Under the pieces are notes generated by a model. The model had not been told where the DNA came from. It saw only the letters and a list, made by a program, of their open reading frames with translations, and ran no database searches. The position numbers were made by a program, and so were the translations under genes. This document shows, piece by piece, positions 1-4,794 of a DNA stretch of 4,794 nucleotides (position 1 is the stretch's first letter; each line of letters opens with the position of its first letter). Source of the stretch: a virus (taxonomy: Duplodnaviria > Heunggongvirae > Uroviricota > Caudoviricetes); the IMG/VR virus record IMGVR_UViG_2648501669_000016, positions 1 through 4,794 of that record; one strand, written 5' to 3'.

Positions 1-14
1 GTTTACCATGTTCA

Positions 15-24
15 CCCCCCCCCC
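15..24. repeat. Homopolymeric C10 (plus) / G10 (minus) tract immediately 3' of the ssb stop codon
   Basis: Ten consecutive C at 15..24. On the minus strand this reads TGA-GGGGGGGGGG-TGAAC-ATG, where the ATG at 9..7 could start a further downstream minus-strand gene (only 3 codons, M-V-N, are inside the window). Confidence 0.9.
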
Positions 25-459
25 TCAGAATGGCGCTTCATCGTCGAATGGTGGGCGCTGGTCGTATTCATCACGGGTTGACTGCTGCGCACGTCTCAGC
101 GCGTCCGTCGCCTGTCCCCGCTGGCTATTTTTGCCTCCCTGTCGCACCGTTCGCGCACTGATTACGCTGTCTGCGATAACCTGCCAGCCCTGCCGCGTTT
201 CGCCGTTCTGGCCTGTCCACTGGTTCACCTGCATGTTACCCGCCACGCTCACAAGGTCGCCTTTGTGGTGCTTTGCCAGTGCGTCGGCCTGTCTGCCAAA
301 GGCAGTTACGGCAAGCCATAGCGTCGCCTGCCCGTCGTCTGCGTTATGGCACGGCACTGATACCGCCATGCGTGCCAGCGTCATGCTTGTGCCTTTGCTG
401 GTCTGTTTTACCTGCGGCTCGTCCACCAGCCGCCCGTATGCTGAAATTTGTGCTGTCAT
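25..459 (-). CDS. ssb: Single-stranded DNA-binding protein (SSB family, OB fold plus acidic C-terminal tail)
   Basis: The translation matches the SSB pattern: GRL..EP near the N-terminus, W-x-x-V-x-x-FG...KG..V.V.G.....WT.Q.G..R in the OB-fold core (LWLAVTAFGRQADALAKHHKGDLVSVAGNMQVNQWTGQNGETRQGW), and a C-terminal tail PPFDDEAPF resembling the canonical SSB tip DDDIPF. The stop codon is TGA at 27..25. The start is placed at ATG 459..457, which overlaps the upstream ORF stop as TAATG; an in-frame GTG at 468 is an alternative start (the ORF track runs 25..468). Confidence 0.8.
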   Translation of the reverse strand: MTAQISAYGRLVDEPQVKQTSKGTSMTLARMAVSVPCHNADDGQATLWLAVTAFGRQADALAKHHKGDLVSVAGNMQVNQWTGQNGETRQGWQVIADSVISARTVRQGGKNSQRGQATDALRRAQQSTRDEYDQRPPFDDEAPF

Positions 460-668
460 TAAGCGCACTCCATTCTTGATAACGTGTCGTCAATATTCCC
501 AGCGGCTCGTTTCAGGTAGTCCATGCTGTCATTTAGTCGGGATAATTCGCCAGCCAGTAACAAGGCCGCCGCCTCCTGCGCGGTGAACCCCTGCGCTTCA
601 ATCTCTCTAACAACTTCGATCTGCTTTTTATGATGTTCGTTCATTTTTTCGCCCTTTAGCTGAATCAT
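459..668 (-). CDS. Small hypothetical protein (61-69 aa) between the iteron region and ssb; function unknown
   Basis: An ORF on the same strand as ssb, with its stop TAA (461..459) overlapping the ssb ATG (TAATG), which suggests translational coupling. There are two candidate starts: ATG at 668 preceded by a G7 run, and ATG at 644 preceded by AAGGGCG with about 6 nt spacing. The translation (MNEHHKKQIEVVREIEAQGFTAQEAAALLLAGELSRLNDSMDYLKRAAGNIDDTLSRMECA) has no motif I can assign. Confidence 0.5.
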   Translation of the reverse strand: MIQLKGEKMNEHHKKQIEVVREIEAQGFTAQEAAALLLAGELSRLNDSMDYLKRAAGNIDDTLSRMECA

Positions 669-669
669 A

Positions 670-694
670 CCCCCCCTGTGAATCTTTTTGGGGG
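670..694. promoter_or_regulatory. C7 / G5 inverted repeat (potential hairpin) directly upstream of the small ORF start
   Basis: The plus strand has cccccccc at 670..676, a 13-nt spacer (tgtgaatcttttt) and ggggg at 690..694. On the minus-strand mRNA this would pair the G-rich stretch immediately 5' of the ATG at 668 with an upstream C-run. No U-tract follows on either strand, so it is not a classical intrinsic terminator. Confidence 0.3.
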
Positions 695-700
695 TGTAAT

Positions 701-946
701 ATCCCTACCAATCCCTACCAATCGATAAAACCCATATGTGGCGCGGCTTTCAGGCTGGTAGGGCATTGTTTTTCTACCCCTACTTATCCCTACCTATCCC
801 TACCAAATACCAAAAAACGGTTATGCGTGGCTTCTTGTTTAGTAGGGATATGTAGGGATATGTAGGGATAAATATATATATCCCTACCAGTCTACAAGCC
901 CCGTCATTACTGGCCTTAAATGACTTTGTAGGGATAGGTAGGGATA
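701..946. repeat. Iteron array; putative origin of replication (ori / cis replication region) of the element
   Basis: Direct-orientation ATCCCTACC copies at 701-709, 711-719, 786-794, 796-804 and 880-888, with a partial copy at 777-783. Inverted-orientation GTAGGGAT copies at 842-849, 852-859, 862-869, 928-935 and 938-945, with a degenerate ggtagggca at 757-765. The tandem copies are spaced 10 bp apart. An AT-rich aatatatata sits at 871-880 between inverted and direct copies. The block is non-coding and lies immediately 3' of the primase-helicase stop at 960-962. Confidence 0.75.
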
Positions 947-959
947 AATCAGGGGTAAA

Positions 960-3416
960 CTATTCATCACCCCCTTCGGCGGTGCTGCTGCCATATGCTC
1001 GCGGTATAAACTCCTCCGCCAACTCATTGATCCCAACGTTCGTCTGCGCTCTGCCGTTAATGCTGCGTGTCAGGTAGTTAGCCCTGTATTCTCTGGCGGC
1101 TGATTTAATCGCCCGTGAGAACTTGTTGACGGAAAGCGGCTTCCCTAGCCCGTGATATTCCATAAAGGCCAAATAAAGGTGATACAGGTAAGTTCTCGGC
1201 TCTGGCTGTCCTGCCCACGTTCCTCCCCCCATCATCATTCCCTTCGGCTCGTTCATAAAATACAAGGCCGCGCACATGTCTATGACCGGATCTGTCCCGC
1301 GCTTAACGCCCAACGCCTCTGCGGAATCGCGCTGCTCGATTAAAAGCGCTTTAGCTTTGTTCTGGTCGGCAAACATTGCCAGCAAGTGACGAATAATTAC
1401 CGGCATTTCACGGCAGATCTTCGCTGTCAGGTCGGGGTCTTTCTCCGCTTCTGATACCGGATTATCGAACGGGAATATCACACGGCGGCGGGCAATGCCC
1501 CCGTTGCGCTCGGTAAAGGTCATTGGTTCGTTGTTGGTTGCGAGAACAACGGCATTTAGCACGGTGGTGAACTGCTTTTCATACTTACCATCAATCTCTA
1601 CTGGGTCGCCGCCTGTAATGGCCTTTATCCCTGCGCCTTCGCCAACATAGCGGGTCTGGTCTGGCATGATAATCAGGCTTTTTCCTACAAGCTGCGCCCG
1701 CCCTCTGGCTGTGTCTAGCGCTCCCATGCTGGCGCTGGCTGTGTTGTGCTCACCTGCCAGTGATACGGCTATGCTGCTGAATACGGATTTCCCACTGCCG
1801 CCCTCGCCAGTTATCTCAATGAATAGCTGCCAGTCGTGACGCTTCGCCAGCACCATAAACAAGGCTGCTTTGATACGCTCGGCCTTATGATGGTCGCCAG
1901 CCGTTGCATGATTCAGCCAACGGGTAAAATTGGGGGCGCTGGTGGTAATATTTTCCCCCGGCGCTGGCGGGGTGTAGGTGATCCCATTGTGGTTCATCAG
2001 CCAGTTACCCGGCGAATGGGCGGAAAACGTCTGCGTAGCGAGGTCATAAACGCCGTTATCAAAACCAATCAGATCCCCGCTCCGCTCACCAATTACCGGT
2101 ATTTGCAGCTTCATGGTTGCGACAACCGATTTAATCCCCTTTTCGGTGTAGTGGGCTTCGTGCTCGTCGAAAATTGCCACCATAACCCTTTCTAATTCGC
2201 TGTCTGGTAGCTTCACCCATACGCCAGATTCGTAGCAGTAAACAGTGCCACTATCTGGGTTAACCGCCAACATATCCCATCGAGATGAAAGCAACCGCGC
2301 TTTCTGGCTGGCTGCCATTTGTGCAATATCTCCGACATCGGCTTTACGGCGGGATTTACCGCCAGCAATGGCCTGTAGTTGTGGTTTCACGCATTCCCCC
2401 TGCGGCCGGTACATCGAATCGTTAATCGCAGCCGTAGCGACTTCCAGCCCGTGTTGCTGGTGGTAGTCGTTCCAGTCAGCTTTGCTGTCAGTCGGTGGCA
2501 GCGATACCCAGCCAGCCACGGATAAAGCTGCTTTCTCTGCGGCCTCCTTCCCGATGTTGGTGGCTCCGGTTTCGGAGGCTGCTGTAGGGTGGTCGTTATC
2601 TGCGGCGATAATAATTTGCGACTGCGGGTATTTCCGGCGCATTACTCCGGCAACGTGGATCAGGTTCCCGGCGTCAATTGCTGCCACTGCCAGCGCGTCC
2701 GGGCGCATCAGGTGAACAGACAGAGCGGTAGCCAGCCCCTCGGCAATTAAAACGCTCTGCGGCGATTCTGGCGCGTTTACGGCGTGATATGCCCCGCGCT
2801 TTGCTGAACCTGTCAGGAGTCGCTTCTCTCCCTGCGGTGTAATGGTTTGCGCTGCTGCCACTGCGCCGGATTCGTCCACCAGCTCCAGCAATAACGAACC
2901 ATCCGGCATAACCGGATAGTTAAACCCGGTCAGCCCTTTTGATTGCAGGTAATCAGATTCGCCCTGTGTGGCACTCTGGCGCATTCCGGCATACAGATGG
3001 GCAAACGTAGCCCTTCGCTGCTCTGCGTCCTCTGCTGCCTGTTTCTGGCGCTCCTGCTCACGCTGCTGGCGGTCGGCTTCCAGTTGCTCTCTTCTATGGC
3101 TCGCTGCCGCCGGGTCGGTTTGCGCTGCCCGGTAATCAATACCCAGCACGTCAGCGGCAAGCTGTGCCGCCTCCGTGGTGTCGCAGTTGTTAACCCGCTT
3201 GATTAAATCCAGCCCGTCACCAGCGCCACACTGGTTGCAGATAAAGCTACCGCGCCCGTTGTCGTCGAATCTGAAACGGTCTTTTCCACCACATGCAGGG
3301 CAGGGAGCATGACGGCGCGGAGAGTCAGGGACATTTATGTTCAGGCAGCCCAGCACATGAGGCCAGTTGTTTTCAGACGCACTGATAACCTGACGGATAA
3401 GATCAATGTTTCGCAT
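960..3416 (-). CDS. Primase-helicase fusion protein (zinc ribbon + TOPRIM-type primase + SF3 / P4-alpha-type helicase); replication initiator of a mobile element
   Basis: An 818-819 aa ORF. A CxxC-17-CxxC zinc ribbon (CPACGG...CNQCGAG) is encoded around 3228..3302. The primase region carries the conserved glutamate motif IAEGLATA and the acidic motif IIAADNDH. The helicase region has Walker A GEGGSGKS (nt 1785..1808), a Walker-B-like LIIMPD and an SF3 motif-C-like VLATNN. A charged E/Q/R-rich linker lies between the zinc ribbon and the primase domain. The start is placed at ATG 3416..3414; an in-frame GTG at 3419 is one codon upstream (the ORF track runs 960..3419). Confidence 0.9.
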   Translation of the reverse strand: MRNIDLIRQVISASENNWPHVLGCLNINVPDSPRRHAPCPACGGKDRFRFDDNGRGSFICNQCGAGDGLDLIKRVNNCDTTEAAQLAADVLGIDYRAAQTDPAAASHRREQLEADRQQREQERQKQAAEDAEQRRATFAHLYAGMRQSATQGESDYLQSKGLTGFNYPVMPDGSLLLELVDESGAVAAAQTITPQGEKRLLTGSAKRGAYHAVNAPESPQSVLIAEGLATALSVHLMRPDALAVAAIDAGNLIHVAGVMRRKYPQSQIIIAADNDHPTAASETGATNIGKEAAEKAALSVAGWVSLPPTDSKADWNDYHQQHGLEVATAAINDSMYRPQGECVKPQLQAIAGGKSRRKADVGDIAQMAASQKARLLSSRWDMLAVNPDSGTVYCYESGVWVKLPDSELERVMVAIFDEHEAHYTEKGIKSVVATMKLQIPVIGERSGDLIGFDNGVYDLATQTFSAHSPGNWLMNHNGITYTPPAPGENITTSAPNFTRWLNHATAGDHHKAERIKAALFMVLAKRHDWQLFIEITGEGGSGKSVFSSIAVSLAGEHNTASASMGALDTARGRAQLVGKSLIIMPDQTRYVGEGAGIKAITGGDPVEIDGKYEKQFTTVLNAVVLATNNEPMTFTERNGGIARRRVIFPFDNPVSEAEKDPDLTAKICREMPVIIRHLLAMFADQNKAKALLIEQRDSAEALGVKRGTDPVIDMCAALYFMNEPKGMMMGGGTWAGQPEPRTYLYHLYLAFMEYHGLGKPLSVNKFSRAIKSAAREYRANYLTRSINGRAQTNVGINELAEEFIPRAYGSSTAEGGDE

Positions 3417-3774
3417 CACCGTACCCCACGTGGTCTATAGCGTTTGCGATATGGCTAACCAGCATCTGCCACTTGGTTATTCCGTAATCAGTCAGCATGC
3501 CATCATTGTTTAGCCACATATCAAATTCAGCGGTTGTCGCAAGTTTCCACTTATCGCCGTGGACAGTCCTCATTGCTGGGTACATGAATGCGCAAATCAG
3601 ATCACAAACATCTGACGGCTTCAGAGATGTAGTAATGGTGCGTCCCTCTGGCGTCTGAATTGCCATTTTCTCTTCACCAGTAGAATGAAGGTTATGAATC
3701 CACACAGCACCAGCAATCTTTGCCACCTGCTCTCCGATTGCGGAGCTAAGCGCCATTTCTACATTTTCACGCAT
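3403..3774 (-). CDS. Hypothetical protein (123 aa), translationally coupled to the primase-helicase gene
   Basis: The ATG at 3774 is preceded by a strong SD (GGGAGG, 5 nt spacer). The stop at 3405..3403 overlaps the primase start by 14 nt. Same strand as its neighbours, no gaps. I recognise no motif. Confidence 0.6.
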   Translation of the reverse strand: MRENVEMALSSAIGEQVAKIAGAVWIHNLHSTGEEKMAIQTPEGRTITTSLKPSDVCDLICAFMYPAMRTVHGDKWKLATTAEFDMWLNNDGMLTDYGITKWQMLVSHIANAIDHVGYGDAKH

Positions 3775-4108
3775 GAGAACCTCCCGCTACAGTTGCGCCC
3801 ATGTCATTAACCATGCTTTGCCATATCTCACGCCCGACGTCAGTCAATCTGTCCTTAGTGACGCAACGATCAAGAAGCTCGATCCCCACGGTTTCCCACT
3901 GCGGGTAGAACACTTTCATGGCTGCCAGTGTGTAGCTATCGATCAGGCTGCGAACGCCTTTTACTCCATTGACGATTTCCACACGGACGGCCTCTCCGTC
4001 CGCATCAATCATGAAATAGTCCCCGCCGCTGGTGGAGGTAATGTGGTTATACAGTGCTGACGCATACTTATTTGCCAGCGCATTCAGTCGGAAATTTTTA
4101 GTAATCAT
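3767..4108 (-). CDS. Hypothetical protein (113 aa)
   Basis: The ATG at 4108 is preceded by GGATGGAGCC, containing a GGAG SD. Its last codons (..GGSHA, nt GGGAGGTTCTCATGCGTGA) encode the SD and start of the next gene, with an 8-nt overlap ATGCGTGA. I recognise no motif. Confidence 0.6.
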   Translation of the reverse strand: MITKNFRLNALANKYASALYNHITSTSGGDYFMIDADGEAVRVEIVNGVKGVRSLIDSYTLAAMKVFYPQWETVGIELLDRCVTKDRLTDVGREIWQSMVNDMGATVAGGSHA

Positions 4109-4118
4109 GGCTCCATCC

Positions 4119-4721
4119 TCAGTGCGTCACTGGTTCCGCTGGCATGCCGTTTTCATTCAGTTCAGCTATAAAGCTGTTGTGAAGTTCAGCAAGCGTTTCA
4201 CGACCAAATGGAGTCAGTGCTCCTTGTTCCACATCCATCATGGCTCTGTAGAAAATGATGGCGCGTTCTGTGCCAGACTCGATGCCAAAACGTTCTATCA
4301 TCGCGCCCTCAATGTTGTTTGCCATAGCGAGGCGCTCTGCTACTGGATACAGCGACATGGCGACGATGCCGTTGGAATAAACAGCCACTTCGGAAGGATT
4401 GCCAGTATCATCAATGATGCTGACAGTGCCGTTTTCCTTTCTCATTTCATTGATGAATGCTGTTGCTATCAGCCAGCGCCACATAATCACGTGATGCTGT
4501 GATGTGTAATCGAAATATCCCTGGTTGCCGCCACTGGCAATAGCGAGATGTATAAACATGCCTTCATCTGGTTTATCGTCATAATCCCCGGCATCCAGAC
4601 GATTTACGGCATCAATATATGAGACGGTCTCAACGCGTTCTGTCATGCCATCGTTGCTGCGGTACATGATGTTTACGCCGTCAGGCGTTGCTTCTGCATG
4701 GAAAGTTAAGAAATTATTCAT
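4119..4721 (-). CDS. Hypothetical protein (200 aa from ATG 4721; 211 aa if started at ATG 4754)
   Basis: A long minus-strand ORF. The ATG at 4721 has a GAGG SD 6 nt upstream and overlaps the stop of the upstream partial ORF (ATGAATAA), so I prefer it as the start. The ATG at 4754 is in frame but lacks an obvious SD. The stop TGA at 4121..4119 lies 10 nt before the next start. Function unknown. Confidence 0.6.
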   Translation of the reverse strand: MNNFLTFHAEATPDGVNIMYRSNDGMTERVETVSYIDAVNRLDAGDYDDKPDEGMFIHLAIASGGNQGYFDYTSQHHVIMWRWLIATAFINEMRKENGTVSIIDDTGNPSEVAVYSNGIVAMSLYPVAERLAMANNIEGAMIERFGIESGTERAIIFYRAMMDVEQGALTPFGRETLAELHNSFIAELNENGMPAEPVTH

Positions 4722-4794
4722 GTTTCGCCTCGCCTGAATGATTCTGTAACTCATATTTGCCCAACAATTCGTCCGCTTCCTGAATAGCTTCTGG
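4714..4794 (-). CDS. 3' end of an upstream gene running in from beyond the window edge (partial; C-terminus ..PEAIQEADELLGKYELQNHSGEAKHE)
   Basis: An open frame with no stop runs from the window edge at 4794 to TAA at 4716..4714, and that stop overlaps the downstream ATG at 4721. Only 26 codons are visible, so coding status rests on frame continuity and the coupling geometry. Confidence 0.35.
   Translation of the reverse strand, partial: PEAIQEADELLGKYELQNHSGEAKHE

What the first reader, a model, noticed from the sequence alone, without database searches (positions are those of the whole stretch)
15..24. G10/C10 homopolymer between ssb and the next downstream start codon
Homopolymer tracts of this length are prone to slipped-strand mispairing. 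Here the tract lies 5 nt upstream of a candidate ATG (9..7, minus strand) and directly after the ssb stop. Length variation would change SD-to-ATG spacing or read-through context, so it is a possible on/off or level switch for the downstream gene. It could equally be a sequencing-error-prone site to check before trusting the local annotation.
Basis: partly seen in the sequence, partly recalled or inferred. Interest (0 to 1): 0.35.

Follow-up and report, generated by a model that had tools for sequence, protein, structure and literature searches.

The report
Variable poly-G ribosome site before perC
The run of ten G's is the stretched ribosome-binding site of a PerC-family regulator gene that follows ssb in an E. 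coli phage-satellite island. Its length differs between isolates (6, 9 or 10), but ribosome docking should not change, so it looks like a slippage-prone spot rather than a proven switch.

Summary
C10 lies at 15..24 (G10 on the coding minus strand), directly after the ssb stop (27..25) and 5 nt before an ATG at 9..7. The window is a whole contig that ends 6 nt after that ATG. Sibling contigs show the ATG starts a 103-aa PerC-family regulator in an E. coli PICI-type satellite.

The tract length does vary. It is G10 in three assemblies, including the window, and G9 in four independent assemblies. It is G6 in 34 complete genomes and 3 metagenome contigs that I read or inferred. More distant relatives carry GGGAGATAAAC in the same 11-nt gap. 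G10 co-segregates with two SNPs, so it is inherited and not random read error.

The tract's 3' end plus UGA (GGGGGUGA) is a near-perfect extended Shine-Dalgarno sequence. The predicted duplex is -16.5 kcal/mol for every length from G6 to G12, and it always lies 5 nt from the AUG. Length therefore does not change SD-to-ATG spacing. It changes only the distance from the ssb stop to the perC start (11, 14 or 15 nt).

The best reading is an SD that became a homopolymer and then expanded by slippage, with probably near-neutral effect. A graded expression effect is untested. A second variable G tract (G7-G9) lies before orf69. Interest is low to moderate.

The parts
15..24 (-). G10 homopolymer (C10 on the + strand). 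It is the homopolymeric Shine-Dalgarno region of perC and is length-polymorphic (G6, G9 or G10) among related elements.
10..14 (-). Invariant TGAAC spacer between the G run and the perC ATG. Its UGA extends the SD pairing to GGGGGUGA.
1..9 (-). First three codons (ATG GTA AAC, MVN) of a 103-aa PerC-family transcriptional regulator. The gene is cut off by the contig end.
25..459 (-). ssb (144 aa) with TGA stop at 27..25. Its ATG at 459..457 overlaps the TAA of orf69.
459..668 (-). orf69, a 69-aa protein of unknown function and the first gene of the orf69-ssb-perC block.
670..676 (-). Second poly-G tract (G7 here), 1 nt before the orf69 ATG. It is G7, G8 or G9 in sibling contigs.
699..954 (.). 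Array of 10-bp-phased TAGGGATA/TATCCCTA iterons in both orientations around an AT-rich core. This is the presumed replication origin of the island.
960..3416 (-). P4-alpha-like primase-helicase with Zn_Ribbon_Prim, Toprim_3, D5_N, DUF5906 and Pox_D5 domains.

Best explanation
The G10 tract is the ribosome-binding site of a PerC-family regulator gene that lies immediately downstream of ssb. Both genes belong to the replication-module operon (orf69-ssb-perC) of an E. coli PICI-type phage satellite. The last five or six G's plus the following UGA form an extended Shine-Dalgarno sequence (GGGGGUGA, complementary to 16S 3'-UCACCUCC), 5 nt from the AUG.

The homopolymer arose in two steps. First, three A-to-G substitutions turned an ancestral GGGAGATAAAC into GGGGGGTGAAC (G6). 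G6 is the common and stable form. Second, in the lineage that carries the window's replication module, replication slippage lengthened the run to G9 and then G10.

The productive SD register is anchored at the 3' end of the run. Extra G's on the 5' side therefore leave SD strength and SD-to-AUG spacing unchanged. The G9/G10 polymorphism is most likely a near-neutral by-product of a run that has crossed the length at which slippage becomes frequent. It is probably not an evolved switch.

Shown here: gene identity, tract position, length polymorphism, co-segregation with SNPs, and the ancestral states. Inferred: the SD function (from predicted pairing and position) and near-neutrality (from geometry and predicted energies only).
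For: 1. Downstream gene. It is a 103-aa PerC family protein whose Pfam alignment starts at residue 1. The ATGGTAAACGA start is conserved while the upstream 11-15 nt diverge.

2. Series of states in the ssb-stop-to-ATG gap. These are GAGGGATACAC, GGGAGATAAAC and GGGAGATAAGC (11 nt, canonical SD), then G6+TGAAC (11 nt), G9+TGAAC (14 nt) and G10+TGAAC (15 nt).

3. Predicted duplex with the 16S tail GAUCACCUCCUUA. It is -8.3 to -8.5 kcal/mol for the E. coli ancestral forms and -9.3 for the Klebsiella junction. It is -16.5 for every G6-G12 form, with 10 consecutive pairs ending in GUGA, and the core always lies 5 nt from the AUG. Predicted local mRNA accessibility changes little: SD region unpaired 0.28 at G6 and 0.43 at G10, AUG region 0.52 and 0.56.

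4. Other genes of the island use the same style of SD, for example GGGGGTGAAAA-ATG before orf87, and GGGGG before DUF4222 and orf64.

5. G6 is invariant where seen. 34 complete E. coli genomes have alignment spans 3 nt shorter than the G9 query. G6 was read directly in L011 and in six long contigs. Three metagenome contigs have a match length that implies G6, and this was confirmed by reading them.

6. G9/G10 occur only in copies with the window's exact SSB, which is found on 9 contigs in the whole collection. Across about 2950 aligned nt these copies differ at 5 substitution columns. The only internal indels are in the two poly-G tracts. The G10 copies (L006, L007, L009) share two SNPs and have 0 substitutions among themselves.

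7. In E. coli, indel rates rise exponentially with homopolymer length (PMC8510543).

8. No sigma-70-like promoter, terminator or Rfam family lies at the tract.
Against: There are no expression data of any kind. Near-neutrality rests on predicted pairing energies and geometry.

Two hypervariable G tracts, both at the ribosome-binding position of genes in one operon, is a coincidence that selection for variability could also explain.

The distance from the ssb stop to the perC start does change (11, 14 or 15 nt). This could alter translational coupling or re-initiation.

The sample of the G9/G10 lineage is small (7 independent assemblies in 3 SNP clades). Some of these may be clonal isolates from one project.
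Confidence: 0.58

Rival explanations
1. The tract is a contingency (phase- or level-variable) locus. Slippage between G9, G10 and other lengths tunes PerC translation, for instance through coupling distance to the terminating ssb ribosome, competing SD registers or mRNA structure. This would give the satellite a heritable but reversible range of regulator levels.
For: The tract is in the hypermutable length range. It differs between copies separated by 4 or fewer substitutions in about 2950 nt. A second variable G tract (G7-G9) lies at the orf69 start in the same operon. There, the tract ends 1 nt from the ATG, so its length would alter usable SD spacing. The stop-to-start distance changes with length.
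Against: Predicted SD pairing and spacing for perC are identical from G6 to G12. Only two lengths are seen in the expanded lineage, and each is fixed within an SNP clade rather than scattered. The tract is intergenic, so no frameshift on/off is possible. No within-strain heterogeneity or expression data are available.
Confidence: 0.2
2. The G10 call (versus G9) is a sequencing or assembly artefact at a homopolymer, and the contig end beside it is a consequence of that artefact.
For: Long G runs are error-prone on short-read platforms (general knowledge). The window's contig stops 14 nt after the tract.
Against: G10 appears in three separate assemblies that share two SNPs absent from the G9 copies. 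G9 is reproduced in two independent assemblies of what appears to be one isolate, which are identical over 20,435 nt. Sibling contigs break at other places (98 nt and 628 nt past the ssb stop, or inside ssb). This fits breaks at sequence shared with other islands rather than at the tract.
Confidence: 0.08
3. At G10 the 15-nt gap puts perC in frame with ssb. UGA read-through would then make an SSB-GGGVN-PerC fusion protein, and tract length would gate that fusion.
For: Translation of window 60..1 on the minus strand gives ...DDEAPF*GGGVNMVN, in frame and with no further stop. G9 and G6 are out of frame.
Against: One length in three is in frame by chance. There is no read-through signal, no conservation of the in-frame state, and most copies are G6 or G9. 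The strong SD and ATG argue for independent initiation.
Confidence: 0.03
4. The tract acts at the level of transcription, either as a spacer of a phase-variable promoter for perC or as a transcriptional slippage site.
For: Homopolymer tracts in promoter spacers are a classical phase-variation mechanism (general knowledge).
Against: No sigma-70-like -35/-10 pair flanks the tract on the coding strand. The gap to ssb is only 11-15 nt and the genes are arranged as an operon (orf69 TAATG ssb, then perC). Slippage in an untranslated gap has no coding consequence.
Confidence: 0.03

Closest known systems
Shine-Dalgarno sites of distal genes in tightly packed operons (translational coupling)
   Same: It is a purine-rich sequence complementary to the 16S rRNA 3' tail. 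It lies 5 nt before the start codon and directly after the stop codon of the upstream gene. Relatives carry a canonical GGGAG or GAGGGA at the same place.
   Different: The SD has become a 6-10 nt homopolymer. It pairs through G-U wobbles plus an extension into GUGA, and its 5' part varies in length.
Simple-sequence contingency loci (poly-G/poly-C tracts of Neisseria, Haemophilus, Campylobacter and Bordetella; homopolymer phase variation of kpsC in ExPEC, PMC13410964)
   Same: It is a G/C homopolymer of 9-10 nt next to a gene start. Its length differs among near-identical strains, consistent with slipped-strand mispairing.
   Different: Classical tracts lie inside reading frames or in promoter spacers, where one unit changes expression. 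Here the tract is intergenic, and the predicted ribosome-docking geometry is independent of length. Reversible switching and a phenotype have not been shown.
Gram-negative phage-inducible chromosomal islands carrying PerC-like genes (EcCIMP1, EcCICFT073, EcCIEDL933; PMC11773190)
   Same: The gene set is integrase, AlpA, antirepressor, Ash/Icd-like protein, primase-helicase with an adjacent iteron origin, and a PerC-family gene. The island is about 13 kb and has no structural or lysis genes.
   Different: This island lies between yicC and dinD (or at another site in L006) and has an orf69-ssb pair before perC. Neither its helper phage nor the target of its PerC is known. No poly-G polymorphism came up in the one PICI paper I queried by keyword.

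Membership tests
Shine-Dalgarno ribosome-binding site | Complementarity to the 3' tail of 16S rRNA | tested here: met
   duplexfold with GAUCACCUCCUUA gives 10 consecutive pairs and -16.5 kcal/mol for G6-G12. The E. coli non-homopolymer forms give -8.3 to -8.5.
Shine-Dalgarno ribosome-binding site | Located a few nucleotides (about 5-9) upstream of a genuine start codon | tested here: met
   The core GGGGG ends 5 nt (TGAAC) before the ATG. That ATG is residue 1 of the PerC Pfam alignment and is conserved in all relatives.
Shine-Dalgarno ribosome-binding site | Required for translation initiation of the downstream gene | not testable with these tools
   This needs reporter fusions or toeprinting.
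Simple-sequence contingency (phase-variable) locus | Repeat tract long enough for frequent slipped-strand mispairing | tested here: met
   The tract is G10. Chance expectation is 0.01 per window. Indel rate is exponential in run length in E. coli (PMC8510543).
Simple-sequence contingency (phase-variable) locus | Tract length polymorphic among closely related strains | tested here: met
   G9 occurs in 5 contigs (4 independent assemblies) and G10 in 3 assemblies, all with 4 or fewer substitutions per 2950 nt. Relatives have G6.
Simple-sequence contingency (phase-variable) locus | A change of one repeat unit alters expression of the associated gene | tested here: inconclusive
   Predicted SD energy and spacing are unchanged from G6 to G12, and accessibility changes are small. 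Only the stop-to-start distance changes. There is no expression measurement.
Simple-sequence contingency (phase-variable) locus | High-frequency reversible switching within a clonal population | not testable with these tools
   This needs raw reads or fluctuation assays. Within each SNP clade the perC tract length is uniform.
Gram-negative PICI (phage-inducible chromosomal island) | Integrase, AlpA-type regulator and primase/replicase with adjacent origin, in a roughly 10-15 kb island without virion or lysis genes | tested here: met
   L003-L006 carry int, AlpA, AntA, DUF4222, Ash, primase-helicase, iterons, orf69, SSB, PerC and PRiA4_ORF3 within about 13.5 kb between yicC and yicG.
Gram-negative PICI (phage-inducible chromosomal island) | Excision, replication and packaging induced by a helper phage | not testable with these tools
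   No experimental data exist for this island. The analogy is to EcCIMP1 (PMC11773190).
PerC family (PF06069) | Significant match to the family profile over its full length | tested here: met
   E 2.1e-29, 102 bits against a cut-off of 22.6, residues 1-85 aligned to model positions 1-85 of 90. Also phrog_994 at E 1.6e-36.

The most novel reading that the evidence does not exclude
The satellite carries two hypermutable poly-G ribosome-binding sites in one operon, G7-G9 before orf69 and G6/G9/G10 before perC. Together they would act as a slippage-driven rheostat. This would create heritable, reversible subpopulations with different levels of the replication proteins and the PerC regulator. It would be a contingency mechanism acting at the translation-initiation step in a mismatch-repair-proficient enterobacterium and on a mobile element.
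Probability: 0.12. Interest if true: 0.55.

Novelty: new member of a known kind. Interest (0 to 1): 0.27.

Why it matters
For annotation, the result settles three things. A real gene (perC) starts at the contig edge. The tract is its ribosome-binding site. The tract length in any one assembly of this lineage should not be over-interpreted.

Biologically, it is a clean small example of how a homopolymer is born. Three point substitutions strengthened an SD and produced G6. That run then crossed into the slippage-prone range and grew to G9 and G10 in one lineage. In this lineage, both tracts change faster per site than the surrounding sequence accumulates substitutions.

If tract length did tune PerC or replication-gene translation, it would be an unusual translation-level contingency locus on an E. 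coli phage satellite. PerC-family proteins of such islands can affect virulence-island expression (EcCIMP1, PMC11773190). On present evidence, however, this is an ordinary slippage-prone SD.

Tried and rejected
- **Promoter-spacer or terminator role.** The consensus scan found no sigma-70-like promoter or terminator on the coding strand near the tract.
- **Known RNA element.** Rfam gave only sub-threshold chance hits.
- **Structured RNA around the orf69 tract.** The CCCCC-N13-GGGGG hairpin fold has z = -1.6, which is not significant.
- **Antisense ORF 8..586 (+), which contains the tract as Pro codons.** It has no Pfam or PHROG family. It is not kept open across ssb in relatives, and the ATG falls out of frame in G9 copies.
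- **Phage and viral collections.** There was no megablast hit in INPHARED phages and no pattern hit in IMG/VR.
- **Species-representative genomes.** The two-flank pattern found nothing. The looser pattern found only an unrelated chance match in a Dehalococcoidia MAG.
- **Longer PerC cluster representatives.** I inspected them for Gly-rich N-terminal extensions that would betray other tract lengths. They differ at the C-terminus or are chimeras and were uninformative.
- **att direct repeats.** None of 16 nt or more were found.

Full report
**1. What is in the window**

The 4794-nt window is a complete short contig (JRQF01000185.1, assembly GCA_000768125.1). All genes are on the minus strand. 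In order they are:
- three small ORFs (4754..4119, 4108..3767, 3774..3403);
- an 818-aa P4-alpha-like primase-helicase (3416..960; Zn_Ribbon_Prim, Toprim_3, D5_N, DUF5906, Pox_D5);
- an intergenic region packed with 10-bp-phased TAGGGATA iterons in both orientations (699..954);
- a 69-aa ORF (668..459);
- a 144-aa SSB (459..25; PF00436, E 3.7e-17).

The flagged tract is C10 at 15..24. On the coding strand the end of the contig reads CCA TTC TGA G10 TGAAC ATG GTA AAC. A 10-nt C or G run is expected 0.01 times per window.

**2. The downstream gene**

The exact SSB protein is encoded on only 9 contigs of the large assembly collection. Six of them carry a complete gene after the tract. There, the ATG at window 9..7 opens a 103-aa protein that matches Pfam PerC (PF06069) at E 2e-29 from its first residue. 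It also matches phrog_994 and several phage 'transcriptional activator' PHROGs.

The long contigs show the context: integrase, AlpA, AntA antirepressor, DUF4222, Ash/Icd-like protein, small ORFs, primase-helicase, origin iterons, orf69, SSB, PerC, PRiA4_ORF3. This spans about 13.5 kb and lies between yicC and dinD/yicG/ligB. In L006 it is at a different site. The chromosomal flank is 100% identical to E. coli chromosomes.

This gene set, with no virion or lysis genes, is that of Gram-negative phage-inducible chromosomal islands. PerC-family genes are described as common cargo in those islands (EcCIMP1, EcCICFT073, EcCIEDL933; PMC11773190). There was no near match in the phage collection. Partial matches to prophage-like regions occur in a few Klebsiella and Escherichia plasmid records.

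**3. Tract length across copies**

| Group | State of the ssb-perC gap |
|---|---|
| L003, L004, L005, L008, L010 (exact SSB) | G9 |
| L006, L007 (the window), L009 (exact SSB) | G10 |
| 34 complete E. coli genomes at 98.1% identity | span 3 nt shorter than the G9 query, implying G6 |
| L011 and six long contigs read directly | G6 + TGAAC |
| Three metagenome contigs | G6 (implied by match length, then read) |
| More distant E. coli copies | GGGAGATAAAC, GGGAGATAAGC or GAGGGATACAC in the same 11-nt gap |
| Klebsiella relative | GCTGGAGGACAAGCAGC before its perC |

L003 and L004 are identical over 20,435 nt. They are evidently one isolate assembled by two pipelines, and both give G9.

The PerC protein itself is identical in the G6, G9 and G10 copies. 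It is very widespread, indexed in 4218 blocks and on at least 1000 contigs.

By parsimony the history is as follows. A canonical SD (GGGAGATAAAC) changed by three A-to-G substitutions into GGGGGGTGAAC with the same gap length. It then expanded to G9 and G10 only in the lineage that carries the window's replication module.

**4. Is the G9/G10 difference real?**

Over about 2950 aligned nt (primase 3' part, origin, orf69, ssb), the eight contigs differ at five substitution columns. They fall into three clades: L003/L004/L010, L005/L008 and L006/L007/L009. The three G10 contigs form one clade. They share two private SNPs and have zero substitutions among themselves.

The only internal indels in that alignment are in the perC tract and in a second poly-G tract. 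Length therefore co-segregates with ancestry, which random homopolymer miscalls would not do.

Against five substitutions in about 2950 sites, the two tracts together (about 19 nt) have undergone at least three length changes. This fits the exponential dependence of indel rate on run length in E. coli (PMC8510543).

The sample is small, and some assemblies may be clonal. Within-culture heterogeneity cannot be assessed without reads.

**5. What the tract does**

No sigma-70-like promoter, intrinsic terminator or Rfam family lies at the tract. orf69 and ssb overlap (TAATG), and perC follows ssb by 11-15 nt, so this is an operon arrangement.

I folded the mRNA against the 16S rRNA 3' tail GAUCACCUCCUUA. 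The G-run forms give ten consecutive pairs, N-GGGGGG-UGA with UCACCUCCUU, including two G-U wobbles. This amounts to the extended SD GGAGGUGA with A replaced by G.

The predicted energy is -16.5 kcal/mol for every length from G6 to G12. The E. coli ancestral forms give -8.3 to -8.5. The register is anchored by the GUGA that follows the run. The SD core is therefore always the last five G's, 5 nt (UGAAC) from the AUG, which is within the usual E. coli range (established knowledge).

Predicted local structure changes only slightly with length. The unpaired probability of the SD region is 0.28 at G6 and 0.43 at G10. That of the AUG region is 0.52 and 0.56.

The same SD style recurs elsewhere in the island: GGGGGTGAAAA-ATG before orf87, and GGGGG before DUF4222 and orf64.

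My conclusion is that the tract is perC's ribosome-binding site. What does change is the distance from the ssb stop to the perC start (11, 14 or 15 nt). This could affect coupling modestly.

G10 happens to put perC in frame with ssb (DDEAPF*GGGVNMVN). One length in three would do so by chance, and nothing else supports read-through.

**6. The second tract**

One nucleotide upstream of the orf69 ATG (window 670..676) lies another G run. It is G7 in the window and L009. It is G8 in L005, L006, L008, L027 and L030. It is G9 in L003, L004, L010, L028 and L029. The Klebsiella relative has G7 there.

It varies even inside the G10 clade: L006 has G8, while L007 and L009 have G7. Because this run abuts the start codon, its length would alter the usable SD spacing if the annotated ATG is the true start. 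An alternative ATG eight codons downstream has its own AAGGG. The C5-N13-G(n) hairpin around it is not significant (z = -1.6).

Two unstable G tracts at ribosome-binding positions in one operon is the main observation that keeps a functional 'rheostat' reading alive.

**7. Verdict**

The gene start is confirmed and identified as perC. Length variation is confirmed.

The interpretation as an on/off or spacing switch is not supported. A graded effect is untested, and artefact is unlikely for the G9/G10 difference.

The best explanation (confidence about 0.58) is an SD that became homopolymeric by substitution and then expanded by slippage, with a near-neutral effect. The main rival (about 0.2) is a translation-level contingency locus.

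Novelty: this is a new example of a known kind of feature, in a known kind of element. Interest is low to moderate (0.27).

Noticed in passing
window 670..676 (minus strand), 1 nt upstream of the orf69 ATG at 668..666: A second poly-G tract that is also length-polymorphic. It is G7 in the window and L009, G8 in L005/L006/L008/L027/L030, and G9 in L003/L004/L010/L028/L029. A Klebsiella relative has G7. It varies even within the SNP-identical G10 clade.
   Followed up: partly
window 699..954: A dense array of TAGGGATA/TATCCCTA iterons at 10-bp phasing. There are at least a dozen copies in both orientations around an AT-rich ATATATATA core, between the primase gene and orf69. This is presumably the island's replication origin.
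   Followed up: partly
window 1..24 (contig end); L008/L010 ends; L027-L030 ends: The window's contig stops 14 nt past the tract. Sibling contigs stop 98 nt or 628 nt past the ssb stop, or inside ssb. This suggests that the ssb-perC region is shared with other islands in the same genomes and breaks short-read assemblies.
   Followed up: partly
window 1..60 (minus strand): With G10 the gap is 15 nt, so perC is in frame with ssb (..DDEAPF*GGGVNMVN). G9 and G6 copies are out of frame. This is probably coincidence.
   Followed up: partly
L003 10382 onward, compared with L011/L031/L033-L039: The island is a modular mosaic. An identical PerC protein and the last 54 nt or so of ssb are joined to at least three different upstream modules. 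These are the D5_N/DUF5906 primase with orf69 and a 144-aa SSB, the DUF927 primase with a 153-aa SSB, and a non-ssb gene followed by a remnant ssb 3' end in which TGA has become TGG (L013, L036).
   Followed up: partly
window 8..586 (+ strand): A 192-aa ORF antisense to the whole of ssb begins at ATG 8..10 and reads the C tract as Pro codons. It has no Pfam or PHROG family. It is not kept fully open in relatives and is out of frame in G9 copies, so it is probably spurious.
   Followed up: yes
L006 5238..5263 and other gene starts of the island: Several other genes of the island have G4-G5 Shine-Dalgarno runs. Examples are GGGGGTGAAAA-ATG before orf87, and GGGGG before DUF4222 and orf64. G-run SDs appear to be a habit of this element.
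   Followed up: no
L003 10783..10859 and 11568..11644: A 77-nt segment just downstream of perC is repeated 785 nt further on at 73% identity, with a shared core GACCCGCGCCAGTAG(C/T)GGGCTGGAAGCCA. Its function is unknown.
   Followed up: no

What the first reader, a model, noticed from the sequence alone, without database searches (positions are those of the whole stretch)
25..468. Element-encoded SSB with a variant acidic tail (FDDEAPF), positioned downstream of the origin
The OB-fold core is clearly SSB-like, but the C-terminal tip differs from the canonical DDDIPF and the protein is short (about 144 aa), with a brief linker. In SSB proteins the C-terminal tip mediates interactions with host replication and repair partners, so a variant tip on a mobile-element SSB could alter or compete for those interactions. 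Its position directly after the ori, coupled to a small unknown ORF, suggests a dedicated ori-primase-accessory-SSB replication cluster.
Basis: partly seen in the sequence, partly recalled or inferred. Interest (0 to 1): 0.4.

Follow-up and report, generated by a model that had tools for sequence, protein, structure and literature searches.

The report
Phage-satellite island SSB gene, already annotated
This is an ordinary, intact single-stranded-DNA-binding protein gene in the replication module (primase, origin, SSB) of a phage-inducible chromosomal island of E. coli; its "variant" tail keeps the residues known to matter and is one of many tail versions in a common, already annotated family.

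Summary
Window 25-459 (minus strand) encodes a 144-aa SSB that passes the Pfam and NCBIfam cut-offs. It has a confident OB-fold model, a 33-residue linker and the tip FDDEAPF. It lies downstream of a P4-family primase-helicase and a 10-bp-phased iteron origin, and overlaps a 69-aa ORF by one base (TAATG).

The window is 99.98% identical to an E. coli assembly. There it sits in a ~12-kb island (int-alpA-antA-icd/ash-pri-ori-ssb-perC) with Gram-negative PICI architecture. The prototype PICI EcCICFT073 has the same pri-ori-small ORF-ssb-perC order, and its SSB is 65% identical.

Relatives of the gene occur in 1804 of 5426 complete E. coli genomes, annotated as SSB. One paper already places SSB in the PICI replication category.

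The tail is not special:
- In 164 distinct family members, Pro-2, Phe-1, Asp-5 and the aromatic at -7 are over 90% conserved.
- Positions -3 and -4 vary freely, and the window's tip is among the most acidic.
- The same tips occur with unrelated initiator proteins, which points to host partners.

The small ORF is a swappable slot, not a conserved accessory.

Verdict: already known, low interest. One minor new point is a conserved linker motif, GQATDALxRAxQ.

The parts
25..459 (-). ssb coding sequence: 144 codons plus TGA stop at 25-27.
   Evidence: The exact protein is on record on 9 public contigs.
151..459 (-). OB-fold core, codons 1-103. W48, F54 and W81 correspond to E. coli W54, F60 and W88. 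Cys37 is invariant in the family and sits at the W40 position.
52..150 (-). Linker, codons 104-136. It is charged and polar, and predicted disordered with pLDDT below 50.
88..117 (-). Conserved linker motif GQATDALRRA, codons 115-124. The family consensus is RPGGKxGQQGQATDALxRAxQ.
   Evidence: Present in 136 of 164 distinct family sequences. Each position is 81-93% conserved, and up to 4 synonymous codons are used at a position. AF2 draws a helix at 117-126, but at low confidence.
28..48 (-). C-terminal tip FDDEAPF, codons 138-144.
459..668 (-). 69-aa ORF of unknown function in a variable slot. Its TAA stop (459-461) overlaps the ssb ATG by one base.
   Evidence: No Pfam, PHROG, NCBIfam or PADLOC match.
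699..949 (.). Replication-origin-like iteron field: TCCCTAC-type 10-bp repeats in opposed sets around an AT-rich stretch at about 869-880.
   Evidence: It has the organisation described for PICI origins (PMC6092414).
960..3416 (-). P4-family primase-helicase, 818 aa from the ATG. Domains: Zn ribbon, Toprim, D5_N, DUF5906 and Pox_D5.
1..10 (-). Start of the downstream PerC-family gene, with its ATG at 8-10. It is preceded by a G10 run (window 15-24) that begins immediately after the ssb stop (25-27).

Best explanation
The gene encodes the SSB of the replication module of a Gram-negative phage-inducible chromosomal island (PICI) of E. coli.

Inferred mechanism: after helper-phage induction, the unidirectional island operon is transcribed. 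The P4-type primase-helicase binds the iterons, opens the AT-rich centre, unwinds and primes. The co-transcribed SSB coats the exposed single strands through its OB fold (W48, F54, W81). Its disordered tail ends in Pro-Phe with three acidic residues, and presents the same kind of tip as host SSB to host SSB-binding proteins such as the Pol III chi subunit, PriA and RecO. It therefore adds SSB capacity when island and helper replicate together. The E/A changes at positions -4 and -3 are expected to be neutral or only modulatory.

Shown here:
- SSB family membership and fold.
- Intactness and purifying selection.
- Position in a conserved pri-ori-ssb module.
- PICI context.
- The conservation pattern of the tip.

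Inferred, not shown:
- ssDNA binding.
- Oligomeric state.
- Partner binding.
- Contribution to island replication.
For: - SSB HMMs score above their curated cut-offs. The OB-fold model is confident and matches only bacterial SSBs. Three of the four E. coli stacking aromatics are kept.
- No terminator-like site was found between the primase gene and ssb, and ssb overlaps the upstream ORF.
- The window is 99.98% identical to an E. coli contig carrying int-AlpA-AntA-DUF4222-(Ash)-...-primase-69aa-SSB-PerC-...-PRiA4_ORF3.
- EcCICFT073 has pri-ori-85aa-SSB-PerC-capsid, and its SSB is 65% identical.
- A large ORF ends 180-1404 nt upstream of ssb in 89 of 96 loci.
- The literature places SSB with primase and ori in the PICI 'Replication' category (PMC10111431). 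It describes the two-iteron-set origin (PMC6092414).
- Tip conservation in 164 distinct sequences: F-1 95%, P-2 91%, D-5 94%, aromatic -7 96%; I-3 72% with A 9% and T 9%.
- In RecO/SSB-Ct only Pro176 and Phe177 are ordered, Ile175 is poorly ordered, and all three Asp must be replaced to weaken binding (PMC3152348).
- The same tips occur with at least four dissimilar initiator clusters, which points to a common host partner.
- Synonymous codon diversity at conserved residues shows protein-level selection.
Against: - In EcCICFT073 a cloned rep (pri-rep) gene plus ori segment drives plasmid replication in DH5alpha, which carries host SSB (PMC6092414). The paper does not mention ssb at all, so whether that construct carried it is not stated. 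The island SSB may therefore be dispensable for basic replication.
- No experiment on any PICI SSB was found in the searched literature.
- Trp40 and His55 equivalents are absent, so binding mode and tetramer stability may differ from E. coli SSB.
- Most family tips carry only 1-2 acidic residues, so affinity for host partners could be lower than for host SSB.
Confidence: 0.7

Rival explanations
1. The tail, or the conserved linker motif, is a dedicated adaptor for the island's own primase-helicase rather than for host proteins. It would work like T7 gp2.5 or the MGE PolA-SSB pairs.
For: - ssb is tightly linked to the initiator gene.
- The linker motif GQATDALxRAxQ is conserved at protein level, which is unusual for SSB linkers.
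- There is a precedent: MGE SSBs whose variable C-terminal tails are predicted to bind element-encoded primases (PMC10061031).
Against: - The same tips (QWGDDIPF, PYGDNIPF, FDDE[AT]PF) are found next to several dissimilar initiator clusters. Two of these clusters have no detectable similarity to the window's primase. The linker motif accompanies most tips of each of these types.
- The tip keeps the host-type P-F signature.
Confidence: 0.15
2. The SSB acts mainly as a competitor or modulator. It would sequester host SSB-interacting proteins, interfere with or assist helper-phage replication, or interact with defence systems that sense foreign SSBs.
For: - Any extra SSB with a P-F tip will compete for partners.
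- Most family tips are less acidic than DDDIPF.
- A cloned rep (pri-rep) plus ori segment drives replication in EcCICFT073, and the paper makes no mention of ssb.
- Non-host SSBs are established triggers of Retron-Eco8 and DARNA.
- The clade has no close relative in 50,697 phage records, the best being under 34% identical. It is therefore satellite-specific.
Against: - There is no direct evidence.
- ssb sits in the replication module next to ori across many island types, not in the variable accessory region.
- No PADLOC match was found.
- The tip residues critical for productive binding are conserved.
Confidence: 0.1
3. The gene is a decaying or non-functional SSB remnant.
For: It is short, only 23% identical to host SSB, and lacks the Trp40 equivalent.
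Against: - The gene is intact in 93 of 96 loci. Two are truncated and one has a different end.
- Core, linker motif and tip are strongly conserved at the amino-acid level, with synonymous variation.
- It is present in a third of complete E. coli genomes.
Confidence: 0.02

Closest known systems
SSB of the prototype Gram-negative PICI EcCICFT073 (WP_000126698.1, E. coli CFT073, between roxA and phoQ)
   Same: - 65% identical overall and about 85% in the OB core.
- Same position: primase, iteron origin, small overlapping ORF, ssb, perC.
- Same start, MTAQI.
- Tip ends DDIPF.

   Different: - It is 136 aa.
- Its linker lacks the GQATDAL motif, and its tip is PYGDDIPF.
- The neighbouring initiator is a 584-aa protein with different iterons (GTCTACC type).
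- The small ORF is an unrelated 85-aa protein.

E. coli chromosomal SSB (PDB 1eqq/4mz9)
   Same: OB fold, the W54/F60/W88 equivalents, a disordered linker, and an acidic tip ending Pro-Phe preceded by an aromatic at -7.
   Different: - Only 23% identical.
- Linker of 33 rather than about 56 residues, charged rather than Gly/Gln/Pro-rich.
- Cys replaces Trp40 and Leu replaces His55.
- Tip is FDDEAPF rather than FDDDIPF.
Conjugative-plasmid SSBs (F-type leading-region Ssb)
   Same: An element-encoded extra SSB with a host-like tip (own knowledge).
   Different: This clade is not the plasmid family. Only 29 of 72,556 plasmid records have a tblastn match at E <= 1e-5, and most of those are small non-mobilizable records. 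Here the gene sits in a satellite replication module, not in a conjugative leading region.
Satellite phage P4 replication system (alpha primase-helicase with ori)
   Same: The initiator has the same domain type: Zn ribbon, Toprim, D5_N and P4-family C-terminal helicase.
   Different: P4 is not known to encode an SSB (own knowledge). No Psu, Sid or Delta-type Pfam hits are seen in the full island.
T7 gp2.5 and MGE PolA-SSB pairs
   Same: A working analogy: an element SSB whose C-terminal tail recruits replication proteins (PMC10061031; T7 from own knowledge).
   Different: There is no sequence relationship to gp2.5. Here the tip resembles the host SSB tip and does not co-vary with the element's initiator.

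Membership tests
Bacterial SSB family (Pfam PF00436 / TIGR00621) | OB-fold domain scoring above the curated HMM thresholds | tested here: met
   PF00436 62.7 bits against 26; TIGR00621 62.4 bits against 53.95. The AF2 core has pLDDT around 90, and the top Foldseek hits are all SSBs.
Bacterial SSB family (Pfam PF00436 / TIGR00621) | Aromatic ssDNA-stacking residues (E. coli W40, W54, F60, W88) | tested here: met
   Three of the four are kept (W48, F54, W81) and are invariant in the family. W40 is replaced by an invariant Cys37.
Bacterial SSB family (Pfam PF00436 / TIGR00621) | Disordered linker followed by an acidic tip ending Pro-Phe | tested here: met
   Residues 104-144 have pLDDT below 50. 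The tip is PPFDDEAPF. In the family, P-2 is 91% and F-1 95% conserved.
Bacterial SSB family (Pfam PF00436 / TIGR00621) | Homotetramer that binds ssDNA | not testable with these tools
   Only a monomer model could be made. The His55 equivalent is Leu.
Gram-negative PICI (EcCICFT073 type) | Integrase at one end, with alpA and nearly all genes transcribed in one direction | tested here: met
   In the full copies L097-L100, int, an AlpA-family gene and the rest are on one strand. The same holds in L001, L002 and L014.
Gram-negative PICI (EcCICFT073 type) | A pri(-rep) gene followed by an origin with two iteron sets flanking an AT-rich region | tested here: met
   The definition is in PMC6092414.
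Gram-negative PICI (EcCICFT073 type) | Small size (about 10-15 kb) and no full set of phage structural or lysis genes | tested here: met
   The island spans about 12 kb from int to the PRiA4_ORF3 region, with no structural or lysis Pfam hits among the called genes.
Gram-negative PICI (EcCICFT073 type) | Induction, packaging and transfer by a helper phage | not testable with these tools
   This needs experiments. This island variant lacks recognisable capsid or terminase genes, so its packaging route is unknown.
P4-like satellites | Psu, Sid and Delta capsid-size and late-control genes alongside the alpha primase | tested here: not met
   The precomputed Pfam lists for L097-L100 show none of these. 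Only the alpha-like primase domains are shared. The Pfam lists are precomputed and may be incomplete.

The most novel reading that the evidence does not exclude
The enterobacterial PICI SSB subfamily is not just spare SSB. It has three family-specific features: a selected linker peptide (RPGGKxGQQGQATDALxRAxQ), a weakly acidic and freely exchangeable tip module, and Cys in place of Trp40. On this reading these features make it a specialised adaptor that redirects part of the host SSB interactome, or a helper-phage factor, to the satellite replisome, or that evades or engages SSB-sensing defences. With one or more copies in about a third of E. coli genomes, it would be a hidden variable in SSB biology.
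Probability: 0.12. Interest if true: 0.5.

Novelty: already known. Interest (0 to 1): 0.15.

Why it matters
It matters little as a discovery. The exact protein is already in public assemblies. Its relatives are annotated as SSB in thousands of genomes. The primase-ori-SSB arrangement is present in the prototype PICI and has been noted in print.

It is useful as a reminder of two things:
- About one third of complete E. coli genomes carry one or more satellite-encoded SSB paralogues with host-like P-F tips, whose function has never been tested.
- The tail and OB-core parts of these genes recombine as separate modules.

Tried and rejected
1. **Tip tailored to the island's own primase.** I clustered the upstream initiator ORFs of 96 loci. 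The same tips occur with several dissimilar initiators, so this was rejected as the main explanation.
2. **Small ORF as a conserved accessory partner.** It is rare and is replaced by unrelated ORFs. No family or defence-system match was found.
3. **DNA-level element explaining the near-identical 3' end of ssb.** Across 58 distinct genes the conserved residues use up to 4 synonymous codons. Conservation is therefore at protein level. The local near-identity to L001/L002 is recombinational mosaicism.
4. **Rfam scan of the window.** It gave only sub-threshold chance hits on the palindromic iterons.
5. **Phage origin.** No phage record has a relative above 34% identity.
6. **Conjugative-plasmid SSB family.** Only 29 plasmid records match.
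7. **Source search in GTDB representative genomes.** It found only 54-67% identical relatives, and was biased by the use of PFDDEAPF as a search pattern. The exact-sequence look-up did find the source.
8. **First guess at EcCICFT073 coordinates.** It landed on a lambdoid prophage and was corrected.
9. **The search for homologous proteins.** It did not list the exact protein, with best hits at 81-83% identity, although the protein is on record.

Full report
**Observation.** The window carries a run of minus-strand genes:
- Three small ORFs at 4119-4754, 3767-4108 and 3403-3774.
- An 818/819-aa primase-helicase at 960-3416/3419.
- A 290-bp non-coding stretch.
- A 69-aa ORF at 459-668.

The ATG at 459 is the real start, because every relative begins ATGACAGCA (MTAQ) exactly there, and a GGAG lies 8 nt upstream. 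The product is 144 aa and ends DQRPPFDDEAPF. The stop of the 69-aa ORF overlaps the ATG by one base (TAATG).

**Is it an SSB?** Yes.
- Pfam SSB scores 62.7 bits (cut-off 26).
- TIGR00621 scores 62.4 bits (cut-off 53.95).
- PHROG 44 gives E = 1.8e-37.
- An AlphaFold2 model built on 115 sequences gives a beta-barrel core at residues 1-103 with block pLDDT 86-96. The C-terminal 41 residues are disordered, with a low-confidence helix at 117-126.
- All 50 listed Foldseek matches in the PDB are bacterial SSBs.
- By sequence, the nearest solved structures are Thermus, Thermotoga and Deinococcus SSBs (E about 1e-10), ahead of E. coli SSB (1e-5).

Against E. coli SSB the protein is 23% identical. I verified that the comparison sequence equals PDB 1eqq_A. 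The protein keeps the equivalents of Trp54, Phe60 and Trp88. It has Cys37 where E. coli has Trp40, and Leu49 where E. coli has His55. These residues are invariant in the family.

**Origin.**
- TCCCTAC occurs exactly 10 times in the window, all between 702 and 944, on both strands and in 10-bp phase. The chance expectation is 0.26.
- GC drops to 0.38-0.40 there, and an ATAAATATATATAT stretch lies between opposed iteron sets.
- This matches the PICI origin described by Fillol-Salom et al. [quoted passage not shown]
- No terminator-like site separates the primase gene from ssb.

**What the element is.** The exact 144-aa protein is on record on 9 public contigs.
- The window is 99.98% identical to one of them (GCA_018561575.1), differing by a single one-base length change in a homopolymer. 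That contig's flanks are 99.9-100% identical to E. coli chromosomes.
- The full island is about 12 kb and almost entirely unidirectional. Its order is: integrase, hypothetical, AlpA-family regulator, hypothetical, AntA antirepressor, DUF4222, (Ash/Icd-like), several small ORFs, primase-helicase, origin, 69-aa ORF, SSB, PerC-family regulator, and further genes ending near a PRiA4_ORF3 gene.
- In different strains it sits beside yicC or at other sites. This is Gram-negative PICI architecture.
- I located the prototype EcCICFT073 in CFT073. Its order is int, HTH/AlpA, Icd-like, DUF4222, primase (584 aa), a gap with GTCTACC-type iterons, an 85-aa ORF, SSB (136 aa), PerC, then the capsid and head-decoration genes c1499 and c1500 named in the paper.
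- Its SSB is 65% identical to the window's.
- Mageeney et al. [quoted passage not shown]

**How common.**
- A blastn match to the ssb gene is present in 1804 of 5426 complete E. coli genomes, with up to 6 places per genome. 2348 of 2350 places are chromosomal, and the rows shown are annotated 'single-stranded DNA-binding protein'.
- 513 IMG/VR contigs encode a relative.
- Relatives occur in Leclercia, Buttiauxella, Atlantibacter, Shimwellia, Enterobacter and Budvicia.
- No deposited phage genome has a relative above 34% identity.
- Only 29 of 72,556 plasmid records match.
- In the library of 50%-identity representatives, 9 clusters match at E <= 1e-30 and 315 at E <= 1e-10.

It is therefore a compact clade of short SSBs, found mainly on chromosomal islands of this kind.

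**The tail.** I analysed 164 distinct full-length family members.

| Position | Residue | Share |
|---|---|---|
| -1 | Phe | 95% |
| -2 | Pro | 91% |
| -5 | Asp | 94% |
| -7 | Tyr/Phe/Trp | 96% |
| -8 | Pro | 77% |
| -3 | Ile | 72% (Ala 9%, Thr 9%) |
| -4 | Asn/Asp/Glu/Gly | variable |

- The commonest tips are YGDNIPF (47), WGDDIPF (25), FDDETPF (12), YGDGIPF (12) and FDDEAPF (10).
- With three acidic residues in its last eight, the window's tip is in the most acidic third of the family.
- It differs from the FDDETPF of its nearest E. coli relatives by a single ACG to GCG change.
- FDDEAPF recurs in several genera, although that search was partly seeded with this peptide.
- More distant short SSBs (35-56% identical) carry FDDAIPF, FDDPIPF, FDDELPF and similar tips.
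- In the RecO/SSB-Ct crystal structure only Pro176 and Phe177 are ordered in the pocket. Ile175 is poorly ordered and the acidic residues are disordered. All three Asp must be replaced to match the effect of a single Pro176 or Phe177 mutation (PMC3152348).

By that standard FDDEAPF keeps what matters.

**Does the tail address the island's own initiator?** I extracted the large upstream ORF from 96 loci.
- 89 loci have one ending 180-1404 nt before ssb.
- These ORFs fall into at least six recurrent clusters at 60% identity. Two of the clusters have no BLAST hit to the window's primase.
- QWGDDIPF occurs with clusters 0, 1 and 6. PYGDNIPF occurs with 0, 1, 3 and 5. FDDE[AT]PF occurs with 1, 2, 4 and 8.

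Tips are thus not tied to initiator type. That favours a shared partner, either host proteins or the SSB itself. The sample is redundant and not phylogenetically corrected, so this is suggestive only.

**The small ORF.**
- The 69-aa ORF is found upstream of ssb in only 3 of the 96 loci analysed, one of which is the window itself. It also precedes ssb in the four near-identical copies retrieved later (L097-L100). It occurs in 1 of 5426 complete E. coli genomes.
- 73 of 96 loci have the EcCICFT073-type 85-aa ORF. Others have 100-, 142- or 39-aa ORFs, or none.
- These proteins show no BLAST similarity to each other and no family matches.
- The position between ori and ssb is therefore a variable slot with a recombination boundary at the conserved ssb start. 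It is not a fixed accessory subunit.

**Mosaicism.** The table gives nucleotide identity of window segments to two related loci.

| Segment | vs L001 | vs EcCICFT073 (L016) |
|---|---|---|
| Primase 3' half | 99.7% | 67.6% over 487 nt |
| Origin | 83% | no match |
| Small ORF | no match | no match |
| ssb OB part | 74% | 80.5% |
| ssb linker/tail | 95% | no match |

The OB core and the C-terminal module of this gene have separate histories.

The first half of the linker is conserved: RPGGKxGQQGQATDALxRAxQ, present in 136 of 164 distinct sequences.
- Each position is 81-93% identical, and up to four synonymous codons are used at a position. This is selection on the peptide, not on the DNA.
- SSB linkers are usually not conserved in sequence (own knowledge).
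- The EcCICFT073 SSB lacks the motif.
- Its role is unknown. It could be a second interaction site.

**Mechanism and confidence.** The best-supported reading (0.7) is a replication-module SSB. It coats ssDNA generated at the island origin by the P4-type primase-helicase, and couples to host SSB-binding proteins through a host-like P-F tip.

The main caveat concerns EcCICFT073. There, a cloned rep plus ori segment replicates a plasmid in a host with its own SSB. The island SSB is therefore probably a booster rather than essential.

The rivals are:
- An adaptor for the island initiator (0.15).
- A competitor, helper modulator or defence-related role (0.1). Foreign SSBs are known triggers of Retron-Eco8 and DARNA.
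- A non-functional remnant (0.02).

**Novelty.** The finding is already known. The exact protein is in public assemblies, relatives are annotated as SSB, the module order is that of the prototype PICI, and the association has been noted in the literature. No functional study of a PICI SSB was found. The open question is experimental, not one of recognition. Interest is 0.15.

Noticed in passing
window 670-676 and 15-24: Two homopolymer runs act as Shine-Dalgarno-like elements. One is G7 on the coding strand before the 69-aa ORF. The other is G10 between the ssb stop and the perC ATG. Their lengths differ between near-identical island copies: G8 in L100 for the first, G9 in L097-L099 for the second. 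This could be slippage that tunes translation, or assembly error.
   Followed up: partly
window 88-117 (ssb codons 115-124): The linker motif GQATDALRRA belongs to the family consensus RPGGKxGQQGQATDALxRAxQ. It is conserved in 136 of 164 distinct relatives with synonymous codon diversity, and it is absent from the EcCICFT073 SSB. It may be a second interaction site in a region that is normally unconserved in SSBs.
   Followed up: partly
window 25-459 compared with L001, L002 and L016: ssb shows recombination within the gene. The tail/linker DNA is 94-95% identical to L001 and L002, while the OB part is 73-74% identical. The OB part is closest (80.5%) to the EcCICFT073 gene, whose tail is unrelated.
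   Followed up: yes
window 349-351 (Cys37) and 313-315 (Leu49): A Cys that is invariant in the family occupies the position of E. coli SSB Trp40, preceded by an invariant Pro. An invariant Leu occupies the position of His55, the ssb-1 tetramer-stability residue. Binding mode or oligomer stability may therefore differ from E. coli SSB.
   Followed up: no
window 459-668: The 69-aa ORF in the slot between ori and ssb is rare: 1 of 5426 complete E. coli genomes, plus Shimwellia. It has no family match. Other islands carry unrelated ORFs in the same slot, and the slot may be a hotspot for accessory genes.
   Followed up: partly
window 3403-3774: The 123-aa ORF just upstream of the primase is present in the window and in L100, and a 54%-identical relative lies in L010. 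It is absent from the otherwise about 99% identical copies L097-L099. This is an indel of one small gene within the island.
   Followed up: no
L003 (CACSKA010000004.1): A contig labelled Chryseobacterium sp. 18061 carries an enterobacterial-type island with primase and an SSB ending FDDEAPF. It is probably a contaminant or a mislabelled assembly.
   Followed up: no
window 25-459 (database behaviour): The word-indexed homologue search listed nothing above 83% identity. The exact protein is nonetheless on record on 9 contigs. Absence from that list is therefore not evidence of novelty.
   Followed up: yes

What the first reader, a model, noticed from the sequence alone, without database searches (positions are those of the whole stretch)
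459..700. Small ORF with a G-run and hairpin at its translation start, coupled to ssb
The 61-69 aa ORF sits between the iterons and ssb, and its stop overlaps the ssb start (TAATG). Immediately 5' of its ATG at 668 is a G7 run that can pair with a C-run 13 nt further upstream, which would occlude the ribosome binding site. A small protein at an origin with structured translation control could be a copy-number or replication regulator. This is speculative.
Basis: inference. Interest (0 to 1): 0.35.

Follow-up and report, generated by a model that had tools for sequence, protein, structure and literature searches.

The report
Small gene beside a satellite origin
The small reading frame is a real, conserved gene for a 61-residue helical protein read together with ssb in a phage-satellite island, but the G-run/C-run "hairpin" in front of it is the edge of the replication origin and not a dedicated switch for translating this gene.

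Summary
The ORF (459..668, minus strand), the TAATG overlap with ssb, the G7 run (670-676) and the C5 run (690-694) are all present. The inverted repeat is non-random, and as RNA it would fold at about -9 to -10 kcal/mol.

- The gene is real: dN/dS is 0.12-0.27.
- The only invariant start is ATG 644 (61 aa). It has its own Shine-Dalgarno sequence, AAGGG, which stays accessible. The hairpin buries only the non-conserved ATG 668.
- The G-run belongs to a conserved box, AAAAAGATTynnA-G6-9-TA. This box follows the last iteron of P4-family-primase origins in PICI, capsid-forming-PICI-like and P4-like satellites.
- The box occurs in front of four unrelated first genes, and once in front of no co-oriented gene.
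- 14 of 24 distinct box variants lack the C-run, so the pairing is lineage-specific.
- The small gene also occurs without the box.
- The protein is an acidic helix-turn-coiled-coil orphan, usually followed by SSB or ProQ. Nothing links it to copy-number control.

Verdict: an ordinary first cistron of the post-origin operon, next to an apparently undescribed origin-edge box of unknown function.

The parts
459..644 (-). Small gene, conserved form: 61 codons from ATG 644 plus stop TAA 461-459. Predicted product is helix 3-17, a turn, then a long helix 22-60.
   Evidence: Met at 644 is the only invariant column in 34 homologues. dN/dS is 0.12-0.27 with synonymous sites near saturation. AlphaFold2 mean pLDDT is 95. 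The family is acidic, and 10 of 11 a/d heptad positions in helix 2 are hydrophobic.
645..668 (-). In-frame 8-codon extension (MIQLKGEK) from ATG 668. It is present only in the closest relatives, so the 69-aa isoform is probably minor or unused.
   Evidence: The extension peptide differs between close relatives (MIQLKGEK, MNQKGVEK, MNQKEWKK) whose bodies are about 95% identical. More distant homologues begin at MNEHH. Against that, two Klebsiella-type loci (L001, L161) have ATT in place of the conserved ATG, which leaves only the upstream ATG.
652..656 (-). Shine-Dalgarno sequence AAGGG serving ATG 644.
   Evidence: Predicted anti-SD duplex is -4.4 kcal/mol with a 6-nt spacer. Every homologous locus has a purine-rich SD at this position, -3.1 to -8.0 kcal/mol. 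The site is accessible in the predicted mRNA ensemble.
668..689 (-). Origin-edge box AAAAAGATTCACA-G7-TA. The G7 run occupies 670-676.
   Evidence: 24 distinct instances were compared. AAAAAGATT is 83-100% conserved, G6-9 is always present, and T then A follow in 71% and 67%. In viral contigs, 24 of 35 exact hits lie 269-305 nt downstream of a P4-family primase gene on the same strand. Nine more lie beside iterons, and two look like chance.
690..694 (-). C5 run, the lineage-specific partner that turns the box into an inverted repeat or hairpin.
   Evidence: A C-run of 4 or more is present in 10 of 24 distinct box variants. It is absent or degraded in 14, including L152, L155 and the whole clade with about 49% primase identity.
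700..950 (.). Iteron origin: about 13 copies of TATCCCTACC / GGTAGGGATA at 10-bp spacing, in opposed sets around the AT-rich stretch 870-880.
   Evidence: Repeat analysis. The layout matches that described for origins of Gram-negative PICIs (PMC6092414).
960..3419 (-). P4-family primase-helicase, 819 aa.
   Evidence: Pfam Zn_Ribbon_Prim, Toprim_3, D5_N, DUF5906 and Pox_D5. NCBIfam TIGR01613, phage/plasmid primase P4 family.
25..459 (-). ssb, 144 aa from ATG 459. It is translationally coupled to the small gene through TAATG and has its own SD, GGAG, at 471-468.
   Evidence: Pfam SSB 3.8e-17, PHROG 44, TIGR00621. SD duplex is -5.9 kcal/mol.
7..24 (-). G10 run (24-15) followed by TGAAC and ATG (9-7), the start of the next gene, which is cut off by the window end.
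   Evidence: Read directly from the sequence. Anti-SD duplex is -11.6 kcal/mol. It is a second case in this window of a G-run lying just upstream of a start codon.

Best explanation
The window is the replication module of an integrated Gram-negative PICI-type phage satellite. All genes lie on the minus strand, in the order primase-helicase, iteron origin, post-origin genes.

The ORF is the first cistron of the post-origin operon. It encodes a 61-residue acidic protein with a short helix, a turn and a long coiled-coil helix. Translation starts mainly at ATG 644 from its own AAGGG Shine-Dalgarno sequence. The gene is translationally coupled to ssb through TAATG. From its charge, its coiled coil and its conserved neighbours (SSB, ProQ-like), I infer that it acts through protein-protein contacts within the satellite's nucleic-acid-handling cassette. 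I do not think it is a DNA- or RNA-binding copy-number regulator.

The G7 run is not this gene's ribosome binding site. It is the invariant end of a conserved box, AAAAAGATTynnA-G6-9-TA, which closes the iteron array of P4-family-primase origins. The C5 run that makes it a hairpin is an elaboration found only in this sub-lineage. I infer that the box acts at the DNA level as part of the origin, for example as a boundary, a priming site or a host-factor site. Which of these applies was not resolved.

If the box is transcribed by read-through from the primase gene, the stem would have a side effect: it would silence the strong but badly spaced G-run/AUG 668 site and leave AUG 644 open.

Shown: gene reality, conserved start, coupling, box distribution, non-conservation of the pairing. 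Inferred: DNA-level origin function, protein-protein role, read-through transcription.
For: Element identity:
- P4-family primase and opposed iteron sets around an AT-rich core.
- Relatives carry int, an AlpA-type regulator, an antirepressor and Icd upstream, and SSB and PerC downstream, all co-oriented. This matches published PICI organisation (PMC6092414, PMC11773190).

Gene:
- 33 homologues, with only Met9 invariant.
- dN/dS 0.12-0.27.
- An SD before the conserved ATG in all 12 loci.
- The extension peptide varies while the AAGG SD inside it is kept.
- pLDDT 95 for the helix-turn-helix model, pI 4.5-6.1 and a heptad seam.
- The next gene is SSB or ProQ-like in most loci, usually with overlapping or nearly abutting stop and start.

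Box:
- It is found behind three iteron classes and in front of four unrelated first genes.
- In E. coli relatives, homology runs 760..668 and stops right after the G-run.
- It appears in 24 distinct variants spanning primases of 48-90% identity, with the C-run in only 10.
- It sits at a constant 269-305 nt after the primase gene.
- In a capsid-forming-PICI-like element it follows iterons, and no co-oriented ORF of 60 aa or more lies in the ~300 nt before fis/dusB on the opposite strand.
- P4 crr has an A-tract/T-tract palindrome at the equivalent place after its iteron pair.

Other readings excluded:
- No terminator and no sigma-70 promoter by consensus scan or PWM scan versus shuffles.
- No Rfam family.
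Against: - No experiment or transcript map is available. A DNA-level origin role for the box is inferred only from position and distribution.
- The G-run and C-run do form a stable RNA stem here, so an RNA role in this lineage is not excluded.
- Two loci (L001, L161) carry ATT at the conserved start, so the ATG next to the G-run may be used there. Within the close clade the upstream ATG always stays in frame at 24 nt.
- P4 itself lacks the G-run, so the box is not universal to P4-family origins.
- The protein's function rests on neighbourhood and physico-chemical features only. No homologue of known function was found.
Confidence: 0.55

Rival explanations
1. The C-run/G-run stem is a translational operator that occludes the ribosome binding site of the small ORF, and the ORF encodes a copy-number or replication regulator.
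For: The stem is favoured as RNA: -9.2 kcal/mol for the core and -18.1 kcal/mol extended, z = -2.5. The G-run is a strong anti-SD partner at -10.9 kcal/mol. Opening the G-run plus AUG 668 costs 9-11 kcal/mol. In L001 and L161 the upstream ATG is the only ATG left.
Against: - The conserved start is ATG 644, with a separate and accessible SD.
- The G7 run leaves at most 3 nt between a 5-nt SD and AUG 668. This is read from the sequence. That it is shorter than the usual optimum is established knowledge, not tested here.
- The motif precedes unrelated genes or none, and the gene occurs without the motif.
- The C-run is missing from 14 of 24 variants and no compensatory changes were seen.
- The gene accompanies three different replicase and iteron types.
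- The protein is acidic and has no similarity to Rop or other regulators.
Confidence: 0.1
2. The box is a transcription signal for the post-origin operon, for example an activator-dependent or unusual promoter, or a pause or antitermination loading site. The variable G-tract would tune its strength.
For: - In most loci the box lies 20-30 nt upstream of the first post-origin start codon.
- Positions -6 to -1 (TTyacA) resemble a -35 hexamer, and TA often follows the G-run.
- G-tract length varies from 6 to 9, even between near-identical flanks.
- Loci that have the small gene but no box carry AT-rich, TATAT-like sequence at the same place.
Against: - No sigma-70 promoter in the consensus scan.
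- The PWM scan finds no promoter at a conserved position, and scores are no better than shuffles.
- In L224 the box is followed by about 300 nt and then host genes on the opposite strand.
- Published work describes PICI genes as transcribed in one direction, with AlpA activating its own promoter and acting as an activator of island genes (PMC6092414). That the post-origin genes depend on read-through from that upstream promoter is my inference.
Confidence: 0.15
3. The stem-loop acts in the polycistronic RNA, for example as a processing or stability element or a protein-binding hairpin like a nut boxB. It would separate primase expression from post-origin expression.
For: A GC stem with an A-rich loop forms stably. 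In L003 one C-run position is T, which would keep a G-U pair in RNA. No terminator lies between the primase gene and the small gene, so read-through is plausible.
Against: The pairing partner is missing in most box variants. The loop is 11-13 nt, not a boxB-like pentaloop, and no boxA is evident (read from the sequence). There is no Rfam match. L224 has no co-oriented downstream gene.
Confidence: 0.1
4. The box has no function of its own. It is a relic sequence, or a homopolymer-rich recombination junction, that hitch-hikes with origin modules.
For: Homology between elements breaks exactly at the G-run. Flanks on both sides are mosaic. The G-tract length is unstable.
Against: AAAAAGATT and the G-run are more conserved than the iterons beside them. 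This holds across primases as low as 48% identity and across several satellite types, at a fixed distance from the primase gene. That argues for selection.
Confidence: 0.1

Closest known systems
Replication module of Gram-negative phage-inducible chromosomal islands (EcCICFT073-type pri-rep plus ori; Fillol-Salom et al. 2018, PMC6092414)
   Same: A P4-family primase-helicase is followed directly by an origin with two opposed iteron sets around an AT-rich core. The post-origin genes are co-oriented. Relatives carry int, an AlpA-type regulator and PerC-like genes.
   Different: In the passages of that paper I read with term searches, neither the conserved A-tract/G-run box at the downstream edge of the origin nor this 61-aa gene appeared. 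I did not read the paper in full. Helper dependence was not tested here.
Phage P4 alpha protein with its crr and ori iteron regions (NC_001609)
   Same: The primase-helicase family is the same. An iteron region lies just 3' of the gene. Some relatives (L004, L006, L154) use the same GTGAACA/TGTTCACC iteron as P4. After the terminal iteron pair, P4 has an A-tract/T-tract palindrome where the box sits here.
   Different: P4 has no G-run or C-run. It has a terminator after alpha, and attP and int follow crr instead of an SSB operon.
RBS-sequestering mRNA hairpins (translational operators)
   Same: A stable stem would bury a Shine-Dalgarno-like G-run and the adjacent AUG 668.
   Different: The buried start is not the conserved one. 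The pairing is not conserved and does not co-occur with the gene.
Rop/Rom of ColE1 (small helical copy-number regulator) and Rpp proteins of E. coli PICIs (small post-origin proteins that redirect packaging, PMC6739421)
   Same: All are small, all-helical proteins encoded next to a replication origin. For Rpp the location, after a PICI origin, is also the same.
   Different: No sequence or fold similarity to any solved structure was found, and Rop and Rpp entries were not among the matches. The helices are unequal (15 and 39 residues), unlike the Rop hairpin as I recall it. No TerS-like DNA-binding domain is present.

Membership tests
Gram-negative PICI-type satellite (replication module) | P4-family primase/helicase (pri-rep) gene | tested here: met
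   Pfam Zn_Ribbon_Prim, Toprim_3, D5_N and DUF5906. TIGR01613 scores 108.8 bits against a cut-off of 108.7.
Gram-negative PICI-type satellite (replication module) | Origin immediately 3' of the replicase, with two iteron sets flanking an AT-rich region | tested here: met
   About 13 copies of a 10-bp iteron in opposed sets around 870-880. The criterion is taken from PMC6092414.
Gram-negative PICI-type satellite (replication module) | Integrase and AlpA-type regulator upstream, genes co-oriented, no virion structural module | tested here: inconclusive
   This lies outside the window. It is met in three related elements that carry the same primase and origin: L001, L014 and L143.
Gram-negative PICI-type satellite (replication module) | Induction, replication and packaging dependent on a helper phage | not testable with these tools
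   Requires experiment.
RBS-occluding translational operator | The stem sequesters the SD and start codon that are actually used | tested here: not met
   The conserved start ATG 644 and its SD cost 1.9-4.5 kcal/mol to open. Only the non-conserved ATG 668 is buried, at 9-11 kcal/mol.
RBS-occluding translational operator | Pairing maintained, ideally with covariation, among homologous genes | tested here: not met
   The C-run is present in 10 of 24 box variants and no compensatory changes were seen. Five loci have the gene but lack the motif.
Intrinsic (rho-independent) terminator | GC-rich stem with a short loop, followed by a U-tract | tested here: not met
   No terminator-like site in 1-1100 on either strand. 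The loop is 13 nt and the stem is followed by UAUGAUUC (read from the sequence).
Sigma-70 promoter | -35 and -10 hexamers 16-18 bp apart, at a conserved position | tested here: not met
   The consensus scan finds none on the minus strand. PWM best hits fall at inconsistent positions and are mostly no better than shuffles.
Rop/Rom-like copy-number regulator | Sequence or fold similarity to the Rop helical hairpin | tested here: not met
   No PDB sequence hit below E = 0.04 and no Foldseek hit below E = 2.7. The model has unequal helices, 3-17 and 22-60.
Rpp (PICI redirecting-phage-packaging) proteins | TerS-like winged-helix DNA-binding domain plus a C-terminal dimerisation region | tested here: not met
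   No similarity to any solved chain. The model has only two helices.
SSB family (downstream gene) | OB-fold SSB domain | tested here: met
   PF00436 at 3.8e-17. TIGR00621 scores 62.4 bits against a cut-off of 53.95. The acidic C-terminal tip reads DDEAPF.
Known RNA families (Rfam 15) | Covariance-model match over 640-710 | tested here: not met
   Only sub-threshold chance hits to miRNA and snoRNA models, elsewhere in the window.

The most novel reading that the evidence does not exclude
The box AAAAAGATTynnA-G6-9-TA is a previously undescribed functional element of satellite replication origins. It is shared by PICI, capsid-forming-PICI-like and P4-like elements whatever their iteron specificity. 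It might be the priming or helicase-loading site, or a host-factor site, with a G-tract of variable length that could tune firing. Separately, the 61-aa acidic coiled-coil protein would be a new partner of satellite SSB or ProQ proteins.
Probability: 0.3. Interest if true: 0.5.

Novelty: new variant of a known kind. Interest (0 to 1): 0.3.

Why it matters
As originally framed, a hairpin-controlled copy-number regulator, the finding would have been a new control circuit at a satellite origin. The evidence does not support that.

What remains is modest but useful in three ways.
1. It corrects the start of a hypothetical gene that is annotated in RefSeq as 69 aa.
2. It shows that the slot between origin and ssb holds interchangeable small genes.
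3. It points to a conserved, apparently undescribed box at the edge of P4-family-primase origins in several satellite types and genera.

[quoted passage not shown] It would also give a simple sequence marker for locating these origins.

Tried and rejected
Family and structure searches for the small protein found nothing usable:
- Pfam, PHROGs and NCBIfam gave nothing above threshold.
- An HMM search of 1.84 billion representative proteins returned 8 hits. Six are short proteins of the same narrow family. Two are weak multi-stretch matches in long proteins (1111 and 551 aa) that I did not examine.
- PDB sequence search, Foldseek against PDB and Foldseek against viral structures gave no significant match.
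- The 61-aa protein shows no similarity to the 100-aa protein that occupies the same slot in E. coli relatives.

Searches for related DNA:
- Megablast against phages found nothing.
- The genome-contig scan with the protein alignment returned only one locus.
- The 14-mer scan CCCCCAAAAAGATT was mostly noise and added nothing new.
- The box variant from the clade with about 49% primase identity is absent from E. coli genomes and from the phage collection.
- The box sequence appears in no paper in the searchable library.

Readings of the box considered and rejected:
- Intrinsic terminator: no U-tract.
- Sigma-70 promoter.
- Rfam family.
- Lambda-type cos site: the sequence is unlike cosN as I recall it, and the cos sites of EcCICFT073 resemble those of lambda and phage 80.
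- IHF, DnaA, Fis, sigma-54, sigma-E and RfaH ops sites, and the P22 pac site. I compared these by eye with consensus sequences recalled from memory. None fitted across the variants.
- attP or attR: in this element the island continues for several kilobases past the box.

Single-stranded DNA folding of the repeat is not better than shuffles.

Full report
**What is in the window.**
All long ORFs lie on the minus strand. An 819-aa protein (3419..960) carries a T7-type primase zinc ribbon, Toprim, D5_N, DUF5906 and Pox_D5 domains, and it just passes the NCBIfam model "phage/plasmid primase, P4 family". Downstream, 950..700 holds about 13 copies of a 10-bp iteron (TATCCCTACC / GGTAGGGATA) in opposed sets around an AT-rich core. 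Next come the small ORF (668/644..459), ssb (459..25), and a G10 run in front of the next start codon at 9.

Related elements in E. coli and Klebsiella have, upstream and co-oriented, an integrase, an AlpA-type regulator, an antirepressor, DUF4222 and an Icd-like gene. Downstream they have SSB, PerC-like and other small genes, within islands of 12-17 kb. [quoted passage not shown]

**Checking the observation.**
Every item is present.
- Stop TAA 461-459 shares A459 with the ssb ATG 459-457. ssb has its own GGAG at 471-468.
- The minus strand reads C5 (694-690), AAAAAGATTCACA (689-677), G7 (676-670), T, ATG (668-666).
- CCCCC-N9-17-GGGGG is expected 0.02 times per window by chance.
- As RNA, region 710..640 folds at -18.1 kcal/mol (z = -2.5), and the bare C5:G5 stem is -9.2 kcal/mol.

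**The gene is real, but it starts at 644.**
A search of 5.8 billion proteins found 33 relatives, all in Enterobacteriaceae or unlabelled metagenomic and sequencing-run assemblies. In the alignment the only invariant column is Met9, which is ATG 644. More distant members begin MNEHH, and only the nearest relatives carry an 8-residue extension.

That extension differs between close relatives (MIQLKGEK, MNQKGVEK, MNQKEWKK) whose bodies are about 95% identical. The purine-rich AAGG inside it is kept. This suggests the constraint is on a Shine-Dalgarno sequence and not on a peptide. All 12 loci examined have an SD before the conserved ATG.

Over 57 ungapped codons, synonymous differences are near saturation (pS 0.66-0.85) while pN is 0.19-0.29, giving dN/dS of 0.12-0.27.

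In ensemble calculations with four different 5' ends:
- opening the G-run plus AUG 668 costs 9-11 kcal/mol;
- opening the SD plus AUG 644 costs 1.9-4.5 kcal/mol.

The G-run pairs strongly with the anti-SD (-10.9 kcal/mol). However, it leaves at most 3 nt before AUG 668.

One caveat applies. Two Klebsiella-type loci (L001, L161) have ATT at the conserved start, so the upstream ATG may be used there.

**The hairpin is not tied to this gene.**
The same C-run/loop/G-run motif sits after the last iteron in three iteron classes: GGTAGGGAT, GGTAGAC and GTGAACA. It lies in front of four unrelated first genes: this 61-aa gene, a 100-aa gene, a 126/132-aa gene, and ssb itself.

The 100-aa protein shows no similarity to the 61-aa protein. 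Conversely, five loci carry the small gene and lack the motif (L006, L007, L008, L011, L012). In 75 E. coli genomes the homology to the window runs from 760 to 668 and stops just after the G-run, which marks a module boundary.

**What is conserved is a box, not the pairing.**
I took 80 viral-contig loci that encode relatives of the primase (48-90% identity) and scanned the 650 nt after each primase gene. Among 24 distinct instances:
- AAAAAGATT is 83-100% conserved;
- the G-run (6-9) is always present;
- T then A follow in 71% and 67%;
- a C-run of at least 4 is present in only 10.

It is lost in L152 (GAGACCAT-AAAAAGATTTACA-G8), in L155 and in the whole clade with about 49% primase identity.

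An exact scan for AAAAAGATTTNNAGGGGGG in viral contigs gave 35 hits:
- 24 lie 269-305 nt downstream of a P4-family primase gene on the same strand;
- 9 more lie beside iterons;
- 2 look like chance.

In one capsid-forming-PICI-like element (L224) the order is terS, terL, iterons, box, about 300 nt, then host fis/dusB on the other strand. There the box cannot be the leader of a co-oriented gene.

Phage P4 has, after the terminal iteron pair of each crr repeat, an A-tract/T-tract palindrome at the equivalent position. It has no G-run.

The box is not a terminator, not a recognisable sigma-70 promoter and not an Rfam family. It does not appear in the searchable literature.

G-run length varies from 6 to 9, even between near-identical flanks. 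This could be real instability or homopolymer sequencing error.

**The protein.**
AlphaFold2 with 21 sequences gives a confident model (pLDDT 95) with helix 3-17, a turn and helix 22-60. The family is acidic (pI 4.5-6.1), and helix 2 has a clean heptad seam with 10 of 11 a/d positions hydrophobic.

No family, solved structure or predicted viral structure matches. A profile search of 1.84 billion representatives found nothing of known function: six short members of the same narrow family and two weak matches in long proteins that I did not examine.

The gene accompanies three replicase types: P4-alpha-like, a 599-aa D5_N helicase, and DUF927. This argues against a replicon-specific copy-number role. 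Its usual neighbours are SSB and ProQ-like proteins, often with overlapping stop and start. A role through protein-protein contacts in that cassette is my inference, not a result.

**Conclusion.**
The ORF is a genuine first cistron of the post-origin operon, coupled to ssb.

The G-run/C-run repeat is best read as the downstream edge of the origin. It is a conserved A-tract/G-run box to which this lineage has added a complementary C-run. If the box is transcribed, the stem would mask the spurious G-run/AUG 668 site and leave the real start open.

The proposed structured translational control of a copy-number regulator is not supported. The function of the box remains open. I favour a DNA-level origin role (about 0.5 of my belief), ahead of a transcription signal, an RNA element or a neutral junction.

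Noticed in passing
window 7-27 (minus strand): Directly after the ssb stop (27-25) there is a G10 run (24-15), then TGAAC and an ATG (9-7) that opens the next gene. It is a second case in this window of a G-run lying just upstream of a start codon. Here its 3' end is 5 nt from the start codon, so it could plausibly serve as the Shine-Dalgarno sequence.
   Followed up: partly
window 645-700; L014 14762-14785; L020, L144 and L143 box regions: G-tract length differs between otherwise near-identical sequences: G6, G7 and G8 in the E. coli-type flank, and G7, G8 and G9 in the window-type flank. C5A5 also alternates with C4A6. This could be slipped-strand variation or homopolymer sequencing error.
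   Followed up: partly
L001 about 8487 (minus strand); L161 about 5262: Two Klebsiella-type relatives have ATT instead of the otherwise invariant ATG of the small gene (giving MIQLKGEKINEHH). Only the ATG next to the G-run is left. Either the long isoform is used there or ATT initiates.
   Followed up: partly
Slot between origin and ssb: L014 14437-14739; L016-L019; L015 and L153: The position between the origin box and ssb holds interchangeable unrelated small genes (61 aa, 100 aa, 126/132 aa) or none. In the two cases checked (the 61-aa and 100-aa genes) the stop abuts or overlaps the ssb start. It behaves as a variable slot.
   Followed up: partly
L224 (oriented) 6600-7350; L238 (oriented) 800-1700: In capsid-forming-PICI-like contigs the same box follows a GGTGCACAG-type iteron cluster that is not next to a primase gene. 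In L224 it lies after terL and about 300 nt from host fis/dusB. In L238 it lies about 400 nt upstream of a 316-aa ORF and further ORFs of unidentified function.
   Followed up: partly
L223 (phage P4) 4285-4300 and 4468-4482, minus strand: Each 120-bp crr repeat of P4 ends with the iteron pair GGTGAACAGTGTGAACA, followed by an A-tract/T-tract palindrome (AAAAAAAACTTTTTT or AAAAAAAATTTTTT). L004 has CCCCCAAAACTTTTTAGGGGGG at the same place.
   Followed up: partly
window 1955-1972 (minus strand): A second C-run/G-run inverted repeat (CCCCGCCAGCGCCGGGGG) lies inside the primase coding region. It is identical in the E. coli relative L014. It is probably just coding sequence.
   Followed up: no
window 3403-4754 (minus strand): Three co-oriented genes lie upstream of the primase gene (211, 113 and 123 aa). 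They have no Pfam or NCBIfam family. Two match PHROGs of unknown function (phrog_1515 and phrog_37628).
   Followed up: no
window 457-468: The mechanical ORF list starts ssb at GTG 468. Comparison with SSB genes that directly follow the box (MTAQISAYG...) shows the real start is ATG 459. This is what creates the TAATG overlap.
   Followed up: yes
L003, L007, L001 and L009 downstream regions: A few genes after SSB and PerC, several relatives encode a protein of about 900-1020 aa with weak tape-measure similarity, or a 612-aa protein with SLT (lytic transglycosylase) similarity. This is unusual cargo for a PICI-type island.
   Followed up: no

What the first reader, a model, noticed from the sequence alone, without database searches (positions are those of the whole stretch)
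701..946. Dense bi-directional iteron array directly downstream of the primase-helicase gene: candidate origin of replication
About 11 copies of a 9-mer (ATCCCTACC and its reverse complement) are packed into roughly 250 non-coding bp. They form tandem pairs and triplets at exactly 10-bp (one helical turn) spacing and sit in both orientations around a short AT-rich centre. The block starts about 15 bp past the stop of a P4-alpha-type primase-helicase. In phage P4 the alpha protein binds short iterons in ori and crr, and PICI-type elements place their ori 3' of the rep gene. This iteron sequence (TCCCTAC) differs from the P4 type I iteron (TGTTCACC), so it may define a distinct specificity group.
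Basis: partly seen in the sequence, partly recalled or inferred. Interest (0 to 1): 0.7.

Follow-up and report, generated by a model that had tools for sequence, protein, structure and literature searches.

The report
Replication origin of a phage satellite
The repeat block is almost certainly the replication origin of a 12.4-kb phage-parasitic island (a PICI-type satellite), where the island's own primase-helicase binds; this kind of origin is already known, and this one differs only in using a repeat sequence not previously described.

Summary
Twelve copies of (A/T)TCCCTAC(C) lie in window 701-945: ten with at most 1 mismatch and two degenerate. They are laid out as 2→ 1← 3→ | 3← 1→ 2←, with 10-bp spacing inside each set, and start 14 bp after the stop of an 819-aa P4-alpha-type primase-helicase. 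The exact 7-mer occurs 10 times here, nowhere else in the window, and nowhere else in the 12.4-kb element (P about 6e-25).

The element runs int – AlpA – … – primase-helicase – repeats – small ORF – SSB – PerC and is bounded by 12-bp att repeats. This is a Gram-negative PICI. The tested origin of EcCICFT073, and EcCIRM13514, have the same position, gene neighbourhood and 2-1-3-3-1-2 layout, but different 8-mers.

Across 78 relatives, 54 carry such an array 3' of the gene. The repeat sequence tracks a short motif in the C-terminal domain, which is homologous to the P4 origin-binding domain (PDB 1KA8). In diverged lineages the repeats are conserved and the spacers are not.

One correction: in P4 the array 3' of alpha is crr, not ori, so the PICI origin is the better model. 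This is a new member of a known kind. Replication itself is untested here.

The parts
695..950 (.). Whole candidate origin. It is an imperfect palindrome of about 250 bp holding 12 iterons arranged 2→ 1← 3→ | 3← 1→ 2← when read from the primase stop.
   Evidence: The region folds as one long DNA hairpin (z = -8.2). GC is 43% against 53% for the window.
701..719 (+). Distal iteron pair: ATCCCTACC at 701-709 and 711-719, 10 bp apart.
   Evidence: exact matches.
757..765 (-). Single degenerate iteron (TGCCCTACC on the minus strand).
   Evidence: 2 mismatches. A repeat sits at the same position in relatives and in EcCICFT073 and EcCIRM13514.
776..804 (+). Iteron triplet at 776 (degenerate, ACCCCTACT), 786 and 796 (exact), at 10-bp spacing.
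805..840 (.). Central spacer that contains the dyad axis of the array (36% GC).
   Evidence: (repeat pair I1).
841..869 (-). Iteron triplet at 841, 851 and 861 (one mismatch each, at the last base), at 10-bp spacing.
869..880 (.). TA-rich tract AAATATATATAT. It is the least stable duplex in the window and a candidate site of first melting.
   Evidence: the 25-mer at 857-881 has dG -23.6, against a window mean of -34.9 (sd 3.0).
880..888 (+). Single iteron (exact).
927..945 (-). Proximal iteron pair (927 with one mismatch, 937 exact). It ends 14 bp from the primase stop codon.
960..3419 (-). Pri-Rep: an 819-aa P4-alpha-type primase-helicase. Zn ribbon about 3210-3317, Toprim about 2448-2753, SF3 helicase about 1278-2174.
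1020..1295 (-). C-terminal origin-binding domain of Pri-Rep (residues 709-800). It contains the motif SINGRAQTNV (1035-1064), which varies together with the iteron sequence.
   Evidence: PDB 1KA8, E = 1.1e-8.
459..668 (-). 69-aa ORF directly downstream of the origin. It is not the iteron binder: L001 and L002 have the same iterons but an unrelated 100-aa ORF here.
25..468 (-). Island-encoded single-stranded DNA-binding protein, a likely accessory to replication.
   Evidence: The order pri-rep / ori / small ORF / SSB / PerC is shared with EcCICFT073.

Best explanation
The block is the replication origin of a 12.4-kb Gram-negative PICI-type phage satellite.

Proposed mechanism. A helper phage switches on the island's AlpA-driven operon, and the Pri-Rep primase-helicase is made. 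Its C-terminal winged-helix-type domain binds the twelve 8-9-bp iterons. Within each set the sites are 10 bp apart, so bound proteins sit on one face of the helix. The two mirror-image halves of the array (2→ 1← 3→ and 3← 1→ 2←) would load the SF3 helicase in opposite orientations. The DNA opens at the weakest point, which is either the TA tract at 869-880 or the AT-rich central spacer. The Toprim primase domain lays down primers and the host polymerase extends them. The SSB gene just downstream probably assists.

What is shown: the repeats, their enrichment and their layout; homology of the C-terminal domain to the P4 origin-binding domain; identity of position, gene neighbourhood and layout with an experimentally tested PICI origin; conservation of iterons but not spacers; and co-variation of iteron sequence with the C-terminal motif.

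What is inferred: actual binding, the melting site, bidirectional loading, and helper dependence.
For: Enrichment. There are 10 exact cores in 245 bp against 0.33 expected for the whole window, and 3 in 67.5 kb of E. coli flanks. All 10 cores in the complete 12.4-kb element lie in this block.

Element context. The gene order is int, AlpA, AntA, DUF4222, pri-rep, [array], small ORF, SSB, PerC. The att repeats CTCCTATTATCG lie 12.4 kb apart and match the core of the published PICI CnCIND14b.

Published model. PICI origins lie immediately 3' of pri-rep as two iteron sets around an AT-rich region. Cloned EcCICFT073 pri-rep plus ori maintained a plasmid; the rep mutant gave no colonies and deleting the ori significantly reduced them (PMC6092414).

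Same layout. EcCICFT073 and EcCIRM13514 show the same 2-1-3-3-1-2 pattern at nearly the same offsets from the stop codon, with iterons T(G/A/C)TCTACC and TGTTCACC respectively.

Family-wide feature. 54 of 78 relatives have at least 8 copies of an 8-mer within 300 bp 3' of the gene, against 2 of 234 control segments.

Co-variation of C-terminal motif and iteron core:
- GRAQTNV goes with CCCTAC (7 of 7 loci).
- GR(R/K)QTNV goes with ATCTAC (6 of 6).
- GKTQTNV and GVTQTNV go with CTCTAC (L006 and L009; a third locus with GVTQTNV, L007, has no array).
- GRTISNV goes with GTCTAC.
- GIRSN(L/M), GIQTNL and GVRSNV go with GTTCAC or ATTCAC, the P4 repeat.

Two informative contrasts. The L088 and L027 Rep proteins are 73.5% identical but differ in this motif and in their iterons. 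EcCICFT073 Rep has a different N-terminal primase but a related C-terminus and a related iteron.

Selection. Iteron columns are 79-88% identical, against 45-56% for spacers, between the diverged lineages WIN, L001 and L005 (Fisher p 1e-6 to 2e-8).

DNA-binding domain. Residues 709-800 match 1KA8 at E = 1e-8.

Stability. The least stable duplex of the window lies inside the array.
Against: No experiment on this element exists, so binding and replication are inferred.

In P4, the closest characterised Rep, the array at this position is crr, a cis-acting helper site, not the initiation site.

The TA tract is only about 12 bp and is off the dyad axis, so the melting site is uncertain.

Co-variation is partly confounded by shared ancestry, because clades share both the protein motif and the iteron.

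One relative with a related motif (L007) has no array at this position.

Both structure predictions of the C-terminal domain had low confidence. That the co-varying motif is a DNA-contacting wing is therefore unproven.
Confidence: 0.85

Rival explanations
1. The array is a crr-like element. Pri-Rep binds it and replication needs it in cis, but initiation happens at another site, as in phage P4, where the array directly 3' of alpha is crr and the ori lies 4.5 kb away.
For: The P4 GenBank annotation places crr (4291-4590) immediately 3' of alpha (stop at 4636) and the ori at 9086-9809. The Rep proteins are homologous.
Against: The complete 12.4-kb element has no second iteron cluster. All 10 cores lie in this block, and the three other CCCTAC 6-mers are isolated singletons. 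In EcCICFT073, pri-rep plus only this 3' region sufficed for plasmid maintenance (PMC6092414).
Confidence: 0.07
2. The repeats are mainly a transcriptional control region: operators through which Pri-Rep or another island protein regulates the downstream small-ORF / ssb / perC genes or terminates pri-rep transcription.
For: The block lies between two co-oriented gene groups. Iteron-binding initiators of plasmids often also autoregulate (general knowledge).
Against: No sigma-70-like promoter was found on the coding (minus) strand, and no intrinsic terminator, in 400-1100. The downstream ORF is swapped for an unrelated one in L001 and L002 while the iterons are kept. The layout is that of a tested origin. 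A secondary regulatory role is not excluded.
Confidence: 0.04
3. The block is a different kind of cis site: packaging (cos/pac), partition, or integrase arm sites.
For: Satellites carry helper cos or pac sites, and short repeats are typical of arm and centromere-like sites.
Against: In EcCICFT073 the lambda-type cosN lies elsewhere (supplementary Fig. S5). Candidate arm-type repeats (ATGGGGGTA…) lie next to the att ends, not here. The repeat sequence tracks the Rep C-terminal domain. No similar DNA is found in 50,697 phage records.
Confidence: 0.02
4. The repeats are a chance or selfish repeat cluster with no function.
For: None beyond the general frequency of short repeats in intergenic DNA.
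Against: P is about 6e-25. Iterons are conserved while spacers have diverged. Arrays are present 3' of the gene in 54 of 78 relatives across many genera.
Confidence: 0.005

Closest known systems
Replication origins of Gram-negative PICIs, especially EcCICFT073 (Fillol-Salom et al. 2018, ISME J, PMC6092414)
   Same: Both lie immediately 3' of pri-rep. The flanking genes are the same (pri-rep / ori / small ORF / SSB / PerC). The block is about 250 bp with 8-9-bp iterons in the same 2→1←3→|3←1→2← layout at nearly the same offsets. The Rep C-terminal domains are homologous, and the element plan is the same: int – alpA – … – pri-rep, about 12 kb.
   Different: The iteron is TCCCTACC rather than T(G/A/C)TCTACC. 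Pri-Rep here is 819 aa with a Zn-ribbon and Toprim primase like P4 alpha, whereas EcCICFT073 Pri-Rep is 584 aa with a different N-terminus. No lambda-type cosN and no capsid genes were seen in this element. This origin has not been tested experimentally.
Phage P4 alpha protein with its ori and crr sites (type I repeat TGTTCACC)
   Same: The multidomain primase-helicase is homologous, and the C-terminal origin-binding domain matches 1KA8. Both have short 8-bp repeats in both orientations directly 3' of the gene. The repeats look related: T-N-T/C-N-N-A-C-C.
   Different: The repeat sequence differs. P4 has two separate clusters (ori and crr, 4.5 kb apart) and this element has one. P4 crr is two 120-bp direct repeats, whereas this array is a single palindrome. 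The precomputed Pfam families listed for the element's genes include none for psu, and six products have no family on record; sid and delta were not specifically searched for.
SaPI / Gram-positive PICI origins
   Same: The origin lies 3' of the rep gene, with two iteron sets flanking an AT-rich region and Rep-specific iterons (as summarised in PMC6092414).
   Different: The Rep protein lineage, the iteron sequences and the host range all differ. The comparison rests on the paper's description; no SaPI sequence was examined here.
Iteron-type theta plasmid origins (RepA/pi/TrfA class)
   Same: An element-encoded initiator binds repeated sites next to an AT-rich region.
   Different: Plasmid iterons are about 17-22 bp direct repeats and work with DnaA boxes and host DnaB/DnaG (general knowledge). 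Here the repeats are 8-9 bp and run in both orientations. No DnaA box, IHF consensus or GATC is present, and the initiator carries its own helicase and primase.

Membership tests
Gram-negative PICI replication origin | Lies immediately 3' of the pri-rep gene | tested here: met
   The nearest iteron ends 14 bp after the stop codon of the 960..3419(-) ORF.
Gram-negative PICI replication origin | [quoted passage not shown] | tested here: met
   Six iterons lie on each side of the 36%-GC spacer 805-840. The TA tract at 869-880 is the least stable duplex in the window.
Gram-negative PICI replication origin | Host element has PICI organisation: int, alpA and pri-rep transcribed in one direction, about 10-15 kb, own att site, no phage structural or lysis genes | tested here: met
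   In L084/L085 the order is int, AlpA, AntA, …, pri-rep, SSB, PerC. The 12-bp att repeats lie 12.4 kb apart and match the CnCIND14b core. No structural genes appear in the precomputed Pfam hits. Absence of structural genes rests on Pfam hits only.
Gram-negative PICI replication origin | Same architecture as an experimentally validated PICI origin | tested here: met
   EcCICFT073 has hits at offsets 15, 24, 72, 92, 103, 112, 145, 156, 176, 224, 233. The window has hits at 15, 25, 73, 91, 101, 111, 157, 167, 177, (196), 242, 252. Orientations match throughout.
Gram-negative PICI replication origin | Supports Pri-Rep-dependent autonomous replication | not testable with these tools
   Needs cloning into a conditional vector, with and without pri-rep and with and without the block.
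Gram-negative PICI replication origin | Element is induced by, and packaged by, a helper phage | not testable with these tools
   No helper phage was identified. No lambda-type cosN was found in the element.
Phage P4 ori/crr system | Initiator with an alpha-type C-terminal origin-binding domain | tested here: met
   Residues 709-800 match 1KA8 at E = 1.1e-8. TIGR01613 (P4-family primase) is hit just at its cut-off.
Phage P4 ori/crr system | Type I repeat TGTTCACC | tested here: not met
   The repeat here is TCCCTACC. The P4 repeat was verified in NC_001609.
Phage P4 ori/crr system | Two separate repeat clusters (ori and crr), both required in cis | tested here: not met
   There is a single cluster in the complete 12.4-kb element.
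Phage P4 ori/crr system | P4 satellite gene set (sid, delta, psu, epsilon) | tested here: inconclusive
   The Pfam families on record for the genes of L084 and L085 include none for psu. No dedicated profile search for these genes was run.
Iteron-type theta plasmid origin | Long (about 17-22 bp) direct iterons with DnaA boxes | tested here: not met
   The repeats are 8-9 bp and run in both orientations. No DnaA box was found at up to 1 mismatch.

The most novel reading that the evidence does not exclude
The P4-alpha/PICI Pri-Rep family may use a simple, readable specificity code. On this reading, one or two residues in the C-terminal motif G-x-X-Q-T-N-V set the middle bases of the iteron T-N-N-C-T-A-C-C. 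Ala would give CC (this element), Thr would give TC or CT, and Arg/Lys would give AT. A P4-like I-R/Q-S/T-N-L motif would give GTTCAC. This would create mutually non-cross-reacting origin groups, so that several satellites could share a cell. The strictly conserved mirror-image 2-1-3 | 3-1-2 layout would be the platform for head-to-head loading of two helicase hexamers.
Probability: 0.35. Interest if true: 0.5.

Novelty: new member of a known kind. Interest (0 to 1): 0.3.

Why it matters
It fixes the annotation of a widespread but usually unannotated intergenic block. This origin type occurs in 78 of 5,426 complete E. coli genomes and also in Klebsiella, Kluyvera, Atlantibacter and Buttiauxella. 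It identifies the surrounding 'P4-family primase' islands as PICI-type satellites. The comparative table of C-terminal motifs against iterons gives directly testable predictions, for example that changing Ala791 to Thr or Arg should retarget the protein. That would help predict which co-resident satellites can cross-replicate or interfere with one another. The basic biology, an origin 3' of pri-rep made of two iteron sets, is already published.

Tried and rejected
- Megablast and blastn of the window and of the origin against 50,697 phage records found nothing.
- Rfam at a permissive threshold gave only far-sub-threshold miRNA-hairpin hits, caused by the palindrome.
- The promoter/terminator scan found nothing on the coding strand.
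- A search for DnaA, IHF and GATC sites found none.
- A literature search for the iteron sequence itself returned only unrelated primer and I-SceI-type hits. Searches for P4 crr papers and for Pri-Rep specificity papers found nothing beyond PMC6092414; one search failed on a too-short term.
- The single-sequence AlphaFold model of the C-terminal 134 aa (pLDDT 46) and the full-length model from a 19-sequence alignment (pLDDT 59, and below 50 over 773-818) were too poor to place the co-varying motif in a wing. Only a weak hint of a short hairpin after helix 763-782 was seen.
- ED1a (NC_011745) was not in the collection.
- I considered the 69-aa downstream ORF as the iteron binder and rejected it, because relatives keep the iterons while carrying an unrelated ORF there.
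- I considered a second, P4-like ori cluster elsewhere in the element and rejected it.

Full report
**1. The observation**

All sizeable ORFs of the window lie on the minus strand. An 819-aa ORF occupies 960..3419. A 291-bp gap (669-959) follows, then a 69-aa ORF (459..668) and an SSB gene (25..468).

Searching ATCCCTACC on both strands gives 6 exact copies, 4 one-mismatch copies and 2 two-mismatch copies. All twelve fall in 701-945. Outside the block there are only scattered two-mismatch hits.

In window coordinates the order is:
- two forward copies (701, 711);
- one reverse copy (757);
- three forward copies (776, 786, 796);
- a 36-bp spacer;
- three reverse copies (841, 851, 861);
- a 10-12-bp TA tract;
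- one forward copy (880);
- two reverse copies (927, 937).

Spacing inside each set is exactly 10 bp.

The exact 7-mer core occurs 10 times, all in this block. Markov simulations of the window give 0.33 copies in total and never more than 2 in any 250 bp. The Poisson P is about 6e-25. Only 3 copies occur in 67.5 kb of E. coli sequence around related islands.

The array is an imperfect palindrome. The strand 695-950 folds as one long hairpin (z = -8.2), with its axis near 822. The TA tract therefore lies off the axis, but it is the least stable 25-mer of the whole window.

**2. The gene next door**

The 819-aa protein has a primase-helicase Zn ribbon, Toprim, D5_N/DUF5906 (SF3 helicase) and Pox_D5 domains. 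It reaches the TIGR01613 'P4-family primase' cut-off and matches the PHROG primase family phrog_2249 end to end. Residues 709-800 match the solved origin-binding domain of P4 alpha (PDB 1KA8) at E = 1.1e-8. The protein therefore carries a domain of the kind known to bind origin repeats.

**3. The element**

The window is a short E. coli contig (JRQF01000185.1). The identical protein sits on longer contigs. The gene order there is proB, proA | int, a 251-aa ORF, AlpA, AntA, DUF4222, several small ORFs, primase-helicase, [array], 69-aa ORF, SSB, PerC, and a few accessory genes.

The 12-mer CTCCTATTATCG flanks the element 12.4 kb apart. A 12,431-bp read-archive contig begins and ends with that same 12-mer. 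This core matches the att core listed for the published PICI CnCIND14b.

Relatives with 85-91% identity lie between yicC and dinD in E. coli. That site is listed for the PICI EcCIRM13514.

The unidirectional int–alpA–pri-rep plan, the size, the PerC gene and the absence of structural genes all match the Gram-negative PICI description of Fillol-Salom et al. 2018.

**4. Comparison with tested and described PICI origins**

The 2018 paper states that the origin lies immediately 3' of pri-rep and always consists of two iteron sets flanking an AT-rich region. It also reports that cloned EcCICFT073 pri-rep plus this region maintains a plasmid; the rep mutant gave no colonies, and deleting the ori significantly reduced their number.

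I fetched EcCICFT073 and EcCIRM13514. Both have the same gene order: pri-rep / gap / small ORF / SSB / PerC. Their gaps hold 11-12 copies of an 8-mer in the same 2→1←3→3←1→2← order, at nearly the same offsets from the stop codon as in the window. The 8-mers differ:
- EcCICFT073 uses T(G/A/C)TCTACC.
- EcCIRM13514 uses TGTTCACC, the P4 type I repeat.
- The window uses TCCCTACC.

EcCI042 has an unrelated RepA-type helicase and an unrelated iteron, AAGTGAGG, at the same position.

**5. Wider relatives**

A scan of one genome per species with a primase alignment returned 80 loci at 39-90% identity. In 54 of 78 usable loci, some 8-mer occurs at least 8 times (up to 1 mismatch) within 300 bp 3' of the stop. 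The same is true of only 2 of 234 control segments taken from the same loci.

The repeat sequence follows a short C-terminal motif:
- GRAQTNV goes with CCCTAC (7 of 7 loci, including the window).
- GR(R/K)QTNV goes with ATCTAC (6 of 6).
- GKTQTNV and GVTQTNV go with CTCTAC.
- GRTISNV goes with GTCTAC.
- The P4-like GIRSNL, GIQTNL and GVRSNV go with GTTCAC or ATTCAC (more than 40 loci, plus P4 itself).
- GFRYNM, GYSYNV and GYYYNV go with other cores.

This association is partly explained by shared ancestry, but two cases argue for a direct link. First, the Rep proteins of L088 and L027 are 73.5% identical overall, yet they differ in this motif and in their iterons. Second, EcCICFT073 Rep has a different N-terminal primase, yet its iteron follows its C-terminus.

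The downstream small ORF is not the binder. L001 and L002 keep the window's iterons but carry an unrelated 100-aa ORF there.

**6. Selection on the repeats**

I aligned the origin of the window with diverged versions from E. coli, Kluyvera, Atlantibacter, Buttiauxella and IMG/VR contigs. Iteron columns are 79-88% identical between the diverged lineages, while spacers are only 45-56% identical (Fisher p 1e-6 to 2e-8). One relative (L002) is a mosaic of two spacer types with the iterons kept.

**7. What it is not**

- No sigma-70-type promoter on the coding strand and no intrinsic terminator was found.
- There is no Rfam family match.
- There is no DnaA box, IHF consensus or GATC site.
- No similar DNA exists in the phage collection.
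- Five plasmid records match the origin. The best match (94% identity) was inspected and is the same island inserted in a large Klebsiella plasmid.
- The lambda-type cosN of EcCICFT073 lies elsewhere, and this element lacks an exact one.

**8. P4 versus PICI**

The P4 GenBank record places crr directly 3' of alpha. Crr is two 120-bp repeats carrying type I repeats in both orientations. The replication origin proper lies 4.5 kb away. By position, therefore, the window's array corresponds to P4 crr.

The complete 12.4-kb element has no second cluster, and EcCICFT073 needs only this region plus pri-rep. The single-site PICI origin is therefore the better model. I keep 'crr-like helper site only' as a minor rival.

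**9. Mechanism, with its status**

Shown:
- the repeats are real, enriched, conserved and laid out like a tested origin;
- the neighbouring protein has a P4-type origin-binding domain;
- the repeat sequence tracks that domain.

Inferred:
- Pri-Rep binds the 12 sites;
- the two mirror halves load the helicase in both directions;
- DNA opens at the TA tract or at the central spacer;
- the Toprim domain primes;
- the host polymerase and the island SSB complete the fork;
- expression depends on helper-phage-induced AlpA, as reported for EcCICFT073.

Structure predictions of the C-terminal domain were too uncertain to show that the co-varying motif contacts DNA.

**10. Verdict**

The feature is a new member, with a previously undescribed iteron specificity as far as I could search, of the known class of PICI replication origins. 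It is useful for annotation and offers a neat, testable specificity series, but it would not surprise a specialist. Interest is 0.3.

Noticed in passing
L085:1-12431 (Logan ERR4843808); L084:3473 and 15892: A 12,431-bp read-archive contig starts and ends with the att core CTCCTATTATCG. This suggests an assembled circular (excised) form of the island, or an assembly break at the repeat.
   Followed up: partly
L084:3603-3625 and 15810-15832: ATGGGGGTACTT(A/T)TGGGGGTA repeats lie just inside both ends of the island. They are candidate integrase arm-type binding sites.
   Followed up: no
window 741-757 (reverse complement); L087:7181-7195: A non-iteron block, CTGAAAGCC(G/T)(C/T)GCCA, sits in the distal spacer. 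It is shared by this origin, its E. coli relatives, and the EcCICFT073 and ATCC25922 origins, although their iterons differ. Its function is unknown; a host-factor site or a primer start site is possible.
   Followed up: no
L007:6415-6745 (Serratia fonticola): This relative has the GVTQTNV motif but no iteron array 3' of its primase-helicase; coding-looking sequence follows directly. Its origin may lie elsewhere or may have been lost.
   Followed up: no
L088 (EcCIRM13514) versus L027 (Enterobacter hormaechei): The two Rep proteins are 73.5% identical but use different iterons (TGTTCACC versus TGTCTACC). They differ by a 5-residue insertion and substitutions in the C-terminal motif (EG-VRSNV versus RGPDKGRTISNV). 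This looks like a natural specificity switch.
   Followed up: partly
L002:15740-16051: The origin of this E. coli relative is a mosaic. The roughly 95 bp nearest the primase are of the window type and the rest are of the L001 type, which implies recombination inside the origin.
   Followed up: no
L098 (K. pneumoniae plasmid pVA126-339, 292763-311053): The same island type, with a 94%-identical origin, sits on a 339-kb plasmid. An annotated tape-measure protein gene lies a few kb beyond PerC.
   Followed up: no
L036-L077 (Xenorhabdus and Photorhabdus loci): Many loci per genome encode alpha-like primase-helicases with P4-type iterons (GGTGAACA). Their iterons follow the PICI-style 2-1-3-3-…-2 layout rather than P4's duplicated 120-bp crr. 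Up to four such loci occur in one strain (X. innexi, X. ehlersii).
   Followed up: no
window 3403-3419 and 3767-3774: Successive upstream ORFs overlap by 8-17 bp (3403..3774, 3767..4108 and the primase start). This suggests translational coupling in one long operon. The three upstream ORFs match only PHROGs of unknown function, or nothing.
   Followed up: no

What the first reader, a model, noticed from the sequence alone, without database searches (positions are those of the whole stretch)
842..888. Near-perfect palindrome: three inverted iterons, a TATATA-rich centre, then one direct iteron
The sequence gtagggata-aatatatat-atccctac has perfectly inverted arms around an alternating AT core, preceded by two more tandem gtagggata copies. 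Head-to-head protein binding sites flanking an easily melted spacer are the usual layout of an unwinding or loading site, and this is the most likely point of initial strand opening within the putative origin. It could alternatively be an operator for a dimeric regulator.
Basis: partly seen in the sequence, partly recalled or inferred. Interest (0 to 1): 0.45.

Follow-up and report, generated by a model that had tools for sequence, protein, structure and literature searches.

The report
Satellite-element replication origin, core iteron junction
The palindrome is real and is one of two conserved head-to-head binding-site junctions in the replication origin of a phage-satellite island (PICI / P4 family), next to its own primase-helicase gene; this is a known kind of origin, so the finding is sound but ordinary.

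Summary
Window 842-887 holds three exact GTAGGGATA repeats at 10-bp phasing, an 8-bp AATATATA spacer and one exact inverted copy.

It is part of a larger array. Twelve iterons (700-946) fill the 291-bp gap between a P4-alpha-type primase-helicase gene (960-3419, minus strand) and a small ORF plus ssb. They form two inverted six-iteron modules (2 + 1 inverted + 3) around a dyad centre near 823.

The layout matches two known origins:
- The experimentally tested origin of the E. coli PICI EcCICFT073.
- The six type-I iterons of phage P4 ori.

Across 16 related origins, from Escherichia to Aeromonas and Tolumonas, the iteron sequence changes but each origin keeps two GTAG-N18-CTAC junctions (N17 or N19 in three second junctions), usually with an A/T tract in the spacer. 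Iteron type follows the initiator's C-terminal winged-helix origin-binding domain, not its primase or helicase domains.

The A/T core (867-882) is the least stable duplex in the window, so melting there is plausible. It is unproven, because some relatives carry their largest AT-rich tract in a different spacer.

Verdict: a new member of a known kind. Origin identity is well supported; the exact melting point is inferred.

The parts
842..870 (+). Three tandem iterons GTAGGGATA (842, 852, 862) at 10-bp phasing. They are the triplet of origin half A.
   Evidence: Exact matches. Conserved at 0.89-0.92 mean pairwise identity across 11 origins, against 0.61 for spacers.
871..878 (.). A/T spacer AATATATA of the head-to-head junction. 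With the iteron ends it forms a 14-bp pure A/T run (868-881). Candidate DNA unwinding point.
   Evidence: Least stable 12-, 16-, 20- and 30-mer of the whole window. The 8-bp length is fixed and the composition is A/T-rich in most GTAG-type relatives. Column identity 0.82.
879..887 (-). Single inverted iteron (TATCCCTAC on the + strand). Together with 862-870 it forms GTAG-N18-CTAC.
   Evidence: Conservation 0.94. The first junction is N18 in all 16 origins.
888..927 (.). About 40-nt spacer of half A, carrying a conserved non-iteron motif (AAGCC...CATTACTGG type).
   Evidence: Similar motifs occur in origins with different iterons. Function unknown.
928..946 (+). Two tandem iterons (928, 938) nearest the primase stop codon. 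They are the outer pair of half A.
   Evidence: Exact matches. The same outer pair is seen in P4 ori and EcCICFT073.
804..841 (.). Central spacer containing the dyad centre (~823) of the whole origin. It is 63% A+T and its sequence varies among relatives.
   Evidence: Inverted-repeat pairs 739-807/838-906 and 700-721/925-946 share one centre. The corresponding columns are the most variable in alignment A1.
775..803 (-). Three tandem iterons of half B (775 with 1 mismatch, 785, 795).
   Evidence: alignment A1.
758..774 (+). Degenerate inverted iterón of half B (GTAGGGCAT, 758-766) plus an 8-bp spacer TGTTTTTC. This is the second GTAG-N18-CTAC junction (758-783).
   Evidence: A second junction is present in all 16 related origins: N18 in 13, N17 or N19 in 3.
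700..718 (-). Two tandem iterons (700; 710 with 1 mismatch). They are the outer pair of half B.
669..699 (.). Conserved C-run / AAAAAGATT / G-run motif bounding the origin on the side of the next gene. Role unknown.
   Evidence: Present in every lineage whatever its iteron sequence. No promoter or terminator match.
960..3419 (-). Primase-helicase initiator (819 aa, P4 alpha / PICI Pri-Rep type). Domains: Zn-ribbon, Toprim, D5_N, SF3-type ATPase and a C-terminal origin-binding domain.
   Evidence: Pfam; PHROG DNA primase at 8e-149; the helicase part matches PDB 7OLA, deposited as 'DNA primase'.
1020..1295 (-). Codons for residues 709-800, the winged-helix origin-binding domain inferred to read the iterons.
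   Evidence: Matches PDB 1KA8 (P4 alpha origin-binding domain) at E = 1.1e-8. Iteron family follows this domain and not the rest of the protein.
25..468 (-). Element-encoded single-strand DNA-binding protein, two genes downstream of the origin.
   Evidence: Pfam SSB at 3.8e-17. The order pri - ori - small ORF - ssb is the same in EcCICFT073 and relatives.

Best explanation
Window 842-887 is the core junction of one half of the replication origin of a phage-satellite island of the Gram-negative PICI / P4 family. The GTAGGGATA repeats are iterons: binding sites for the C-terminal winged-helix domain of the primase-helicase encoded immediately upstream (960-3419, minus strand).

The whole origin (700-946) has 12 iterons arranged as two inverted six-iteron modules. 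Each module has an outer pair, a ~40-nt spacer, one inverted iteron, an 8-bp A/T spacer and a 10-bp-phased triplet. This is the arrangement of the six type-I iterons of P4 ori.

Inferred steps:
1. Initiator subunits occupy the phased sites, with two of them head-to-head across the fixed GTAG-N18-CTAC junction.
2. The 14-bp pure A/T run between them is the easiest place to open.
3. The protein then loads itself as a hexameric 3'-5' helicase, primes with its own Toprim domain, and the element's SSB coats the opened strands.

Shown here: the array, its position, its conservation, its co-variation with the binding domain, and its low duplex stability. Inferred: binding itself, the stoichiometry and the melting point.
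For: 1. Array and statistics.
2. Position: directly 3' of a P4-family primase-helicase with a 1KA8-like origin-binding domain.
3. Same layout in EcCICFT073. Its pri-ori segment supports plasmid maintenance, which the pri-delta-ori and delta-pri-ori derivatives were built to test (PMC6092414; layout). [quoted passage not shown]
4. P4 ori type-I repeats are annotated as 3 + 1 inverted + 2 with start-to-start spacings of 10, 11, 22, 43, 10. The window has 10, 10, 17, 49, 10.
5. Sixteen origins from Escherichia, Klebsiella, Kluyvera, Atlantibacter, Shimwellia, Buttiauxella, Rosenbergiella, Yersinia, Tolumonas and Aeromonas carry different iterons (GTAGGGATA, GTAGAGATA, GTAGATAG, GGTAGACC, GTAGGGTT, GGTAGACA). 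All keep the layout and two GTAG-N18-CTAC junctions.
6. Iteron columns have 0.83 pairwise identity against 0.61 for spacers; 0 of 20,000 permutations reach that difference.
7. Iteron family follows the origin-binding domain. L045 has a helicase domain 80% identical but a binding domain only 38% identical, and uses P4-type GGTGAACA. L030 has a primase domain only 37% identical but a binding domain 62% identical, and uses a GTAG-type iteron.
8. In four more complete related islands the iterons form a single cluster; only isolated 1-mismatch singletons lie elsewhere.
9. The A/T core is the least stable duplex in the window and the dominant opening site in a simplified superhelical-stress model.
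10. There are no DnaA boxes, IHF sites or GATC clusters in the origin, which fits a self-contained initiator.
11. Five of seven viral-contig hits to the exact palindrome lie about 80 nt past the stop of a primase homologue.
Against: - No binding, melting or replication data exist for this sequence.
- The A/T run is short (14 bp).
- In EcCICFT073 and the P4-iteron lineages the least stable segment is the ~40-nt spacer next to the junction, not the junction spacer itself. In Aeromonas L036 the junction spacer is not A/T-rich.
- The stress model picks sites outside the origin in L006, L045 and P4, and ranks the origin sites below an outside site in the L001 and CFT073 segments.
- There are two junctions and a central spacer, so the first opening could be elsewhere.
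- A/T tracts between sites could serve bending rather than melting.
- The window does not include the ends of the element, so its PICI status rests on relatives.
Confidence: 0.8

Rival explanations
1. The region is the origin, but this junction is only an architectural or binding element with fixed spacing and an A/T tract for bending or subunit docking. Strand opening starts elsewhere: in the central spacer (804-841), in a ~40-nt spacer (888-927 or 720-757), or at the second junction (758-783).
For: In EcCICFT073, L007, L045, L061, L062 and P4 ori the least stable 16-mer lies in the ~40-nt spacer or beside the iterons, not in the junction spacer. SaPI origins are described as having the AT-rich region at the centre with half the iterons on each side (PMC9371898), and the window's dyad centre is at ~823. 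The stress model is inconsistent across relatives.
Against: In this window the junction core is the least stable segment at every window size, and neither the central spacer nor the 40-nt spacers rank close to it. The junction spacer is A/T-rich in most GTAG-type origins. The central spacer is the least conserved part of the origin.
Confidence: 0.3
2. The region corresponds to P4 crr, a cis-acting replication enhancer next to the alpha gene, and the true origin lies elsewhere in the element, outside the window.
For: In P4 the iteron cluster directly 3' of alpha is crr, and ori lies about 4.7 kb away.
Against: Four more complete related islands have only this one iteron cluster. The layout matches P4 ori (3 + 1 + 2), not the crr unit. 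The equivalent EcCICFT073 region was cloned with pri as the replicon.
Confidence: 0.05
3. The palindrome is an operator for a dimeric regulator, or for the initiator acting as a repressor, controlling transcription of the downstream small ORF, ssb and later genes.
For: It is a dyad-symmetric site in an intergenic region. Inverted iterons act as operators in some iteron plasmids (general knowledge).
Against: No sigma-70-like promoter lies on the coding strand in 430-1100. The site is about 200 bp from the next start codon. It is one element of a 12-copy phased array that co-varies with the initiator's binding domain. It is not at the initiator's own promoter.
Confidence: 0.05
4. It is a chance or structural repeat, such as a cruciform or recombination hotspot, with no sequence-specific protein partner.
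For: The single strand can form a hairpin of -7.6 kcal/mol, z = -2.1.
Against: The statistics, the deep conservation with concerted iteron changes and the modest hairpin energy all argue against it.
Confidence: 0.01

Closest known systems
Replication origin of Gram-negative PICIs, e.g. EcCICFT073 (Fillol-Salom et al. 2018, ISME J, PMC6092414)
   Same: It lies immediately 3' of the pri-rep gene and is followed by a small ORF, ssb and perC-type genes. The iteron layout is identical (2, ~40 nt, 1 inverted, short spacer, 3, then the mirror half), including GTAG-N18-CTAC junctions. [quoted passage not shown] Close relatives of the window sit at the yicC-dinD site listed for the PICI EcCIRM13514.
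   Different: The iteron is GTAGGGATA rather than GGTAGACA (CFT073) or GGTGAACA (RM13514). The initiator is the long 819-aa form with an N-terminal Zn-ribbon and Toprim primase, against 584 aa in CFT073. Its binding domain is only 45% identical to that of CFT073. The most A/T-rich tract is the 8-bp junction spacer, whereas in CFT073 it is the 40-nt spacer.
Phage P4 ori (and crr), bound by the alpha protein
   Same: The initiator has the same domain order, and its C-terminal domain matches the solved P4 origin-binding domain 1KA8. P4 ori has six iterons arranged 3 + 1 inverted + 2 with near-identical spacings. The position directly after the alpha gene is that of P4 crr.
   Different: P4 uses TGTTCACC iterons, and its binding domain is only ~35% identical. 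P4 splits the function into ori and crr about 4.7 kb apart, whereas this element has one compact 12-iteron inverted duplication. The P4 junction spacer is 14 nt between the annotated 8-mers and is not A/T-rich.
SaPI origins and their self-loading Rep / PriRep helicases (PMC9371898)
   Same: Six to twelve iterons lie immediately downstream of rep, with an AT-rich region flanked by oppositely oriented iterons. Recognition is by a C-terminal winged-helix domain, and a model of two self-loaded hexamers has been proposed. The helicase domain matches 7OLA at E = 2.4e-11.
   Different: SaPI iterons are penta- or hexanucleotides and the AT-rich region is central. The hosts are Gram-positive. There is no detectable similarity outside the helicase core.
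Iteron-plasmid origins (RepA, pi, TrfA class)
   Same: Phased direct repeats bound by a plasmid-encoded initiator next to an A/T-rich unwinding element.
   Different: There are no DnaA boxes or IHF sites. The initiator is itself a helicase-primase, not a Rep that recruits DnaB. The iterons are arranged as inverted modules.

Membership tests
Gram-negative PICI origin (EcCI type) | Iteron array located immediately 3' of the pri-rep (primase-helicase) gene | tested here: met
   The array at 700-946 begins 14 nt past the stop of the 960-3419 ORF.
Gram-negative PICI origin (EcCI type) | Two sets of oppositely oriented iterons flanking an A/T-rich region | tested here: met
   Six copies lie on each strand. 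There is a pure A/T run at 868-881 and a central spacer of 63% A+T.
Gram-negative PICI origin (EcCI type) | Same layout as the experimentally tested EcCICFT073 origin | tested here: met
   Side-by-side maps and shared GTAG-N18-CTAC junctions.
Gram-negative PICI origin (EcCI type) | Supports initiator-dependent autonomous replication | not testable with these tools
   Needs a pri-ori plasmid maintenance assay like the one in PMC6092414.
Gram-negative PICI (the element as a whole) | Integrase, AlpA-type regulator, a specific att site, unidirectional operon, helper-phage induction | tested here: inconclusive
   The window lacks the element's ends. Relatives at 85-94% identity have int, AlpA/HTH, antA/B and Icd-like genes at yicC-dinD, guaA-xseA or on a plasmid. 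Induction cannot be tested here.
P4 ori | Alpha-family initiator with a C-terminal winged-helix origin-binding domain | tested here: met
   1KA8 match at E = 1.1e-8 over residues 709-800; Pfam domain set.
P4 ori | Type-I iteron TGTTCACC / GGTGAACA | tested here: not met
   The iteron here is GTAGGGATA. P4-type iterons occur only in lineages whose binding domain is ~35-38% identical.
P4 ori | Six iterons arranged 3 + 1 inverted + 2 | tested here: met
   Window starts 842, 852, 862 / 879 / 928, 938 against P4 starts 9310, 9320, 9331 / 9353 / 9396, 9406.
P4 ori | Bipartite system with a separate crr several kb away | tested here: not met
   Related islands have a single iteron cluster. The window's own element cannot be seen in full.
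Classical iteron-plasmid origin | DnaA boxes and/or IHF site beside the iterons | tested here: not met
   No DnaA box with at most 1 mismatch and no IHF consensus within 660-960.
Transcriptional operator | Dyad site overlapping or adjoining a promoter | tested here: not met
   No sigma-70-type promoter on the coding strand in 430-1100. Other promoter types are not covered by the scan.

The most novel reading that the evidence does not exclude
The compact 12-iteron origin may be the ancestral form for the whole P4-alpha / Gram-negative PICI family. It consists of two inverted six-site modules, each of which could template one hexamer of the primase-helicase. The invariant GTAG-N18-CTAC junction would be the nucleation and melting point, giving a self-assembling double hexamer in the manner of the viral SF3 helicases. 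On this view P4's separated ori and crr are a derived, split version of this single origin. [quoted passage not shown]
Probability: 0.3. Interest if true: 0.5.

Novelty: new member of a known kind. Interest (0 to 1): 0.3.

Why it matters
The finding identifies the cis-acting replication origin of a widespread family of enterobacterial phage satellites. The origin is unannotated in every public record examined.

The comparative picture gives concrete predictions for anyone studying how self-loading primase-helicases open DNA:
- Two inverted six-site modules.
- A strictly fixed head-to-head spacing.
- Iteron type that follows the winged-helix domain.

The same picture links the PICI origin layout to P4 ori. 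For genome annotation, the practical result is a simple signature of such origins: a phased iteron array with two GTAG-N18-CTAC junctions (or equivalent) directly 3' of a P4-family primase gene. Nothing here overturns current understanding.

Tried and rejected
- **Phage collection:** a megablast of the whole window found nothing. The element is a chromosomal or plasmid-borne island, not a deposited phage.
- **RNA families:** Rfam gave no match in the window, so the repeats are not a structured RNA gene.
- **Promoter and terminator scan:** nothing on the coding strand near the origin. This weakens the operator reading and leaves the conserved C-run/G-run motif unexplained.
- **Host-factor sites:** no DnaA boxes, IHF sites or GATC clusters in the origin.
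- **Superhelical-stress model:** my own single-run approximation, with the window treated as a closed circle, supported the site in the window and in L014. It failed to pick the origin in L006, L045 and P4, so I do not rely on it.
- **Literature search for the iteron sequence:** it returned only I-SceI site matches.
- **Ziegelin et al. 1993:** the primary P4 alpha paper is not held in the library. Statements about alpha binding type-I iterons rest on the P4 GenBank annotation, on citations in other papers and on general knowledge.
- **Cruciform reading:** the hairpin is only -7.6 kcal/mol.
- **Viral-contig hits:** two of the seven hits to the exact palindrome (L090, L095) are isolated chance palindromes with no primase and no other iterons.

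Full report
**What is in the sequence.** The window carries GTAGGGATA exactly at 842, 852 and 862 on the + strand. The 8-nt spacer AATATATA follows at 871-878, then the exact inverted copy TATCCCTAC at 879-887. The 26-bp unit 862-887 reads as two abutting 13-nt arms that are 92% complementary. The run 868-881 is 14 bp of pure A/T. With at most one mismatch the 9-mer occurs 13 times in the window against 0.55 expected, and 11 of these lie in 700-946.

**The larger array.** Counting a degenerate copy (GTAGGGCAT, 758-766), there are 12 iterons:
- On the minus strand: 700, 710, 775, 785, 795 and 879.
- On the plus strand: 758, 842, 852, 862, 928 and 938.

Two inverted-repeat pairs, 739-807/838-906 and 700-721/925-946, share a centre near 823. 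The region is thus one large imperfect palindrome made of two six-iteron halves. Each half has an outer pair, a ~40-nt spacer, one inverted iteron, an 8-nt spacer and a 10-bp-phased triplet. The other half has its own junction at 758-783 with the same 8-nt spacer. GTAG-N18-CTAC occurs exactly twice in the window against 0.04 expected.

**Gene context.** All real genes in the window are on the minus strand.
- The array fills the gap between the stop codon of an 819-aa protein (960-3419) and a small ORF followed by an SSB gene (25-468).
- The 819-aa protein has a primase zinc ribbon, Toprim, D5_N, a DUF5906-type ATPase domain and a Pox_D5 C-terminal domain.
- It matches a PHROG DNA primase family at 8e-149.
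- Its helicase part matches PDB 7OLA, deposited as 'DNA primase'. From my own knowledge this is the SaPI5 PriRep.
- Residues 709-800 match PDB 1KA8, the origin-binding winged-helix domain of phage P4 alpha, at E = 1.1e-8.

**Related elements.** Related DNA occurs in about 1,800 of 5,426 complete E. coli genomes over the genes, but the origin itself is found in only 78 of them. It is never annotated. In relatives the genes belong to ~13-kb islands with this content: integrase, AlpA-type HTH, antA/B, an Icd-like gene, the P4-family primase, the gap, a small ORF, ssb, and in several a perC-type gene. These islands sit at yicC-dinD, next to xseA, or on a Klebsiella plasmid. The yicC-dinD site is listed for the published PICI EcCIRM13514.

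**Comparative evidence for the layout.** A protein-guided scan of one genome per species returned 80 loci. In every lineage with a complete C-terminus the region just past the primase stop carries a repeat array, but the repeat sequence differs:
- GTAGGGATA in Kluyvera, Atlantibacter, Shimwellia, Buttiauxella and E. coli.
- GTAGAGATA in Rosenbergiella.
- GTAGATAG in Yersinia pekkanenii.
- GGTAGACC in Tolumonas.
- GTAGGGTT and GGTAGAGA/ACA in Aeromonas.
- P4-type GGTGAACA in Rahnella, Tatumella, Erwinia and Serratia.
- GGTGCACA in Proteus and GATGTATAG in Xenorhabdus.

The layout is the same throughout. In 16 GTAG-type origins the first junction is always GTAG-N18-CTAC. The second is N18 in 13 origins and N17 or N19 in 3. 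The junction spacers are usually A/T tracts.

**Conservation within the window's own iteron group.** In an alignment of 11 origins, iteron columns average 0.83 pairwise identity against 0.61 for spacers. No permutation out of 20,000 reaches that difference. Rosenbergiella shows the same G-to-A change in most of its copies, in both orientations. That is what is expected if one protein reads all of them.

**What reads the iterons.** Comparing domains separately shows that iteron family follows the C-terminal domain and not the rest of the protein.
- Tatumella L045 is 63% identical in the primase domain and 80% in the helicase domain, but only 38% in the binding domain. It uses P4-type iterons.
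- Tolumonas L030 is 37% identical in the primase domain but 62% in the binding domain. It uses a GTAG-type iteron.
- An alignment of the binding domains splits cleanly into a GTAG clade and a GTGNACA/GTATAG clade.

This is indirect but consistent evidence that the winged-helix domain is the iteron reader. That role has been established for P4 alpha (title of Ziegelin et al. 1993; Yeo et al. 2002) and for SaPI Reps.

**Comparison with known origins.**
- *EcCICFT073.* It has the same synteny: primase, a 288-bp gap, small ORF, ssb, perC. It has the same iteron map with GGTAGACA. The pri-ori segment of that element was cloned and tested for plasmid maintenance against pri-delta-ori and delta-pri-ori derivatives. 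[quoted passage not shown]
- *P4.* Its GenBank record annotates six type-I repeats in ori as three, one inverted, then two, with start-to-start spacings 10, 11, 22, 43, 10. It places crr directly after the alpha gene. The window's half A has spacings 10, 10, 17, 49, 10. Each half of this origin therefore resembles a P4 ori module, placed where P4 has crr.
- *Single cluster.* Unlike P4, four more complete related islands have only one iteron cluster. The 'crr-only' reading is therefore unlikely.
- *SaPIs.* Their origins are described in the same terms: 6-12 iterons just past rep, an AT-rich region flanked by oppositely oriented iterons, ATP-independent binding and melting, and probably two self-loaded hexamers (PMC9371898).

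**Is the A/T core the melting point?**

Evidence for:
- With nearest-neighbour energies, 867-882 is the least stable 16-mer of the whole 4.8-kb window. The same site wins at 12, 20 and 30 nt.
- A simplified single-bubble superhelical-stress model puts the dominant opening at 832-887.
- The junction spacer is the least stable origin segment in L001, L005, L006, L014 and L067.

Evidence against:
- In EcCICFT073, L007, L045, L061, L062 and P4 ori the least stable segment is the ~40-nt spacer or a flank.
- In Aeromonas L036 the junction spacer is not A/T-rich.
- The stress model does not pick the origin in several relatives.

What is strictly conserved is the head-to-head geometry, not the location of the largest AT-rich tract. 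I therefore rate origin identity at about 0.9 and 'first opening occurs at 868-881' at about 0.5.

**Other readings.**
- *Operator.* This is unlikely. There is no promoter on the coding strand. The site is one of twelve phased copies, and it lies downstream of the initiator gene.
- *Host-factor origin.* There are no DnaA boxes, IHF sites or GATC clusters.
- *Structured RNA.* There is no Rfam match.
- *Cruciform.* The hairpin is modest, at -7.6 kcal/mol.

**Distribution of the exact palindrome.** The pattern GTAGGGATA-N8-TATCCCTAC occurs in seven IMG/VR contigs. In five it lies about 80 nt past a primase homologue (80-90% identity) and is surrounded by 6-7 exact iterons. The other two are isolated chance palindromes.

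**Verdict.** This is the core of a satellite-element origin of a type already described and tested in a sister element. Three points go modestly beyond the cited description: the two-module architecture with an invariant junction spacing, the correspondence of each module to P4 ori, and the coupling of iteron type to the winged-helix domain. The class is nevertheless known, so novelty is 'new member of a known kind' and interest is low to moderate.

Noticed in passing
window 669-699 (also L084 7235-7275, and the equivalent place in L001-L006, L014, L030, L045, L061, L067, L010, L025): A conserved non-iteron motif, C-run / AAAAAGATT-like / G-run, bounds the origin next to the following gene in every lineage, whatever its iteron. 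In the P4-iteron lineages L007, L061 and L062 an inverted copy also sits just after the primase stop. It is not a T-tailed terminator and gives no sigma-70 match. Function unknown.
   Followed up: partly
window 720-757 and 888-927: Both ~40-nt spacers carry a related motif (CTGAAAGCC...CTGG, or AAGCC...GGCTT) that recurs in origins with unrelated iterons, including Xenorhabdus and EcCICFT073. This suggests a second, iteron-independent recognition element, such as a priming or host-factor site.
   Followed up: partly
window 960-3419 compared with L002, L045, L007, L030: The primase-helicase is a domain mosaic. E. coli 19-5 (L002) is 100% identical in the binding domain and 99.7% in the helicase domain, but only 86% in the primase domain. 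Tatumella L045 shares the helicase domain (80%) but not the binding domain (38%). The origin and the binding domain appear to be exchanged together as a cassette.
   Followed up: partly
L086 6000-6750 (Salmonella enterica conjugative plasmid pLG26p2 and three similar plasmids): A decayed copy of the element. The primase gene is truncated to its last 187 residues (83% identical to residues 633-819). The origin retains the distal half with degenerate iterons, then the outer pair, but has lost the triplet-A/T-inverted junction that is the subject of this finding.
   Followed up: partly
L085 (Klebsiella pneumoniae plasmid pVA126-339, 292763-311053): A complete island (integrase to PerC) with an origin 94% identical to the window's sits on a 339-kb plasmid rather than in a chromosome. 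A tape-measure gene lies next to it.
   Followed up: no
window 14-25 and 669-676: Runs of 10 and 7 C on the + strand (G on the coding strand) lie just upstream of start codons of minus-strand genes. They may be unusual G-rich ribosome-binding regions or slippage-prone tracts.
   Followed up: no
window 3403-4754: Three minus-strand ORFs upstream of the primase (123, 113 and 211 aa) have no Pfam match. Two belong to PHROG families of unknown function (phrog_37628, phrog_1515). They vary among relatives.
   Followed up: no
L009 and L049 (contigs labelled Chryseobacterium sp. 18061): Enterobacterial-type islands, with primase up to 81% identical and with frameshifts, occur in an assembly labelled Chryseobacterium. 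This probably reflects contamination or mislabelling of that assembly.
   Followed up: no

What the first reader, a model, noticed from the sequence alone, without database searches (positions are those of the whole stretch)
960..3416. Three-domain primase-helicase (zinc ribbon + TOPRIM-type primase + SF3 helicase) as the element's self-encoded initiator
Zinc ribbon, primase EGLATA and DxD motifs, and SF3 Walker A/B/C motifs are all readable in one 818-aa frame. This architecture is typical of satellite-phage, PICI and plasmid replication initiators rather than host replication genes, which marks the region as part of a mobile element. The roughly 90 residues after the helicase motifs (about nt 960..1230) have no catalytic motif and would be the natural candidate for an iteron-binding domain, by analogy with the origin-binding C-terminal domain of P4 alpha.
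Basis: partly seen in the sequence, partly recalled or inferred. Interest (0 to 1): 0.5.

Follow-up and report, generated by a model that had tools for sequence, protein, structure and literature searches.

The report
P4-alpha-type replication initiator with its origin

Summary
Observation and interpretation both hold. Window 960-3416 (minus strand) is an uninterrupted 818-aa ORF. It carries Zn_Ribbon_Prim, Toprim_3, D5_N, an SF3 P-loop (DUF5906) and Pox_D5, the same five Pfam domains in the same order as phage P4 alpha. It aligns with P4 alpha end to end (38% identity).

The last ~110 residues are not merely analogous to the P4 origin-binding domain. They match its crystal structure sequence (PDB 1KA8, E=1e-8).

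Directly after the stop codon lie 12 copies of ATCCCTAC (701-945) in exact two-fold symmetry about nt ~823. The gene-proximal half has the same 2-1-3 geometry as the P4 ori.

Across 22 relatives plus P4 alpha, the iteron word tracks the C-terminal domain rather than the helicase core (partial Mantel r=0.80, p=2e-4). One relative shows this directly: its helicase is 80% identical, its C-terminal domain 35% identical, and its iterons are P4-type TGTTCACC.

The host element is a 12.4-kb tRNA-Thr island with int, alpA, antA, the primase, the ori, ssb and perC. This is the Gram-negative PICI layout. Its helicase and C-terminal domain are 49% identical to the experimentally validated EcCICFT073 Pri-Rep.

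Verdict: an ordinary new member of a known kind, of low to moderate interest.

The parts
960..3416 (-). Primase-helicase-initiator gene (818 aa plus stop at 960-962), a full-length homolog of phage P4 alpha
   Evidence: ORF. Pfam and NCBIfam hits. BLASTP to P4 alpha gives 38% identity over res 7-813, E=2e-172. phrog_2249 'DNA primase' E=8e-149.
3210..3317 (-). Zinc ribbon (res 34-69), with CPAC at nt 3291-3302 and CNQC at nt 3228-3239
   Evidence: PF08273 E=2.7e-15. The cysteines are invariant in 21 homologs. Coordinates.
2448..2753 (-). DnaG/T7-gp4-type TOPRIM primase core (res 222-323), with EGLATA at nt 2724-2741 and DxD (DNDH) at nt 2589-2600
   Evidence: PF13362 E=9.6e-15. E226, D273 and D275 are invariant. 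The N-terminal part of the AF2 model matches the DnaG RNA-polymerase domain 5GUJ and the T7 gp4 primase 1NUI.
1908..2174 (-). D5_N domain (res 415-503), N-terminal to the helicase core
   Evidence: PF08706 E=1.6e-7. Falls within the phmmer match to the 7OLA 'DNA primase' chain, res 393-652.
1476..1811 (-). SF3 helicase P-loop core (res 536-647): Walker A nt 1785-1808, Walker B nt 1656-1676, motif C nt 1530-1547, arginine-finger RRR within nt 1476-1493
   Evidence: PF19263 E=2.9e-11. TIGR01613 over res 450-713. Motif coordinates. The motifs are invariant in homologs.
1020..1295 (-). C-terminal winged-helix origin-binding domain (res 708-799). The predicted recognition helix is ~763-781 and the wing ~782-793 (nt 1038-1073).
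   Evidence: phmmer to PDB 1KA8 (P4 alpha origin-binding domain) E=1.1e-8 over 92 residues. Pox_D5 hit. Co-varies with the iteron word.
701..945 (.). Replication origin of 12 iterons ATCCCTAC. Read in gene direction: F938-945, F928-935, R880-887, F862-869, F852-859, F842-849, then R796-803, R786-793, R776-783 (1 mismatch), F758-765 (2 mismatches), R711-718, R701-708. The arrangement has exact two-fold symmetry about nt ~823.
   Evidence: With up to 1 mismatch allowed, 16 matches in the window (11 of them in the array, 10 exact) against 2.75 expected; 0 of 200 shuffles reach 16. The 12th array copy, F758-765, needs 2 mismatches. Per-copy coordinates. TRF 10-bp period. Single-strand fold z=-9.3. 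The same layout occurs downstream of the gene in about 20 relatives and in EcCICFT073.
870..879 (.). AT-only run (GGGATATATATATTTATCCC) between the lone inverted iteron and the triple iteron; candidate unwinding element
   Evidence: Read directly from the sequence. The GC profile dips to 0.44 here. PICI origins are described as iteron sets flanking an AT-rich region (PMC6092414).
25..668 (-). Downstream co-oriented genes of the replication module: a 69-aa ORF (459-668) and an SSB (25-468) with an acidic DDEAPF tail
   Evidence: PF00436 E=3.8e-17 and TIGR00621. The order primase, ori, small ORF, SSB, PerC is the same in EcCICFT073.
3403..3774 (-). Upstream 123-aa ORF whose stop overlaps the primase start by 14 nt (probable translational coupling); function unknown
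   Evidence: No Pfam, NCBIfam or PHROG hit. No BLAST similarity to P4 Cnr.

Best explanation
The gene encodes the island's own replication initiator, a P4-alpha-type polypeptide that does three jobs.

Inferred from homology:
- The C-terminal winged helix recognises the ATCCCTAC iterons packed into the 245-bp origin that begins 14 nt after the stop codon.
- The central D5_N/SF3 AAA+ module assembles into hexamers on that DNA and unwinds it, starting at the AT-only run.
- The N-terminal zinc ribbon plus DnaG-type TOPRIM domain lays down RNA primers. Host DNA polymerase III, helped by the island's own SSB, can then copy the excised circle without DnaA, DnaB, DnaC or DnaG, as known for P4.

Further inference: the 12 iterons form two mirror-image 2-1-3 half-sites, so two helicase rings are probably loaded head to head for bidirectional replication.

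Shown here: the ORF, the domains and motifs, homology to P4 alpha and to the solved origin-binding domain, the iteron array with its symmetry, the island context, and the co-variation of C-terminal domain with iteron word. No enzymatic activity, DNA binding or replication was shown.
For: Architecture and homology:
- Same five Pfam domains in the same order as P4 alpha, with an end-to-end alignment at 38% identity.
- The C-terminus matches PDB 1KA8 at E=1e-8, and the helicase matches the 7OLA primase chain at E=2e-11.
- Catalytic residues are invariant in 21 homologs.
- The N-terminal model matches DnaG and T7 gp4 primase folds.

Origin:
- 12 iterons occur where 2.75 chance matches are expected, in exact dyad symmetry.
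- Left-half offsets are 0, 10, 58, 76, 86, 96. The annotated P4 ori type-1 repeats have offsets 0, 10, 53, 75, 86, 96.

Experimental precedent:
- The EcCICFT073 Pri-Rep is 49% identical over res 270-804 and has the same iteron layout but the word GTCTACC.
- With its ori it was shown to drive plasmid replication in E. coli, and deleting either part abolished this (PMC6092414).

Specificity:
- Across 22 relatives plus P4 alpha, iteron distance follows C-terminal-domain distance after controlling for the helicase core (partial r=0.80, p=2e-4). The reverse partial correlation is -0.36.
- L015 (Tatumella) is 80% identical in the helicase and 35% in the winged helix, and it has TGTTCACC iterons. The identity break falls at about res 700.

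Context:
- The window is 99.98% identical to part of a 12.4-kb island at tRNA-Thr carrying int and alpA.
- Related islands appear as 17-23 kb circular 'plasmid' records.
Against: - There is no experiment on this allele.
- The AF2 model is poor for the helicase and C-terminal parts (pLDDT below 50), so no fold evidence exists there.
- TIGR01613 passes its cutoff by only 0.1 bit.
- The co-variation could partly reflect co-inheritance of a neighbouring gene with the origin.
- The island has no recognisable packaging or capsid genes. Whether it is still mobilised, and so ever replicates, is unknown.
- The double-hexamer idea rests only on the dyad symmetry and on analogy with SV40 and papillomavirus SF3 initiators.
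Confidence: 0.85

Rival explanations
1. The gene is the alpha gene of a genuine P4-like satellite that hijacks P2-type helpers, not of a PICI-type island.
For: It has full-length homology and identical domain order to P4 alpha. The island also has P4-like Int (42%), Vis/AlpA (35%) and an Icd-like peptide.
Against: tblastn of all P4 proteins against the island finds no Sid, Delta, Psu, Epsilon, Cnr, Gop/Beta or cII. Gene order (int, alpA, antA..., primase, ori, ssb, perC) matches EcCICFT073 and EcCIMP1. The origin is one contiguous palindrome, not the split ori plus crr of P4. This rival changes only the element's label, not the protein's mechanism.
Confidence: 0.07
2. The iterons are read by something other than the C-terminal domain, such as the 69-aa ORF next to the origin, the D5_N domain or a host factor. 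The C-terminal domain would then serve oligomerisation or regulation.
For: The P4 origin-binding domain structure paper also assigns it homo- and heterodimerisation roles (title cited in PMC2777425). The small downstream ORF lies next to the origin and could be swapped together with it. A second conserved motif, GGCTTnnAG, sits beside the lone inverted iteron.
Against: The domain is homologous to a domain deposited and published as the P4 origin-binding domain. Relatives with a P4-like C-terminal domain carry exactly the P4 iteron TGTTCACC. Iteron word correlates with this domain and not with the helicase or D5_N region. The EcCICFT073 rep gene plus ori sufficed for replication (PMC6092414).
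Confidence: 0.06
3. The module is a relic. The island is a defective remnant that no longer excises or replicates, so the gene is intact only because the decay is recent or because it has been co-opted, for example to aid or interfere with helper-phage replication.
For: No capsid, terminase or other packaging genes are recognisable in the island. Such 'type C' PICIs are flagged as possibly defective in the EcCIMP1 paper, which also reports that the island aids helper replication (PMC11773190).
Against: The ORF is intact with every catalytic residue conserved. Ten of 12 iterons are exact and the symmetry is exact. Gene plus origin are conserved at 80% coverage or more in 75 complete E. coli genomes and across many genera. 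EcCIMP1, which has the same backbone and no obvious packaging genes, was shown to excise and be transduced.
Confidence: 0.08

Closest known systems
Phage P4 alpha protein (gpalpha, P10277) with the P4 ori and crr
   Same: Same five Pfam domains in the same order, with 38% identity end to end. It has the EG(Y/L)ATA primase motif, the SF3 motifs, the double or triple arginine at the finger position, and a C-terminal winged helix homologous to 1KA8. Octamer iterons are spaced about 10 bp apart. The gene-proximal origin half has the same 2F-1R-3F geometry as the P4 ori.
   Different: The iteron word is ATCCCTAC, not TGTTCACC. The origin is a single 245-bp two-fold symmetric unit directly after the gene. 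In P4 the ori half-site lies 4.5 kb from a duplicated crr, with a terminator between alpha and crr. No Cnr homolog was found. The helper-hijacking genes sid, delta, psu and epsilon are absent. A longer predicted helical linker (res ~102-148) joins the Zn ribbon to the primase core.
EcCICFT073 Pri-Rep plus ori (Gram-negative PICI replicon, Fillol-Salom et al. 2018, PMC6092414)
   Same: The helicase and winged-helix portions are 49% identical. The origin layout and position are identical, including the conserved CTGAAAGCCGCGCCA block. The flanking order is the same: primase, ori, small ORF, SSB, PerC. This replicon was shown experimentally to be self-sufficient.
   Different: The EcCICFT073 protein (584 aa) and the EcCIRM13514 protein (607 aa) have no zinc ribbon or TOPRIM domain. 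The window protein has the full primase module. The iteron word is GTCTACC rather than ATCCCTAC.
EcCIMP1 primase (TOPRIM plus DUF927, 918 aa; PMC11773190)
   Same: It uses the same tRNA-Thr/proA integration site and island backbone. Window nt 2661-4794 is 92% identical at DNA level. The primase module, res 1-352, is 74% identical. The island was shown to be phage-inducible and transducible.
   Different: From about res 350 the helicase is a DUF927 type with no similarity to the window protein. Its downstream repeats are GTTGGTTCA/TTGAACCAAC. The primase module and the helicase/DNA-binding/origin cassette therefore recombine independently.
SaPI and other staphylococcal Pri-Rep self-loading helicases (PDB 7OLA/7OM0)
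   Same: The D5_N plus SF3 core is detectably homologous (E=2e-11 over res 393-652). The origin with iterons lies 3' of the rep gene (PMC6092414).
   Different: Sequence identity is low. The primase type and the C-terminal domain are not shown to be shared.

Membership tests
Phage P4 alpha-type primase-helicase (TIGR01613, 'phage/plasmid primase, P4 family') | N-terminal primase zinc ribbon (PF08273) | tested here: met
   Res 34-69, E=2.7e-15. The four cysteines are invariant.
Phage P4 alpha-type primase-helicase (TIGR01613, 'phage/plasmid primase, P4 family') | DnaG-type TOPRIM primase core with an EGYATA-type motif and DxD | tested here: met
   Toprim_3 over res 222-323. EGLATA 226-231 aligns with P4 EGYATA, and DND 273-275 aligns with P4 DRD. 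Foldseek matches to DnaG and T7 gp4 primase.
Phage P4 alpha-type primase-helicase (TIGR01613, 'phage/plasmid primase, P4 family') | D5_N plus SF3 helicase core with Walker A, Walker B, motif C and an arginine finger; model score above the curated cutoff | tested here: met
   PF08706 and PF19263. TIGR01613 scores 108.8 against a cutoff of 108.7, a marginal pass. Motifs located.
Phage P4 alpha-type primase-helicase (TIGR01613, 'phage/plasmid primase, P4 family') | C-terminal winged-helix origin-binding domain | tested here: met
   phmmer to 1KA8 E=1.1e-8 over res 708-799. The conserved YLYHxYL helix is present.
Phage P4 alpha-type primase-helicase (TIGR01613, 'phage/plasmid primase, P4 family') | Primase, 3'-5' helicase and iteron-binding activities | not testable with these tools
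   These are biochemical properties. Only the conserved catalytic residues could be checked.
P4 replicon organisation (ori plus distant crr, Cnr control) | Split cis elements (ori 4.5 kb from a duplicated crr) and a Cnr regulator upstream of alpha | tested here: not met
   All iterons lie in one 245-bp block after the gene. No Cnr similarity was found. The P4 layout is shown.
P4-like satellite (hijacking module sid/delta/psu/epsilon) | Presence of Sid, Delta, Psu and Epsilon homologs | tested here: not met
   tblastn of the P4 proteins against island L003 gives hits only for Int, Alpha, Vis and an Icd-like peptide.
Gram-negative PICI (Fillol-Salom 2018 criteria) | Replication origin immediately 3' of the rep gene, with two iteron sets flanking an AT-rich region | tested here: met
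   The layout is the same as in EcCICFT073. The criterion is quoted.
Gram-negative PICI (Fillol-Salom 2018 criteria) | int plus alpA, unidirectional transcription, about 10-15 kb, no phage structural or lysis genes, specific att site | tested here: met
   Island L003 ~3473-15911 (12.4 kb) at tRNA-Thr carries int, AlpA, AntA, primase, SSB and PerC, nearly all on one strand, with an imperfect 20-nt att repeat. Absence of structural genes was judged from Pfam labels only.
Gram-negative PICI (Fillol-Salom 2018 criteria) | Helper-phage-dependent induction, replication and packaging | not testable with these tools
   This was shown only for relatives: EcCICFT073 and EcCIMP1.

The most novel reading that the evidence does not exclude
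The origin here may be the ancestral, compact form of the P4 replication system. It would be a perfectly two-fold symmetric pair of 2-1-3 iteron half-sites that loads two SF3 hexamers head to head.

On this reading, the P4 ori is one such half-site. The P4 crr would be a degenerate, duplicated copy of the other half, moved 4.5 kb away.

In addition, the winged-helix domain and the origin would move between elements as one exchangeable cassette. That exchange would be independent both of the helicase core (break at about res 700) and of the primase module (break at about res 250-350). It would generate new replicon specificities that avoid cross-talk between co-resident satellites.
Probability: 0.4. 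Interest if true: 0.4.

Novelty: new member of a known kind. Interest (0 to 1): 0.27.

Why it matters
The finding marks this short contig as part of a self-replicating phage-satellite-type island and gives that island a complete, testable replicon: gene, 12-iteron origin and SSB.

Beyond annotation, the comparison offers a natural specificity series. There is one conserved origin geometry, at least six iteron words, and matching winged-helix variants. This series could be used to map how P4-alpha/Pri-Rep initiators read DNA, or to build orthogonal replicons. None of this overturns current understanding of these replicons.

Tried and rejected
- Structure prediction of the full protein with a 21-sequence alignment gave mean pLDDT 55. 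The helicase and C-terminal domain were below 50. Only the N-terminal primase part was usable for Foldseek. I drew no fold conclusion for the C-terminus from it and relied on sequence homology to 1KA8.
- A literature search for the iteron word (TATCCCTAC/GTAGGGATA) returned 472 papers; none of the 15 listed concerned a bacterial or phage replication origin, and I take most of them to be primer or engineered-site sequences (own judgement, the papers were not opened).
- BLASTP of the upstream 123-aa ORF against P4 Cnr, which occupies the same position relative to alpha, found no alignment. A remote relationship was not tested with profiles.
- A terminator and promoter scan of 400-1100 found no terminator between the gene and the origin and nothing above chance.
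- My first guess at the EcCICFT073 coordinates fetched a lambdoid prophage instead. The island was found in the next stretch.
- blastn-short of the window origin against P4 gave only a marginal 17-nt hit to the P4 ori type-2 repeats (E=0.047). The resemblance to P4 is therefore architectural, not sequence-level.
- Megablast against the phage collection found nothing. Only the protein-level search recovered P4.
- Many Xenorhabdus and Photorhabdus relatives showed only 3-6 weak repeats downstream. I left them out of the co-variation test, so that test covers the 22 loci with at least 8 called iterons plus P4.
Full report
**1. The observation**

The six-frame ORF list shows one long frame on the minus strand, 960..3419 with a GTG start.

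The identical 818-aa protein is called on four public contigs. One of them (JRQF01000185.1, 4794 bp) is the window itself. NCBI names the protein 'primase-helicase zinc-binding domain-containing protein [Escherichia coli]'.

Pfam recovers five domains above their gathering cutoffs:

| Domain | Residues |
|---|---|
| Zn_Ribbon_Prim | 34-69 |
| Toprim_3 | 222-323 |
| D5_N | 415-503 |
| DUF5906 (SF3 P-loop) | 536-643 |
| Pox_D5 | 740-803 |

NCBIfam gives TIGR01613 'phage/plasmid primase, P4 family' at 108.8 bits against a cutoff of 108.7. PHROGs gives phrog_2249 'DNA primase' at E=8e-149 over res 32-801.

- CPAC and CNQC in the zinc ribbon
- EGLATA
- DNDH
- GEGGSGKS (Walker A)
- LIIMPDQ (Walker B)
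- VLATNN (motif C)
- RRR

The catalytic residues are invariant in a 21-sequence alignment of homologs at 71-95% identity.

**2. What the protein is**

A protein-level search of phage genomes finds phage P4 alpha as the best full-length hit, covering 97% of the query. A direct BLASTP aligns res 7-813 with P4 alpha res 5-777 at 38% identity, E=2e-172. P4 alpha has the same five Pfam domains in the same order.

Against PDB sequences there are two matches:
- The helicase part matches the 7OLA/7OM0 'DNA primase' chain (E=2e-11).
- Residues 708-799 match 1KA8, deposited as 'putative P4-specific DNA primase', at E=1.1e-8 over 92 residues. 1KA8 is the winged-helix origin-binding domain of P4 alpha (Yeo et al. 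2002, as cited in PMC2777425).

An AlphaFold2 model built from a shallow alignment was poor overall (pLDDT 55). It was below 50 for the helicase and the C-terminus, and 70-89 for the N-terminal primase region. Foldseek matched the model to the DnaG RNA-polymerase domain (5GUJ) and the T7 gp4 primase fragment (1NUI). These have weak E-values but high probability and agree with the Pfam result. I draw nothing from the model for the C-terminus.

**3. The origin next to the gene**

The 291-bp intergenic stretch after the stop codon (669-959) holds the octamer ATCCCTAC. There are 10 exact copies, one copy with one mismatch and one with two mismatches, at a 10-bp period. With one mismatch allowed the window has 16 matches against 2.75 expected, and 0 of 200 shuffles reach 16.

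Read in the gene's direction the copies run as follows:
- Left half: F938, F928, R880, F862, F852, F842
- Right half: R796, R786, R776, F758, R711, R701

Each left-half copy pairs with a right-half copy, and the coordinate sums are 1645-1646. This is exact two-fold symmetry about nt ~823.

As single-stranded DNA the region folds with z=-9.3 relative to shuffles. An AT-only run sits between the lone inverted copy and the triplet. No terminator-like site separates the gene from the array.

**4. Comparison with P4 and with PICI origins**

In the annotated P4 genome, the six type-1 repeats of ori have offsets 0, 10, 53, 75, 86 and 96 when read in alpha's direction. Their pattern is 2F-1R-3F. The window's left half has offsets 0, 10, 58, 76, 86 and 96. 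The P4 ori therefore looks like one half of the window's origin.

The P4 crr lies right after the alpha gene. It is two 120-bp units, each reading R-F-F-(ACTGAAA)-R-R. This loosely resembles the window's right half, R-R-R-F-(CTGAAAGCC)-R-R. That resemblance is my reading of the sequences, not a statistical result. At sequence level the window origin and P4 share nothing significant.

EcCICFT073 is the E. coli PICI whose rep gene and ori were shown to drive plasmid replication, with deletions of either abolishing it (PMC6092414). It has the same layout in the same place, including the block CTGAAAGCCGCGCCA, but its repeat word is GTCTACC. That paper describes PICI origins as two iteron sets flanking an AT-rich region.

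**5. Does the C-terminal domain read the iterons?**

I fetched 68 loci encoding relatives of res 370-818 from one-per-species genomes. For each I called the dominant repeat in the 340 bp after the stop codon.

About 20 loci show the same 2-1-3 / 3-1-2 pattern at nearly the same offsets, but with different words:

| Iteron word | Loci |
|---|---|
| ATCCCTAC | window, L001, L002, L010-L012, L054 |
| TCTCTACC | L014, L076 |
| GTCTACC | L018, CFT073 |
| TATCTACC | L016 |
| CCCTACC | L040, L013 |
| TGTTCACC (the P4 word) | L015, L024, L025, L029 |
| TGTTCAG | L056-L059 |
| TGTTCAT | L062 |

In an alignment of the C-terminal 115 residues, the predicted recognition helix and wing sort with the iteron word.

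I then compared pairwise distances across 22 loci plus P4:
- Iteron distance correlates with distance in res 740-799 at r=0.80.
- It correlates with distance in the helicase core (res 400-700) at only r=0.32.
- The partial correlation of iteron with winged helix, controlling for helicase, is 0.80 (permutation p=2e-4).
- The reverse partial correlation is -0.36.

The clearest single case is L015 from Tatumella morbirosei. Against the window protein its helicase is 80% identical, its res 740-799 are 35% identical and its wing is 17% identical. Its iterons are P4-type TGTTCACC. Windowed identity drops from 0.87-0.90 at res 511-660 to 0.2-0.3 after res 750, with the break near res 700.

This is comparative evidence, not proof. 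Against that, the EcCICFT073 rep gene plus ori sufficed for replication.

**6. Mosaic structure**

EcCIMP1 is a PICI shown to be induced and transduced by phage Kapi1 (PMC11773190). It sits at the same tRNA-Thr/proA site. Window nt 2661-4794 is 92% identical to it.

Its 918-aa primase is 74% identical to window res 1-352. It then continues as a DUF927 helicase with no similarity, and its downstream repeats are GTTGGTTCA.

Conversely, EcCICFT073 (584 aa) and EcCIRM13514 (607 aa) share the helicase and winged helix at 45-49% identity but have no zinc ribbon or TOPRIM.

So there are at least three exchangeable pieces: the primase module, the helicase core, and the winged helix together with the origin.

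Among 5,426 complete E. coli genomes, 75 carry gene plus origin at 80% coverage or more. A further ~520 match only part of it, in most of the sampled rows only the primase-module end of the query.

**7. The element**

The window is 99.98% identical to L003 8623-13417. In L003 the island begins at the 3' end of tRNA-Thr(cgt), next to proBA. It ends at an imperfect repeat of that 3' end about 12.4 kb away.

Its gene order is int, a 251-aa ORF, AlpA, AntA, DUF4222, several small ORFs, the primase, the ori, a 69-aa ORF, SSB, PerC and PRiA4_ORF3. Nearly all are on one strand.

Of the P4 proteins, only Int, Alpha, Vis and an Icd-like peptide have homologs there. Sid, Delta, Psu, Epsilon and Cnr do not. 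This matches the published statement that PICIs and P4 share only AlpA, Pri-Rep and Int.

Related islands occur in E. coli between yicC and dinD. They also appear as 17-23 kb circular 'plasmid' records in Klebsiella and Raoultella. One has a terminal duplication that suggests an assembled circular or concatemeric form.

**8. Mechanism and verdict**

The most likely mechanism follows what is known for P4 alpha. It is inferred, not shown:
- The winged helix binds the iterons.
- SF3 hexamers assemble and open the AT-rich run.
- The TOPRIM primase primes.
- Host polymerase III and the island's own SSB complete replication of the excised circle.

The mirror symmetry suggests loading of two opposed hexamers. 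This rests only on analogy with other SF3 initiators.

The finding is correct but ordinary. It is a new, uncharacterised allele of a well-known initiator family in a well-known class of island, and it is already annotated as such in public databases. The modest added value lies in three things:
- the exact two-fold symmetry of the 12-iteron array
- the link between the P4 ori and one half of that array
- the natural specificity series tying the winged helix to the iteron word

Noticed in passing
window 2661-4794 versus L007 (EcCIMP1) 20543-22673: The upstream operon and the first ~250 codons of the primase are 92% identical to the experimentally studied PICI EcCIMP1. That island then continues with an unrelated DUF927 helicase and different downstream repeats (GTTGGTTCA). 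The recombination joint lies inside the gene.
   Followed up: partly
window 890-905 and 740-757; L001, L015, L024, L025 origins: A second conserved motif, GGCTT(G/T)nAG(A/G)CT, sits next to the lone inverted iteron in both origin halves. It recurs, in either orientation, in relatives with different iteron words. It resembles the P4 ori 'type 2' repeat GGCTTTAAATG (17-nt blastn-short hit, E=0.047). Its function is unknown.
   Followed up: partly
window 904-913: The 10-mer CAGTAATGAC in the AT-rich spacer also occurs in the P4 ori (P4 9331-9345 region), but on the other side of the lone inverted iteron. This may be chance.
   Followed up: no
window 672-700: CCCCCAAAAAGATTCACAGGGGGGG lies just upstream of the 69-aa ORF start. 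The G-run doubles as the likely ribosome-binding site and can pair with the C-run. An AAAACTTTT...GGGGG block occupies the same place in L015, L024 and EcCICFT073.
   Followed up: no
window 3403-4754: Three overlapping upstream ORFs (123, 113 and ~200 aa) have no Pfam or NCBIfam hit. Two match PHROGs of unknown function (phrog_37628, phrog_1515). They are conserved in EcCIMP1 and in the yicC-dinD islands. The 123-aa ORF occupies the position of P4 cnr but shows no BLAST similarity to it.
   Followed up: partly
window res 102-148 of the primase (nt ~2973-3113): A ~47-residue E/R/Q-rich stretch is predicted as one long helix (pLDDT 70-89) linking the zinc ribbon to the TOPRIM core. In the BLASTP alignment P4 alpha has an 18-residue gap in this stretch.
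   Followed up: no
L079 (NZ_CP033626.1) and L080 (NZ_CP146545.1): Klebsiella and Raoultella 'plasmids' of 17-23 kb are whole islands of this type (int, HTH, antA, primase, SSB, PerC, and in L079 also a tape-measure protein). One record repeats its first genes at its end. This suggests an excised circular or concatemeric form assembled as a plasmid.
   Followed up: partly
L003 13742-13818 and 14527-14603: A 77-nt direct repeat (73% identity) flanks the 125-aa ORF downstream of perC, outside the window.
   Followed up: no
L003 16234-19453: Beyond the island's right att repeat lie a 193-aa ORF, a 543-aa ORF and a second AlpA gene. This suggests a second element integrated in tandem.
   Followed up: no
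L013 (CACSKA010000009.1): A contig labelled Chryseobacterium sp. carries an 84%-identical copy of this enterobacterial gene. This is possibly contamination or mislabelling of the assembly.
   Followed up: no
L020-L052 (Xenorhabdus, Photorhabdus and Proteus relatives): These relatives are about 58-61% identical, but most show only 3-6 weak repeats (ATGTATA/CTATACA, CTGTGCA) downstream rather than the 12-iteron palindrome. Their origins may lie elsewhere or be built differently.
   Followed up: no

Follow-up and report, generated by a model that had tools for sequence, protein, structure and literature searches.

DNA replication of phage satellite P4 is restrained by one of its own proteins, the copy-number regulator Cnr, whose gene lies within the order epsilon-orf151-cnr-alpha-crr. 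Cnr reportedly binds the alpha protein and raises its affinity for the repeats of ori/crr, by which replication is limited. The target of Cnr is reportedly the C-terminal DNA-binding domain of alpha, and overexpressed Cnr is reported to block P4 replication. The cnr family fills the interval between epsilon and alpha in 90% of P4-like satellites (PMC8628076). Another described system close to the locus studied here is EcCIMP1, a phage-inducible chromosomal island (PICI) of Escherichia coli mobilised by the P22-like phage Kapi1, for which helper-dependent excision, replication and transfer were demonstrated experimentally (Pick, Stadel, Raivio, ISME J 2025, PMC11773190). EcCIMP1 gives superinfection immunity against its helper, which was not mapped to a gene, and its counterparts of the three genes described below, orf200, orf113 and orf123, are annotated as hypothetical (PMC11773190).

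An EcCIMP1-like island with a three-gene cassette upstream of its primase

The stretch of DNA analysed (4,794 nucleotides, hereafter the window) is part of an E. coli phage satellite and represents an EcCIMP1-like PICI. The following features were assigned.

Upstream small ORF, 3′ end: 4715..4794, minus strand; 26 codons, 73 aa in full-length relatives (L003–L010, L034)
orf200: 4721..4119 (200 aa) or from 4754 (211 aa), minus strand; phrog_1515, E = 7e-48
orf113: 4108..3767, minus strand; 113 aa; phrog_37628, E = 6.5e-50
orf123: 3774..3403, minus strand; 123 aa; directly 5′ of the primase, whose start it overlaps
P4 alpha-type primase-helicase-initiator: 960..3419, minus strand; 818 aa from ATG 3416, 819 aa from GTG 3419
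Iteron field: 700..946, both orientations; GTAGGGATA in 11 copies, phased at 10 bp
orf69: 668..459, minus strand; downstream member of the replication module
SSB: 468..25, minus strand; downstream member of the replication module

The original prediction had assigned the locus to a PICI/P4-type satellite, and this was borne out by L034, a full-length element that bears the window's exact primase, adjoins proA and has the order int, AlpA, AntA, ..., cassette, primase, SSB, PerC. It carries what defines a PICI, namely an integrase, the AlpA regulator and a primase that are co-oriented within a single block of ~10–20 kb; the block adjoins a tRNA/att site and is free of structural and lysis genes of phages. 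EcCIMP1 has the same integrase and tRNA-Thr (proA) site as L034, the same three cassette genes (98–100% identity; protein identity over the cassette 95.5–98.4%) and the same left operon, consisting of AlpA, AntA, DUF4222, Ash, small ORFs and orf200-orf113-orf123. The two islands differ beyond the cassette: that of the window (~12 kb) has a full P4 alpha-type primase and orf69-SSB-PerC and is without P22 gp7/gp20/gp16-like genes, whereas in EcCIMP1 (20 kb) the primase is of the TOPRIM-DUF927 type and homologs of ejection proteins are present. Roughly one in three complete E. coli genomes matched the window somewhere, with up to 6 matching places within a single genome, indicating that co-resident satellites are common.

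Coupling of the cassette to the primase

The three minus-strand ORFs and the tail of a fourth had been described as a chain running into the primase gene, and all junctions were confirmed to be overlaps or a gap of 10 nt. The 200-aa start of orf200 agrees with alignments of homologs and with gene calls made independently. When it is used, the stop of the upstream ORF and the start of orf200 have 8 nt in common (ATGAATAA); orf200 and orf113 are separated by the 10-nt gap; orf113 and orf123 overlap by 8 nt (ATGCGTGA); and orf123 overlaps the primase by 14 nt if the latter begins at ATG, or by 17 nt if it begins at GTG. The strong Shine-Dalgarno sites claimed earlier were found as GAGGA/GGAG upstream of orf113 and GGAGG 5 nt upstream of orf123. 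In addition, neither a sigma-70-like promoter nor a terminator-like site was detected on the coding strand inside 3403–4794, which fits co-transcription of the cassette; the genes are coupled to the primase and very likely co-transcribed with it, as had been proposed. The C-terminal residues GYGD..H of orf123 are invariant yet disordered and overlie the Shine-Dalgarno sequence and start codon of the primase, which fits selection for the orf123/primase coupling.

The lower GC content estimated by hand for the cassette held upon calculation (48.6% for 3420–4794, with orf200, orf113 and orf123 at 47.8, 50.9 and 47.3%, against 55.5% for the primase and 60.1% for ssb; z = −4.1 in a two-proportion test of the cassette against the primase). 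The average of E. coli is ~51%, and the outliers are the high-GC primase and ssb genes, the cassette being near the E. coli average.

The cassette genes are conserved families in a variable slot

None of the three proteins was matched in Pfam, NCBIfam or PADLOC, and phrog_1515 and phrog_37628 are groups of unknown function. This absence of family annotation, together with occasional disrupted copies (L007, L025, P0020), is what could make the ORFs look like chance open frames or decaying pseudogenes. Selection analysis ruled this out and left it a negligible probability: dN/dS against cross-species homologs was 0.09–0.16 for orf200 and 0.10–0.26 for orf113, with synonymous sites saturated in these comparisons, length is conserved over hundreds of homologs from many genera, and the AlphaFold model of orf123 is confident (pLDDT 88.9). 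We collected 551 homologs of orf200, forming 142 clusters at 50% identity, and 133 homologs of orf113; both are widespread in Enterobacterales. Thus the genes are not the orphan cargo suggested earlier, being widespread, under purifying selection (orf200 and orf113) and, all three, present in the published EcCIMP1.

Across 37 satellite loci, which represent more than 10 genera, the paralogs were always located directly 5′ of the primase in the order 200, 113, 123, usually with overlapping stop and start codons. Any subset of the three genes occurs across elements with the order kept constant, so that the slot is variable between related elements as had been expected. orf123 is sporadic, and wherever present it lies directly 5′ of the primase and overlaps its start. 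Each gene is dispensable in nature, as exemplified by an IS-disrupted orf200 (L007) and a partly deleted orf113 (L025). An invariant cassette or equal GC content had been named in the original prediction as grounds for abandoning it, and neither was observed.

Relatives of orf200 were also found in the early-left operons of 36 phages without alpha-type primases. phiP27 (L06, phrog_1515), Stx-converting phages and Klebsiella prophages encode full-length homologs (31–37% identity, E = 1e-21 to 1e-33). In these phages the gene lies between the repressor and xis/int, not beside a primase, and replication is of the O/DnaC/DnaB type; phiP27 and the Stx phages have no alpha-type primase.

Distant homology to P4 Cnr

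The orf200 protein is acidic (pI 4.5, net charge −18) and has two domains, an N-terminal one of ~75 aa and a C-terminal one at residues ~76–186 (nt ~4164–4496). By hhalign with a diverse profile, the C-terminal domain was aligned with P4 Cnr/ORF106 over 91 columns (Cnr 9–101) at a probability of 93.3% and P = 2.8e-7; the score of 43.1 compares with 11.1 ± 1.9 (maximum 17) for 100 shuffles of Cnr and with 9–12 for six unrelated small proteins used as negative controls. DUF5375 (PF17345), which P4 ORF106 matches at 210.9 bits, was the sole recurring precomputed Pfam match among the orf200 homologs listed (3 of 120) and was weakly matched by 2 of 66 diverse homologs (E = 0.16). None of the three window proteins reached the PF17345 gathering threshold or gave a match at E ≤ 1, and 0 of 25 close orf200 homologs matched the model. 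All three have therefore diverged from P4 Cnr beyond Pfam's DUF5375 model. The earlier statement that no family can be recognised thus stands for the Pfam, NCBIfam and PADLOC searches and falls with profile comparison.

The two smaller proteins were related to each other and to orf200. The orf113 and orf123 families were aligned over 91 collinear columns, nearly full length (hhalign P = 8.9e-5, score 31.5 against a null of 12.2 ± 2.4), and their HMMs cross-match reciprocally as the first non-self matches (E = 9e-5 to 3e-3). orf113 was aligned with the orf200 family at P = 1e-3, and a merged orf113+orf123 profile with the orf200 C-terminal domain at P = 5e-6 and a probability of 86% (score 36.8 against a null of 11.2 ± 2.2, reached by 0 of 80 shuffles), with the same order of predicted secondary structures. 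Direct comparison of orf113 and orf123 to single-sequence Cnr was not significant; these two are thus connected to Cnr transitively, via the orf200 C-terminal domain. In size, orf113, a single domain, and orf123 are near to Cnr (106 aa), whereas orf200 adds the N-terminal domain and a beta-hairpin insertion. From these alignments, a single small Cnr-related domain appears to have given rise to all three proteins as diverged copies.

A ubiquitin-like (beta-grasp) identity of orf123 came from phmmer and profile matches of residues 33–101 to ubiquitin (~12–15 bits per copy; E = 0.2–2 for mono-ubiquitin, the very low E-values of poly-ubiquitin merely summing the repeats). The protein does not have the beta-beta-alpha-beta-beta-beta order of a beta-grasp fold; this very improbable identity is effectively refuted.

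Synteny with P4 and exchange of the replication module

The position of the cassette is also that of cnr, directly 5′ of an alpha-type primase-initiator and between epsilon/Ash and alpha: the P4 order epsilon-orf151-cnr-alpha-crr corresponds to Ash...orf200-orf113-orf123-alpha homolog-iterons in the window, with the iteron region 3′ of alpha in both. The primase (Zn_Ribbon_Prim, Toprim_3, D5_N, DUF5906 and Pox_D5 domains) shares 38% identity with alpha of P4 across 822 aa (E = 2e-172). GTAGGGATA occurs 13 times in the window against 0.55 expected, and the iteron field lies within an intergenic region of 44% GC downstream of the primase, syntenic with P4 crr; these repeats are likely candidates for ori/crr-like initiator binding sites. 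The differences from P4 are that P4 has one cnr gene and window-type elements have up to three tandem paralogs, that the hosts of the cassette are AlpA-type PICIs without sid, delta or psu, and that the cassette also accompanies primases with a helicase half unrelated to alpha.

The last point became apparent in comparisons of closely related islands. The cassette is 99–100% identical to that of EcCIMP1-type islands, and identity drops to 76–79% exactly at the primase start, indicating that the replication module is the swapped partner. Judged from these identities, the mosaic breakpoint lies at the primase 5′ end, and the replication module, not the cassette, is what was exchanged. Hence, the GC step does reflect mosaicism as predicted, with the acquired part assigned to the opposite side. 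At 99–100% identity, the same cassette was found with three primases (D5_N/DUF5906, 818 aa; DUF5906, 783 aa; DUF927, 918 aa), which have unrelated helicase/DNA-binding halves and only the N-terminal primase domain in common (76–87% identity).

Possible functions of the cassette

We give about an even chance to the reading that the cassette consists of tandem, distantly homologous Cnr-like paralogs which, in a primase-coupled early operon, tune replication of the island. In this reading the cassette lies within an AlpA-controlled early operon, between an Ash/epsilon-like gene and the P4 alpha-type primase, and its products share a small domain predicted as helix, beta-hairpin, long helix and helix. 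Its translation is coupled to that of the primase, and the paralogs, by analogy with P4, may bind the primase/initiator of their island and, once the latter has been induced, modulate replication that starts at the neighbouring iteron origin. It is from this analogy that we infer physical contact with the primase as well as the direction in which replication would be affected. Against a Cnr-like role, sharing of the cassette by unrelated helicase halves is awkward if the target is the C-terminal domain of alpha, and the occurrence of orf200 relatives in lambdoid phages without alpha-type primases is a real caveat; moreover, each cassette gene is individually dispensable in nature.

A possible, though rather unlikely, reading takes the three proteins as generic early-operon accessory factors of temperate phages and satellites that serve to take over the host or the helper, to interfere with the helper or to counteract defence. 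Their location before the primase would then only reflect the single-operon layout, and their Cnr homology a binding scaffold in common but not a common function. It accommodates the orf200 relatives in the 36 phages, the combinatorially variable slot with dispensable single genes, and the indifference of the cassette to the helicase module that follows, and could draw on the unmapped superinfection immunity of EcCIMP1. DNA-mimic anti-restriction proteins are strongly acidic, as is orf200. However, PADLOC gave only noise-level matches (E = 0.02–0.04), no match was obtained to ArdA, Ocr, KlcA-type or other anti-restriction Pfam families, and the order and tight primase coupling are fixed across genera. 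The accessory and defence hotspots of PICIs are reportedly situated elsewhere, downstream of the modules for replication and packaging. Since the cassette combines homology with a characterised replication regulator and the same syntenic position, and matches in the defence library are absent, replication control is favoured over helper interference or anti-defence, which the original prediction had listed along with regulators; it is more probable that the genes regulate replication than that they are exotic cargo directed against phages. The prediction had also conceded that confident matches of all three proteins to ordinary regulatory genes of known satellites would undo it, and the Cnr relationship comes to this in spirit.

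It is improbable, by our estimate, that the Cnr-like paralogs are instead trans-acting replication-incompatibility weapons against the alpha-type initiators of rival satellites, the copies in lambdoid/Stx phages then being counter-measures that stop replication of satellites parasitising those phages. Such a role would agree with the block of P4 replication by overexpressed Cnr, with homologs in phages lacking an alpha-type primase of their own, with the frequent co-residence of satellites (up to 6 window-matching places per E. coli genome) and with a paralog number that varies independently of the resident primase class. It is purely inferential, however; the set of paralogs was not found to correlate with the class of primase, for or against, and coupling to the resident primase is simpler under cis regulation.

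Islands of the EcCIMP1 type and related elements are very abundant, yet the genes that lie between their Ash and primase genes carry the annotation 'hypothetical' throughout. The island family was already known from EcCIMP1; what is new here is the Cnr link by profile-profile comparison, which offers a testable replication-control role for these satellite gene families. With cis replication control as the preferred reading, the P4 epsilon-cnr-alpha-crr architecture would extend to AlpA-type PICIs hijacking P22-like phages, and the regulator would have expanded into a variable tandem array of paralogs, the make-up of which does not depend on the helicase module. Should the paralogs have different target specificities, they could decide whether co-resident satellites are compatible with one another, or satellites with phages. 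As a minor observation on annotation, some of the phage homologs of orf200 are mis-labelled as '2-polyprenylphenol hydrolase'.

Organisation of the cassette and its neighbours

The genes of the window, all on the minus strand, are arranged in transcription order as follows.

Features of the window
4715-4794, minus: final 26 codons of a small ORF ending at 4715, first in transcription order
4721..4119, minus: orf200 (alternative 211-aa start at 4754)
4108..3767, minus: orf113
3774..3403, minus: orf123
3416/3419..960, minus: primase, 818/819 aa
between primase and orf69: intergenic region, 291 nt, 44% GC
668..459, minus: orf69
468..25, minus: SSB, last in transcription order

Re-examination of the junctions gave the same chain of overlapping or closely spaced ORFs as originally described: the small ORF overlaps orf200 by 8 nt (ATGAATAA), orf200 and orf113 are separated by 10 nt with GAGGA/GGAG before orf113, orf113 overlaps orf123 by 8 nt (ATGCGTGA) with GGAGG before orf123, and orf123 overlaps the primase gene by 14 or 17 nt. 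No promoter-like or terminator-like site was found on the coding strand inside the cassette. The predicted coupling to the primase holds. The 200-aa start of orf200 was favoured by homolog alignments and independent gene calls. Pfam, NCBIfam and PADLOC gave no credible match to the cassette proteins, just as no family had been recognised by eye; in PHROGs, orf200 and orf113 belong to phrog_1515 and phrog_37628, both without assigned function, and the search with orf123 gave no match.

The full form of the small upstream ORF (window 4715-4794; 8482-8703 in the 98-kb contig L034) is a conserved 73-aa protein, and 61% of P4-like satellites are reported to have, in the epsilon-alpha interval, a family of ~75 aa with no assigned function (PMC8628076). 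The acidic, 69-aa orf69, which at its 3' end runs 10 nt into the reading frame of the 147-aa SSB, gave no match in a family search and accompanies the identical primase in 4/4 contigs bearing it.

The island is related to EcCIMP1

The window is the entire contig JRQF01000185.1 (4,794 bp). An identical primase protein is encoded on three other contigs, one of which, L034, shows the complete island adjoining proA, in the order integrase, orf251, AlpA, AntA, DUF4222, three small ORFs, orf200-orf113-orf123, primase, orf69, SSB, PerC, orf125 and PRiA4_ORF3. This organisation is that of EcCIMP1, a PICI at tRNA-Thr/proA for which excision, dependence on AlpA and transduction by P22-like phage Kapi1 have been demonstrated (Pick et al., PMC11773190), and confirms the satellite context. 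In EcCIMP1 (strain MP1), orf200-orf113-orf123 likewise directly precede the primase, with 95.5-98.4% protein identity to those of the window; they are hypothetical both in Pick et al. (PMC11773190) and in RefSeq. Past their primases, the EcCIMP1-type islands (L003-L011, L030, L032-L033) have genes homologous to those for the P22 ejection proteins gp7, gp20 and gp16, which is unusual in a satellite otherwise without structural genes, together with a DUF2824 gene, whereas the window's island lacks all four and has orf69-SSB-PerC instead.

The cassette and the replication module are joined by recombination

Computed GC rose from 48.6% in 3420-4794 to 55.5% in the primase and 60.1% in ssb (cassette versus primase, z = −4.1), in line with the difference first counted by hand. 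Cassette GC is near the E. coli average. Compared with eight E. coli islands of EcCIMP1 type, the cassette DNA was 97-100% identical, but identity dropped to 76-79% exactly at the primase start, and no alignment was obtained beyond ~nt 2366, the distal two-thirds of the primase; the primases of these islands are 918-aa TOPRIM-DUF927 or 783-aa TOPRIM-DUF5906 proteins. The reverse pairing, a window-type primase (identity up to 99.7%) with a different cassette, was found in strains Br_190 and 19-5. Because of this break and the reverse pairing, the GC step is a recombination joint at the orf123/primase junction (3403-3419), and the exchanged part is the replication module. The predicted mosaicism holds. 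The start of orf123 (ATGCGTGAA) resembles that of the primase (ATGCGAAAC), and this likeness may provide microhomology through which orf123 is gained or lost.

Probable kinship of the cassette proteins with each other and with P4 Cnr

A C-terminal motif common to the cassette proteins, L-T-x-x-G-[RI]-[ET]-x-[WL], led to profile comparison. In hhalign, orf113 and orf123 aligned over almost their full length (score 31.5, P 8.9e-5, 91 columns; column-shuffled null 12.2±2.4, maximum 20.2, 0/60), and their plain HMMs were each other's first non-self match among all ORFs of 37 satellite loci (E 9e-5 to 3e-3). A diverse orf200 profile, built from 65 representatives out of a search of 1.84 billion proteins, matched orf113 with P ~1e-3 and the merged orf113+orf123 profile with P 5e-6 and probability 86% (null 11.2±2.2, 0/80).

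The window primase is a full-length homolog of P4 alpha (38% identity, 822 aa, E 2e-172). The P4 gene immediately before alpha is ORF106, annotated DUF5375, and among the matches listed DUF5375 was the one recurring precomputed Pfam match of orf200 homologs (3/120). P4 ORF106 matched the diverse orf200 profile with probability 93.3% and P 2.8e-7 over 91 columns (Cnr 9-101 versus orf200 76-186), scoring 43.1 against 11.1±1.9 (max 17) for 100 shuffles and 9-12 for six unrelated small proteins; direct comparison of orf113 and orf123 each with the single Cnr sequence was not significant. The C-domain of orf200 is thus very probably homologous to Cnr, judging from sequence profiles, and orf113 and orf123 likely belong to the same superfamily. 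ORF106 is cnr, which governs copy number in P4's plasmid stage, and the cnr family occurs in the epsilon-alpha gap of 90% of P4-like satellites (PMC8628076).

Downstream of the primase, 700-946 contains 11 phased copies of the 9-mer GTAGGGATA/TATCCCTAC, with 10-bp phasing and clusters in both orientations (13 matches in the whole window versus 0.55 expected). Its position past the primase mirrors that of P4 crr, and it is probably the alpha-type initiator's iteron field (ori/crr-like).

Distribution and variability of the cassette

The orf123 DNA was found in 252 of 5,426 complete E. coli genomes, and the orf200-orf113 region in 610, with both genes in 302 of these; the window-type helicase half (at least 80% coverage) was found in 78. 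The cassette slot is combinatorial with strictly kept order.

Arrangements of the cassette slot
200-113-123: window, EcCIMP1, A20, Escherichia sp. L016
200-113: Br_190 and eight loci (Scandinavium, Enterobacter, Kosakonia, Lonsdalea, Klebsiella, Cedecea, others)
200 alone: Nord122, Kluyvera, Shimwellia, Atlantibacter, Enterobacter
113 alone: strain 19-5
123 alone: Serratia, Citrobacter

In every arrangement examined the last paralog adjoins the primase. The expected variability between related elements was observed, as any of five paralog subsets in fixed order. In L007 (7868-9180) an IS3-family element interrupts orf200, and in L025 (5747-5914) orf113 has lost an internal segment; the two islands are otherwise intact, and these natural knock-outs suggest that the cassette genes are individually dispensable. 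Both orf200 (dN/dS = 0.09-0.16) and orf113 (0.10-0.26) are under purifying selection, and an artefact reading of the cassette genes was rejected.

True phages also carry homologs of orf200 (36 genomes, 31-37% identity, including phiP27, Stx-converting phages and Klebsiella prophages) and of orf113 (two genomes), placed in the early-left operon with the repressor on one side and xis/int on the other. phiP27 and one Stx phage examined encode O/DnaC/DnaB-type replication proteins, not an alpha-type primase. In the Klebsiella prophages (records H47-H52), the orf200 homologs are annotated '2-polyprenylphenol hydrolase (related flavodoxin oxidoreductase)'; family scans of them gave no support for the hydrolase label, which looks like a propagated mis-annotation. 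Modules of orf200-orf113-primase-SSB with 58-65% protein identity occur in a Chryseobacterium sp. 18061 contig (L024) and Elizabethkingia phage EKP1 (OM284015); these Enterobacterales-type modules under Flavobacteriia labels may reflect contamination or mislabelling, not real cross-phylum transfer.

Proposed role of the cassette

From the Cnr homology, the P4 synteny and the known role of Cnr, the best-supported reading is that the cassette would be a tandem array of Cnr-like modulators targeting the island's primase/initiator, with translational coupling fixing the ratio of modulators to primase. Terzano et al. in 1994 and Ziegelin et al. in 1997 are said to have found that Cnr binds alpha and stimulates its binding to the ori/crr repeats, and that excess Cnr inhibits replication. 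The orf123 C-terminus, invariant yet disordered, lies over the ribosome-binding site and start codon of the primase gene, which fits selection on coupling to the primase. Functional equivalence with Cnr itself stands at even chances or slightly below. Three unrelated helicase/DNA-binding modules are tolerated next to the cassette, and orf200 relatives occur in phages without an alpha-type primase; both observations speak for a target other than the C-terminal domain of alpha, or for broader roles of the family. A generic early accessory role, in interference or anti-defence, would sit with the early-left position of the phage copies; set beside the Cnr homology and the adjacency to the primase, it is plausible but less likely. 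A trans-acting incompatibility role is less probable still.

While its satellite context, coupling, mosaicism and variability stood, the original prediction of undescribed cargo gives way to what appear, from profile comparison, to be duplicated, divergent proteins related to a known regulator of satellite replication, within a known PICI family; Cnr and the PICI family were known, and the duplicated relatives are what is added here. The result offers a useful lead on the function of hypothetical genes that are abundant, and would not surprise specialists unless the paralogs mediate inter-element competition.

Residues 33-101 of orf123 (window 3403-3774) resemble ubiquitin (GRTITTSLKPSDV versus GKTITLEVEPSDT; DGMLTDYGI versus DGRTLSDYNI), weakly but over the full length (12-15 bits per copy); a ubiquitin-like identity was rejected because the predicted fold is not a beta-grasp. 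For orf200, only secondary-structure order was used because the structure model was poor (pLDDT 53); the protein is very acidic (pI 4.5).
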